41,200 nt of DNA from IMG/VR virus record IMGVR_UViG_3300045598_000011; one strand, given 5' to 3'. The notes below the pieces were generated by a model. It saw only the letters and a list, made by a program, of their open reading frames with translations. It had not been told where the DNA came from and ran no database searches. The position numbers were made by a program, and so were the translations under genes. This DNA comes from a virus. This document shows positions 1 through 41,200 of the stretch, piece after piece; positions within the stretch are counted from its first letter, which is position 1; every line of letters starts with the position of its first letter.

Positions 1-127
1 TTCTGTGATAAAAAGTGTAATAGCACCTAGAAACGTTGATATAACAGCATTCTTTCATTCTTGGTGCAATATTGGTGCAATGACAGCTATAATTGGGCTA
101 ATTTCCGTTCGATTTCATCGTCCAGTT
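1..127. repeat. Terminal direct repeat, copy 1; identical to 41074-41200 and marks circular closure of a 41,073-bp unit
   Basis: Read directly: the same 127 nt (ttctgtgataaaaagtgtaatagcacc...gatttcatcgtccagtt) occurs at both window ends. Confidence 0.95.
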
Positions 128-1181
128 TATGCTTGTACTCGTCTATTAGATAAGCATAGATGTTGCTGGTCGTTGTCATGTTGGAGTGCCCTAGTCGTTT
201 GCTGATTGCGTAAATATCGATTCCTTGACTAAGCAAATAAGCCACATGAGAATGTCGGAGTGAATGGAACGTGTAGTTGCGTTTGATGATTCCGGCTTTT
301 TTCATTGTCTTTTTTAAGTAGTCGTTCACGTCTGGTGAAATGTTGAAGCTGAAAGATTGCGGGGTCTTGAAGAAAACTAACGGGGTCTTGTTGACTTTCA
401 ATTGTGATAGTATGCGTAACAATTCATCATTAACCCGTATCGTTCGTTTTGAACTCTCGTTCTTAGTAGGCTTAAATCCAGTCATATAATGGTAGTCGAT
501 TGATTTATTAATGCTGATCATGCGGTGCAGGTAGTCAATATCCTTCCATGTCAGCGCTAGGATTTCCGAAAATCTGGCACCGGTATAAATTGCCGTTAAG
601 ATGATGTAAGGCTTGATATTATCCGGTTGTAAATCAGCGTTTAAAGCCTGTATCAGCCGTTTTAACTCGTTAATTGATAGATATTCCGGATTACGGGTTA
701 AAGCCTTGTCATGGACGATATTTGCGTTGTAAGTAAAGTCTTTCGATATAATGCCATCTGCAATTGCTGACTTAACGCATGATTTTATCTTTGATGTTAA
801 ATCTCTCATTGTACCAAGCGAATGATTTTTGCCGTAATCATTTAAAAATGCTTGATACGTGCTGCGCTTAATCTGTTTGATTCGCATAGTGCCAAAATGA
901 TCAACTAAGACACGATAGGCAAAAACGTACCCGCTTGCCGTTGCCTTTGATATTTTTGGCAGTCGATAGGTTTCGTACCACGTTTTAAAATAATCTGCAA
1001 AGGCGGGGTTAATTGATATATCAATCCCGTTTAACAGTTCATTTTCTAGCTTAGTCGCATAGTCCCGTGCTTGCGCTTTGGTGGCAAAACCAGACTTTGC
1101 TTTCTGGTGAAGTTTTCCATTTTCATCATGCCAGCTGATTCTGGCTTGCCATTTTCCGTTTCGTTTCGTAAAAGAAGCCAT
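87..1181 (-). CDS. int: Tyrosine-type site-specific integrase
   Basis: 364 aa. Catalytic signature is GARFSEILAL (Arg), HSLRHSH (His-x-x-Arg) and LGHSNMTTTSNIYAY (His...Tyr). RBS is AAAGGA. It is the first gene of the minus-strand lysogeny block, next to attP-like repeats. Confidence 0.93.
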   Translation of the reverse strand: MASFTKRNGKWQARISWHDENGKLHQKAKSGFATKAQARDYATKLENELLNGIDISINPAFADYFKTWYETYRLPKISKATASGYVFAYRVLVDHFGTMRIKQIKRSTYQAFLNDYGKNHSLGTMRDLTSKIKSCVKSAIADGIISKDFTYNANIVHDKALTRNPEYLSINELKRLIQALNADLQPDNIKPYIILTAIYTGARFSEILALTWKDIDYLHRMISINKSIDYHYMTGFKPTKNESSKRTIRVNDELLRILSQLKVNKTPLVFFKTPQSFSFNISPDVNDYLKKTMKKAGIIKRNYTFHSLRHSHVAYLLSQGIDIYAISKRLGHSNMTTTSNIYAYLIDEYKHKLDDEIERKLAQL

Positions 1182-1225
1182 AGTCTAATCCTTTCGTACA
1201 TATGTTCGATTTAAGTCTATTTTTA

Positions 1226-1250
1226 AACCCTAGTCATTACGGCTAGGGTT
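1226..1250. terminator. Hairpin AACCCTAG-N9-CTAGGGTT; part of a 40-bp module duplicated at 2364-2404
   Basis: Inverted repeat read directly, with A/T runs on both sides. It lies between the MazF-like gene region and the int RBS. Confidence 0.6.
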
Positions 1251-1260
1251 ATTTTGTATA

Positions 1261-1295
1261 ATAAAAAACGTCATTAGCTGTACAACTAATGACGT
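1261..1295 (-). terminator. Intrinsic terminator (10-bp stem plus T-run on the minus strand) ending the MazF-like gene 3' UTR
   Basis: ACGTCATTAG (1268-1277) pairs with CTAATGACGT (1286-1295). The minus-strand RNA continues with UUUUUAU. Confidence 0.75.
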
Positions 1296-1448
1296 CAAGG
1301 GCTCATAGGCCCACGTAAATAAAGAAGAGAAAGTTGATTTAAAAAGCAAACAACTCTTTCTTCGTTCCTTAATCGGAACAATAATATAAAGACCATTCGG
1401 TCAGCAGTCGCTCCTGCTAATGGCTATATTATTAAGCAATTATCTTCT

Positions 1449-2342
1449 TTAGTCAATAGTTTTAAATATTTTTTCTTTGATTTTTAATAGTTTGTCATCT
1501 GAAATCATTACATTCCCAGTTATGGAATATTTAGAGAACTTAGCAACTCTTAGCTTGCTAATAGATCTAATAGCATTTGTGTTTGCATATGATTCTTTGT
1601 TGTACTTCTCGATCTTTTTTAGAAGTTTTTCTGTTTCATTAACTTCGCTTCGAAGTTGGTTGAGTTCATTTATAACTTGTTGATGAAAAGAAAGCGTGGT
1701 ATCCATGTAGGATACATACGCAAAAATATTTTTGTGTTGTTCCCAAGAATCGGTGCTTTTAATTTTGTTTATATAGCTAATTTCATGATTTTCTGCACTA
1801 ACTATATCTGAAAAAGTATTTATGTCTGGCATTTTAGGCGGTTGGAGCTGATTATTGCTTAAAAAATTAAATTCTTCATCAGTAAGTTTGATTTTAGGGA
1901 ACGTGTTTGTTTTGGCGAAGGCTTCGAGTCTTTTCTGAAGACTATTGATTTTATTATTGCATTCTTCATTCCTAATAGTAAACAGTTTTTGCACGCCCTG
2001 TAGTAATTCGTATCCAAGTTTAGTGTAACCCTTATGAAATTTTGATGATAAAGGAACTACGATAATATCACGCTTATATTTAGTGTCATTTTTGGATAGA
2101 ACAATAGCAAAATGCATTCCAGCCATTTCAGAGCCAACAGTTACACCATAGTTAACCATCACAATAGTTCCTTGCTTAAATTTACGATAGTATTTAGGAA
2201 GGCCATTATTTAATTCTTGTTGTAAAGTAGTACCGTAAAAATCTATCCAATCAGGCAATCGTTGTAATTTCCAGTTTTTATTATCGCTGTAATAAACATT
2301 GTTGAAGGTTGCAATTTTTTTACGCTTTGCTTCGTTTTTCAT
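1449..2342 (-). CDS. MazF/PemK-like endoribonuclease-fold protein interrupted by a ~150-aa helical insertion; no adjacent antitoxin gene
   Basis: Residues ~55-112 (FKQGTIVMVNYGVTVGSEMAGMHFAIVLSKND..IIVVPLSSK) resemble the MazF N-terminal strands. Residues ~262-297 (AIRSISKLRVAKFSKYSITGNVMISDDKLLKIKEKI) resemble the MazF C-terminal 'QIRTIDKxRL...' segment. RBS is GGAGGA. Confidence 0.7.
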   Translation of the reverse strand: MKNEAKRKKIATFNNVYYSDNKNWKLQRLPDWIDFYGTTLQQELNNGLPKYYRKFKQGTIVMVNYGVTVGSEMAGMHFAIVLSKNDTKYKRDIIVVPLSSKFHKGYTKLGYELLQGVQKLFTIRNEECNNKINSLQKRLEAFAKTNTFPKIKLTDEEFNFLSNNQLQPPKMPDINTFSDIVSAENHEISYINKIKSTDSWEQHKNIFAYVSYMDTTLSFHQQVINELNQLRSEVNETEKLLKKIEKYNKESYANTNAIRSISKLRVAKFSKYSITGNVMISDDKLLKIKEKIFKTID

Positions 2343-2371
2343 ATATAATCCTCCAAATTAAGCTTATTTTT

Positions 2372-2394
2372 AAACCCTAGCTGTTACGGCTAGG
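2372..2394. terminator. Hairpin ACCCTAGC-tgttacg-GCTAGGGT downstream of 2404-3195 and ~30 nt upstream of the MazF-like gene start
   Basis: 8-bp stem read directly, flanked by TTTTTAA and ATTTTTG. Near-identical to the module at 1218-1258. Confidence 0.65.
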
Positions 2395-2403
2395 GTATTT
2401 TTG

Positions 2404-3195
2404 TTATTTAGTCCACTTAAACTCTTTTGGTGAAAATACTTTTGAATGCCCGATAACTTCATTACCGCTGTAAACAGTAGTGTGAACCCCTTGGGTTGAT
2501 TCGCTATCACTGATTTTTCCTTCTGTAAGTAAGGTTGCAGTTGCTGCGCTTTGCGCTGATTGTGCGATGGTTGTAAGCTGCGATTCGGTGAGATTGTCAG
2601 CGTCATAGATGTATACTTCAATGCCATTATCTTTCCATAAGATTTTTTGAACGTGCGTAGCCCAATTGAATTGTGGGAATTTTTCGCCATTTTGAACAGG
2701 ATTGCCGTCTTTATCAAGCGTGCCATTAGCCCACCCTTGATCTTCAGTTAATGATTTCATTAACTTATCATTAATCGAATCTGATTTTTTCTTGCTGCTA
2801 GATGTTTTGGTTGAGCTTTCTTTTTTGCTGCTTGATGTTTTAGCTGAACTTTCTTTCTTGCTGCTTGATTTAGCTTTTGAACTTGATTGAGCGCTTGAAG
2901 AACTAGCGCTTGATGTTTTAGTTGAACTTTCTTCCTTACTGCTTGATTTAGTTTTTGAACTTTCTTTCGCACTACTCGATTTAGTTTTTGAACTTGATTG
3001 AGTGCTTGAAGAACTTGCTGCTTTCTTATCTGCTGGTGTCGGTCCTTGAATGCCAGCTGATACAAAACCAAGCGCTAAAATTGACCACAGAACCATTCGA
3101 ACGTATTTCTTTTTATGATAGTCTGGCAAAACAAGTTTCCAAACGATGAGAGCTGCTAAAACAATTGATACTAAAAGAAAGCCTACTTTTTCCAT
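2404..3195 (-). CDS. Membrane-anchored protein with a Ser/Lys-rich repeat linker and a C-terminal globular domain; candidate superinfection-exclusion or surface protein
   Basis: Two N-terminal hydrophobic helices (VGFLLVSIVLAALIVWKL, MVLWSILALGFVSAG) are followed by ~110 aa of SSSKxKSSSKKESSxKTSS repeats. The int-repressor position is typical for sie-type genes. ATG at 3195 is preferred; the TTG at 3210 in the ORF track is an alternative. Confidence 0.7.
   Translation of the reverse strand: MEKVGFLLVSIVLAALIVWKLVLPDYHKKKYVRMVLWSILALGFVSAGIQGPTPADKKAASSSSTQSSSKTKSSSAKESSKTKSSSKEESSTKTSSASSSSAQSSSKAKSSSKKESSAKTSSSKKESSTKTSSSKKKSDSINDKLMKSLTEDQGWANGTLDKDGNPVQNGEKFPQFNWATHVQKILWKDNGIEVYIYDADNLTESQLTTIAQSAQSAATATLLTEGKISDSESTQGVHTTVYSGNEVIGHSKVFSPKEFKWTK
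2770..3010. repeat. Imperfect tandem repeats (~33-36 nt) encoding the Ser/Lys-rich linker
   Basis: Units such as cttgctgct(t/a)gatgttttagctgaactttc recur about seven times, read directly. Confidence 0.8.
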
Positions 3196-3210
3196 ATTAT
3201 CCAACCCCAA

Positions 3211-3609
3211 TTATTTGTAATTTTTAATCGTTTCTTTAACAAACGATTCATAGTCCGATGATATATCGTTAAGCTGCATGAAATCTATATAGTTGATATT
3301 TTCTGGTTCAATCCCGGTATGTTTGATATAGTCGTCTACTAACTCATGGACAACGCAACGGTTTATTTCACTTTCCATTTTTAATCGAGCCGAAATAGTA
3401 GCGTTGTAAAGCGCTGTTTGGCCTGACTGCTTGGCGATATGTTCTAACTCGTGGATAAGCGTTACTTTCTGCACTCGCGCTGGGTAGCGGTTAGAGATGA
3501 ACACAAACTTTAACTGCTTGTCTGCGCTGATCGTTGCATAGCCAGGCTTTTCCATATCTATATAGTGCACGCTGATATTTAGTTGTTTGACAATGTTGCG
3601 AACGTCCAT
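3211..3609 (-). CDS. ImmA/IrrE-family zinc metalloprotease (repressor-cleaving partner)
   Basis: 132 aa with HEXXH (LIHELEHIAK). It is translationally coupled directly downstream of the XRE/cI-like repressor, the canonical ImmR-ImmA arrangement. Confidence 0.8.
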   Translation of the reverse strand: MDVRNIVKQLNISVHYIDMEKPGYATISADKQLKFVFISNRYPARVQKVTLIHELEHIAKQSGQTALYNATISARLKMESEINRCVVHELVDDYIKHTGIEPENINYIDFMQLNDISSDYESFVKETIKNYK

Positions 3610-3611
3610 AT

Positions 3612-3944
3612 CTAGTCCCGATTGTCTAAGTACGCCTTAATAATACTTTCCATTAGTTTCCTATCATGTTCAGTTGGTTCTTTGCCGTCCGCTGACATGA
3701 TAGTATCCATTGCTTGCTGAATTGTGATTTTATTTTTGGGTTGTTTATGGCCCAGCAAATAATCGGTCGTTACATTAAACAAATCCGCTAAACGTGAAAC
3801 ATTCTCAAAATCCGGTTCAGTGCGTCCGTATTCCCAATTGGCGTAAGTCTGCATGCTAGATAGACCAATAGTTTTAGCTACATAAGTTTTAGACCAGCCT
3901 TTGCCTTCACGAAGGTTAGTTAAACGTTCACTGAATTTTGACAT
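3612..3944 (-). CDS. cI-like XRE-family HTH repressor
   Basis: HTH is WSKTYVAKTIGLSSMQTYANWEYGRTEP. Start trimmed to ATG 3944 (MSKFSERL...), which has an AGGTGG RBS 8 nt upstream. Divergent from the cro-like gene. Confidence 0.88.
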   Translation of the reverse strand: MSKFSERLTNLREGKGWSKTYVAKTIGLSSMQTYANWEYGRTEPDFENVSRLADLFNVTTDYLLGHKQPKNKITIQQAMDTIMSADGKEPTEHDRKLMESIIKAYLDNRD

Positions 3945-3969
3945 TGTAATCACCACCTATTTTATTTTT

Positions 3970-3998
3970 ATAATACACGATTTAAATACATTTTTGAA
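3970..3998 (-). promoter_or_regulatory. Candidate leftward (repressor) promoter
   Basis: On the minus strand: TTCAAA (3998-3993), 17-nt spacer, TATTAT (3975-3970), with TG just upstream. Confidence 0.5.
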
Positions 3999-4027
3999 AA
4001 AAATATATAAATAATTTAACTTTGGTA

Positions 4028-4056
4028 TTGACTTAGCTATTTTGTTTAGTTATTAT
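4028..4056 (+). promoter_or_regulatory. Candidate rightward early (lytic) promoter
   Basis: TTGACT (4028-4033), 17-nt spacer, TATTAT (4051-4056). An inverted heptamer TTGTTTA (4042-4048) / TAAACAA (4071-4077) nearby could be operator half-sites. Confidence 0.6.
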
Positions 4057-4097
4057 TAATATCGTTAAGTTAAACAAAACAGCGAGGAGGTGATCGA

Positions 4098-4313
4098 ATG
4101 CCAGAAATCATTCGGCACAACGCCGGTGATATTTTGAACCAAGAAATCAAAAAACGCGGTTTGAAACAAGGCTATGTAGCTGAACAAATTGGCATTACAC
4201 CGGCTTATTTAAGTCAAATTGTTAATGGCAGTCGGAAGATGTCAACCGATATTGCAGTGCGGGCAAGCATTGCGTTAGGTGTTTCGTTGGATATTTTTTT
4301 AAAACAAAGTTAG
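4098..4313 (+). CDS. Cro-like XRE-family HTH regulator
   Basis: 71 aa, HTH is LKQGYVAEQIGITPAYLSQIVNGSRKMS. Strong RBS GAGGAGGTGA. First gene of the rightward operon. Confidence 0.85.
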   Translation: MPEIIRHNAGDILNQEIKKRGLKQGYVAEQIGITPAYLSQIVNGSRKMSTDIAVRASIALGVSLDIFLKQS

Positions 4314-4341
4314 CTAAAATAGCTAGAAAGCGAGTGTTTTT

Positions 4342-5079
4342 ATGGAAACTTTCAATACTGAATCAATCATTGAAAATGCTGCGAACGTAAAGATGTTCTC
4401 GTATGGCGATATCGAATTGCCGGTAAAGATGAACGATAACGGTTCAATTGAATTTGATGCTGAAAAAGCTGCAATCGGGTTCGGGTTGTTTGAGGTTAAG
4501 AATGGTAAAAAGTACGTAATTTGGAAGCGGGTTAATAAATATCTTTCGACAGAAGTGTCGAAAGGTGATTTCATCAGCGAATCGCAATTCTATAAGTTAG
4601 CGATCAAAGCTAACAACCAAGCTGCTGAGAAATTCCAGGATTGGGTTACCGAAGAAGTTTTGCCAAATATTCGCAAGCACGGTTTTTATCAAATCAAACC
4701 GTTGAATACTCAACAACAAATCAGATTGCTTGCGCAAGGAACAAGTGAGCTTAACGAACGACTTGAAAACATCGAGCAGCGAATGGGGTTGCCTGGAAAC
4801 ATGGCTCATGAGTTCACACAACGCCGAAACAAGAAAATCATTCAAGTTCTAGGCGGTAAAGATTCCAATGCTTATCAAGATAAGCAATTGCGAAGTCGGA
4901 CATATCGAGCGATGTTCGCTGCTTATAAGAATGTATTCATGCAGGACCGTTACAACGATGTTCCGCTGAAACGATTTGATGAAGTAGTTAAGTTCGTTGG
5001 CAACTGGTTCCCACCATATGAATTGCAATCAGAGATTCAAGCAACTAACGCACAAGGCAATTTATTCAAAGGAGCATAA
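4342..5079 (+). CDS. Phage antirepressor (Bro-N domain plus Ant/KilAC-like C-terminus)
   Basis: Bro-N hallmark AEKFQDWVTEEVLPNIRKHGFY. Position is immediately after cro. Confidence 0.8.
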   Translation: METFNTESIIENAANVKMFSYGDIELPVKMNDNGSIEFDAEKAAIGFGLFEVKNGKKYVIWKRVNKYLSTEVSKGDFISESQFYKLAIKANNQAAEKFQDWVTEEVLPNIRKHGFYQIKPLNTQQQIRLLAQGTSELNERLENIEQRMGLPGNMAHEFTQRRNKKIIQVLGGKDSNAYQDKQLRSRTYRAMFAAYKNVFMQDRYNDVPLKRFDEVVKFVGNWFPPYELQSEIQATNAQGNLFKGA

Positions 5080-5084
5080 AAGCA

Positions 5085-5276
5085 ATGTACGAACCAGATA
5101 ACTTGCGTGAAGCACTCAAAACGCTGATTGAATACAACACTTCGGAATGGACAACCATTCGTGATGGCAATGGTAAGGAACGCGAAGCACGGATTGAGGA
5201 CCTGCAAGACTTTAATCTTGAAGTGCTCTATGCGATGTGCGATTTGCTTGGTATGGACGACCTAATCATGCAATAG
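5085..5276 (+). CDS. Hypothetical small acidic protein
   Basis: 63 aa ORF with RBS AAAGGAG. Confidence 0.6.
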   Translation: MYEPDNLREALKTLIEYNTSEWTTIRDGNGKEREARIEDLQDFNLEVLYAMCDLLGMDDLIMQ

Positions 5277-5286
5277 GAGGCTAAAG

Positions 5287-5469
5287 ATGAAATTAGCAGA
5301 CGGGCTAAAAGCGATTATTGCGGAACAAAAAAAGACTAATCAACTGTTGCAGCAGTTAATCAGTCTTGAAAACAGCGACATCAAATTAGATGCAACTAAG
5401 TTGATTGATCACTTATCGGAATCAACTAGCAAATCGGACAAGACATTGCGAACAAAACGTTGGCAGTAG
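5287..5469 (+). CDS. Hypothetical protein
   Basis: 60 aa ORF with RBS TAGGAGG. Its 3' end overlaps the convergent gene 5409-5630 by 61 nt. Confidence 0.55.
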   Translation: MKLADGLKAIIAEQKKTNQLLQQLISLENSDIKLDATKLIDHLSESTSKSDKTLRTKRWQ

Positions 5470-5630
5470 TCAGCTGATTGTTTCTGCATGAAATCCATTG
5501 CGCTGTGAATATCGATAGAACCATTTGTCAAATATGGAGCAATTCGCTTTTCAAAATTTTCTTTGTTCCAATATTCACTTGATTCTTGAATGTTTTTATC
5601 GATTATAGCGTCAATATCTTTTTGGTTCAT
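5409..5630 (-). CDS. Hypothetical acidic protein on the opposite strand inside the early operon
   Basis: Start trimmed to MNQKDIDAII, with RBS GAAGGTG 6 nt upstream. It has its own extended -10 promoter. Confidence 0.6.
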   Translation of the reverse strand: MNQKDIDAIIDKNIQESSEYWNKENFEKRIAPYLTNGSIDIHSAMDFMQKQSADYCQRFVRNVLSDLLVDSDK

Positions 5631-5662
5631 AGGTTCACCTTCTTTCATTAGGAGATGAACTA

Positions 5663-5671
5663 ATTATATCA
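5663..5671 (-). promoter_or_regulatory. Extended -10 promoter (TGATATAAT on the minus strand) for 5409-5630
   Basis: The reverse complement of attatatca reads TGATATAAT, about 30 nt upstream of the RBS. Confidence 0.55.
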
Positions 5672-5697
5672 ATCTTGCGTTTATAGGAGGTGATCAA

Positions 5698-6009
5698 ATG
5701 GAAATCGAAATTGATGATTGGATTCTTGATGATTCTGTCGAGAAATCGATGAAGAAACTGGGCTTAGTCCCCGAAGAAACGTTGAAGGGTAAAACCTGGA
5801 ACGTTGAAGAGTTCCGCCACAATTGCTTAGGCGGTAAAAGCCGAGCATGGGTCAAGCGAGAAATCTTTGATCGCTATCCAGAAACGGATATCAAGAACGG
5901 CGGGTTCGTCGTTGACCCATTTCCAGGCACTGGACGTAGCACAATTATCTACGCCTACGATGCCAGCCTTTGGGTCAACGAACACTATCGCGAGTTTAAC
6001 TGGGGGTGA
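5698..6009 (+). CDS. DUF771-like phage protein
   Basis: 103 aa, RBS TAGGAGGTGA. The pattern KTWNVEEF...RAWVKREIF...NGGFVVDPFPG...IYAYDASLWVNEHY resembles DUF771 proteins of Gram-positive phages as I recall them. Confidence 0.55.
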   Translation: MEIEIDDWILDDSVEKSMKKLGLVPEETLKGKTWNVEEFRHNCLGGKSRAWVKREIFDRYPETDIKNGGFVVDPFPGTGRSTIIYAYDASLWVNEHYREFNWG

Positions 6010-6013
6010 ACAA

Positions 6014-6148
6014 ATGACAGTAGCAGTTGTTTTGTTAGGGCTGCTTGTAATGGTTCTATTCATTGGACTAGTAGACCTAACAAACAAGGTTGATAGGCTT
6101 GAACGTCAAGCAGGACTGAAACGAGGTGCAAAACATGGGAACAATTAA
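6014..6148 (+). CDS. Small membrane protein (44 aa)
   Basis: MTVAVVLLGLLVMVLFIGLV... is one TM helix plus a basic tail. GGGGG lies upstream of the ATG. The longer ORF-track start (5867) overlaps the previous gene. Confidence 0.5.
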   Translation: MTVAVVLLGLLVMVLFIGLVDLTNKVDRLERQAGLKRGAKHGNN

Positions 6149-6305
6149 AGCTGCGGTCTGGTCATTGTTAAGTGGCGGATTCATGTACTTTTACATGACC
6201 AATCACTTTATCAAAGCAAACTGGATTGCGATTATTTGGATTGCCATGTTTGCATGGCAGATCACTGTATCGACAACTAAAAAAGGCACTACCGATCGCC
6301 GGTAA
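6135..6305 (+). CDS. Small membrane protein (56 aa); below the ORF-track cutoff
   Basis: MGTIKAAVWSLLSGGFMYFYMTN..WIAIIWIAMFAWQI gives two hydrophobic segments. RBS GAGGTG is 7 nt upstream. Confidence 0.5.
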   Translation: MGTIKAAVWSLLSGGFMYFYMTNHFIKANWIAIIWIAMFAWQITVSTTKKGTTDRR

Positions 6306-6341
6306 TGCCAATGAAAAATTAACTAACAAGGAAATTCTAAC

Positions 6342-6470
6342 ATGAAAGAAACGTATACGAAAGCCGATTTAGTCAAAGCTTGGCAGTCAGGCTATGAAGA
6401 AGGATACCAAGACGCACTAATTGACAACTATCTGGAAGTCGAACCGGAAGATGAACCAAAGCACGATTAG
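6342..6470 (+). CDS. Hypothetical small acidic protein (42 aa)
   Basis: MKETYTKADLVKAWQSGYEEGYQDALIDNYLEVEPEDEPKHD with RBS AAGGAA. It fills an otherwise empty gap. Confidence 0.4.
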   Translation: MKETYTKADLVKAWQSGYEEGYQDALIDNYLEVEPEDEPKHD

Positions 6471-6484
6471 AAAGGAATTGAAAC

Positions 6485-6985
6485 ATGAACACCGCTGAAA
6501 TCATTGCTGCTATCGCAACCGTTGACCAAAAACGGGCCGACGGCGAAATCGATAAGCAGTCCTACACGGATACTATCGACGCCTTGCAGCTTGAACTAGC
6601 CGACAAACTAGACGCTATCGCTTGGCTGATTAATGACACCGAAAAGGATTTAGCCATCTATAACCATGAGTTAGAAAAGATGGCCGAAATCAAGAAAGAA
6701 CGGGACAAGGCAAAAGCCCGTGTTGATCGTTTGCAAGAGTATATCGGTTATATCGTTGCTAATTCTGGTTCGGCAAAGGTCCGCACTGATAAGCACGTTT
6801 ATAGCAAGCGTAAGTCGCAAACAGTCGAATTTAACGATGAAAGCCTAATCCCGGCTGACTATTGGAAGGAAACGGTCAAGGTTGACCGCAAGCCGATTAA
6901 GGCTGAAATCAAGAAGGCAATCAAAGAAGGTAAAGAAGTGCCAGGCGCTTATCTAGCTACGAACTACAAGGGGGTCATTAAGTAA
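6485..6985 (+). CDS. Siphovirus Gp157-family protein
   Basis: 166 aa. Coiled-coil N-terminal half and a C-terminus ...IPADYWKETVKVDRKPIKAEIKKAIKEGKEVPGAYL typical of Sipho_Gp157. Sits upstream of the recombinase. Confidence 0.7.
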   Translation: MNTAEIIAAIATVDQKRADGEIDKQSYTDTIDALQLELADKLDAIAWLINDTEKDLAIYNHELEKMAEIKKERDKAKARVDRLQEYIGYIVANSGSAKVRTDKHVYSKRKSQTVEFNDESLIPADYWKETVKVDRKPIKAEIKKAIKEGKEVPGAYLATNYKGVIK

Positions 6986-7747
6986 ATGGCAGACGAAAAG
7001 AAGAAATCAGTGTTTGAAACGTTGTCTGCGGTTGATGTTTCAAAGCACGTTGAAGTTATCAAGATGAAGAAAGGTCCTGCGCTTAGTTATGTCAGTTGGT
7101 CTTGGGCATGGAATTTTGTTAAGTCGATTTATCCAGATACACCAACGCCGAAATTCAGCAAGTATCAAGAAATGCTGCTATCAACGGTTCAAGAGCCGTA
7201 CAAGGTTAAGTATGGCAATCAAGAGTACACCAAATATCGAACAGTAGTTAAGCATGCTGAACTGACTGATCGAGAAGTTCCATATCTAACAACGATGACT
7301 GGAACAATGGTCGAGTGCACGATCACAATCAAAGGCGAACCGTATACGGAAAGCCTTTATGTCATGGATAACAACAACAACGCTGTTATCAATCCGACGA
7401 TGAAAGAAATCAATAAAACGCAAAAGCGCTGCCTTGTTAAGGCCCTTGCCCTTGCAGGTCTTGGTTTAAGCATTTATGCCGGTGAAGACCTACCAATGGC
7501 TGATATTAACGAGGCTGACAAGCAACAAGCGGAACAGCGCAAGGAACAAGTTAATCAGCAACGCAAAATGAGCGCCCTACAAGCCGAATACAAGCGTTTG
7601 TTATGGGAATTGACTAATCACCTTAACGGTGATGGAAAACAAGCTGAAGAACGAATACTAAGTAAATTAAGCAACGGTCAACATAGTTGGCAAGATGCGA
7701 TTAATGCAGCTAAAGCATGTTTAAGCGAGGTAAAACAAAATGATTAA
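6986..7747 (+). CDS. Rad52-like single-strand annealing protein (Sak/DUF1071 type)
   Basis: Motif [23 protein letters not shown]. Position is between Gp157 and SSB. Confidence 0.65.
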
Positions 7748-8198
7748 TAATGTATCACTTACGGGGCGTATTACGAAAGACTTAGAGCAACGCAACACTA
7801 ACAGCGGTAAGGCGTTCGTTAACTTTACTCTAGCCGTTGACCGTCGATTCAAGGACCAAAACGGCGAGCGTCAAGCCGACTTTATTCAGATTCAAGCTTG
7901 GGGCAAGACGGCGGAAATTCTATGCAAGTACGCCGGTAAAGGTTCATTGATTGGCGTTGAAGGCCGTATTCAAACTCGTAACTACGAAAACAATCAAGGT
8001 CAGCGGGTTTATGTAACAGAGGTAGTAGCTGACAATATCAGCTTGTTATCGAGCCGTAACCAACAGCAAAATCAAGGTCAATCCAATTTCAACCAGCAAA
8101 ACCCTTATGAAGCACCCCAAAATCAACAAAATAACGGCGATTTTGGAAACTTTAACGCTGGTATGCCGTTTGAAAGCGACCCTAACATTCCGTTCTGA
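7740..8198 (+). CDS. ssb: Single-stranded DNA-binding protein
   Basis: OB-fold N-terminus ([16 protein letters not shown]...[12 protein letters not shown]...[23 protein letters not shown]), a Q/N-rich linker, and an acidic tail ending DPNIPF. Confidence 0.95.
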
Positions 8199-8881
8199 TG
8201 AAATCTGGTAAAGCGTACTGGGAGCAGGGCGGGTGGTGGATTGCACCAGACGAAACGCCTAACTTGTCGCATATCGAAACTATGTACGGCAAAACAAACG
8301 GCGTACCGGTGCAATACGAAATCCCAGATAAACGCAAAGCGAGACCAAAACAACGTCGATTATTTTTCGCACTGTTAAGCGACATTCATAGATGGTCAGG
8401 CGAGCCGGCCGAGTGGTTGAAGGAATACTTTTATCTTCAATACACGATAAAGACTGCCGGCAAAGAGATTAGCTTGGCAAACGATACCGTTAGCACGGTA
8501 TCAGATGCAACGGAACTGATAAACCTGGTGATTGATTTCATTTTCGATTATCAAGTTCCAATCAACGATGGCTATCCATTGTTGCCAAGAGATGAAGCAT
8601 ATTTCCAATATAAGTGTATTCAGCATAGGTGCTGCTTAATCTGCGGTCGTGCTGCTGACATCAACCATATTGATGAGGTCGGCATGGGTCGTAACCGTAA
8701 CAAGCTAGACCATACGCAAGCAAGATTATCAGCCTTATGCAGGGTTCATCATACGGAATTCCATCAAATTGGTTATCAAACGTTTTGCAAGAAGTATCGC
8801 TTAACTAACTTAGGTGTGAAGGTTAACGCCGAAACACTGAAACGAATCGGCATGAAAGGAAATTACAGAGGAGGAAATTAA
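8198..8881 (+). CDS. HNH/His-Me-finger nuclease-like protein (DUF968-type)
   Basis: C-terminal CCLICGRAADINHIDEVGMGRNRNKLDH...LCRVHHTEFH has Cys pairs plus His/Asn, typical of HNH. Confidence 0.55.
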   Translation: MKSGKAYWEQGGWWIAPDETPNLSHIETMYGKTNGVPVQYEIPDKRKARPKQRRLFFALLSDIHRWSGEPAEWLKEYFYLQYTIKTAGKEISLANDTVSTVSDATELINLVIDFIFDYQVPINDGYPLLPRDEAYFQYKCIQHRCCLICGRAADINHIDEVGMGRNRNKLDHTQARLSALCRVHHTEFHQIGYQTFCKKYRLTNLGVKVNAETLKRIGMKGNYRGGN

Positions 8882-8884
8882 AAA

Positions 8885-9094
8885 ATGGACTTCAAAGAAG
8901 AAATGGACGCTTATTCACAAGGATTGAGAAGAACGTTATTGCTATCGCCATTGGGCATTGACATTAGCGATGAAGCAAAAAAGTTAGCAACAGACATCGC
9001 TAATTTATGTCGTGAAAGTGGCCTTGACTATGTAGAAATTCAAAAGGCCATTATCCATGCAGATAACAGCCTTTACTATCATGCGAAACCTTAA
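8885..9094 (+). CDS. Hypothetical protein
   Basis: 69 aa ORF with RBS GAGGAGGA. Confidence 0.6.
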   Translation: MDFKEEMDAYSQGLRRTLLLSPLGIDISDEAKKLATDIANLCRESGLDYVEIQKAIIHADNSLYYHAKP

Positions 9095-9339
9095 TAATCC
9101 CACCGATCATTGTCTAGTTCGTGTTTCGCGTCAATTTGTGAATATTGGTCTGAAATTTGTTTAGTAGCACCAAGAATAAAACAGTTAGTTGAATGCTGAT
9201 AGATTCCACGTTCTATATATCTATCGTCTGCATAACTCGTTGTTGTTACTTTTAACAATTTCCAACCATGTTCAAGCAGCTTATTAGCGAGATCAATTGA
9301 TTCAACACTAGCTAAACGGTAAACATTTTTTAAATTCAT
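9091..9339 (-). CDS. Hypothetical protein on the opposite strand inside the replication module
   Basis: 82 aa, RBS AAAGGTGGTGA. Convergent with 8885-9094 (4-nt overlap). Confidence 0.6.
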   Translation of the reverse strand: MNLKNVYRLASVESIDLANKLLEHGWKLLKVTTTSYADDRYIERGIYQHSTNCFILGATKQISDQYSQIDAKHELDNDRWDY

Positions 9340-9401
9340 AAAATCACCACCTTTAAAGTTGATATCAAGATTTTAACAAACAATCAGCATGAAGGGAGCT
9401 T

Positions 9402-10223
9402 ATGGCAATGGATAAATACGAAGGAAGCCGACTATTCTTAAACATTCCGGCTGATGTCGCTCATATGCCAAACATTAAAGATAAATCAATCCTATTATTC
9501 GGTGAGATTTATTCAATGCTTAACGTAACGGGGAAGTTTTATATGAGCAACAAGGCGCTGGCAGAGCGTTTGCATTGCAAGCCAAGAACGATCACTGATT
9601 GCGTAAAGCAACTGCAAGAGTTAGGGCTGATCAACGTAAAGAATGTTTATCAACCTAACTCAAAAGCAATCAAAGGCCGTGAAATAACTCTCAACCCCCT
9701 ATGGCAAAAAAATGCTAGAGGGTATAGCAATGAAATGCTAGAGGGGTATAGCAATAATTTGCTAGAGGGTATAGCAGCAGATTGCTATGTAAAAGAACAA
9801 GAGAATAGAACAAAGAATAGAACAGTAAAAGATATATATAGTCAGGCAGAGCCTGACGGTGTAGCTGACAAGACTAAAACAATCATTGACTATCTAAATG
9901 AAAAAACAGATAGCCACTACAAAGCAACTACACCAAAGACCAAGCAGCTAGTTCAAGCAAGGCTTAAAGAAGGATTCACCGTTGATGACTTTAAAACAGT
10001 TATCGACAAGAAAACTGCTACTTGGCTGAACGACAACAAGATGAACAAATATCTACGGCCGTTAACGCTGTTTGGAACTAAGTTTGAAGACTATCTAAAC
10101 GAGAAAGTAAAGGGTCAACCAGACAAGAACGATCCTTACTACACCGAAAAGATTAACCCAATGACTGGTCAGCCAGACCCTAACGGATTGACACGGTATC
10201 AGATGGACAACGAATACTGGTAG
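9402..10223 (+). CDS. Replisome organiser / replication initiator (N-terminal wHTH, C-terminal Phg_2220_C-like domain)
   Basis: C-terminus IIDYLNEKTDSHYKATTPKTKQLVQARLKEGFTVDDFKTVIDKKTATWLNDNKMNKYLRPLTLFGTKFEDYLNE matches the conserved phage C-terminus. Iterons are embedded. ATG 9408 has the better RBS spacing. Confidence 0.8.
   Translation: MAMDKYEGSRLFLNIPADVAHMPNIKDKSILLFGEIYSMLNVTGKFYMSNKALAERLHCKPRTITDCVKQLQELGLINVKNVYQPNSKAIKGREITLNPLWQKNARGYSNEMLEGYSNNLLEGIAADCYVKEQENRTKNRTVKDIYSQAEPDGVADKTKTIIDYLNEKTDSHYKATTPKTKQLVQARLKEGFTVDDFKTVIDKKTATWLNDNKMNKYLRPLTLFGTKFEDYLNEKVKGQPDKNDPYYTEKINPMTGQPDPNGLTRYQMDNEYW
9714..9776. repeat. Three direct iterons GCTAGAGGG(G)TATAGCA at 23-24-bp spacing; candidate origin of replication
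   Basis: Copies start at 9714, 9737 and 9761, read directly inside the organiser gene (protein ...GYSNEMLEGYSNNLLEGIA...). Confidence 0.6.
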
Positions 10224-10233
10224 GAGGTGAAAC

Positions 10234-11064
10234 ATGCTAAGCGTAAAGGACAGCGCCAAAGAAGGCGTTAAGAGTTTGAAGAAAATCTTTGCAAAAGAAG
10301 GTTGGGAACTTCCCGACGTTGATCTGACAGACAAGCAAGCAGCGGTTGACTATCTTAAAAAGAAAGCTAAACCGTTGCATGACGAGTGGCGTAAAGAGAA
10401 TGCACGGCACAACTTTAATCGGGTTTATCGAAAGTCGCTATGGACTGGCAATCAGCCGGTTAAGTTCACGTTCGCTGATTGGAAAACAGACAAGCAGGCG
10501 GACAAGAAACAGGCTGCTGAAATCGGCAATCGTGCTTGGACGTTGGCAAAGATGATTGCAGGCGGTCAGAGCATGAACGTATATCTTGCGGGCAATCCTG
10601 GCACGGGCAAAACAAGTCTAGCACTAGCGATGGTTGACAAGATTCGCAACGAAAGCGGAAAGACAGCGCTGTTTGTATCGACTGACGCATTGGCTGAGCT
10701 ATACAGTCGGCGGTTCGACGATAAGGTGTTGCAGAATCGCTTGTATGAACTAATCGATCTAATGCAGGGAAACCGCCAATTGAAAGTCGATCCGGTTGAT
10801 GTTCTGGTACTTGATGATTTTGGGACAGAAGGCGGTATGCGAACTGACACCAAAAGTCAAGTTCGTGTTGACATGCAAAAAGGGCTGTTCAGCGTTGCAG
10901 ACACAAGATTTGGCAAGTTCACGACGATTGTTACCACGAACAACAAAACAAGCGAACTACAAGAAATGTATAACGAAAAGCTATTAAGTCGCTTGATTAC
11001 ACGCAACCCAGAACACCGCTTGACGTTTAACGGCATGGTAGATGTACGAGCAAGCATGATTTAA
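10234..11064 (+). CDS. DnaC/IstB-like AAA+ helicase loader
   Basis: Walker A is LAGNPGTGKTSLA and Walker B is VLVLDDFGTE. Directly follows the organiser. Confidence 0.85.
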   Translation: MLSVKDSAKEGVKSLKKIFAKEGWELPDVDLTDKQAAVDYLKKKAKPLHDEWRKENARHNFNRVYRKSLWTGNQPVKFTFADWKTDKQADKKQAAEIGNRAWTLAKMIAGGQSMNVYLAGNPGTGKTSLALAMVDKIRNESGKTALFVSTDALAELYSRRFDDKVLQNRLYELIDLMQGNRQLKVDPVDVLVLDDFGTEGGMRTDTKSQVRVDMQKGLFSVADTRFGKFTTIVTTNNKTSELQEMYNEKLLSRLITRNPEHRLTFNGMVDVRASMI

Positions 11065-11108
11065 AAGACTGCAATCGAGTTCAAATTGAATGGTAGGAGA
11101 CAAAAACG

Positions 11109-11588
11109 ATGACTGAACGAATTTTACAACATAAGAAACCGGCCAACGCGCCATTTAGTATTAAGCGTTGCTTAGGAGATAAGTGGAATAGAATTCCGGG
11201 ATGGCAGAAAGGTTTTAAATGCTGCCTTGATTGTGGGCTGCCAACAATGAGATTGGTTTACCAGGAATCTGAAGTTTACACAATGCTTTGCATGGCTTGC
11301 GGTAAGGCACATCGTTATTACGCAAATAGTTGTGCCAAAGCTGAACAGATTTATGACCGCATTGATGTAGACGATTATAAGTGCGCTCAACATGCAGTTG
11401 GTTTGGATTATCACAACACACCAACTGGACGCAACTATTTTACAACTGATGGCGAGAATCCTTTTAAGACACTGCCAAGCGATTGTTACGATAGCAAAAA
11501 CAACTGCTACTGGCTCACCCCATATGGCTATCGGCTGCTCGGCTTCGATGATATGGGCGATGATCAGTACCTAAAAATATTATGGTAG
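11109..11588 (+). CDS. Hypothetical protein with a Cys-rich (zinc-ribbon-like) segment
   Basis: 159 aa, CCLDCG...CMACG. RBS TAGGAG. Confidence 0.6.
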   Translation: MTERILQHKKPANAPFSIKRCLGDKWNRIPGWQKGFKCCLDCGLPTMRLVYQESEVYTMLCMACGKAHRYYANSCAKAEQIYDRIDVDDYKCAQHAVGLDYHNTPTGRNYFTTDGENPFKTLPSDCYDSKNNCYWLTPYGYRLLGFDDMGDDQYLKILW

Positions 11589-11599
11589 GAGGACTGAAA

Positions 11600-11824
11600 A
11601 TGCTGAAGATCATTAAGAATGGAATGCTGCTAGACACTGAGCAACGTTGCGCTTGGTGTGGTGGTTCGGGCTATCTGGACGCAATCGAACGCAAGTGCCC
11701 GTTTTGCGAAGGCGACGGCATGCTGCGTATTGACCCAGAAATCGTAAAGATCATGAAGAGTTCCGGGCATTGGGACAGCAACAACGAAGTAGACGCAAGT
11801 CTAATGCACGATATGGGGGTATAG
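11600..11824 (+). CDS. Small protein with two DnaJ-type CxxCxGxG zinc-finger motifs
   Basis: MLKIIKNG...CAWCGGSG...CPFCEGDG. Start trimmed to the ATG after AGGAGG. Confidence 0.6.
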   Translation: MLKIIKNGMLLDTEQRCAWCGGSGYLDAIERKCPFCEGDGMLRIDPEIVKIMKSSGHWDSNNEVDASLMHDMGV

Positions 11825-11826
11825 AG

Positions 11827-12000
11827 TTGAAAGTTTTGGTGAAGTTATTCTACGCATTAGCGATTATCGCAATGCTGGCAACAACGGTCGGCTTTTTCTG
11901 GGCATTATGGATTAACGCCACTTTAGGTATCAAAGCAATGGTAACTGCTATGTTTAGCGCTTTGATTTTCGCCAGTGTCGGCACGTCATTAGACCATTGA
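11827..12000 (+). CDS. Small membrane protein (two TM helices)
   Basis: LKVLVKLFYALAIIAMLATTVGFFWALWINATLGIKAMVTAMFSALIFASVG. A TTG start after GGGGG is proposed; the start is uncertain. Confidence 0.45.
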   Translation: MKVLVKLFYALAIIAMLATTVGFFWALWINATLGIKAMVTAMFSALIFASVGTSLDH

Positions 12001-12431
12001 TGATCAAGCTGATCTTACCGATTGAACCGGTAGCACAAGCAAGGCCACGAGCAAGAAGGTTTGGCAAGGGCATTCGGCTGTATGACCCACCTAAAACAGC
12101 AGTATTCAAGAAACAGTTGCGAGCATTGGCAACAGAGATGTATCACGATGCACCAGTCGAGGGTGAAATCTATCTCAAGGTAGCCTTTTATCGAAAGATT
12201 CAAAAGAGCATATCGAAAAAAGAACACGATAGACGGGCGTCAGGAGCGCATAGACCGATTGTAAAAGCCGACTTGTCTAATTACCTTAAATCATTCGAAG
12301 ATGCCTTAAACGGCGTTTTATGGAAAGATGACGCAATGATCGTTCACGAAGAAATAGACAAGTATTACTCGGACAAGCCAAGAATAGAGGTTGAAATTTA
12401 TGCAAAGGAATTCTCAAAAAATCGAGATTGA
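11997..12431 (+). CDS. rusA: RusA-family Holliday junction resolvase
   Basis: PIEPVAQARPRARRFG...KADLSNYLKSFEDALNGVLWKDDAMIV carries the RusA Asp-rich catalytic motif. Confidence 0.85.
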   Translation: MMIKLILPIEPVAQARPRARRFGKGIRLYDPPKTAVFKKQLRALATEMYHDAPVEGEIYLKVAFYRKIQKSISKKEHDRRASGAHRPIVKADLSNYLKSFEDALNGVLWKDDAMIVHEEIDKYYSDKPRIEVEIYAKEFSKNRD

Positions 12432-12448
12432 AGTTAGGAGTATGACAA

Positions 12449-12949
12449 ATGTTGACTAAAGAAAAGTTAAGCGAAATCACCAAACAAGCAATCGGAACAC
12501 TGCATTATACCTATACCGTTGGGAAAGTAGGCTCACAAAACAGCTTTGCAATTCGTCTGTATGACGCTATTAGCGAAGAGCTTGTCGCAAACTCGTTTAT
12601 CTATGAAGGCGATAAGCCCGGTTGGTTCACGGTTGATTTCGTTCCAGAACGAAGCAACAAGACTGATCGTGAAGTGCTGCGTGATATTAACAGCCAACTG
12701 TACGATTATTTCGATGAACAACTAGAGCCGAAATATTATATCAAGCTGCTAAATACCGAATATGGGTATCTGGCAAGAGTGGAAGGCACAGATACGTGGA
12801 GCGTAACATCGCTCAAGATTGCCAAGATGAGCAATCAGAAAGTGGCATTCACGGCTGGTGAAATCAGTGAAATCGCAAATAGCGATTTATGCGCCAACTT
12901 GAACCCTATGGATTTATGGCACGCTGCGGAAGAAGTCGAGGAGGATTAA
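12449..12949 (+). CDS. Hypothetical protein
   Basis: 166 aa ORF with RBS TAGGAG. Confidence 0.65.
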   Translation: MLTKEKLSEITKQAIGTLHYTYTVGKVGSQNSFAIRLYDAISEELVANSFIYEGDKPGWFTVDFVPERSNKTDREVLRDINSQLYDYFDEQLEPKYYIKLLNTEYGYLARVEGTDTWSVTSLKIAKMSNQKVAFTAGEISEIANSDLCANLNPMDLWHAAEEVEED

Positions 12950-12951
12950 GC

Positions 12952-13230
12952 ATGGTATCAAGCTACAAAGGGACTGAAAACAACGAACAGCCAAAGCGCT
13001 TGTTGTTGGCGTTCGAAACGAGCGAAGAAGTTCAAAGGTTTTTCATCAAAGGTGTATTTCGCACCGAAACCGCGCTGATTGATCAAGCAATGCGCAAGGG
13101 TACGTTGTATCGCACTACTAGTGAATTTGGCAATATGATCGCTATCGTGCCGAACAAAATCATTAGTTTGTGTGAAATTCCTGACTTGGAACGAGTTAAG
13201 GAGCGGATTAAAGATGAAGATCAAGATTGA
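12952..13230 (+). CDS. Hypothetical protein
   Basis: Start trimmed to MVSSYKGTE, after RBS GAGGAGGA. Confidence 0.6.
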   Translation: MVSSYKGTENNEQPKRLLLAFETSEEVQRFFIKGVFRTETALIDQAMRKGTLYRTTSEFGNMIAIVPNKIISLCEIPDLERVKERIKDEDQD

Positions 13231-13483
13231 CGATAGCTATTACATTACTAGCGACAGTTACAATCCTGCCATTTTGGTTAAGTTTGGCATTAATAAGGAA
13301 AATGGCAAGGTGGTTGAGCTTCGGCGCTGGTACTGCGGACGCAAACTAAGTGCTGCGTTTGACGAGTATATCAAGCAGACGGCAAACAACGATGATGAGA
13401 TTAAGACCATGCAAGGCTATGCTGCACTGGTTGATAACGCTGAAAAGCGGATCGCAAAGATGTTGAAGGAAGGGACTATGTAA
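13214..13483 (+). CDS. Hypothetical protein
   Basis: Start trimmed to MKIKIDDSYY, after RBS AAGGAG. Confidence 0.6.
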   Translation: MKIKIDDSYYITSDSYNPAILVKFGINKENGKVVELRRWYCGRKLSAAFDEYIKQTANNDDEIKTMQGYAALVDNAEKRIAKMLKEGTM

Positions 13484-13633
13484 ATGACAAAACGGGCACG
13501 GGAACATGCAGGGCTTGTACTTGCGTTGAAAGCATACAAGCGTTGCTATCGTGCCAACGGGCCAGGCGTTTCTGGTCCACGTTGGCGAGCATATCGAACG
13601 GAACAAGAAAAGGAAATGAGGCGTTGGCGATGA
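13484..13633 (+). CDS. Small, highly basic protein (49 aa); below the ORF-track cutoff
   Basis: MTKRAREHAGLVLALKAYKRCYRANGPGVSGPRWRAYRTEQEKEMRRWR. Stop/start overlap (ATGA) with the next gene. Confidence 0.4.
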   Translation: MTKRAREHAGLVLALKAYKRCYRANGPGVSGPRWRAYRTEQEKEMRRWR

Positions 13634-13911
13634 AGAACAAATTAGCCGTTTTAATGGCAGAACGAGGATTGAAGATTGCTGATCTGTATAGAGATACTGG
13701 CATTTCGAAAACAACGTTAATGCAAATTGCTAATAACAAAGGGAAGGGAATTCAGTACGCAACTCTTGAAAAGCTGCTAGATTATTTTGATATTTCGCCG
13801 AATGAATTTTTTGGATATGAAAGCCAAAAAGCGAATGACATTTGGGATTTTGAAGATTTAGGTAAACTTTTCATCAAACTAGGTAAATATTTCAATTCGT
13901 TAGATGACTAG
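13630..13911 (+). CDS. XRE-family HTH transcriptional regulator
   Basis: MKNKLAVLMAERGLKIADLYRDTGISKTTLMQIANNKGKGIQYATLEKLLDYFDISPNEFF. Confidence 0.8.
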   Translation: MKNKLAVLMAERGLKIADLYRDTGISKTTLMQIANNKGKGIQYATLEKLLDYFDISPNEFFGYESQKANDIWDFEDLGKLFIKLGKYFNSLDD

Positions 13912-13923
13912 GGGGCGTTGGCG

Positions 13924-14310
13924 ATGAACAGATTAAAAGTGCTGCGTAAAAATCGTGGGTTAACGTTGAAACAACTGTCAAAAGAATTAAAAGAAACGTC
14001 AGGCGTTGATCTCACACCGGACGCACTATCTAAGTATGAACGCCAAGAACGAAAAATGAACAATTATGAAGTAGTGAAAGAGATTGCACGTTTCTTCTGC
14101 GTTTCGATTGATTATCTGAGGGGCACTAGTCGAGATTGTTATTTTTGCTATGACCGTTATAACGATGCTGAGTTTGGCCAGTCGTTAACAGTAGATGGCG
14201 CTGAAGTAAAACTTGACCTTCGCCATAAACGATTGTTGATCATTGATGGAGATTATGGAGAATTCCGTATGCTGATTAGTTATTGCCCATGCTGTGGGAG
14301 AGAACTATAA
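13924..14310 (+). CDS. XRE-family HTH regulator fused to a C-terminal 4-Cys zinc ribbon
   Basis: MNRLKVLRKNRGLTLKQLSKEL...YLRG, then CYFCYD...CPCCG. The start context gcgttggcgATGaa is duplicated from the previous gene. Confidence 0.75.
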   Translation: MNRLKVLRKNRGLTLKQLSKELKETSGVDLTPDALSKYERQERKMNNYEVVKEIARFFCVSIDYLRGTSRDCYFCYDRYNDAEFGQSLTVDGAEVKLDLRHKRLLIIDGDYGEFRMLISYCPCCGREL

Positions 14311-14321
14311 GAGGTGCTGAG

Positions 14322-14531
14322 ATGAAAGAACTGAAAAACCAGTTAAAGCACGAGCGTAAAGAAGTTGATGAAAAGATTGATGAACTTGTCGCTTTCTTAA
14401 ACATTCAGCGCGAACATCAGACGGTTAGTGATGCACAACTTTCGTTAGCGGAAACGCAATTCATGCTGCTAGAAACGTACTACGTTTTGATTAATCGGCG
14501 AATCAAGGATTTAAAGCGAAAACGAGGTTAA
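14322..14531 (+). CDS. Hypothetical coiled-coil protein
   Basis: Start trimmed to MKELKNQLKH, after RBS AGAGGTG. Confidence 0.6.
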   Translation: MKELKNQLKHERKEVDEKIDELVAFLNIQREHQTVSDAQLSLAETQFMLLETYYVLINRRIKDLKRKRG

Positions 14532-14534
14532 AAG

Positions 14535-14912
14535 ATGAGCACTAGACGAGCAAAGAAACAAAAAGCATTCAAAGAGTATGAACATCAAGGAGGAAGAACG
14601 ATGAACAAAAAATTAGTTGATGAGTTTGGCAAGAAGCTCAAAGCGCTTGACAACCATCTAGATTTTAAAGTTTTAGAAAATACTGAGGCAAATTTGAACG
14701 GTAGTTTTATTAGCCTCAGCGAAAAAGGGAATGTTTTGATCACCTATGGCAATGATACTGTATTTGAATTGACCACTATCGATGAGACTCCAGTAATTGA
14801 TCTAGACTCTATCTACGTCGATAAAGATAACTCTGCCTTGTTTGGTGATCTGATTAAGTTGTGCGGTGGGTATTTGGACGCATTCTTTGGTGATGATGAG
14901 CATGACAACTAG
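14535..14912 (+). CDS. Hypothetical protein (N-terminus MSTRRAKK, C-terminus EHDN)
   Basis: ORF preceded by a GAGG RBS. An internal ATG at 14601 with AAGGAGG is an alternative start. It shares end motifs with the next gene. Confidence 0.55.
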   Translation: MSTRRAKKQKAFKEYEHQGGRTMNKKLVDEFGKKLKALDNHLDFKVLENTEANLNGSFISLSEKGNVLITYGNDTVFELTTIDETPVIDLDSIYVDKDNSALFGDLIKLCGGYLDAFFGDDEHDN

Positions 14913-15189
14913 ACGAGCAAAGCGACACGAGAGCGATGTCTTCCTAGATATCAAAGCTAGAAAATTCTGGAAAACATTCGACCAAGAAGGGCTTATGCAT
15001 AAGGACATTAGGAAATTCGCTGACCGACCGCGCAAATTCCGTAAACGTGCTTATCATCGCGCGAAAGAGATTGAAAATAAAAGCCTGAAGACGGAGCCAC
15101 TAGGATTGTTGCGATTCGTAAAAGCTCCGTTTGACCCGGATCCATTTGAACCGTTTTGGGCAACAAAGGAGGGACAACATGACAACTAG
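14902..15189 (+). CDS. Hypothetical protein (N-terminus MTTRRAKR, C-terminus QHDN)
   Basis: The start lies inside the CATGACAACTAG junction that also encodes the upstream stop. Confidence 0.5.
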   Translation: MTTRRAKRHESDVFLDIKARKFWKTFDQEGLMHKDIRKFADRPRKFRKRAYHRAKEIENKSLKTEPLGLLRFVKAPFDPDPFEPFWATKEGQHDN

Positions 15190-23265: not shown

Positions 23266-23357
23266 TGCTTAAATTTCGGCCTTTTTGACTTACTTGCAGG
23301 CCTAAAAGAACAAGTTCGGAGTATACAGCCGACCGGGCTTAAAACGAGGGTGTATCT

Positions 23358-24020
23358 ATGTACAAAAAGTTAGTACAAAGAGGGCTTGTTAAAACTCATA
23401 GCTTGCCAATGATGTTGCAATTCTTTGCTGAACAAAGCGGTGAAGGTTCGGACGGTGCACCAAATACCGAATCAGAACAGCCTAACGATAGCGGAGAAAA
23501 GCAGAGCGAGCAACAAGCCAAGACTTTTACGCAAGATGAAGTAAACAAGATTGTTAGCCAACGTCTGGAGCGTCAAAAGGAACAGCTTAAGGCCAAGGAA
23601 GACGAGGCCAAGAAGCTGTCCCGTATGAATGCCGAGCAAAAGGCTAACTACGAACTGGAAAAGGCAAACAAGCGAGCGGAAGAAGCTGCTGCTAAACTGG
23701 CACGTTATGAAATGCGCGATAGTGCCAAGCAAATGTTGGCAGACGGCGGTTTCAGCAACGCTGATAATAGTCTGCTTGATCTGGTTGTAACTGACACCGC
23801 TGAAAGCACTCAGGAAAACGTGAACGTGCTGCTGACTGCGATTGAGGCGATTCGAGAAGACGAACGAAACAAGCTATTAGCGGGGAAGACGCCTAAGGTA
23901 GGCGGGAAAGAAATCAAGCCGGTATCAGCTCAAGAGCTTATCAAAATGAGCACGGCTGAACGGGTTAAGTTCCAACGCGAAAACCCCGCTGAGTATGCAC
24001 GTATTTTAGGAGGTAACTAA
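23358..24020 (+). CDS. Capsid scaffolding protein
   Basis: 220 aa, charged coiled-coil ([41 protein letters not shown]), directly upstream of the major capsid gene. Confidence 0.75.
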
Positions 24021-24022
24021 AA

Positions 24023-24853
24023 ATGGCAGATAACATGACTATGATTGCAGATCTGGTAAATCCAGAAGTTAATGCGCCAATCGTACAATACACGATGGAA
24101 CACGCAATGCGGTTTACGCCACTTGCGCAAGTTGATTCTACGTTGGTAGGCAACGCTGGCGACACGCTAAAGTTCCCTAAGTTCACCTACATTGGTGACG
24201 CCAAAAACATCGCCGAAGGTCAGGCAATCCCACTGGACAAGTTGGGCACTAAGACGGCTAGCGTTAAGGTACAGAAGGCTGCTAAGGGTACGCGAATCAC
24301 CGATGAAGCTGTTTTGTCCGGTTACGGCGATGTAATGGGTGAAACCAACCGCCAACTAGGCATGAGCATTGCTGATTTTGTTGATACGCAACTGCTGACT
24401 GCTGCTAAGGGTGGCACGCAGAAAGTTACGATTGCGCCAACGGTTGAAGGCTTGCAAACTGCGCTTGATATGTTCAACGATGAAGACGATTCTACGGTTG
24501 TAGCTGTCATGAGCCCTAAGACTGCATCTAAGCTGCGCATGGACGCAATCAACAAGAAAATGGGCAGCGAGGCCGGTGCAAACCAAGTGATCACCGGCAC
24601 TTACTATGATGTTCTGGGGGCACAAATCGTGCGTAGCAAGAAGCTAGCCGACACTGATATGATTTTGGTTAAGGCTAATGCAACTTCACCAGCGCTGAAG
24701 CTTGTCATGAAGCGTGGCGTTGCTGTTGAAACCCAACGCGATATCGTTACTAAATCTACGATTATCACGGCAGATGAACACTTTGCAGCTTATCTTTACG
24801 ATGATACGAAGGTAGTTGTCGCAACGGTTCAAGATGCAACTCCCGGCAAGTAG
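24023..24853 (+). CDS. Major capsid protein
   Basis: 276 aa, strong RBS TAGGAGG. Assigned from position after the scaffold and its size. Confidence 0.8.
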
Positions 24854-24863
24854 GTGATCTATC

Positions 24864-25223
24864 ATGGCAAGTCTTGACGATCTGAAAACAATGCTAGGGC
24901 TTGCGACTGATGACACAAGCCAAGATTCTGTTTTGGCGCTGATTCTGAAAAACACTGACTTACAACTGCGGTTTAAATTGGCTTTAGGCATTGGCGAGCA
25001 AGTGCCTAACGAATTAACCTATATCCCGATTGAAGTTGCTGTACGGCGCTATAATCGCTTAAAAAACGAGGGTATGGCGTCATACACTCAAGAAGGCGAA
25101 AGTATCACGTTTAACAGCAACGATTTCGATGATTTTCAAGCTGATATTGACGACTGGCGCAAGCGCCATAGCCAAGATGTTTTAATCACGGTTGACCCGT
25201 TCTATCGAAAGCGGGGCGATTAA
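24864..25223 (+). CDS. Head-tail connector protein (gp6-like)
   Basis: N-terminus MASLDDLKTMLGLATDDTSQDSVLALILKN is typical of the Phage_connect_1 family; position supports it. Confidence 0.65.
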   Translation: MASLDDLKTMLGLATDDTSQDSVLALILKNTDLQLRFKLALGIGEQVPNELTYIPIEVAVRRYNRLKNEGMASYTQEGESITFNSNDFDDFQADIDDWRKRHSQDVLITVDPFYRKRGD

Positions 25224-25532
25224 ATGCGTTTTGACCACGTTATCAAGTTCTTTGATAAGTCTGAACGGCACTATGACCCCAAAACACATGGTTATGTAGG
25301 CGGAGAAAAGCTAGTTTCAGCCTTGCATGGCAATGTAACTGATGTTGGCACGGTTAAGTCGGTGCAATTGTTTGGCGACTATAAACAGAACAGTCTAGTG
25401 ATACGGCTTTATGCTGCACCGCCTAAGTGGTCCTATCTGACCATTGATGATGGAAAGCAAAAGTATGTATTGCAGACAATGCGAAAACCGTTAAAACTGA
25501 TCACTTTGATTGTGGGTGAAAGCGATGGCTAG
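25224..25532 (+). CDS. Head closure / head-tail adaptor protein
   Basis: 102 aa; assigned from position and size. Confidence 0.55.
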   Translation: MRFDHVIKFFDKSERHYDPKTHGYVGGEKLVSALHGNVTDVGTVKSVQLFGDYKQNSLVIRLYAAPPKWSYLTIDDGKQKYVLQTMRKPLKLITLIVGESDG

Positions 25533-25902
25533 AATTACGTTTCAGCTTAAAGGCGCTAGGGAGCTACAACGAGCAATCGCCAAGCGACCTATGATGATGG
25601 CAACGCAAACGAAAACAATTGTAGCCAAACATGGTGCACTTCTTGAGAAGAAAACGGCACAGAATATGGATGCTACTTACTTGTCAAAAGAACAAGGCGG
25701 GTATTCAATCGGCACTACTAGGCGTTCGTTATCTACAACGTTCTCTAACGCTGGCATGACAGTAGCCGTTGCGCCAGACACTGAGTATTTTCCATATCTG
25801 GAATTTGGTACTCGGTTCATGTCGGCACGGCCTACGCTTAAACCGGCATTTGCGTACCAGAGTGTTCAGTTTGTTAACGATCTTAAAAAGATGATGAAGT
25901 AA
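25525..25902 (+). CDS. HK97 gp10-family tail/neck protein
   Basis: MARITFQLKGARELQRAI...PDTEYFPYLEFGTRFMSARPTLKPAF matches the gp10-family pattern. Confidence 0.7.
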   Translation: MARITFQLKGARELQRAIAKRPMMMATQTKTIVAKHGALLEKKTAQNMDATYLSKEQGGYSIGTTRRSLSTTFSNAGMTVAVAPDTEYFPYLEFGTRFMSARPTLKPAFAYQSVQFVNDLKKMMK

Positions 25903-25917
25903 GAAAGGAGCACGGCC

Positions 25918-26310
25918 ATGATACCTGAACAGGAACTATTCGACACGGTCTTTTCAAAAGCACAAGAGCTAGGCTATACCGTGTATGATCATTTGCCACT
26001 AGAGAGCGAGAATGCCCCATACCCGTTCGTTAACGTTGGTGATGTAAATTCCACCATTAGTCCGTATAAGGACGCCTACGGGGCTAGAATCGATATCACG
26101 CTTAACGTGTGGGACACCGGAGAAAATCGCTACAACGTCGCAAAAATGATGCACGCCTTGTCTGCTATCGGACAGGGTGTTTTACTTTCCGAAAATTTCC
26201 GGTTCGTGGGTCGGCCGTCGCTTAACAGCAATCAAATTATTACTGACACAAGCGTTGCCGATACCGTGTTAATGCACGGCATTGTGTCGCTTGTTTTTCA
26301 ACTGAGTTAG
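25918..26310 (+). CDS. Tail terminator / tail completion protein (DUF3168-like)
   Basis: 130 aa; ...VYDHLP...APYPFVNVGD... pattern. Sits upstream of the major tail gene. Confidence 0.6.
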   Translation: MIPEQELFDTVFSKAQELGYTVYDHLPLESENAPYPFVNVGDVNSTISPYKDAYGARIDITLNVWDTGENRYNVAKMMHALSAIGQGVLLSENFRFVGRPSLNSNQIITDTSVADTVLMHGIVSLVFQLS

Positions 26311-26320
26311 GAGTGAGAGA

Positions 26321-26905
26321 ATGGCAAACGATTTAGAACAAATCCAAGGTGTTAATGTCGTTGTCTATGCCCGCAAGCTGGCGGAAGCTGCTAAAGTTGC
26401 CGGTCAGCTTATCCCGTATCAGACAAGTTTAAACATTGACCCACAGCGTGATTCTGACAAAAAGAAAACTAAGTCTGGCACGGTAACTACCACGTCAAGC
26501 TTGGAAACTGATTTCAAGTTTGAATTTGTGAACAACTGGTCCAAGATTGCCGATCAGTTGCTTGATTCTATTTTCGATAACGAAGAAATGGAGTTCTGGG
26601 CTGTTAACCGACAACGTAAAAATTCTGAAGGGCAATATTATGCTTTGTATTTGCGCGGTAAGGTAACCGAAGACAGCAACGACAACGATCCGGACGATGT
26701 TTCAAGCCGTGAAACGACTATCACGGTTGATTATGGCCCGGTTCGTGGTTGGGTAACACTGAGCGAAGAGCAAGAAGCCGAATTGGCTTACATTTTCCGT
26801 GGCATTGGCGCAATCGAAGGTTCGCCAAAGAACGATGGTACTGATGGCGCTGGTAAGGCTTGGAACAAAGAAACTGACGCCGGTCAAGGCGTTAGCGACA
26901 ACTAG
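26321..26905 (+). CDS. Major tail (tube) protein
   Basis: 194 aa. Sits directly before the chaperone pair and the tape measure. Confidence 0.75.
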   Translation: MANDLEQIQGVNVVVYARKLAEAAKVAGQLIPYQTSLNIDPQRDSDKKKTKSGTVTTTSSLETDFKFEFVNNWSKIADQLLDSIFDNEEMEFWAVNRQRKNSEGQYYALYLRGKVTEDSNDNDPDDVSSRETTITVDYGPVRGWVTLSEEQEAELAYIFRGIGAIEGSPKNDGTDGAGKAWNKETDAGQGVSDN

Positions 26906-26916
26906 GAGGACTATTA

Positions 26917-27264
26917 ATGCAAATCAAAGTTAAAAACAAAGATGTCAACCTTAATTTTGGCGTTCGCTTTATTCGTGAGCTTGATCGAAAAATCGGCATG
27001 ACGCTTGATATTAAAGGCGTTGAACAAAATTTCGGTATGGCACTAACTAAAGCTGTTCCCGCATTACGAAGCTATGATGTTGCCGTACTGGCAGATTTGC
27101 TTTACTGTGCTGCGTGGGACAATAAGGAACGACCATCGCAAAGCGATATTGATGCATACCTTGATGATAAGAAAACAAACATCGATAAGCTGTTCGATGA
27201 CGTCACTAAGGAGCTGAAATTGAGCAACGCTGCGCGAACTGCGACAAAAAACCTGAAAGCCTAG
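26917..27264 (+). CDS. Tail assembly chaperone (gpG analogue)
   Basis: 115 aa. Ends 10 nt after the slippery heptamer A_AAA_AAC. Confidence 0.8.
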   Translation: MQIKVKNKDVNLNFGVRFIRELDRKIGMTLDIKGVEQNFGMALTKAVPALRSYDVAVLADLLYCAAWDNKERPSQSDIDAYLDDKKTNIDKLFDDVTKELKLSNAARTATKNLKA

Positions 27265-27698
27265 ATAGTCAAGAGGACGACCAGACTAGCGAAGAAACAT
27301 ATCGCATGATTCTGGTCAACTGCCTGGCATATCTAGGCTTTAACGATGTAAAACAGGCAGAGCGTATCACGCTGGCTGAGTATCAACTACGGCTAGAAGC
27401 GTACGAACTGCGAGCGATTCGCAAACGTGAAGACCAGGCATATCAAGCGTGGTACAACTATGCCGTTCAGGCAACCACTGGCGGGAAAAATCCAAAGTGG
27501 AAATACGCATCTGTTCAGAAGTTTCTCAAAGATGTTGGTATTACCAAGTCGTTATCGGCGGTTAACGCCCAATATGGACGTTCTAACGGCAATGATAAGG
27601 AAAACACCACGAAACTGTTTCAACGGCGCTACAAGGAATTCAGAGAGCTTAAAAAACGTGGTCTGATTGACATGCAAGCATGGAAAGGTGGCGGTTAG
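26917..27698 (+). CDS. Tail assembly chaperone -1 frameshift fusion product (gpGT analogue)
   Basis: After a -1 slip at 27246-27252 the frame reads KKPESLDSQEDDQTSEETYRMILVN... with no stop into ORF 27306-27698. Confidence 0.7.
27246..27252 (+). promoter_or_regulatory. Programmed -1 ribosomal frameshift slippery site A_AAA_AAC
   Basis: Zero-frame codons are ACA AAA AAC. The -1 frame is open from here to 27698. Confidence 0.75.
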
Positions 27699-27699
27699 A

Positions 27700-30429
27700 A
27701 TGGCACAAGAAATGAGTATCGAGGCGATTCTTTCCGCCGTCGATCAAAATTTCACCAAAACGATGGAAGCTGCTGTTGATAGTCTTAGCAAAGTCGTTGG
27801 TCAAAGCAACCAAACGGCAAGCGCTACAACATCAGCAACTAGTTCTGTAAAGAATCTCGCAACGTCTTTGGGGCTTGTTGCTGTTGCTGGCAAGGCGTTT
27901 AGTGTTGTTAAAGATTCGATTGGCGGGGCTATTGATCGTTTCGACACGCTTAACAAGTACCCGGTTGTCATGGACGCGTTGGGGTATTCGGCACGAGATG
28001 TTGCCAAATCCAGTAAGTTAATGCAAAAGGGCATTGATGGATTGCCAACGTCATTACAAGACATCACTTCCGTTGCACAGCAGTTAGCACCATTGACGGG
28101 TAGCGCGACAAAGGCTAGCAAGTCGGCGTTAGCCCTTAACAACGCCTTTCTGGCAAGTGGGGCAAGCGTTGCTGATACTAGTCGGGGTCTGCAACAGTAT
28201 ACGCAAATGTTGTCAACTGGCAAAGTCGATATGATGAGCTACCGGACGTTAATGGAAACTATGCCTATCGCGCTGCGTAAGGTCGCAAACGCTTTTGGTT
28301 TCACGGGAAAATCTGCTGAACAGGACCTTTATAACGCACTGCAAAGCGGGCAAATATCAGTTGACCAGTTGAACGATAAATTTATCGAGCTTAACAAGGG
28401 GCAAAACGGTTTTGCACAACTTGCGAAGAAAAACAGTGCCGGGATTGCAACGAGTTTTGCGAACTTGAAAGCTAGTGTCGTAAAGAACCTTGGAAACATG
28501 CTAACTGCCATTAACAATGGTTTTAGCAAAGCTGGTTTTGGTTCTATTGCGCAAGTGCTTGACAACATGAAAGTCGGTATTAACGGAGCTTTTACCGCTA
28601 TAACGCCAATTGTTACGCAAGCAACAACGGTTATCTTAAACTCGCTGAGATCAATGTTTGATTTCGTCAACGCTAACAAAAATTGGCTTACACCGCTAGT
28701 CCTTGGAGTTGGTGCATTTGTTGGACAAATGATGTTGCTGAAGAACGCTATATCGTTTGTAGATACCGTTAAAACTTTTGTTGCGTCATTTAAAACGATC
28801 ATGCAGACCATTTCTTCAATCGAAAAGCTTAATGCTGCTTTAGCTGCTTTCGGTGGTGTGAAAATGGTAGCGATTGCGGCTATTATTGCAATTGTGGCTG
28901 CATTAGTCTATTTCTTCACTCAAACTGAAAAAGGGCGCCAAATGTGGCAATCTTTTGTTTCGTGGTTATCAAATGCATGGCAAACACTATCGACAATCGC
29001 TACATCTGTTTGGGGGAAAATTAGCGATGTTGTTAGCGTTGCTTGTAACACGGTAAAAAATGTATTGAGTGGTGTCAGCCAAACTATTCAAGGATTTATA
29101 ACCAAAATGGGCGGCATTGGCAGTATTGCTTCTACGATTGTTAGCACCTTAACCAAAATAGGATTAGCCGCATTAGGAATTTCTGGCCCTTGGGGACTTG
29201 CTGCGGGGGCTGTCATTAGTTTTGTAACAGCTTGGTTGCAAACCGGACAGCTAAACGCAGATGGTATTACTCAAGTTTTCGACCAGTTAAGCAATACTAT
29301 CACGAACGTAACTAATGCTATTGTCGCAAACATTCCGCTGATTGTCGGAATGATAACTAATGTCATTGTAGGTATTGCAAACAGCATTTCTGAGAACCTT
29401 CCACAAATCATTGCCGTTGGCACACAGATTATTACGTCGTTGACCACAGCGATTACAGCTGCGTTGCCACTACTGATAGTTGCGGGCGTACAGATTCTGA
29501 TTGCGCTTATCAATACTATAGTTGCAAGTTTGCCAATGATCATTACGGCTGGTCTGCAAATTATCATGGCACTTGCTAACGCCATTGTTACCGTATTGCC
29601 AATGCTTATTACGGCCGGCGTGCAAATCATTATGGCACTTGCTAATGCTATTATTAGCAATTTGCCACAGATCATTGAAGCTGGGGTAGAGATTCTTACA
29701 GCGTTAATTAATGGTATTGCACAAGTGCTGCCATTGCTTGTGGTTAGTGCGTTACAAATCATTGTTGCATTAGCAGGGGCTATCATTAGCAACTTACCGC
29801 AGATTATAGCGGCAGGGGTACAAATTATAGCTGCTTTGATAAAAGGTATTCTGCAAATGATGGGCGGCTTAGGCAGCGCAATGGCGCAAGTCGGGCGTAA
29901 GATCATTAATTCGGTTGCTCATATTGATTTATCGGCTAACGGTAAGGCAATTATGGACAGTCTTTTAAGAGGTCTTAAACAGGCTTGGGAAAGTGTTAAG
30001 TCATTTGTCAGTGGAATAACAAAATGGTTCCCGAAGCACAAAGGCCCTATCAGTGTCGACAGGCGTTTGCTGATTCCCGCCGGTCATGCAATTATGAACG
30101 GTCTGGGCAACGGGTTAGTTGATGGTTTTAGCGATGTTCAGAAGTCCGTTTTGGCAATGAACAAGCAGATTACTGACGCAATGCAACCTGATGTATCTGG
30201 TTTCGCTAACCGCTTGAACGGTATGGCGAGCGATGTACAATCGCGGTTTGCCGGTTCACTGACTATGCAAGACAGCACTTTGCAAATGCGAAACAACGCG
30301 CTTTTGCGCCAGATTGCAGGTAAAGATACAACGATGATTCTTGATTCTGGCGTGCTTGTCGGTGCAACAGCTGGCAGTTACGATCAACGATTAGGGCAAC
30401 GAACGGCATTAAAGGATAGGTGGAGTTAA
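27700..30429 (+). CDS. Tail tape measure protein
   Basis: 909 aa from ATG 27700 (RBS AAAGGTGG). Hydrophobic, Ala/Ile/Leu-rich repeat core. Position follows G/GT. Confidence 0.9.
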   Translation: MAQEMSIEAILSAVDQNFTKTMEAAVDSLSKVVGQSNQTASATTSATSSVKNLATSLGLVAVAGKAFSVVKDSIGGAIDRFDTLNKYPVVMDALGYSARDVAKSSKLMQKGIDGLPTSLQDITSVAQQLAPLTGSATKASKSALALNNAFLASGASVADTSRGLQQYTQMLSTGKVDMMSYRTLMETMPIALRKVANAFGFTGKSAEQDLYNALQSGQISVDQLNDKFIELNKGQNGFAQLAKKNSAGIATSFANLKASVVKNLGNMLTAINNGFSKAGFGSIAQVLDNMKVGINGAFTAITPIVTQATTVILNSLRSMFDFVNANKNWLTPLVLGVGAFVGQMMLLKNAISFVDTVKTFVASFKTIMQTISSIEKLNAALAAFGGVKMVAIAAIIAIVAALVYFFTQTEKGRQMWQSFVSWLSNAWQTLSTIATSVWGKISDVVSVACNTVKNVLSGVSQTIQGFITKMGGIGSIASTIVSTLTKIGLAALGISGPWGLAAGAVISFVTAWLQTGQLNADGITQVFDQLSNTITNVTNAIVANIPLIVGMITNVIVGIANSISENLPQIIAVGTQIITSLTTAITAALPLLIVAGVQILIALINTIVASLPMIITAGLQIIMALANAIVTVLPMLITAGVQIIMALANAIISNLPQIIEAGVEILTALINGIAQVLPLLVVSALQIIVALAGAIISNLPQIIAAGVQIIAALIKGILQMMGGLGSAMAQVGRKIINSVAHIDLSANGKAIMDSLLRGLKQAWESVKSFVSGITKWFPKHKGPISVDRRLLIPAGHAIMNGLGNGLVDGFSDVQKSVLAMNKQITDAMQPDVSGFANRLNGMASDVQSRFAGSLTMQDSTLQMRNNALLRQIAGKDTTMILDSGVLVGATAGSYDQRLGQRTALKDRWS
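29398..29850. repeat. About seven tandem ~66-nt (22-aa) repeats inside the tape measure gene
   Basis: The LPxIIxAGVQIIxALxNAIxxx units are read directly. Units at 29530-29595 and 29596-29661 are near-identical at the DNA level. Confidence 0.8.
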
Positions 30430-31190
30430 TGGAATTTATATTCAGAGATTTACCGCCAACCGATGTTGACGTTGACACGTTGCCAAACGTTGAAGGCTTC
30501 GCTTTCGCTGAATTCGATAGCGTCAAATCTGGTTGGTGGTTGACCGAACGGACAGCACCAACGCCGGAAGAACAAGAAATCACTGAAAGCGTGCCGTATC
30601 GTCAAGGCAGCTATGATTTTTCGATGATTGATAACGAGCGGTTCTTCAACAATCGAGAAATCACCTACAAGCTGTTGTATGTCGGCGAAGAGTATCACAA
30701 CCGCAAAGGCTTTGAACAAGAGCTAAAACGGCAACTAATGCCCCACAACTGGGGCAAGTTGGTTGATACTCACGAGCCGGTTTATTACTGGTGGGCCAAG
30801 TGCAAGAGCGTTGAAGTTGACGATAGCAGCGACGGTGAAACGCTTGAAGCGTCAATCGTGTTCACTGCATATCCTTATGCTTACACGAACCACAACGAAG
30901 GCGCCGACTATTGGGACGATGTATTTTTCCCGCACTGGATATGGCAACAAGTTAAGTTCAGCGTTAACGGCAGTCAGGACGTCAATGTTAAAAATATTGG
31001 CTCACGACCGGTGCTATCGTCATTCGTTGTAACAGGAAACGTCAAGGCAAAAGGAAGTTTCGGCGAAGTGTCGCTTAATGAAGGTAACTACAAGCAAACG
31101 CAAGTAGTTCTTGATATTGGCGATAACAAAATTAATTTGTCTGGGAATGGCACAATCGAGTTTGTTTTTAAGCGTGAGGAGATGGTTTAA
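30429..31190 (+). CDS. Distal tail protein (Dit, Sipho_tail-like)
   Basis: Start trimmed to MEFIFRDL, after RBS AGGTGGAG. Position is between the tape measure and Tal. Confidence 0.75.
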   Translation: MEFIFRDLPPTDVDVDTLPNVEGFAFAEFDSVKSGWWLTERTAPTPEEQEITESVPYRQGSYDFSMIDNERFFNNREITYKLLYVGEEYHNRKGFEQELKRQLMPHNWGKLVDTHEPVYYWWAKCKSVEVDDSSDGETLEASIVFTAYPYAYTNHNEGADYWDDVFFPHWIWQQVKFSVNGSQDVNVKNIGSRPVLSSFVVTGNVKAKGSFGEVSLNEGNYKQTQVVLDIGDNKINLSGNGTIEFVFKREEMV

Positions 31191-33481
31191 TGTATCGCAT
31201 TATCGGCTACAACGAACCAACCGACAAAAACGGCTTTATCGTGCTTGATCAGCGAGTAAATCGCACGGTCAGCGAAGGCAAGTTGACGATTAAAGAAACC
31301 GATATTGATGATCTGGAGTTAACAGTTAATCGTGATAACTTGCTGTTTGACAATGTTCGACCAATGCACACGCACGTTGAAGTCTACGATGACGATAAAC
31401 TGCTGTTTCGTGGCCGGGCAATCAAGCCGAAGAAAGAAATGCAATCAAGCGGACGCTTTATCAGAACGTACACGTTTGAAGACATTGAAGCGTATCTGTT
31501 AGATAGCGTTCAGCGGTTTTATGAAGCCGTTGGGTTAACCCCGAAAGAGTTTCTGCAATCGCTGCTTGATGTTCACAATAGCCAAGTACCACAGTATAAG
31601 CAATTCAAACTGCGTAACTGTAACGTTACCAACAACAAAGACGATGCTTATCGGCAAATCGACTACCCGAAAACACGGGACGCAATCAAAGACAAGCTGA
31701 TTAACGAGCTGGGCGGGTATCTGGTAACTGAGTACAAGCAGGACGGCCCGAACATGCTTGACTATGTAACTGACATCGGCAACGATCATAAGAACGATAC
31801 GCCGATTCAGTTAGCAGTTAACATGCAATCAGCAAGCCTTACGATTGACCCTACAAAGGTCATTACCCGTGTGATTCCGTTGGGTAAGCAACTTGATGCG
31901 CAAACCGTTGATGTTAGTGGTGAAAACTCAACCGTAACAACTGGCGGTGGGGCGACGACTGCTATTAATGGCGATTGGACAGAGGCCGTTAAACATGCTG
32001 CTAAGATGATGGACGTCAACCTTGACCAGAACGGGTTGAACGCTGTTTTAAGGCGTATCAATCAGGAATCTGGGGGTAGTGAAACGGTAACGAACAACTG
32101 GGACAGTAACGCACGGGCAGGGCACCCGTCAACAGGGCTGTTGCAGTATATTCAACCAACTTTTGATTCCTGGAAGGTGCAAGGCTATGAAGATATCCAC
32201 AAAGGCTTTCACCAGCTTTTAGCGTTATTTAACGATTCGAACTGGCTTGCTGATATTTCGCGTGCCGGTGGTTGGGGTCCAACTGGTACTCGACGGGTTA
32301 ATGGTCCAGTTACTGATACCACAACCGAAACACTCACAAATGGTTGGGGCTGGCCGTTCCCTAATGTTGGTGAAGGTAGTTTCAGCCAAGCGCAACGATT
32401 CGGTTATGACGGCGGTTATCGTACTAACAGTTTTCATGATGGTTTGGATTTCGGTTCGGTTGACCACCCAGGAAGTGAAGTCCATGCCATTCACGGCGGA
32501 ACGGTTGTCTTCAAAGGCTACATGGGCGGGCTTGGTAACTACGTTGTAACGCATAGTACAGACGGTTTTAACATTGTCTATCAAGAAGCGTTCAGCAGTG
32601 CCAGTCAGATTCGCGTCAATATTGGTGATAAGGTCAAAACCGGCGATGTTATCGGTTGGCGAAACACCGACCACTTGCACGTTGGTGTTACTAAGGCCGA
32701 TTTTTATGAAGCGGTCAAGAAGTCGTTCACGAACGATGGCACTTGGTTAGACCCGCAAGCACTGATTAAGAACGGCGGCGATGGCTCACAATCCGAAGAC
32801 GAGAGTAAAAAAGAAGAGGTCAGCAACTCAAATGCTGCTAGGCCAAAACTAACGATTACTAGCGTCAACGAAGGGCGCGATTATATCGATATACCAGATT
32901 TACAAAAAGAGTTTGGCATTATCAACGGCACAATCGAGTTTAACGAAGTAACCGATGCTAACGACTTAATGAACCAAGCGAAAGCATGGATTGACGCACA
33001 ACGAGTGCCAGAGAGCTGGGAAGTCAGCGCGGTTGAGCTGAACTTGCCTAACTTTGATCATTTCAAAGTTGCCGACCGGTATATGTTTATCAACCCGTAT
33101 GTAGCGCAATCGCAGTTGCTGCGAGTTGTGCAAAAAGAAGTTGATCTACTGCAACCGCACAAGTCAACGCTGACTATCGGCGATAAGTCGTTAGGGCTGA
33201 CCGATTATCAGCTAGAAACGAGCCGTCAAGCGCAAGATTTGGAGCGGGTTAAGGTTATCGTTAGCCGTGTTGCTGAGATTCAAGCGAGCGGTCAGGCGGA
33301 CACGTCAAGCACGACTACAATTGTCCAGAGTGGGGCAAGTAGCCAAGACGTAACGCAACTTAAGTTTGACATGCAGCAACTGCAATCAATCATTAACGAT
33401 AAGATACCGGCGGGCTATGTATCGCAAGCTGATTTTGACAAGTTAAAAGCCGAAGTTGATAAGCTGAAAGGGGCAAGCTAA
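31190..33481 (+). CDS. Tail-associated lysin (Tal) with lytic transglycosylase-like and M23 peptidase domains
   Basis: SLT-like is INQESGGSETVTNNWDSNARAGHPSTGLLQYIQPTF. M23 is HDGLDFGS...VHAIHGGTVVF...DHLHVGV. Confidence 0.85.
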   Translation: MYRIIGYNEPTDKNGFIVLDQRVNRTVSEGKLTIKETDIDDLELTVNRDNLLFDNVRPMHTHVEVYDDDKLLFRGRAIKPKKEMQSSGRFIRTYTFEDIEAYLLDSVQRFYEAVGLTPKEFLQSLLDVHNSQVPQYKQFKLRNCNVTNNKDDAYRQIDYPKTRDAIKDKLINELGGYLVTEYKQDGPNMLDYVTDIGNDHKNDTPIQLAVNMQSASLTIDPTKVITRVIPLGKQLDAQTVDVSGENSTVTTGGGATTAINGDWTEAVKHAAKMMDVNLDQNGLNAVLRRINQESGGSETVTNNWDSNARAGHPSTGLLQYIQPTFDSWKVQGYEDIHKGFHQLLALFNDSNWLADISRAGGWGPTGTRRVNGPVTDTTTETLTNGWGWPFPNVGEGSFSQAQRFGYDGGYRTNSFHDGLDFGSVDHPGSEVHAIHGGTVVFKGYMGGLGNYVVTHSTDGFNIVYQEAFSSASQIRVNIGDKVKTGDVIGWRNTDHLHVGVTKADFYEAVKKSFTNDGTWLDPQALIKNGGDGSQSEDESKKEEVSNSNAARPKLTITSVNEGRDYIDIPDLQKEFGIINGTIEFNEVTDANDLMNQAKAWIDAQRVPESWEVSAVELNLPNFDHFKVADRYMFINPYVAQSQLLRVVQKEVDLLQPHKSTLTIGDKSLGLTDYQLETSRQAQDLERVKVIVSRVAEIQASGQADTSSTTTIVQSGASSQDVTQLKFDMQQLQSIINDKIPAGYVSQADFDKLKAEVDKLKGAS

Positions 33482-33657
33482 TGGCAACCACCGATGATAT
33501 GAAAAGCATTGCTGAAACGATTCGCAAGGCTCAGTATGGCAAAGATGTTCGGGAAGCTATCGCAAAAGGCTTTGAGCTGTTAGCTACAAAGCAAGACAAA
33601 GTCGATGGCTTTCTGGATTCATATGGCCTTGATGAAGACACTTTGAATGAACGATGA
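33481..33657 (+). CDS. Small structural protein (58 aa) carrying the tail-fibre N-terminal motif IRKAQYGKDVREAIAKG
   Basis: The ATG overlaps the Tal stop (TAATG). Below the ORF-track cutoff. Confidence 0.55.
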   Translation: MATTDDMKSIAETIRKAQYGKDVREAIAKGFELLATKQDKVDGFLDSYGLDEDTLNER

Positions 33658-33671
33658 AAGAAGGTGAATGA

Positions 33672-35033
33672 ATGGCATTACGAGAGAAGGCACGGCTAAC
33701 GCTTGATCTAACACGTTATCAAGACCAAATCCTTGATATTAGCGGTTATTTCAAAGGCCGTGTAGGCGACACGGACGACTATCTGCCGGTATATATCACT
33801 AGCAACGCACTGCCTGTTGATATGCGGGGCTGGAAGTATGAATACGGCGGTGTTGACAATCAAGGGTATGCTCACAAGCATATCTATCCCGTTGAAGCTA
33901 ACGATCGCAACGATCAAATCGCATTGGGACGGGTAACGTTGCACTTTGACGAGCGCACTTTTAACGTGCCTGGACACTGGCAACAATTCTTCATTCGGTT
34001 CATTGGCCGTGATGGTCAGACGGTATCAACCGTTGACATGGATTTTGATGTTATCGATGATCAGTTTTTCGCACACGTTGGAGACGCTGGCCGAGATTAT
34101 ATCGAAGAATTCGAACAAATTCTCAAACAAGTAACCGATGAAGGGAACACGATTAAGGGCAAACTTGATCAGGCGGGCGAAACGTACAGTCAGGAATTCA
34201 GCGAATGGTTGGCTAAGTACAAGCAATCGTTGAACGACGCAATGGCAGAAGTGAACGACCCTAAGAATGGGTTGTACGTTCGCTATAATCAACTGCTGGA
34301 GATGACGCAACAAATCCAAGAAACGCTGAAACAAGCTCAGTTCCACGATCGAGCATGGCAATTCAGCGATGTCCCGACCATGCAAAGTTATGCTGCATTA
34401 GCTGCGAACGACCTTGCAATCACAAAAGGTTGGGATAACTACGATGACGGGCATGGCGCTGTTTGGCAAATCCGTGTTAAGCACAAGGACGAAACCCCAG
34501 ACGGTACCAACGTCATTGCACTGTCTAACGGCATGGTTGCTGAGCGTAACGCAAGTATGGTAACGGCTGATAGTCTGGAAGACTTGCTTTACGGGTACGA
34601 AATCACAATCGTGCACAATCAAGCTGATTATCCAGAACCAAAAGTTATGTATTACGAATACGCAATCGGCACTGAACCAAACGGGCTTGGGAGTGGTCCG
34701 AGCGGTTTTGGCCAAACTAACACAAAGCTAGTTCCGTGCATGGCTACGTATCCAGACGCCAACACGATTAAGGTTCGACTACCGCGTAATTTCTACCTAG
34801 ATGACGCGCCGAATTTTGAATCGAGCGCTGGTGCTTGGTATGTTCACGATGGCTACAAAACTATTAAGGTTAGTTTGGGCAACGTTAACGCGCAACTTGC
34901 ATTGACTGGCGAAGGCAAAGGCAAGAGCGCACTTGCGGGCGGTTCTGGCTATTTCAGTAAGCCAACAAGCCCTAGCGATCTGCGAGCAATCTATATTGAT
35001 GAGCACACGCAACGGCTAGAATGGCGTAACTAA
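33672..35033 (+). CDS. Baseplate upper protein (BppU-like) ending in the first two strands of an FN3 domain
   Basis: N-terminus ARLTLDLTRYQDQILDISGYFKGRVGDTDDYLPVYITSN is BppU_N-like. C-terminus PTSPSDLRAIYIDEHTQRLEWRN looks like FN3 strands A-B. Confidence 0.65.
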   Translation: MALREKARLTLDLTRYQDQILDISGYFKGRVGDTDDYLPVYITSNALPVDMRGWKYEYGGVDNQGYAHKHIYPVEANDRNDQIALGRVTLHFDERTFNVPGHWQQFFIRFIGRDGQTVSTVDMDFDVIDDQFFAHVGDAGRDYIEEFEQILKQVTDEGNTIKGKLDQAGETYSQEFSEWLAKYKQSLNDAMAEVNDPKNGLYVRYNQLLEMTQQIQETLKQAQFHDRAWQFSDVPTMQSYAALAANDLAITKGWDNYDDGHGAVWQIRVKHKDETPDGTNVIALSNGMVAERNASMVTADSLEDLLYGYEITIVHNQADYPEPKVMYYEYAIGTEPNGLGSGPSGFGQTNTKLVPCMATYPDANTIKVRLPRNFYLDDAPNFESSAGAWYVHDGYKTIKVSLGNVNAQLALTGEGKGKSALAGGSGYFSKPTSPSDLRAIYIDEHTQRLEWRN

Positions 35034-35054
35034 ACTAAGGGGGTATAGTTTAAG

Positions 35055-35564
35055 TTGAAGTATTATATCTATCAAGGTGTAGGTGAAAGCGGGGAACTAA
35101 CAAAGATTGCGGAAGTTACCGATCAGAAAACCTACACGGTAACGGGGTTGCAAGCGAAAACGACCTATCGTTTTGCAGTAAGTAGTTACAACGGACTGCG
35201 CGAAAGCGCCAAGTCTAACATTGTAACGGTAACTACCAGTCAAATCCCAGTACAATCAATCACGATTGCAATTGATAAGACCGCACTTGAAGTCGGCGGT
35301 ACTGCTAAGGCTAGCGTTACGGTAACGCCCGCCAATGAAACGGACGGGAACTACACGCTGACCAGTACCACGCCAACGGTTGCAACGGTTGATCAGTCTG
35401 GCAATATCAAGGCGGTTGCGCCTGGTACGACCACGATTAAGGCAACCATTGGCACTAAGACGTCAAACGTGGTAACGATCACGGTCTATGAAGCACTGGT
35501 CAACGTATCTAACCTTACGTCAAGCAACGTAACAACTAACAGCGTTGGTTTGAGCTGGACTTAA
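35055..35564 (+). CDS. Baseplate/fibre protein: FN3 strands C-G, a Big_2 domain, then FN3 strands A-B
   Basis: TTG start. YYIYQG...TYTVTGLQAKTTYRFAVSSYNGLRES is the FN3 C-terminal part. ITIAIDKTALEVGGTAKASVTVTP...GTTTIKATIG is Big_2. It ends NLTSSNVTTNSVGLSWT. Confidence 0.65.
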   Translation: MKYYIYQGVGESGELTKIAEVTDQKTYTVTGLQAKTTYRFAVSSYNGLRESAKSNIVTVTTSQIPVQSITIAIDKTALEVGGTAKASVTVTPANETDGNYTLTSTTPTVATVDQSGNIKAVAPGTTTIKATIGTKTSNVVTITVYEALVNVSNLTSSNVTTNSVGLSWT

Positions 35565-35579
35565 AAAGCAGGTGATGTC

Positions 35580-36032
35580 ATGCAGTATCGAGTACGCAAC
35601 GGCACCGCTTTAATCGCAACTACAAGTAGTAAGAGTTATACGGTAACGGGTTTATCGCCTAACACGGCATATACCTTAAGTGTAACGGCTTATAACGGCT
35701 TGCGAGAAAGCGAAGCAAAAAGTATCAGCGTACTGACACGAGGCATTCGCATTCGTGTTCCTACGACTTTAACAGTCGGTTCAACTGCCAATGTAACCTA
35801 TCTGGAGTATCCACTTGGTATCGTACCAATCGGCACTGAGCCTAGCGGTTTCTTTGGCGGTGGCAATCGACAAACGTTGCCGGTTAAAGTTGTCAGTGTA
35901 TCTAACGGCATTAGCACGTTAGAAATCACGAGTAAATTTAGCAACTTTTCCGACAACCAACTAATGCGAAGATTAGATGATGGTAGCTTTGGCGCATTTG
36001 ATGGCGTCAAGGCTATTTATTTTAAAAATTAA
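35580..36032 (+). CDS. Baseplate/fibre protein: FN3 strands C-G plus a C-terminal domain
   Basis: RBS AGGTGA. QYRVRNG...SYTVTGLSPNTAYTLSVTAYNGLRESE. In the same frame as the two preceding ORFs. Confidence 0.65.
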   Translation: MQYRVRNGTALIATTSSKSYTVTGLSPNTAYTLSVTAYNGLRESEAKSISVLTRGIRIRVPTTLTVGSTANVTYLEYPLGIVPIGTEPSGFFGGGNRQTLPVKVVSVSNGISTLEITSKFSNFSDNQLMRRLDDGSFGAFDGVKAIYFKN

Positions 36033-36043
36033 GAGGTGAAAAA

Positions 36044-36487
36044 ATGGACCTTACTAAAATTTTTAGCAACATGGACAAAGGGCCTGAAGCTATCCAAGCC
36101 AACTTTGAAAAGCTAAAGAGCACGTTCAAAGCAACGTATCTTTCTGGTTCTAATATGACTAACGTCAATGGTACGAACCAGAAAGATGTCAACTTCTGCT
36201 GGCGGTTAGATTTCGACAACGTTTCGCTGCTGTTTGTTAACTTGTGGATTAACGATTTCACGGGTAACGAAGCTTGGAAAAGCTATAAGAATGTGGCGAT
36301 GCCCAAATCATTCCTTAATGGAGCTACAAAAATCATAACTATTCCAGAACAGAAAACTCAAGATAATGGAGCAATCGTTAACTGGACGTTAGATACTAAT
36401 GGCCAGTTGTCAGTTGCTACACGTGGTACCGCAATCGGTGAACATGTCGGGATTGGGTTCGTCGGCATGTTTCTTTTGTTCCAATAA
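36044..36487 (+). CDS. Hypothetical tail/baseplate-associated protein
   Basis: 147 aa, RBS AGAGGTGA. Assigned from position only. Confidence 0.55.
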   Translation: MDLTKIFSNMDKGPEAIQANFEKLKSTFKATYLSGSNMTNVNGTNQKDVNFCWRLDFDNVSLLFVNLWINDFTGNEAWKSYKNVAMPKSFLNGATKIITIPEQKTQDNGAIVNWTLDTNGQLSVATRGTAIGEHVGIGFVGMFLLFQ

Positions 36488-36503
36488 TTGGAGGTGATTA
36501 TTA

Positions 36504-36872
36504 ATGGCAAAAAAGATTTATTTTTTCGAACCGACTAACAAGAACGCATTTAGCTACTTTGACATCATCGAAGATGACGCACAAGTTCCTGCAAACGCAA
36601 CGACTGTCGCACCATTTGACAACGAAGGCAAGCCGTTGCTTAACCCTACCTGGAACGGTTCGGCTTGGAGCGGTGTAGACGAAGAAACTTGGCGCAAGAG
36701 TTTGCCAGAAGTTCCACACGAAGAAACCAAGGCAGAACCAAACTCTGATGATAAAACTATCAGCATGCTTACTGCTCAACTGCTGCAGACGCAAATGACG
36801 GTCAAGCAGCAGGGCACGCAAATTGCCAGTCTGACCAGTGCATTATTGGCAAACGCAAAGGGAACTAACTAA
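36504..36872 (+). CDS. Hypothetical protein (XkdW-like position)
   Basis: 122 aa, RBS GGAGGTGA. Directly precedes the XkdX-like gene. Confidence 0.55.
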   Translation: MAKKIYFFEPTNKNAFSYFDIIEDDAQVPANATTVAPFDNEGKPLLNPTWNGSAWSGVDEETWRKSLPEVPHEETKAEPNSDDKTISMLTAQLLQTQMTVKQQGTQIASLTSALLANAKGTN

Positions 36873-36889
36873 GAAACGAGGTAAAAACT

Positions 36890-37024
36890 ATGTATTCTAT
36901 TTTTAAGATGTACTACCCAATGGGCCTGTTCACGGTACAACAATGCAAGGACGCGGTTTATGTCGGTTGGCTGACCGCTGATCAGTACAAGGAAATCACC
37001 GGACAAGATTACGTAGCTGCGTAA
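36890..37024 (+). CDS. xkdX: XkdX-family small protein (44 aa)
   Basis: MYSIFKMYYPMGLFTVQQCKDAVYVGWLTADQYKEITGQDYVAA matches the XkdX pattern (...IT..QYKEITG). Below the ORF-track cutoff. Confidence 0.7.
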   Translation: MYSIFKMYYPMGLFTVQQCKDAVYVGWLTADQYKEITGQDYVAA

Positions 37025-37091
37025 TCTTTTTTATTTGTCGCCTACGAAATAAACAGTATTGCATAGCAAGGCGGCAGTTAGGAGTTGGGAA

Positions 37092-37544
37092 TTGAGTATC
37101 ATTAAGCAACTTGCCGACGGCGGTCCAGCTATGCCATATCATATGCAGTATATGGAACACTTGCATATGCTAGTCGATAACAAAATCGTGTGGCTGTTCG
37201 TCTGGATTGTCGTTGCTGACATTATCACGGGCTTTTTGAAGTCTTTAGTAACAAAGAAAACAAGCAGTCGTAAAGGCACTGATGGCTTGATTCGGCACGG
37301 AGTATTATTGCTGATTATTATCACGCTGTACCCTATGCTTGACATCAACGGCTTTCGAAGCGCCGGCGACACGCTGATTATTTTCTACGTACTTTTCTAT
37401 GCTGTTTCAATCATTGAAAATTTGGGGCAAATGGGCGTACCAGTTCCCGATTTTGTCAAGCAGTATATCTACAAACTAAGTGATGAGTATGTTCACGAAG
37501 ACAATAACAAGGAGGTCAAAAATGGCACGCGAAATCATGATTGA
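37092..37544 (+). CDS. Holin (Holin_4_1 / phi-LC3-like)
   Basis: Hydrophobic helices IVWLFVWIVVADIITGFL, GVLLLIIITLYPML and LIIFYVLFYAVSIIENL. TTG 37092 follows TAGGAG. Alternative Met starts at 37131, 37143 and 37152 could give a dual-start holin. Confidence 0.8.
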   Translation: MSIIKQLADGGPAMPYHMQYMEHLHMLVDNKIVWLFVWIVVADIITGFLKSLVTKKTSSRKGTDGLIRHGVLLLIIITLYPMLDINGFRSAGDTLIIFYVLFYAVSIIENLGQMGVPVPDFVKQYIYKLSDEYVHEDNNKEVKNGTRNHD

Positions 37545-38457
37545 TCTGGCTAGCTATCAAGCTAACCTGACCGCTAACGATTACCGCGCAATTGGCGCTA
37601 CTAAGGCAATCGTTAAAGTTACGGAAAGCACTAACTATGTCAATCCTTATATTCAGAGTGAAGTGAACAACGCTGCTGCGGGCGGTGTTAACGGCTTTGC
37701 GTTCTATCATTTCGGACGTTTCACCAATGACGCCGGAGCGAAGGCGGAGGCCGAGTTTTTCATCGCCAACGCTAAGGCAAAGGCTAATGTTAAACCTGGC
37801 ACGCTGTTAGTCCTTGACGCTGAAATCAACAACATGCCAACGTCAAGCGTGATTGTGTTCCTTGACACGTTGCGTAATGCCGGTTATCACACTGGTTTTT
37901 ACACGTACAAGTATCTGCTACCTAAGTTTGATCTGGAAGCAATCCACCAGCACTGCGATTTCTTCTGGTTAGCTGCATACGTACTAGCAAACGGTAAGGC
38001 AGACGGCAAAGAGCCTAACTTTAACTACTTCCCAAGCGCCAACTATGTTGATGCATGGCAGTACACCGATAACCTGTTAGGCTACAAGGTTGACGGGTCT
38101 ATCACGCTGACTGACAATGCTTTGGCACTGTTTAACCCAACCGAAGTTAAGCAACCGGAACAGCCTGCACAACCGGCTAACAAGCCCGCTGAAACGGTCT
38201 GGAAGGACGCACTGGGCGATGAGTGGCACGCTGAAAACGGCACGTTCACGAGTACAACGGCACTTCATCTGCGGTGGGGTGCTAAAGTAACCGCAACGTC
38301 AATCGCGGTCTTGCCTTCTGGTAGCTTGATTAAGTATGACGCATGGAGCCGTCATAACGGGTTCGTTTGGCTGCGTCAACCACGTGGCAACGGTCAGTAT
38401 GGCTATCTAGTATGCCGAAACGCTAACACTGGTGAGCCTTACGGCACTTTCAAATAA
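37522..38457 (+). CDS. Endolysin: GH25 muramidase plus a C-terminal SH3b-like wall-binding domain
   Basis: MAREIMIDLASYQ..., a Pro/Gln linker KQPEQPAQPANKPAE, then SH3b-like ...LHLRWGAKVTATSIAVLPSGSLIKYDAWSRHNGFVWLRQ. RBS AAGGAGG. Confidence 0.9.
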   Translation: MAREIMIDLASYQANLTANDYRAIGATKAIVKVTESTNYVNPYIQSEVNNAAAGGVNGFAFYHFGRFTNDAGAKAEAEFFIANAKAKANVKPGTLLVLDAEINNMPTSSVIVFLDTLRNAGYHTGFYTYKYLLPKFDLEAIHQHCDFFWLAAYVLANGKADGKEPNFNYFPSANYVDAWQYTDNLLGYKVDGSITLTDNALALFNPTEVKQPEQPAQPANKPAETVWKDALGDEWHAENGTFTSTTALHLRWGAKVTATSIAVLPSGSLIKYDAWSRHNGFVWLRQPRGNGQYGYLVCRNANTGEPYGTFK

Positions 38458-38462
38458 CGATT

Positions 38463-38493
38463 AGACCTAGCTTAACGGCTAGGTCTTTTTTTA
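38463..38493 (+). terminator. Terminator AGACCTAGC-ttaacg-GCTAGGTCT plus TTTTTTT
   Basis: Perfect 9-bp stem read directly. Confidence 0.85.
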
Positions 38494-38514
38494 GTACCAA
38501 AGGGAGCATATATA

Positions 38515-39576
38515 ATGGAACAATTAATTTTTTATCCACGTGTCATCAAAGTCGATGACACAGACCGCACTATTAACGTCATAGCGCTTGTTAATGATGA
38601 ACGGCTAGAATTTACCGATGACATGACTTACACGCTGAAACTGGGCAATCAGAGCGGTTATATTAAGGATATAGCTTTAACCCAACCGGCATTTAGCAGT
38701 CAGAAACTTAAAGGCTTGCCGTCTGATATGTATACCGCCGAGCTTTGGGTTACGAATGGCGACAAAACAAGAATCTATCCTAACAAAGATAAGGGCTATC
38801 TGGGATTGCAAGCTAATATAACGGCAATGGTTGGCGAAGTGCTGCCAACACTAACAGTTAGCGAAATCAAAGCTGAAATCGAATCTAAGTTGAAAAACGT
38901 GGGTAGCGGTGGCACTGGTGAAAAAGGAAATGACGGCAAAAGCGCATATCAAATCTGGCTTGATGCGGGCAACAAGGGTACGCAACAAGACTTTCTGAAT
39001 AGCTTGAAAGTTAAAGGCGATCCCGGCAGTAACGGAAACGATGGCAAGAGTGCATATCAAATCTGGCTTGATGCGGGCAACAGCGGAACAGAGCAAGACT
39101 TTATCAACAGTCTTAAGGCGCCGAGTGTCGCACCTTCAAAACGTGCTGCGACAAGCCTTTTTGTTGATATGAACGATTCAAAAAATATCATAGGTCGGTT
39201 CGACAATGGCTGTTGGGTTGAAATGCGGACAATGGCAAGCTGGGTCCCGTTGTATGCAACTGGTTCAGCTGGCTATGGTAGTGTAACTTTACAATCGTTT
39301 GTGCACGATCAATGCTGGTGTAACGTTCTATCCTATATCAACGGTTTTATGACCGTAAGCGCAATGCAAAAAGCTACACCAGCGCAGTTCGAGTTGTGGA
39401 AGTCCTGCGTGGTGCATGAACCATATGCTGATGTTGATCAGTACGATTGGAGCGCTTGCCGTATCACGTCAACCGGTAGCGATGTCGGCGAAGTCGATTT
39501 TGCAAAAATGATGTTTGCGGTCGGCTTGTTCAGCGAAAAAACGATCTTATCTTTGGGTGCAGTTAAAAAATCATAG
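38515..39576 (+). CDS. Post-lysis accessory protein with a duplicated fibre-type motif GNDGKSAYQIWLDAGNxGTxQDFxNSLK
   Basis: 353 aa, RBS AAGGGAG, its own terminators on both sides. Cys/Trp-rich C-terminal domain. Confidence 0.7.
   Translation: MEQLIFYPRVIKVDDTDRTINVIALVNDERLEFTDDMTYTLKLGNQSGYIKDIALTQPAFSSQKLKGLPSDMYTAELWVTNGDKTRIYPNKDKGYLGLQANITAMVGEVLPTLTVSEIKAEIESKLKNVGSGGTGEKGNDGKSAYQIWLDAGNKGTQQDFLNSLKVKGDPGSNGNDGKSAYQIWLDAGNSGTEQDFINSLKAPSVAPSKRAATSLFVDMNDSKNIIGRFDNGCWVEMRTMASWVPLYATGSAGYGSVTLQSFVHDQCWCNVLSYINGFMTVSAMQKATPAQFELWKSCVVHEPYADVDQYDWSACRITSTGSDVGEVDFAKMMFAVGLFSEKTILSLGAVKKS
38926..39130. repeat. Tandem duplication with a 108-bp period inside 38515-39576
   Basis: CATATCAAATCTGGCTTGATGCGGGCAACA occurs from 38945 and again from 39053. 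The flanks have diverged. Confidence 0.85.
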
Positions 39577-39582
39577 TGTTTA

Positions 39583-39607
39583 GTCCTAGCTACGGCTAGG
39601 GCTTTTT
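39583..39607 (+). terminator. Terminator GTCCTAGC-tacg-GCTAGGGC plus TTTTT
   Basis: Read directly (one G-U pair). Confidence 0.8.
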
Positions 39608-39622
39608 CTTTTTGCTTTCTTT

Positions 39623-39651
39623 TTGACAGTGCGTATAAACATTGATATATA
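39623..39651 (+). promoter_or_regulatory. Near-consensus promoter TTGACA-17 nt-TATATA with an extended TGn
   Basis: TTGACA is at 39623-39628, TG at 39643-39644 and TATATA at 39646-39651. Confidence 0.65.
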
Positions 39652-40018
39652 GGCATTTTTAACCGTTAGATTCTTTTTGTTTTCTTTTGCCCAAAGCACG
39701 CAAAAAAGCGCTCAAAGGAAGATATCCAATCAGACATTACGTTTTGGCTTGGAGTTGCGAGTTTCCTAGTCAGCCTGTGTGGTACTTTCTTTAAGCGCTA
39801 AGCGGAAGATAGGGTGAGAGCTAAAGCTCAAACCCTTATTTCCGTATATCATAACATACGGAGGGTTAAAAGTTGAAGCTGCGAAAATTTGGGGGCTTAA
39901 TGAAAGTTACGTTAAAACGAGCTTACGGCAAAGCAAACAAAAATGGCCTGAAGGTTCTTATCGGAAATTTGGGCATACTTTGGTAGTAACAACTGCGGGA
40001 ATGGAAGCTGTAACTGGC

Positions 40019-40037
40019 ATTAAAGATCCACGTAAAA
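40019..40037. repeat. 19-bp perfect direct repeat ATTAAAGATCCACGTAAAA, copy 1
   Basis: Identical to 40910-40928. Lies 4 nt upstream of the -35 of the 40042 promoter. Confidence 0.9.
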
Positions 40038-40041
40038 TACG

Positions 40042-40071
40042 TTGACATTTATTAATGACGTAAGCTAAAAT
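40042..40071 (+). promoter_or_regulatory. Promoter TTGACA-18 nt-TAAAAT
   Basis: TTGACA is at 40042-40047 and TAAAAT at 40066-40071. Confidence 0.6.
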
Positions 40072-40152
40072 GAAATGGCAGGTAGAAGTACGCTGTATAC
40101 TCGTGGAAATCGAATTAACGTTTAAGCGGCATCTAATGTCGTCGATCACGAG

Positions 40153-40177
40153 GACCGCCTTTGGGGCGGTTTTTTTA
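40153..40177 (+). terminator. Intrinsic terminator (G)ACCGCC-tttgg-GGCGGT plus a T-run, about 5 nt upstream of the DUF3800-like gene RBS
   Basis: Read directly. The ORF-track TTG start at 40161 lies inside this hairpin. Confidence 0.8.
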
Positions 40178-40193
40178 TTATGAGGTGTCTAAC

Positions 40194-40889
40194 GTGGATA
40201 TATACGTTTACTCAGATGAATCTGGGGTATTTGACAAAGATAATAATGATTTCTTTGTTTATGGTGGTTTGATGTTCTTATCTAAAAACGATCATGAAAA
40301 TTGGAAAAGAAAATACCTAAACGCAGAGCGAACTATCAGAAAAATTGAACGATTGCCCAAAAAAGTAGAAGTAAAGGCAACAGCTATTTCAAATAGTTCA
40401 AAAGGTAAGCTTTATAGATCATTAAATCATACTGAAAAATTCGGCGTTGTTGTTCATGAGAAAAAGGTTCATCCTAAAATATATACTGATAAAAAGTCGA
40501 AGCAAAGATATCTTGATTATGTTTATAAAATAGGCGTGAAAAGAAAATTTGAAAATTTGATTTCGAGAGGCTTAATTATTCCTGAAGAAGTTGAAAATAT
40601 CTATTTCTTCGTTGATGAGCACAATACTGCTACTAATGGTATTTATGAGCTTCAAGAAGGATTAGAACAGGAATTTAAAAAGGGTACGTATAATTATAAT
40701 TGGCAGAAGTACTTTCCACCAATTTTCCCATCTGTATGTAGTGTGCGAGTTAATTATTGCAATTCTGAAAAAAAGACGCTTATTCGTTCAGCGGATATCA
40801 TTGCTAATAGATTACGCTTTTACGCAACACAAAATAACTTGTATACCTTTAACAAAAAAACTGAAATAAATGTTGTTTGCCAACCATAG
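40194..40889 (+). CDS. DUF3800-like protein
   Basis: GTG start 6 nt after GAGGTG. The N-terminus (M)DIYVYSDESGVF and the late ...LIRSADIIANRL fit the DUF3800 DESG and xxAD motifs as I recall them. 231 aa. Confidence 0.6.
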   Translation: MDIYVYSDESGVFDKDNNDFFVYGGLMFLSKNDHENWKRKYLNAERTIRKIERLPKKVEVKATAISNSSKGKLYRSLNHTEKFGVVVHEKKVHPKIYTDKKSKQRYLDYVYKIGVKRKFENLISRGLIIPEEVENIYFFVDEHNTATNGIYELQEGLEQEFKKGTYNYNWQKYFPPIFPSVCSVRVNYCNSEKKTLIRSADIIANRLRFYATQNNLYTFNKKTEINVVCQP

Positions 40890-40909
40890 AAAATATTCAA
40901 CTATGGATA

Positions 40910-40928
40910 ATTAAAGATCCACGTAAAA
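40910..40928. repeat. 19-bp perfect direct repeat ATTAAAGATCCACGTAAAA, copy 2
   Basis: Identical to 40019-40037. Lies between the DUF3800-like stop and the terminator. Confidence 0.9.
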
Positions 40929-40936
40929 AATAAAGC

Positions 40937-40966
40937 GGTCGTCTTATGACGGCCGTTTTTTTGTGC
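40937..40966 (+). terminator. Terminator CGGTCGTC-ttat-GACGGCCG plus TTTTTTT
   Basis: Read directly (one G-U pair). Confidence 0.8.
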
Positions 40967-41160
40967 AATGAAAGTGCAACGGGTTAAAAAACTATAGATC
41001 ACTCTAAAACAGCTTTTATCGTATTTTAAACATGTAACGGGTTTCTTAAAAACTATATATCAGTAAATGAAAGTTCTGTGATAAAAAGTGTAATAGCACC
41101 TAGAAACGTTGATATAACAGCATTCTTTCATTCTTGGTGCAATATTGGTGCAATGACAGC
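40963..41160. other. Candidate attP region with arm-type repeats downstream of int (continues as 1-86)
   Basis: GTGCAAT/GTGCAAC at 40963 and 40974. AACGGGTT..AAAAACTATA.ATCA at 40978-41001 and 41036-41062. TTGGTGCAAT twice at an 11-bp period (41134-41154, equal to 61-81). Confidence 0.5.
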
Positions 41161-41200
41161 TATAATTGGGCTAATTTCCGTTCGATTTCATCGTCCAGTT
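41074..41200. repeat. Terminal direct repeat, copy 2 (identical to 1-127)
   Basis: Read directly. Confidence 0.95.

Follow-up and report, generated by a model that had tools for sequence, protein, structure and literature searches.

Defence proteins in which a toxin and its antitoxin are fused, or otherwise carried on a single chain, include CapRel SJ46 and EzeT, whose toxin folds are RelA/SpoT-like and that of a zeta kinase, respectively. A further single-protein system, Sma, the primary paper on which is that of Fillol-Salom et al. (2022, Cell 185:3248), is represented in DefenseFinder by the model FS_Sma. The satellite SaPIpT1028 has been reported to carry Sma as a single-protein anti-phage system (PMC12409344), and sma has been treated as a defence gene in the Staphylococcus aureus island vSa-alpha (PMC12829572). 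Sma has also been noted as integrated in prophages (preprint 10.1101/2025.08.06.669032), while FS_Sma has been detected in 26 INPHARED phage genomes surveyed (bioRxiv 10.64898/2026.05.06.722914). Tha and HepS represent prophage-encoded, single-protein abortive-infection systems based on a HEPN RNase, and their trigger is provided by structural proteins of incoming phages (PMC11087260, PMC13043305). EzeT is among the references cited in PMC10865869.

Analysis of a 41,200-nucleotide stretch of viral DNA (IMG/VR record IMGVR_UViG_3300045598_000011, in its entirety referred to here as the window) identified a gene located between a phage repressor module and an integrase gene (Table 1) as a divergent member of the Sma family, the design of which is already published, catalogued, and very common. 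This assignment extends a defence system of Staphylococcus satellites to the temperate phages of lactobacilli, where the gene is situated at the end of the repressor operon. We consider it probable that the gene specifies a Sma-family, single-protein, MazF-like anti-phage function which acts by the abortive mechanism proposed below.

Table 1. Position and supporting basis of the Sma-like gene, its segments, and its flanking features within the window
Feature	Positions	Strand	Basis
Tyrosine integrase, downstream, co-directional	87..1181	-	Pfam Phage_integrase, E=1.2e-25
47-nt repeat, copy 1, with hairpin 1226-1250	1211..1257		Just upstream of integrase start; apparent 3' cassette boundary
Intrinsic terminator 3' of the gene, 13-bp stem and U run	1267..1296	-	Terminator scan; fold energy -15.8 kcal/mol, z=-4.45
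Sma-family single-protein MazF-like gene	1449..2342	-	ORF list, Pfam PemK, phrog_1412, homologues
MazF barrel, second half, residues 248-297 (strands 5-6 and C-terminal helix)	1452..1601	-	Deletion test, Foldseek, ISKLR motif
Helical hairpin insertion, residues 112-247, ~135 aa	1602..2009	-	AF2 secondary structure, length variation, low conservation
MazF barrel, first half, residues 56-111 (strands 1-4)	2010..2177	-	Pfam, MoxT/EndoA alignment, invariant residues
N-terminal helical extension, residues 1-55	2178..2342	-	AF2 helices, conservation, motif in SaPIpT1028 ORF005
Shine-Dalgarno sequence GGAGGA	2349..2354	-	Read from sequence, 6 nt 5' of ATG; kept in relatives L011 and L021
47-nt repeat, copy 2, with hairpin 2374-2396	2358..2404		Between upstream stop codon and Sma-like RBS; apparent 5' cassette boundary
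Upstream lysogeny genes, co-directional	2404..3956	-	Pfam
Membrane-anchored Ser/Lys-rich protein, 268 aa	2404-3210	-	Sequence features
ImmA/IrrE-type metalloprotease	3211-3609	-	Pfam
HTH repressor	3612-3956	-	Pfam

The gene product and its MazF-like fold

The gene constitutes a complete open reading frame of 297 aa followed by a stop codon, with its ATG at positions 2340 to 2342. It is encoded on the minus strand, which the preliminary description had left unspecified. Residues 56 to 103 of the product match positions 1 to 48 of the 109-position Pfam PemK_toxin profile (PF02452) at 37.7 bits, where the gathering score is 23.1 bits; PHROG 1412 (phrog_1412) covers the whole protein (E=9e-48), and NCBIfam returned a sub-threshold MazF match (17.3 bits versus a cut-off of 120). 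Upon in silico deletion of residues 113 to 249 or 119 to 244, the PemK match was extended to profile positions 1 to 103/104, with scores of 40.6 to 47.0 bits, and this gain in coverage indicates that the C-terminal segment completes the domain. Profile searches with the C-terminal 53 residues alone, or with the insertion alone, returned nothing relevant. When compared to PDB sequences, the full-length family profile produced coiled-coil noise only, because the insertion dominated the search, a problem which was solved by use of an insertion-less family profile. The latter matched Bacillus anthracis MoxT (residues 4 to 106, E=1e-3) in addition to the MazF proteins of S. aureus, Bacillus subtilis, Escherichia coli, and Mycobacterium tuberculosis; a single insertion-less sequence matched MazF weakly, at an E value of about 1.3.

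The AlphaFold2 (AF2) model, which was based on an alignment of 34 homologues and has a mean pLDDT of 83.7, places four strands in the first half of the barrel (residues 59 to 64, 76 to 81, 92 to 99, and 107 to 110) and two in the second (251 to 253 and 259 to 262), the latter half being completed by a terminal helix (282 to 296). In a Foldseek comparison of this model with the PDB, the best 26 matches were all MazF, EndoA, or MoxT chains, with target-normalised TM scores of 0.67 to 0.80, and the alignments extended over approximately 250 columns, thus bridging both barrel halves across the insertion. The ISKLR motif of the second half aligns with IDKQR of MoxT. By profile comparison and structure prediction, residues 56 to 111 and 248 to 297 are, therefore, confirmed as the two halves of a single predicted MazF/PemK barrel. 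The preliminary description, which was made from the sequence alone, had proposed such a barrel, split by a helical insertion, and both the PemK/MazF profile scores and the AF2 and Foldseek results, in which the two segments form one barrel, bear this out. The second half starts near residue 248 and not at residue 262. Similarly, the insertion is present as described, but it comprises approximately 135 aa and not the proposed 150 aa or so at nucleotides 1559 to 2000, and its supposed richness in Lys, Glu, and Asn proved to be a mild enrichment, with K/E/N/Q/D/R accounting for 44% of its residues as opposed to 38% in the remaining protein.

Alignment with MazF indicates that the insertion replaces the beta4-beta5 loop; as suggested in the preliminary description, this site may be the one at which MazF binds its antitoxin or substrate. 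Its modelled helices (residues 112 to 145, 155 to 163, 177 to 195, and 204 to 246) comprise two long elements, the first and the last, and a small helical tip. Among 191 family members in which both barrel halves are present, the lengths of the span between these halves form a continuum from 26 to 160 aa. The N-terminal extension of 55 aa, which had likewise been pointed out beforehand, is predicted to be helical (residues 3 to 18, 24 to 27, and 29 to 44) and is conserved to nearly the same degree as the barrel, with F13, Y17, K25, L29-P30, W32, Y36-G37, L40, E43, and P49 being retained. For relatives which are 30 to 50% identical to the query, the mean majority fraction was calculated to be 0.76 for the first barrel half, 0.69 for the extension, 0.60 for the second barrel half, and 0.39 to 0.44 for the insertion. 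The difference between the extension and the insertion marks the former as part of the core of the protein and the hairpin as its variable part; judged from these alignments, the helical hairpin is the fastest-evolving segment of the protein.

Family diversity, active site, and relationship to Sma

A word-indexed search retrieved 46 relatives with lengths near 300 aa, the majority of them from lactobacilli. In an exhaustive profile search of cluster representatives (50% identity), no fewer than 1001 clusters matched with an E value of 1e-3 or lower, 688 of which satisfied a limit of 1e-10. The split-barrel design is thus shared by a family of at least 1001 sequence clusters and is published and catalogued as Sma/FS_Sma, so that the earlier view of an unusual single-gene design is not upheld. 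A peptide-pattern scan of genome contigs yielded five loci only, because the patterns employed were narrow. One viral contig (L026, 3569 to 5318) carries two Sma-like genes in tandem, the first encoding a 217-aa protein with a short insertion and the second a protein of 321 aa, and at another locus (L039, 3944 to 4719) a Sma-like copy is split by a frameshift.

The first barrel half carries E72, H77, D86, P97, S/T99, and S100, and the second carries S262, K263, and R/K265. Across the 191 sequences with both halves, H77, P97, S100, and K263 are invariant, E72, D86, and S262 are retained in 189, 187, and 188 sequences, respectively, and position 99 is always occupied by either Ser (121 sequences) or Thr (70 sequences). 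Alignment to EndoA and MoxT equates H77 with R25, S/T99 with T48, and E72 with the Glu of the GSE loop. R25 and T48 are the two catalytic residues of B. subtilis MazF (EndoA), their counterparts in E. coli MazF being R29 (the catalytic Arg) and T52 (the catalytic Thr). The catalytic Thr/Ser position of canonical MazF is, therefore, retained at residue 99, whereas its catalytic Arg is absent, the aligned residue being His77 in every sequence. This pattern of conservation indicates that the active-site geometry of MazF is strongly constrained in the family and has been retained, with an invariant His in place of Arg. RNase activity is assumed here, because the catalytic Arg of characterised MazF proteins is replaced by His.

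The replacement of R25 in all 191 sequences would also be in keeping with a protein which has the MazF fold and is not a nuclease, the barrel being no more than a scaffold. Such a protein would act by binding, for example by sequestering or blocking some part of an infecting phage or by modulating the lysogeny switch of its own phage. CcdB, a member of the same fold superfamily, binds gyrase instead of cleaving RNA, and the gene is always found within the lysogeny module. However, E72, H77, S/T99, S100, and K263 fall on the catalytic or RNA-binding positions of MazF, as in an active enzyme, and His often serves as the general acid/base in RNases; furthermore, the published description of the staphylococcal relative is that of a defence system and not of a regulator (PMC12409344). 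Such a non-nuclease function is the main rival to the proposed mechanism and is considered unlikely, and a MazF-type RNase is the reading we favor.

A tblastn search of annotated phage records returned 110 records, all of which were temperate phages or satellites of Staphylococcus or Streptococcus, with the matches usually being located 1.5 to 2.3 kb from the integrase end. The best match among these was ORF005 of SaPIpT1028 (27% identity over 282 aligned positions, BLASTP E=7e-25), the product of which scored 153.5 bits against the family HMM and displays a PemK match at residues 54 to 117, followed by a coiled coil. The 15.6-kb record in question (AY954948), which is labelled "phage PT1028," corresponds to the satellite SaPIpT1028, and none of its ORFs other than ORF005 produced a match to S. 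aureus MazF or to one of the barrel halves. Since it is the sole MazF-like ORF of SaPIpT1028, we infer by elimination that ORF005 is the published Sma protein. A defence role, which had also been suggested at the outset, is likely for the window gene on these comparative grounds, because its closest annotated relative is the sole MazF-like ORF of a satellite reported to carry Sma (PMC12409344).

The annotation of this family is problematic. PHROG 1412 bears the label "antitoxin mazE-like," although its members possess the MazF toxin fold, and this label has spread to RefSeq phage records, in which "PemK domain phage protein" and "toxin" are also encountered; NCBI labels the family "type II TA toxin." PADLOC-DB v2.0.0 returned no match for the window protein, nor any MazF or Sma match for the SaPIpT1028 protein, a result which is uninformative because this database version does not include a Sma model.

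Genomic setting and the search for an antitoxin

The window represents a complete temperate phage. An identical Sma-like protein is encoded by a metagenome contig of 41,198 bp, the integrase and lysin ends of which are joined, and by a prophage integrated beside rpmF/yceD (L012 and L013); a megablast search of phage records with the left 6 kb of the window produced no match. At the other prophage end, the GH25 endolysin gene is followed by two further accessory genes, one for a 353-aa protein (38515 to 39576, + strand), for which neither Pfam nor PADLOC provided a match, and one for a DUF3800 protein (40161 to 40889, + strand), and a tRNA-Ser gene (anticodon GCT; 17310 to 17398, + strand) is present inside the phage genome.

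The Sma-like gene lies between the repressor module and the integrase gene, all being encoded on the same strand, and in every related locus it is co-directional with, and 3' of, a CI-type or HTH plus ImmA repressor module. The assignment of the gene to a "moron" slot between repressor and integrase is, accordingly, upheld by the Pfam matches of its neighbours and by its position in related loci. No promoter-like site was detected in the 61-nt gap upstream of the gene (2343 to 2403), and read-through from the repressor operon is, therefore, the simplest reading, the Sma-like gene probably being transcribed from the lysogeny genes upstream; the hairpin at 2374 to 2396, located between the Sma-like gene and its upstream neighbour, could limit such read-through. 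The two copies of the 47-nt direct repeat, which are 85% identical and occur at these two sites only within the window, each fold into a T-tailed hairpin on the + strand. As the repeats flank the gene, and as homology to two relatives with a different upstream gene (L011 and L021) begins at the second hairpin, they look, from sequence comparison, like the edges of a gene cassette which can be exchanged.

The Ser/Lys-rich protein encoded immediately upstream consists of an N-terminal membrane segment, a linker derived from a 111-nt tandem repeat (2794 to 3023), and a C-terminal domain, which matches no Pfam family and recurs in the protein encoded 5' of a distant Sma-like gene (L008; 29% identity over 86 aa, E=1e-6). 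It may function as a surface or superinfection-exclusion protein.

As had been noted in the preliminary description, an antitoxin partner is not apparent: the ORF list of the window contains no antitoxin-sized ORF adjoining the gene, and no small partner ORF of the MazE/PemI type is conserved in 32 distinct related loci. The 267-nt gap which precedes the integrase gene harbors ORFs of 33 and 39 aa, both of which overlap terminator hairpins, and this gap is not alignable in a distant relative. Because the gene is always distal in an operon which starts with a labile DNA-binding repressor, an arrangement reminiscent of the antitoxin-toxin order, the protein might still represent a conventional type II toxin, the antitoxin of which was missed; the repressor, the product of the co-transcribed gene upstream, or a MazE-like protein which is encoded by the chromosome and acts in trans would be candidates for this role. 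The immediate upstream neighbour, however, differs between the 32 loci, being a CI-type HTH-S24 repressor, an ImmA protease, an unrelated secreted protein, an integrase, or a second family member. Even relatives with 90 to 96% identical proteins carry another upstream gene, with homology extending from the hairpin only, while in SaPIpT1028 the gene upstream is that of the integrase, and the published system is described as a single-protein one (PMC12409344). A missed protein antitoxin is, as such, deemed improbable.

The flanks of the gene were also assessed for RNA elements. Positions 1186 to 1296 on the + strand, where two strong hairpins separate the Sma-like gene from the start of the integrase gene and the z score of folding is -5.9, matched the Enterococcus sRNA EF3314_EF3315 of Rfam below its threshold (30.2 bits versus a gathering score of 100, E=2.9e-4), and this region could be an antisense sRNA or simply a pair of back-to-back terminators. 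No Rfam family reached its gathering score in the flanks, and these contain no ToxI-like tandem repeats, the only strong arrays being inside the upstream coding region (2788 to 3023); a type III-like RNA antitoxin of the ToxIN/AbiQ type was rejected, given this lack of tandem repeats. In Lactobacillus prophages (L005 to L007, 6583 to 7027; L027; and L029), small opposite-strand ORFs of 45 to 79 aa are located just 3' of the Sma-like gene and recall the antisense inhibitor gene ith of staphylococcal Tha (PMC11087260); the window does not contain such an ORF.

An RNA antitoxin, whether type III-like or antisense, which is transcribed from the flanking noncoding DNA would be in keeping with the two near-identical, T-tailed hairpins that flank the gene on the opposite strand, with the sRNA-like match and its strong folding, and with the control of the staphylococcal Tha gene via an antisense transcriptional unit (PMC11087260). 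Such control is nevertheless highly improbable, considering the absence of ToxI-type repeats, the Rfam score of some 30 bits against a required 100, the failure to detect a + strand promoter-like site between 1100 and 2400, and the lack of alignable flanks in the distant relative, and the hairpins are more simply explained as terminators or cassette boundaries.

Proposed mode of action and comparison with known systems

We favor a protein which is inactive on its own and requires no separate antitoxin. In a lysogen, the gene would be transcribed by read-through from the repressor promoter, and its product would remain inactive when alone. Upon infection by another phage, a product of the latter would be sensed, most plausibly by the variable hairpin, and this would release a MazF-type RNA cleavage activity built on His77, Ser/Thr99, Ser100, Glu72, and Lys263. 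Cleavage of RNA would then stop translation, and the infection would be aborted. More tentatively, it is conceivable that the extension and the hypervariable hairpin together form a built-in antitoxin and phage sensor of this His-dependent RNase, with hairpin length and sequence determining which phage protein acts as the trigger. The insertion may, as suggested in the preliminary description, pack over the active face and act as an in-cis inhibitor. The remaining interest of the family resides in its self-restraint and its active-site variant, and the split barrel, the invariant His, the conserved extension, and the fast-evolving hairpin provide experimental targets for determining how a toxin is kept safe without an antitoxin.

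Relative to Sma of SaPIpT1028, the window protein displays full-length, colinear homology, sharing the N-terminal extension with its LPxW motif, the PemK-like first half, the coiled-coil insertion, and a second half with ISKL(K/R)V, and both genes are located on a mobile element, adjoining its integrase, in the absence of an antitoxin gene. The two proteins are only 27% identical, however, and the insertion, at approximately 135 aa, is longer than that of ORF005 (approximately 100 aa); moreover, the window gene belongs to a temperate phage of the Lactobacillaceae and follows the repressor module, whereas ORF005 belongs to a staphylococcal satellite and follows the integrase gene. In common with canonical MazF/EndoA/PemK proteins (PF02452; PDB 4MDX, 4HKE, and 5CR2), the protein is predicted to possess the barrel fold (target TM of 0.67 to 0.80, as above), the GSE loop motif, the (I/V)xKxR strand, and a Ser or Thr at the site of the catalytic Thr. 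It differs from these in the helical hairpin of 26 to 160 aa within the beta4-beta5 loop, the conserved 55-aa extension, the invariant His which replaces the catalytic Arg, and the lack of a MazE/PemI gene.

Tha and HepS may be likened to the window gene as single-protein, RNase-type defence systems of temperate phages in which the lysogeny module drives expression, features which are presumed in the present case, although their nuclease fold is HEPN and not MazF. Tha is, in addition, accompanied by the phage-encoded inhibitor Ith on the opposite strand, whereas the window gene has no equivalent adjoining ORF. With CapRel SJ46 and EzeT, the protein would share, in the working model, the combination of a toxic domain and a restraining element within one polypeptide, to which CapRel adds a phage sensor. 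The toxin folds of those proteins are unrelated to MazF, and in-cis restraint in the Sma family is a proposal; if the extension and hairpin do constitute a built-in antitoxin and sensor, the Sma family would be the equivalent, built on MazF, of fused toxin-antitoxin sensors of the CapRel kind.

Follow-up and report, generated by a model that had tools for sequence, protein, structure and literature searches.

Two FN3 domains split between neighbouring baseplate genes of a Limosilactobacillus prophage and their probable role as a joint between separately made tail-tip proteins

In chaperone-usher pili, an incomplete Ig-like sandwich is completed by strands of the neighbouring subunit, generating an ordered chain; one strand is missing (6+1), and both a chaperone and an usher are needed. 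SpyTag/SpyCatcher, a laboratory construct, is a split-domain tag whose parts are joined by a covalent bond. In phages, Ig-like extensions such as those of SPP1 gp17.1*, Listeria PSA Cps/Tsh, and Lactobacillus A2 have no start of their own, and their frame relation is fixed; programmed frameshifting as a way of adding Ig-like domains to structural proteins of phages was reportedly described by Fraser et al. in 2006. That fragments of an FN3 domain can complement each other with high affinity has been established experimentally, according to the title of Dutta et al. (2005), as cited in PMC11666773. In phage Tuc2009, the accessory protein BppA decorates BppU (PMC4742702). Our literature search retrieved no description of a split FN3 domain in phage baseplates or of a joint of the kind considered below.

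The DNA analysed here is a stretch of 41,200 nucleotides from IMG/VR virus record IMGVR_UViG_3300045598_000011 (hereafter, the window), in which three consecutive ORFs share a common reading frame (Table 1). The coordinates and frame of these ORFs, the stop codons (TAA 35031, TAG 35046, and TAA 35562), and the SD-like motifs that had been given in the original prediction were all verified. At junction 1, the distance from AAGGGGG to TTG 35055 is 11 nt. Positions 33600-36100 of the window, used as a DNA query against a phage collection, gave no match in either the near or the distant mode.

Table 1. Features of the baseplate gene region and their positions in the window
Feature	Position	Strand	Remarks
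Dit-like protein	30420-31190	+	Context; Pfam Sipho_tail (weak)
Tal with M23 peptidase	31190-33481	+	Directly upstream of ORF1; Pfam Prophage_tail, Peptidase_M23
ORF1, BppU-family baseplate upper protein, 453 aa	33672-35033	+	BppU_N, coiled region, BppU_IgG, Gly/Ala/Ser-rich linker, predicted FN3 strands A-B
BppU_IgG domain of ORF1, residues 307-402	34590-34877	+	TP901-1 counterpart holds BppL trimers
ORF1 tail KPTSPSDLRAIYIDEHTQRLEWRN, predicted FN3 strands A and B, candidate 'plug' of junction 1	34959-35030	+	fn3 profile when joined, conservation
Junction 1	35031-35054	+	TAA 35031, 21-nt spacer, SD-like AAGGGGG 35037-35043, in-frame TAG 35046-35048
ORF2, 169 aa, TTG start	35055-35564	+	Predicted FN3 strands C-G, Big_2, predicted FN3 strands A-B
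ORF2 head, residues 1-60, predicted FN3 strands C-C'-E-F-G, candidate 'socket' of junction 1	35055-35234	+	Pfam fn3
ORF2 tail LVNVSNLTSSNVTTNSVGLSWT, predicted FN3 strands A and B, candidate 'plug' of junction 2	35496-35561	+	fn3 positions 3-21, surrogate model
Junction 2	35562-35579	+	TAA 35562, 15-nt spacer, SD AGGTGAT 35570-35576
ORF3, 150 aa, ATG start 35580	35580-36032	+	Predicted FN3 strands C-G, residues 1-53; second BppU_IgG, residues 54-150
ORF4, BppL-like receptor-binding protein	36044-36487	+	N-terminal 30 aa conserved, C-terminal domain variable

Pfam searches assigned residues 7-156 of ORF1 to BppU_N (PF10651; 27.0 bits, the cut-off being 23.1) and its C-terminal Ig-like region to BppU_IgG (PF18667; 138 bits), and identified the second BppU_IgG domain in ORF3 (98 bits). 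In sequence searches of the PDB, ORF1 matched residues 192-261 of TP901-1 ORF48 and the Tuc2009 chain in 5e7t, with E-values of 6e-5 to 2e-4 for the matches in the PF18667 region (3u6x, 4v96, and 5e7t). ORF1 follows Dit and Tal and precedes a BppL-type receptor-binding protein, which is the position that characterizes the BppU family. The relation of ORF4 to BppL was detectable with an N-terminal profile but not with the single sequence: ORF4 alone gave no match in the PDB, whereas a profile of ORF4-type N-termini matched BppL of Tuc2009 (5e7f, E = 4.5e-9) and of TP901-1 (3u6x and 4v96, E about 1e-4).

The Pfam fn3 profile is matched only in part by the individual ORFs. ORF2 matches positions 36-82 of 84, followed by Big_2, and ORF3 matches positions 37-79, followed by BppU_IgG; the ORF2 tail alone gave a weak match to positions 3-21, and the ORF1 tail alone gave no fn3 match. 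In conceptual fusions, the match was extended to positions 2-83 at junction 1 (36.0 bits vs 28.0 bits for the head alone, the tail contributing only about 8 bits) and to positions 3-79 at junction 2 (52.0 bits vs 31.4 bits for the head alone), and the joined halves scored higher when the spacer was retained as a loop. No single ORF holds all seven FN3 strands; each covers positions 3-21 or 36-83, and only the conceptual fusions span positions 2-83. Since the joined halves cover the profile and the single ORFs do not, both domains are truly cut between strands B and C, and the partial and fused matches bear out the initial claim that two FN3 domains are interrupted in the B-C loop.

All related loci that were examined have the same two cuts, far beyond what would be expected by chance. 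About 100 independent loci, which belong to Limosilactobacillus or Latilactobacillus or lie on metagenome contigs without assignment, share both break points, with ORF1 identities of 48-98%. More than 200 ORF1 homologues of 444-470 aa end at one point, 0-3 residues after ...GYFSKPTSPSDLRAVYIDEHTQRLLWRD, with 53-96% identity among the matches listed. Both tails are under purifying selection, with highly conserved columns (in the final 28 columns of ORF1, conservation is ≥90% at 21) and with variation mostly at the third codon position; the variable sites at the three codon positions number 18, 9, and 24 in the ORF1 tail and 17, 8, and 23 in the ORF2 tail, respectively. The relatives of ORF2 form >120 clusters at 90% identity, almost all of them exactly 169 aa long, and those of ORF3 all begin with M-Q/S/K-Y-R/K-I/V. 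A common start point was also found in the ORF3 homologues P0123-P0139, in most of which the BppU_IgG region is broken up by a variable module about 130-180 residues long; P0123 and P0124 contain a CBM-like insertion within the FN3 half instead. In MAFFT alignments A2 and A4, ORF3 heads were placed onto the ORF2 head, and they were separated by trimming the ORF2-type rows (A6). An exhaustive ORF2 search of representatives yielded mostly giant multi-Big_2 proteins and only two representatives of the ORF2 type.

The split is also shared by divergent lineages (L085, L149, and L150) and by Latilactobacillus phage TMW 1.1381 P1. The paper on this phage reports no assembled virions for the lysate concerned and contains no proteomics, and thus provides evidence neither for nor against the split. 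A survey of homologues for fused versions and for the same break point, proposed in the original prediction, revealed the same break point throughout and no ORF1-ORF2 or ORF2-ORF3 fusion among the 120 best matches listed for each of two protein searches or among 59 and 45 loci. Two candidates were rejected: the apparent ORF2-ORF3 fusion in P0121 (SWDWWWMQYR) reflects three TGA codons mis-read as Trp, and in the putative ORF1-ORF2 frameshift fusion of L001, the locus of a Limosilactobacillus mucosae DSM 13345 prophage, a stop in the ORF2 frame overlaps the last ORF1 codons.

The spacers are variable in length. At junction 1, relatives have spacers of 3, 4, 6, 7, 17, 18, 20, or 21 nt, and frames 0, 1, and 2 are all present; ORF2 is out of frame in relatives whose ORF1 is 96-98% identical (spacer of 20 or 17 nt) and in 24 of the 42 metagenome loci. 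At junction 2, the spacers are 5, 6, 8, 9, 12, 14, 15, or 18 nt long, with frames 0 and 2; this junction is in frame in most lineages, whereas at least nine loci, with a spacer of 5 or 8 nt, have it out of frame, and in some relatives it reads TGA TGA TGA. Every junction variant contains an SD-like motif and a start codon (ATG, TTG, GTG, or CTG for ORF2 in relatives), and in lineages with short spacers the motif is formed by the terminal Trp-Arg codons TGGAGG. Since the nearest relatives are out of frame at 17 or 20 nt, the shared frame is incidental, as is the 'double stop' of junction 1, and the weight originally placed on the common frame is unsupported, as frame varies freely. The view of the gaps as evolved cistron boundaries rather than fresh nonsense mutations is upheld by the conservation of the boundaries and by the individual SD-like motif and start of each variant. 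As judged from their sequences, the three ORFs are independent cistrons. The marks of a recoded Ig-like extension were looked for: a fixed frame relation is absent across the relatives, and a downstream part lacking its own ribosome-binding site and start was found at no junction variant.

The add-on is modular in its cargo and dispensable. The ORF2-type head half is fused to a GH66 glycosidase, in place of Big_2, in P0141 and in 631-aa proteins; ORF2 and ORF3 are cleanly deleted in some phages; and an intact ORF1 tail is present without ORF2 or ORF3 in six loci (L021, L027-29, L033, and L036), indicating that an unpaired tail is tolerated. The proposal that ORF2 is a shuffling cassette is therefore supported in part, by the clean deletion of ORF2 and ORF3 and by the GH66 swap, but nothing pointed to an FN3 loop that was intact until a recent insertion, and a fused ancestor was not found. 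Capsid decoration proteins also occur on the five-strand half. In L084 and L087, a putative plug would be reached only by a programmed CCC-TAA +1 frameshift at the end of a capsid gene, and in Latilactobacillus phages the corresponding candidate is a conserved hairpin in the -1 frame after BppU.

In a first AlphaFold2 run (alignment A3), the head half without a partner was modelled at pLDDT 76-85, and the five-strand half may thus be stable alone; A3 had no depth over Big_2 and the ORF2 tail, where pLDDT was about 30, and was uninformative on the junction. Another run used P0121, the relative mis-called as a natural ORF2-ORF3 fusion, as a covalent surrogate with a shallow alignment, and strand pairing was deduced from DSSP and pLDDT, not from contacts. 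In this model, the tail strands (155-157 and 164-167, within residues 151-170 at pLDDT about 92) lead directly into the head half at 87-96, giving seven strands. Big_2, at equal alignment depth, reached only 41-77, and the N-terminal half, which has no partner, 62-78. The best PDB matches of the whole P0121 model in Foldseek were tandem FN3 arrays, a comparison in which the junction is not resolvable. Together with the conservation of the halves, the surrogate model suggests that the Ig-like fold may be completed in trans by a neighbouring subunit.

Several other explanations have to be weighed against such pairing. The common frame of the three ORFs in the window, their spacers of proper B-C loop length, and the predominance of in-frame variants of junction 2 would fit a single long BppU-FN3-Big_2-FN3-BppU_IgG protein produced by read-through or other recoding, for which the in-frame arrangement would be functional. 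This is very improbable in view of the out-of-frame junction 1 in the nearest relatives and in the metagenome loci, the out-of-frame or TGA TGA TGA variants of junction 2, the two stops at junction 1 here, and the start signals carried by every variant; the out-of-frame junctions and the triple TGA exclude read-through, one of the options initially offered, as a requirement. In-frame stops inside a recognizable domain are also a classic sign of nonsense mutation, and real decay is seen in some relatives (split BppU in L010 and L078; truncated ORF2 or ORF3 in L011 and L025). A decaying fibre gene, or an assembly or sequencing error, is nevertheless scarcely credible, as about 100 independent assemblies from several host species have identical boundaries, the ORFs are of full and unvarying length, third-position bias is evident, and stops and spacers differ while the flanking halves are conserved. 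Sequencing errors at the stops and a pseudogenized fibre, both named at the outset as possible refutations, are contradicted by these loci and by the invariant 169-aa ORF2.

A further explanation, which we consider unlikely, is that the ORFs encode separate virion proteins whose half-domains do not pair. The heads would then be self-sufficient truncated Ig-like folds, and any association would involve other surfaces; the hairpins might be a strand pair added to BppU_IgG or Big_2, might trimerize, or might be leftovers whose codons give the SD of the next gene. The confidence with which the unpartnered head half was modelled, the retention of orphan tails in loci without ORF2 and ORF3, and the use of the last Trp-Arg codons as SD in several lineages are consistent with this explanation. 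However, the SD role covers the last 2-3 codons only, not ~25 conserved residues with third-position variation; tail and head align without a break to the complete fn3 profile, the loop between them being of the right length; the tail strands reach pLDDT 92 only beside the head; and the 2+5 cut is found at two junctions and in distant lineages.

Because the split is common to about a hundred related phages, a plug-and-socket joint chaining separately made tail-tip proteins is most likely, and we consider it probable that BppU is joined to ORF2, and ORF2 in turn to ORF3, by complementation of FN3 fragments in trans. According to this model, ORF1, ORF2, and ORF3 would be baseplate proteins, each translated separately, of a temperate siphophage of Limosilactobacillus (mucosae-type). 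ORF1 and ORF2 would each end in a beta-hairpin of ~22-24 residues (FN3 strands A-B), ORF2 and ORF3 would each begin with the remaining five strands (C-C'-E-F-G), and the hairpin of one protein would complete the five-strand half of the next to form a non-covalent FN3 sandwich. The resulting chain would run from BppU (ORF1) through an FN3-Big_2-FN3 arm (ORF2) to the distal second BppU_IgG (ORF3), which could hold the BppL-like ORF4, as could the BppU_IgG of ORF1. Translational coupling is suggested by the short spacers, each of which has its SD-like motif and start codon; the partners would thereby be made adjacent to each other and in similar amounts. The split would make FN3 a universal joint, whose head half carries Big_2 plus a plug or GH66, and the whole add-on can be lost. 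Among the options of the original prediction, reconstitution in trans is the best supported, by the conserved halves, the full fn3 match, the AlphaFold2 surrogate, and the interchangeable cargo; the physical pairing itself, its stoichiometry, the coupling, and the binding of ORF4 by ORF3 are what we infer from these patterns.

It is possible, although rather doubtful, that phages of Gram-positive bacteria make general use of split-FN3 complementation as a portable docking system. An A-B hairpin on a core virion protein would then be a plug for any protein beginning with the five-strand half, and the cargo would include Big_2 arms, GH66, the second BppU_IgG (probably a holder of receptor-binding proteins), and proteins that decorate the capsid. 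Where the plug would be reachable only via a programmed frameshift, the rate of that frameshift would set the number of docking sites per virion.

If the halves pair in trans, they would constitute a natural split-domain connector in virion assembly and a means of attaching optional host-recognition modules other than the BppU-BppA and BppU-BppL contacts of Tuc2009 and TP901-1. Such a joint would explain how the Big_2 arm, the GH66 enzyme, or the extra holder of receptor-binding proteins can be swapped or lost while the core BppU gene is left untouched, and its tag and socket would be a ready-made, genetically compact tool with which the host range of phages could be engineered. The locus is also relevant to annotation: gene callers often skip ORF2, and where they translate TGA as Trp they can merge it with ORF3; 'major tail protein', the label of phrog_341, to which ORF2 has a match, is also attached to ORF2 relatives; and domain scans give only weak or partial fn3 matches.

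The locus resembles the tripod systems of TP901-1 and Tuc2009 (3u6x, 4v96, and 5e7t) in the presence of BppU_N and BppU_IgG in ORF1 and of the BppL N-terminal motif in ORF4, in the gene order Dit-Tal-BppU-...-BppL, and in having what is probably an optional accessory protein decorating BppU, as BppA does in Tuc2009 (PMC4742702). Unlike in these phages, docking of the accessory proteins appears to take place on a C-terminal hairpin via a split FN3 domain, and a second BppU_IgG is located on a separate protein. The proposed joint differs from that of chaperone-usher pili in its 2+5 cut in the FN3 B-C loop, its C-terminal donor, and the lack of an evident chaperone and of homology; Pfam matches to pilin, chaperone, or usher were absent in and around the locus. 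As in the frameshift cases, the coding sequence of an FN3 or Big_2 decoration lies immediately behind the stop codon of a structural gene; here, however, every piece is provided with an SD-like motif and a start codon, the frame is variable, and there are multiple stops. Engineered FN3 fragment complementation and SpyTag/SpyCatcher, in which two fragments of one beta-sandwich join tightly and can serve to link proteins, also resemble the joint proposed here; those are laboratory constructs, whereas the baseplate genes described here would represent a natural, evolutionarily conserved use of the same principle in virion assembly.

The window covers nearly the whole genome of a temperate Limosilactobacillus siphophage. 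A protein of the L. mucosae DSM 13345 prophage is 96% identical to ORF1, and positions 33600-36100, used as the query, gave no DNA-level match among deposited phages. The stop codons (TAA at 35031, TAG at 35046, and TAA at 35562) and the single frame shared by ORF1-ORF3 were verified. The C-terminal segment (tail) of ORF2 matches positions 3-21 of the Pfam fn3 profile, and conceptual fusions of tail and following N-terminal segment (head) cover the full profile (positions 2-83 and 3-79), outscoring the heads alone; keeping the spacer codons as a loop raises the score further. Both FN3 domains are thus cut between strands B and C at gene boundaries, as the original prediction proposed.

Features of the tail locus and of the structure model of P0121, a relative's protein annotated as an ORF2-ORF3 fusion
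Feature	Position	Strand	Evidence or remark
Tape measure	27667-30429		Upstream of Dit-like gene
Dit-like protein	30420-31190	+	Pfam Sipho_tail, weak match
Tal with M23 peptidase	31190-33481	+	Pfam; upstream of ORF1
ORF1	33672-35033	+	Pfam: BppU_N + BppU_IgG
ORF2	35055-35564	+	Pfam: fn3 profile positions 36-82, then Big_2
ORF3	35580-36032	+	Pfam: fn3 positions 37-79, then BppU_IgG
P0121 model, N-terminal half FN3 without partner	residues 1-60		pLDDT 62-78
P0121 model, Big_2	residues about 63-145		pLDDT 41-77; alignment depth same as ORF2 tail
P0121 model, ORF2 tail	residues 151-170		pLDDT 92; strands 155-157, 164-167
P0121 model, head	residues 174-224		pLDDT 87-96; strands 174-179, 182-187, 191-194, 202-210, 219-224

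A survey of homologues for fused versions and a common break point showed the break point to be kept. More than 200 ORF1 homologues (53-96% identity among those listed) occur in prophages of L. reuteri, vaginalis, mucosae, and other hosts; all are 444-470 aa long and end 0-3 residues past the motif GYFSKPTSPSDLRAVYIDEHTQRLLWRD, with at least 90% conservation in 21 of the last 28 alignment columns. ORF2 relatives form >120 clusters at 90% identity, almost all exactly 169 aa in length and none carrying the ORF1 tail, and every ORF2-type head (59 genome or viral and 45 metagenome loci) has an upstream stop within about a dozen codons. ORF3 relatives all begin with M-Q/S/K-Y-R/K-I/V. The sole apparent fusion, P0121 (...SWDWWWMQYR...), was rejected as such because WWW is TGA TGA TGA read as Trp by a gene caller with another code, ORF2 and ORF3 being called as one 323-aa 'protein'. 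ORF2 is also missed by gene callers where it starts with CTG (compared loci L082:5363-5904 and L083:2458-2999). Variable sites at the three codon positions number 18/9/24 in the ORF1 tail and 17/8/23 in the ORF2 tail, and this predominance of the third position is the pattern of coding sequence under purifying selection. Sequencing error or decay was rejected in view of this pattern and of the break points and lengths conserved across loci. The common break points and ORF lengths bear out the earlier view of evolved cistron boundaries rather than fresh nonsense mutations, and the split cistrons are almost certainly real and selected.

The common frame of ORF1-ORF3 holds in the window but is not a feature of the locus. 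In relatives with 96-98% identical ORF1, the ORF1/ORF2 spacer (junction 1) is 20 or 17 nt, leaving ORF2 out of frame, and the window has one extra T compared with these relatives. Spacers at junction 1 measure 3, 4, 6, 7, 17, 18, 20, or 21 nt and occur in all three frames (18 in frame and 24 out of frame in an independent metagenome set), and those at junction 2 (ORF2/ORF3) fall in frames 0 and 2, have lengths of 5, 6, 8, 9, 12, 14, 15, or 18 nt, and consist of three TGA codons in some relatives. Each junction variant retains an SD-like motif, formed by the ORF1-terminal Trp-Arg codons TGGAGG(G) in short-spacer lineages, and the ORF2 start position is ATG, TTG, GTG, or CTG. Since the frames vary and separate SD-like motifs and starts are present, the arrangement is not maintained by read-through, already judged unlikely at the double stop and also opposed by the triple TGA, or by any frame-dependent recoding. 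The common frame in the window is incidental.

Structure prediction used P0121 (ORF2-WWW-ORF3), which is covalently joined and represents junction 2 only. With an alignment over the ORF3 part only, the ORF2 tail was unmodelled (pLDDT about 30); the tabulated values come from a second alignment in the correct register with four ORF2-type rows added. Seven strands span junction 2, equalling the FN3 count, and in the PDB the model is most similar to tandem FN3 arrays. The model, a covalent surrogate read without coordinates, supports the predicted complementarity of the halves at this junction. FN3 fragments re-associate with high affinity experimentally, according to Dutta et al. 2005 as cited in PMC11666773. 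Pairing of the halves in trans is a fairly probable assembly mechanism.

Both cuts are also found in a much more divergent lineage (loci L085, L149, and L150; BppU tail ...INLKVTSIDDTTDRLDWDTAEGEK before the stop, ORF2 head MAISYIVYQKEG..., ORF3 head MAISYKIYNG...) and in Latilactobacillus phage TMW 1.1381 P1, whose ORF2 carries the annotation 'major tail protein'. This label on ORF2-type proteins (PHROG 341 and the GenBank record) is probably a misnomer. In the same phage (L086:2330-2500, OQ240258.1) and in L148 and L155, the BppU-like gene ends in ...GDQSQP and a stop, and an FN3 A-B hairpin (PKPTVEAPKFLVVSPVNATTTKLDWV, then a stop) overlaps its final codons in the -1 frame; this layout is conserved, together with the DNA GGTGACCAAAGCCAACCGTAGAGGCTCC, in these three independent sources, substitutions leave the hairpin frame open, and no canonical slippery heptamer was seen. 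In the related contigs L084:1400-1660 and L087:2330-2510, the major capsid gene ends in ...ACT/ACA CCC TAA (L084:1543, L087:2405), and a 22-residue FN3 A-B hairpin is then encoded in the +1 frame (PKTPVNLTGDPTETTVKLTWE and PNPPVNLTGNPTENIAELKWE, each before a stop). The next gene is separate, has its own SD, and begins with FN3 strands C-G and Big_2. The arrangement has the look of a +1 frameshift at a CCC-stop of the PSA type, which would provide a plug on which a capsid decoration protein could dock.

The ORF2-type head (MKYYIYQG...ESAKSNIVTV) also forms the N-terminus of proteins of 548 and 631 aa that otherwise consist of a GH66 glycoside hydrolase (protein P0141 and loci L010, L048, L059, L066, L151, L153, and L154); they are without a terminal plug, and the preceding BppU has the usual tail. 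These half-FN3-GH66 proteins are candidate exopolysaccharide-degrading tail accessories. In the L. reuteri-type prophages (the same loci; L010:6001-8502), the gene (548-631 aa) replaces ORF2/ORF3 and is followed by a GDSL esterase/lipase gene; in L010, both the BppU and GH66 genes are broken in two. In most ORF3 relatives, the BppU_IgG region contains a variable module of ~130-180 residues, while P0123 and P0124 instead have a CBM-like insertion within the FN3 half. An ~810-bp deletion from the last ORF1 codons to mid-ORF3, creating an ORF1 that ends in ...ERLERK, is present in eleven loci (L065, L037, L052, L057, L058, L060-L064, and L071). It is found with different receptor-binding protein genes, indicating that the allele has spread. 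In these loci, as at L065:6348-6527, a 180-nt untranslated ORF3 3' remnant (…KRNIQAKVIS…YRAIYFRQ, then a stop) lies between the deletion and the receptor-binding protein gene. In six further loci, the tail is intact and that gene comes directly next. The GH66 replacement, the deletions, and the loci without ORF2/ORF3 show that these two genes are an optional add-on and the half-FN3 a constant adaptor.

In TP901-1 ORF48, the BppL trimers are held by the BppU_IgG domain (PDB 3u6x, 4v96). The N-terminal 30 residues of ORF4 (36044-36487) are conserved and the remainder is hypervariable; a profile of such N-termini matches those of Tuc2009 BppL (E 4.5e-9) and TP901-1 BppL (E about 1e-4). Across ORF4 and its counterparts in about 45 loci, a near-invariant N-terminus of 25-30 residues (…IFSGMxxGPExIxxNF…) precedes C-terminal domains unrelated between phages; this BppL-like receptor-binding protein gene is a classic host-range cassette. 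By homology, ORF3 would bind ORF4. In the most economical model, BppU with its own BppL-holding domain would be joined by a flexible FN3-Big_2-FN3 arm; at the end of this arm would sit a second holder (ORF3), whereas other phages would have an enzyme there. Elsewhere in the window, the lysin gene is followed by an ORF of 353 aa (38515-39576) that has two near-identical GNDGKSAYQIWLDAGN(K/S)GT(Q/E)QDF(L/I)NSLK repeats and matches tail-fibre PHROGs (phrog_4440, E 1e-25); it appears to be a tail-fibre-like gene located beyond the tail module and adjoining the prophage end.

No description of a split-FN3 joint of this type was found in the literature searched. The proposed joint is functionally similar to donor-strand complementation of pili and to engineered FN3 fragment complementation. 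The locus does not fall among the phage structural proteins that gain Ig-like domains by frameshifting. All sequence features tested place it in the BppU/BppL (TP901-1, Tuc2009-type) baseplate family, from which it differs in the apparent mode of attachment of its accessory proteins.

Follow-up and report, generated by a model that had tools for sequence, protein, structure and literature searches.

A mobile phage cassette of a DUF3800-I RNA and a DUF3800 gene inserted into an older, now broken operon

Two unrelated layers at the prophage end

The window, that is, the whole 41,200-nt stretch of viral DNA that was analysed (IMG/VR record IMGVR_UViG_3300045598_000011), carries a cassette in the moron position expected from the original prediction, at the prophage end, with a tail-fibre-like ORF and the att region as neighbours. 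The late operon of the tail-fibre-like ORF is closed by an intrinsic terminator on the plus strand (bp 39582–39603; 9-bp stem, T tract, z -5.6) that lies outside the cassette. Beyond it, the interval consists of two unrelated layers: what is left of three small genes, now decayed, and a mobile cassette of about 0.9 kb that is intact. A promoter, an ORF-poor structured stretch, a second promoter with its leader, a terminator with the gene behind it and a final terminator had been predicted to form one insulated unit; all of these elements were present at their places, but only the third and fourth parts, with the gene, belong together.

Debris of an older operon

A promoter-like sequence (TTGACA-17-TATATA, with a TG at the extended -10) was located on the plus strand at bp 39623–39651, as predicted. 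It was left unreported by the consensus scan because its -10 hexamer, TATATA, does not end in the conserved T. The sequence is 89–93% conserved in two sibling prophages of Limosilactobacillus fermentum (loci L011 and L015), where its counterpart lies upstream of a real operon promoter, and it belongs to that older operon, broken in the window, rather than to the cassette. In both siblings, an intact operon for a 41-residue membrane peptide (42 codons including the stop), a 27-aa membrane peptide and a 70-aa HTH_59 protein occupies the place of bp 39652–40041 of the window. Alignment revealed that the window has two deletions relative to this operon, of 86 nt and 131 nt. With the 86-nt deletion, at bp 39690/39691, the promoter, ribosome-binding site and start codon of the larger membrane-protein gene were lost, and a 5′-truncated remnant of the gene (codons 6–41 plus the stop) is left on the plus strand at bp 39691–39801. 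The 131-nt deletion, at bp 39870/39871, eliminated the ORF of the 27-aa peptide along with the first 12 codons of HTH_59, and residues 13–70 of 70 persist as a plus-strand HTH_59 pseudogene at bp 39872–40045 (PF20038, E 8.7e-12, profile positions 12–62 of 66). Between the two remnants lie two plus-strand hairpins (bp 39811–39836 and bp 39839–39864; together bp 39811–39864), more stable than shuffled sequence (z -3.7). Their elements AGGGT, AACCCT and GGGTT had been placed correctly by the original prediction, but the L011/L015 alignment identified them as hairpins between cistrons of the old operon. The second hairpin, together with GGAGGG at bp 39860–39865, corresponds to the former Shine-Dalgarno region of the now-deleted 27-aa peptide gene, and the 37-codon basic mini-ORF suggested to follow it (bp 39873–39986) turned out to be an out-of-frame artefact in the +1 frame of the HTH_59 remnant.

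The alignment indicates that the debris is an old moron operon (promoter, membrane protein, membrane peptide, HTH_59 and terminator) broken by two deletions. It was correct that this region is poor in ORFs, the longest plus-strand ORF between bp 39577 and 40160 having at most 37 codons; the stretch of 0.4 kb looks ORF-poor and structured because it holds the remains of a broken moron operon, and it does not represent a structured RNA gene. A structured RNA of about 0.4–0.5 kb that starts from bp 39623 and works jointly with the DUF3800 protein and its leader RNA is barely conceivable: the region does fold somewhat better than shuffled sequence (z -2.6) behind its promoter-like site, but it aligns base for base, apart from the two deletions, with the three protein genes of L011 and L015, and it translates to an HTH_59 domain; alignment with decayed protein genes in relatives is an outcome that the original prediction itself had named as refuting it. 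In addition, it is missing from 12 of the 16 sibling cassettes (L001–L010, L012 and L013) and from all 80 distant loci, and it lies outside the insertion as bounded by empty-site relatives. An Rfam search of the debris region gave no family match; ar15 on the minus strand (bp 39806–39908) reached 28.8 bits against a threshold of 40 and was discarded, sub-threshold Rfam matches being regarded as chance.

Insertion of the cassette

Comparison with two empty-site relatives (L253 and L254) revealed an 891-bp insertion in the window (bp 40038–40928, plus strand), missing in both, with a 19-bp target duplication. The left direct repeat, ATTAAAGATCCACGTAAAA, is located at bp 40019–40037 on the plus strand and forms the 3′ end of HTH_59, the insertion point being in the last codons of that gene; the right copy is at bp 40910–40928 on the same strand. 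The inserted DNA contains a promoter, a DUF3800-I RNA, a terminator, the DUF3800 gene and the second repeat copy, and has a GC content of about 30% versus about 45% in the adjoining phage genes. Since the cassette was inserted into HTH_59, its linkage to HTH_59 is limited to L. fermentum, where the only sequence common to all 16 sibling loci corresponds to bp 39998–40961, the loci being otherwise unlike in lysis genes and integration sites. The predicted final terminator (bp 40932–40962, plus strand, z -5.1) is present, but it predates the cassette: the empty-site comparison assigns it to the ancestral HTH_59 operon, and today it closes the putative DUF3800 transcript as well.

Flanking repeats of 17–21 bp were also found at two other loci, L036 and L065. 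Target duplications as a general feature were nevertheless rejected, as they were present in only 3 of 72 loci. It was also noticed that the cassette adjoins MazEF in the sibling prophages, and that some viral contigs have HicA in its place.

The DUF3800-I RNA

The second promoter of the original prediction, a sigma-70 promoter (TTGACA-18-TAAAAT, bp 40042–40071, plus strand), matched the consensus at 11 of 12 positions. Its -35 box overlaps the new stop codon of HTH_59, and transcription is predicted to start near bp 40078. A covariance search against Rfam identified bp 40071–40181 on the plus strand as a DUF3800-I RNA (RF02969), with 94.9 bits against a gathering threshold of 44.2 bits, E 5e-14 and the model covered from position 1 to 115 of 115. 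The RNA is composed of a P1 hairpin, a long-range CTCGTG/CACGAG helix around two hairpins, and a GC-rich terminator hairpin, the long-range helix and the terminator both having been foreseen. This intrinsic terminator (bp 40150–40178, plus strand) constitutes the 3′ end of a predicted transcript of about 100 nt and must be read through for the gene to be expressed, a ribosome-binding site and start codon lying 4–15 nt beyond it.

Covariation analysis of 69 independent relatives, which the original prediction had proposed, detected compensatory changes in 20 of 28 consensus pairs, and the unpaired nucleotides of junctions and loops were extremely conserved. As anticipated, no tandem repeats were found between bp 40042 and 40193, the RNA being a single structured unit. 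The alignment of the 69 RNAs contained no hypervariable guide-like segment, and loops alone varied; for this reason, and with the promoter abutting P1 and the terminator abutting P2, a guide-RNA reading was rejected. In a heuristic folding test of the 69 sequences, no competing antiterminator pairing was conserved, on which ground a riboswitch-type antiterminator was likewise dismissed. When the 3′ arm of the terminator was blocked in silico, the 5′ arm was unpaired in 46 of the 69 sequences and the upstream fold was unaltered.

The DUF3800 protein

As predicted, the terminator is followed by a ribosome-binding site (GAGGTG, bp 40182–40187, plus strand) 6 nt ahead of a GTG start codon. The latter, 13 nt beyond the end of the RF02969 match, opens a plus-strand gene for a 231-aa protein (bp 40194–40889), whose suspected membership of the DUF3800 family was borne out by HMM search: PF12686 gave 48.1 bits (curated cut-off, 21 bits), E 2.6e-12, over profile positions 1–148 of 149, and phrog_30113 gave E 1.9e-80. 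The AF2 model of the protein had a pLDDT of 90.6, and every one of its top 22 PDB fold matches was an RNase HII, H2 or HIII (lowest E 1e-5; TM about 0.5), although the sequence-level PDB search gave no match with either the single protein or the profile. The model suggests that the protein has an RNase HII-like fold and is a predicted nuclease. Acidic residues D8, E9, D141, E142 and D201 are invariant in the alignment, as is H143. The protein also has a basic patch, KKxKQRYLD. The motifs described for DUF3800 are an N-terminal DE and a C-terminal QxxD (PMC7736814); D8-E9 and D201 are invariant, whereas the Q position is taken by an invariant R198 in the phrog_30113 subfamily (RxxD).

No meaningful match to the protein was obtained among the PADLOC defence models, and no retron model matched. 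Comparison with the ToxN, CptN, TenpN and Abi_2 families was also negative, with DUF3800 alone matching, in line with the prediction that the family differs from type III toxins. A DNA search of the GenBank phage collection yielded a single weak match, and a protein search of it three Streptococcus Javan phages (34–50% identity). In the search of genome contigs, relatives were recovered with a protein alignment but not with the single protein.

Architecture and distribution among relatives

The cassette was always found in phages, situated after the lysin gene, between the TerL and portal genes or in a replication module, and it spans several phyla at just 50–60% protein identity. At 78 of 79 testable loci from diverse genomes, the RNA lies directly upstream of the DUF3800 gene on the same strand, in the order promoter, RNA, terminator, ribosome-binding site and gene, with no space for a second promoter between RNA and gene. 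The same was true of 28 of 29 metagenome loci, in which the RNA is directly upstream; the lone exception was a contig identical to L063. Promoters of the relatives had a median score of 10/12 and their -10 end was fixed at one model position in 72 of 76, an SD-like site was present in 71 of 76, and the T tract was separated from the start codon by a median of 18 nt, with 35 nt or less in 73 of 76. That the gene can be transcribed only by terminator read-through, as had been proposed, holds for the window and for 73 of 76 distinct relatives, the architecture being read from sequence. An all-against-all comparison of flanking ORFs from 80 loci detected no other conserved gene; the commonest family occurred at only 8 of the 80, and a third conserved protein component was rejected on this basis.

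Only one of the 79 loci, L063, has the gene without the RNA, in place of which five direct repeats of about 21 nt are found upstream. Their interpretation as a ToxI-type array was abandoned, since the pattern gave only single chance matches in viral contigs. In L232, whose protein is the most closely related (84% identity), the RNA is normal, and L063 was treated as a probable one-off rearrangement. The RNA is found alone more often: 23 of 64 copies have no DUF3800 gene, and the intact orphans keep promoter and terminator, with no such gene within several kb.

Comparison with known systems

The original prediction had found no described system of this composition. The RNA is, in fact, RF02969, a family named after its association with DUF3800 (PMC5737381), and the pairing of RNA and gene was already reported by Weinberg et al. 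in 2017, who put forward no hypothesis on it (PMC5737381). The cassette is therefore of a known kind, a DUF3800-I RNA with an RNase H-like DUF3800 gene, and nothing about it is new in kind. Its RNA is a family member with all helices and the 3′ terminator, adjoined by the DUF3800 gene (PMC5737381). In the 2017 survey, DUF3800-I RNAs occurred on either side and in either orientation of DUF3800 genes and were rarely 5′ UTRs (PMC5737381), whereas the phrog_30113 subfamily combines a strict promoter-RNA-terminator-gene order (78/79) with separate orphan RNAs. Within the literature searched, no experiment on any DUF3800-I/DUF3800 pair was found. For the cassette, the identity of the RNA, the family and fold of the protein, the insertion boundaries, the promoter-RNA-terminator-gene architecture and the phage context are established.

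The layout resembles most closely that of AbiF/RCd22, a system of the phi027 prophage of Clostridioides difficile (PMC12373285). Both are prophage-borne and consist of a promoter (SigA in AbiF/RCd22), a structured RNA without repeats, an intrinsic terminator, a ribosome-binding site and an effector gene. AbiF/RCd22 gives rise to a short RNA as well as a read-through mRNA; the RCd22 RNA neutralises the AbiF toxin whether supplied in cis or in trans, and the terminator alone lowers gene expression 17-fold (PMC12373285). The AbiF/RCd22 RNA is about 100–130 nt long, and its motif was discovered in the 2017 bioinformatic screen that also yielded DUF3800-I. The proteins, however, are different: AbiF is an Abi_2/AbiD/F protein, HEPN-like and related to Cas13, whereas that of the cassette has an RNase H fold in its model. 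Both the abiF motif (RF03085) and Abi_2 were unmatched in the cassette, so that the layout alone is common to the two; and toxicity and neutralisation have been demonstrated for AbiF/RCd22, whereas they are predicted for the cassette.

The predicted likeness to type III toxin-antitoxin systems (ToxIN, CptIN and TenpIN) is real, with AbiF/RCd22 as an experimental precedent for a non-repeat RNA (PMC12373285), and concerns architecture only, namely the order of promoter, RNA, terminator and gene (PMC3401426, PMC5086642). Type III systems keep the RNA in excess over the toxin, cause abortive infection and are frequent on mobile elements (PMC3401426, PMC5086642). In contrast to them, the cassette RNA has no tandem repeats, and the protein is not a ToxN-like endoribonuclease. 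Type VII retrons, consisting of a reverse transcriptase, an ncRNA and DUF3800 (PMC7736814), share with the cassette a Pfam DUF3800 effector with an RNase H2-like fold and a structured nucleic-acid partner, in their case in a defence setting. Unlike them, the cassette has no conserved reverse transcriptase beside it (80 loci) and no retron model match, and the partner is a plain RNA that has a promoter and a terminator to itself. In IscB elements, which are mobile, a conserved structured RNA, the omega-RNA (formerly HEARO), is located just 5′ of a gene for an RNase H-fold (RuvC) nuclease; the omega-RNA contains a variable guide segment, whereas DUF3800-I does not. Further defence settings in which DUF3800 domains occur are Cas12a2/a3 loci (PMC10910872, PMC13594972) and the Cas13-associated CASK operon, counted in favour of a defence role; the DUF3800 protein of the CASK operon is Csx32 (bioRxiv 10.64898/2026.08.25.746378).

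Possible workings of the cassette

AbiF/RCd22 is the closest proven analogue, and we therefore prefer to read the cassette as a type III-like RNA-antitoxin/nuclease-toxin defence module carried as a phage moron, a reading with slightly less than an even chance. Its mechanism, including RNA-protein binding, toxicity, neutralisation and a defence phenotype, we infer from the anatomy of the cassette and the AbiF/RCd22 precedent. In a lysogen, the promoter would yield mainly the short terminated RNA, and a minority of read-through transcripts would give a small amount of nuclease. The RNA would bind the nuclease through those nucleotides of its junctions and loops that are unpaired and highly conserved, and keep it inactive, while the terminator would additionally limit nuclease synthesis in cis. 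An infecting phage that stops host transcription or degrades the RNA would free the nuclease, which may then cut RNA or RNA/DNA hybrids, so that the infection is aborted or the element is otherwise stabilised. The asymmetry between gene without RNA (1/79) and RNA without gene (23/64) was counted in favour of this antitoxin/toxin reading; it is equally expected if the RNA region is merely the sole source of a promoter. A cofactor role would likewise agree with RNA in excess over protein. Against the module reading are the lack of a PADLOC match, the single-unit RNA and the lack of a ToxN, CptN, TenpN or Abi_2 endoribonuclease.

Alternatively, the RNA may be a cis-acting leader or attenuator whose terminator is conditionally bypassed in response to a phage signal, a ligand or a protein, perhaps DUF3800, with no role in trans beyond setting DUF3800 expression. 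Such a leader would be placed as the RNA is, immediately ahead of the gene on its strand (78/79 loci) and separated from it by a terminator; the 17-fold effect of the AbiF/RCd22 terminator also speaks for it. We consider it unlikely, as no terminator-competing pairing is conserved, the upstream fold remains the same with the terminator prevented, and intact orphan RNAs with promoter and terminator persist where no DUF3800 gene lies within several kb; a riboswitch role was also deemed improbable by Weinberg et al. (PMC5737381).

It is possible, too, that the nuclease needs the RNA as its scaffold or cofactor, not as an inhibitor, in a ribonucleoprotein that attacks invading nucleic acid, for which the RNase H-like fold of the modelled nuclease and the extreme conservation of unpaired RNA nucleotides, suggestive of a protein-binding platform, could be cited. 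RNA partners of such kind are the omega-RNA for IscB/TnpB and the guides for Argonaute, and the HEARO motif, a precedent, was first an orphan motif beside a nuclease gene and only later the IscB guide RNA. In type VII retrons, too, DUF3800 domains have structured nucleic acids as neighbours (PMC7736814). However, the cassette RNA varies only in its loops and has no hypervariable guide-like segment, and the strong terminator would produce a large RNA excess that a cofactor does not need, making this explanation decidedly unlikely. Highly improbable is a selfish nuclease gene that spreads among phages in a homing-like manner, its RNA serving expression or mobility and not defence. The precise 891-bp insertion with its 19-bp duplication, the 17–21-bp repeats at L036 and L065, insertions that separate conserved phage genes (TerL from portal, for example), and the occurrence in several phyla at only 50–60% protein identity would agree with it, but flanking duplications exist in just 3 of 72 loci, the target site is not conserved, an RNase HII-like fold is not known as a homing-endonuclease fold, and toxin-antitoxin and defence morons are equally promiscuous in distribution.

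Implications

The purpose of DUF3800-associated RNAs has been a standing question since 2017, and DUF3800 nucleases recur beside retrons, Cas12a2/a3 and Cas13 without an assigned activity. The locus described here is a compact test object with exact 891-bp bounds in a tractable lactic acid bacterium, for which empty sites provide natural controls, and it supplies a concrete, falsifiable model patterned on the proven AbiF/RCd22 system. If the antitoxin/toxin model is true, RNase H-fold nucleases would be further effectors restrained by RNA antitoxins, and a function would be found for an entire group of orphan RNA motifs. We tentatively suggest, with the balance of probability somewhat against it, that DUF3800-I and the RNase HII-like DUF3800 protein constitute a new type III-like toxin-antitoxin/abortive-infection family, in which the antitoxin is a structured RNA without repeats and the toxin has an RNase H fold, both in a self-contained cassette of about 0.9 kb carried by temperate phages of several phyla. 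If so, the msDNA of type VII retrons and all eleven RNA motifs associated with DUF3800 may, by extension, be cognate nucleic-acid "locks" for DUF3800 nucleases, and the orphan RNA copies in phages could serve as anti-defence decoys.

Identity of the RNA and the protein

The window was recognized as a temperate phage from its integrase and endolysin genes, a tyrosine integrase gene (87–1181, minus strand) being found by homology search and a GH25/SH3_5 endolysin gene (37480–38457) by domain and homology searches. A tail-fibre-like ORF of 353 aa (38515–39576) lies 3′ of the endolysin, an unusual position, and a segment (GNDGKSAYQIWLDAGN.GT.QDF.NSLK) is duplicated within it. The original prediction had placed a five-part RNA-protein unit at 39623–40966, and every sequence element it listed was found at 39582–40962: the late-operon terminator (39582–39603), a TTGACA-17-TATATA motif (39623–39651), about 0.4 kb downstream of it with no plus-strand ORF above 37 codons, two hairpins (39811–39864) more stable than shuffled controls (z −3.7), a near-consensus promoter (40042–40071, 11/12 matches), a folded leader closed by a CTCGTG/CACGAG helix, a GC-rich terminator (40150–40178), a GAGGTG ribosome-binding site followed by the GTG start (40194) of a 231-aa ORF, and a final terminator (40932–40962, z −5.1). 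The first promoter was present as a motif but was not listed by the consensus scan, because the conserved last T of the −10 hexamer is missing.

The sole above-threshold Rfam match in the whole window was the DUF3800-I RNA (RF02969), which occupied the leader at 40071–40181 (94.9 bits vs a threshold of 44.2) with the full model covered, terminator hairpin included; the 0.4 kb upstream gave no such match. The 231-aa ORF was assigned to Pfam DUF3800 (E 2.6e-12), as had been predicted, and to phrog_30113 (E 1.9e-80); its best protein match was annotated in Limosilactobacillus fermentum. This kind of element is therefore already known (RF02969 plus PF12686), and the claim that no system of such composition had been described does not hold, the pair being known since 2017, when the motif was named for its association with DUF3800 genes (Weinberg et al. 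2017, PMC5737381). In that study, self-cleavage was not found, a riboswitch role was considered improbable and explicitly no functional hypothesis was offered (PMC5737381). Later papers describe DUF3800 as an RNase H-fold domain located beside type VII retrons, Cas12a2/a3 loci and a Cas13-associated kinase operon, with no activity reported for it in these settings. The literature searched contained no later experiments on the RNA.

A decayed operon upstream of the cassette

Base-level alignment with two relatives carrying intact copies (L011:4808–5365 and L015:532–1089) revealed a former operon at 39652–40041, consisting of a good promoter, a gene for a 42-aa membrane protein, two intercistronic hairpins, a GGAGGG sequence with a gene for a 27-aa membrane peptide, and a gene for a 70-aa HTH_59 protein (PF20038). 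In the window, only a decayed remnant (39691–40045) is left: the first gene has lost its promoter and codons 1–5 to an 86-nt deletion at 39690/39691, and 131 nt comprising the entire 27-aa gene and the first 12 HTH_59 codons have been deleted at 39870/39871, while frame 39872–40045 still encodes HTH_59 residues 13–70 (Pfam E 8.7e-12). Hence, what had been taken for a structured RNA gene of about 0.5 kb is the debris of three protein genes, and alignment to a degraded protein gene in relatives was the very outcome named beforehand as speaking against it. Read in the +1 frame, the HTH_59 remnant gives the 37-codon basic mini-ORF. By the same alignment, the hairpins at 39811–39864, previously read as mutually exclusive structures of that RNA, are old intercistronic structure round the ribosome-binding site of the lost gene.

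The older operon, a moron operon of sibling prophages, is also disrupted by two deletions in the related locus L016. Its 42-aa protein has a basic N-terminus and one membrane helix; its 27-aa hydrophobic peptide, whose Shine-Dalgarno sequence lies within a hairpin, resembles type I toxin genes.

Insertion of the cassette

A 19-nt perfect direct repeat (ATTAAAGATCCACGTAAAA) was found at 40019–40037 and 40910–40928. Querying viral contigs with the predicted uninterrupted junction gave two matches, L253 and L254, each consisting of the window left junction through the repeat and the right junction from the repeat on (alignment; blastn). In L254, an intact HTH_59 gene (…GIKDPRKK, stop) leads directly into a terminator equivalent to 40932–40962; L253 has the same junction but a decayed HTH_59 gene. 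Therefore, 1) the cassette is an 891-bp insertion (40038–40928) with a 19-bp target duplication, 2) its −35 box creates a new HTH_59 stop codon, and 3) the terminator at 40932–40962 is older than the cassette and is not, as originally assumed, part of the unit. The cassette has a GC content of about 30%, vs about 45% in adjacent phage genes. Flanking repeats of 17–21 bp were also noticed at L036:3753/4723 and L065:3846/4759, the only two others among 72 loci.

Identical or near-identical DUF3800 proteins occur in many L. fermentum prophages with differing lysis genes and integration sites, and 39998–40961 is the only part of the window common to all 16 L. fermentum loci (blastn), which have upstream of this block either the lysin directly, a MazE/PemK pair or the 70-aa HTH_59 gene. 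The MazE/PemK toxin-antitoxin pair was seen between the endolysin and the cassette in four of these prophages (L009:4747–5426, L010, L012 and L013). Accessory modules appear to be stacked at this prophage end. Near this end (40983–41062 and 41134–41154), two 15-mers 61 nt apart (AAAAACTATAGATCA and AAAAACTATATATCA) and a tandem 11-mer (TTGGTGCAATA) could represent the att region or arm sites for the integrase; homology with host-flanked prophage copies stops at 41086, and L010, L015 and L016 switch to host DNA nearby.

Conservation of the RNA-gene unit

Scanning with the protein alignment, one genome per species, yielded 80 loci (49–61% identity) from Clostridia, Lactobacillales, Negativicutes, Spirochaetes, Sutterella/Burkholderiaceae and Bacteroidales. 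Of the 79 loci with room for it, 78 have DUF3800-I immediately before the gene in the same orientation (Rfam and nhmmer), and a metagenome set added 28 loci with the RNA. Among 76 distinct sequences, the best −35/−10 pair had a median of 10/12 matches (7.5 in shuffled sequence), the −10 ended at one fixed model position in 72, an SD-like site was present in 71, and the T tract preceded the start codon by a median of 18 nt (at most 35 nt in 73). The fixed promoter position and the short distance from T tract to start indicate that the gene has no promoter of its own, and its transcription would, on this architecture, have to pass through the terminator, which supports the earlier proposal of expression by read-through only. 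Since no flanking protein family recurred (the commonest in only 8 of 80 loci), the conserved unit is the RNA and the gene, nothing else.

All annotated neighbourhoods examined were phage, with cassettes lying 3′ of the endolysin gene, between the genes for the large terminase subunit and the portal protein, or within a replication/methylase module. In distant loci, the DNA within 1–2 kb of the cassette includes a group II intron domain fragment (L034:4806–4919), an RNase P RNA gene (L093:2103–2467) and several tRNA genes (L017, L026, L030, L033, L034 and L066), consistent with integration hot spots. The only locus with the gene but without the RNA (L063:1089–1211, same contig as L223) has upstream instead five direct repeats of about 21 nt (AAACCACAGnAAnTGACAAAG, spacing 22–29 nt) and a T tract; no second example of such an array was found, and its nearest relative has a normal RNA.

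RNAalifold on 69 independent sequences recovered the Rfam fold, with compensatory changes in 20 of 28 pairs and almost no broken pairs. Its most conserved nucleotides are unpaired (GCAGG, GCUGUAUAC, CGAA, GUUUAAGCG and UGUAAU), as would suit a protein-binding or tertiary platform, and no hypervariable guide-like stretch was seen in the alignment. Blocking the terminator 3′ arm left the 5′ arm without a partner in 46 of 69 sequences and did not alter the fold upstream, so by this heuristic test a conserved antiterminator is absent.

A pattern from the conserved core detected 64 RNA copies in viral contigs with at least 300 nt downstream. The gene follows immediately in 41; in the other 23, the whole locus is devoid of a DUF3800 gene, even by HMM search (among L100–L167, e.g. 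L102:1819–1922, L112:4109–4192 and L135:2041–2143). These orphans appear to have arisen by deletion or replacement; stubs of the gene persist in some (MDLFVI or MNELM, then stop), and seven have a 3′-truncated RNA, with a HicA toxin gene as the first downstream ORF in six. In L135, a second RNA copy precedes a serine recombinase. The orphans may be relics, or they may have a function such as that of an anti-defence decoy.

Possible function of the cassette

The AlphaFold2 model of the DUF3800 protein was confident (pLDDT 90.6), and its best 22 PDB fold matches were RNase HII, H2 or HIII without exception (TM about 0.5, E down to 1e-5); at sequence level, no PDB match was obtained. Invariant residues are D8 and E9 at the end of strand 1, the D141-E142-H143 stretch at the end of strand 4, D201 in the C-terminal helix and a KKxKQRYLD basic patch, and we infer that the acidic ones are the counterpart of the RNase HII DEDD active site.

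The closest proven analogue is the AbiF system of the C. difficile phi027 prophage, in which a SigA promoter, a 100–130-nt structured RNA with terminator, a ribosome-binding site and abiF follow one another and transcription yields a short RNA as well as a read-through mRNA (PMC12373285). This RNA, RCd22, carries the abiF motif, found in the same 2017 screen as DUF3800-I; it binds and neutralizes toxic AbiF in cis and in trans, and its deletion raises abiF expression 17-fold (PMC12373285). Only the layout is common, the RNA and the protein being different, and membership in the AbiF system was rejected, as was membership in type VII retron systems. The cassette is not a classical type III member either, because a repeat array is absent and the protein is not ToxN-like; the lack of tandem-repeat RNA and the difference from ToxIN had been correctly pointed out. 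On the shared layout, our preferred though tentative reading is a type III-like module, in which the abundant RNA would keep a scarce RNase H-like nuclease inactive and infection would upset this balance, releasing the nuclease from inhibition.

The gene occurs without RNA in 1 of 79 loci vs RNA without gene in 23 of 64 copies, an asymmetry that fits a toxin that cannot be retained without its RNA and is equally expected if the RNA region merely holds the only promoter. A purely cis-acting leader is rather unlikely. We consider it improbable that the RNA serves as nuclease cofactor in a ribonucleoprotein, and quite improbable that the cassette is a selfish mobile nuclease. The five-part unit, with its upstream RNA now assigned to protein-gene debris, is hardly credible. 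The original observation is partly confirmed and its interpretation partly supported.

The present analysis contributes the precise limits of the insertion, the strict order of promoter, RNA, terminator and gene in this DUF3800 subfamily, its exclusively phage context in the annotated neighbourhoods together with orphan RNA copies, and the link to a validated mechanistic precedent in AbiF/RCd22. The locus makes the function of the DUF3800-I/DUF3800 pair directly testable.
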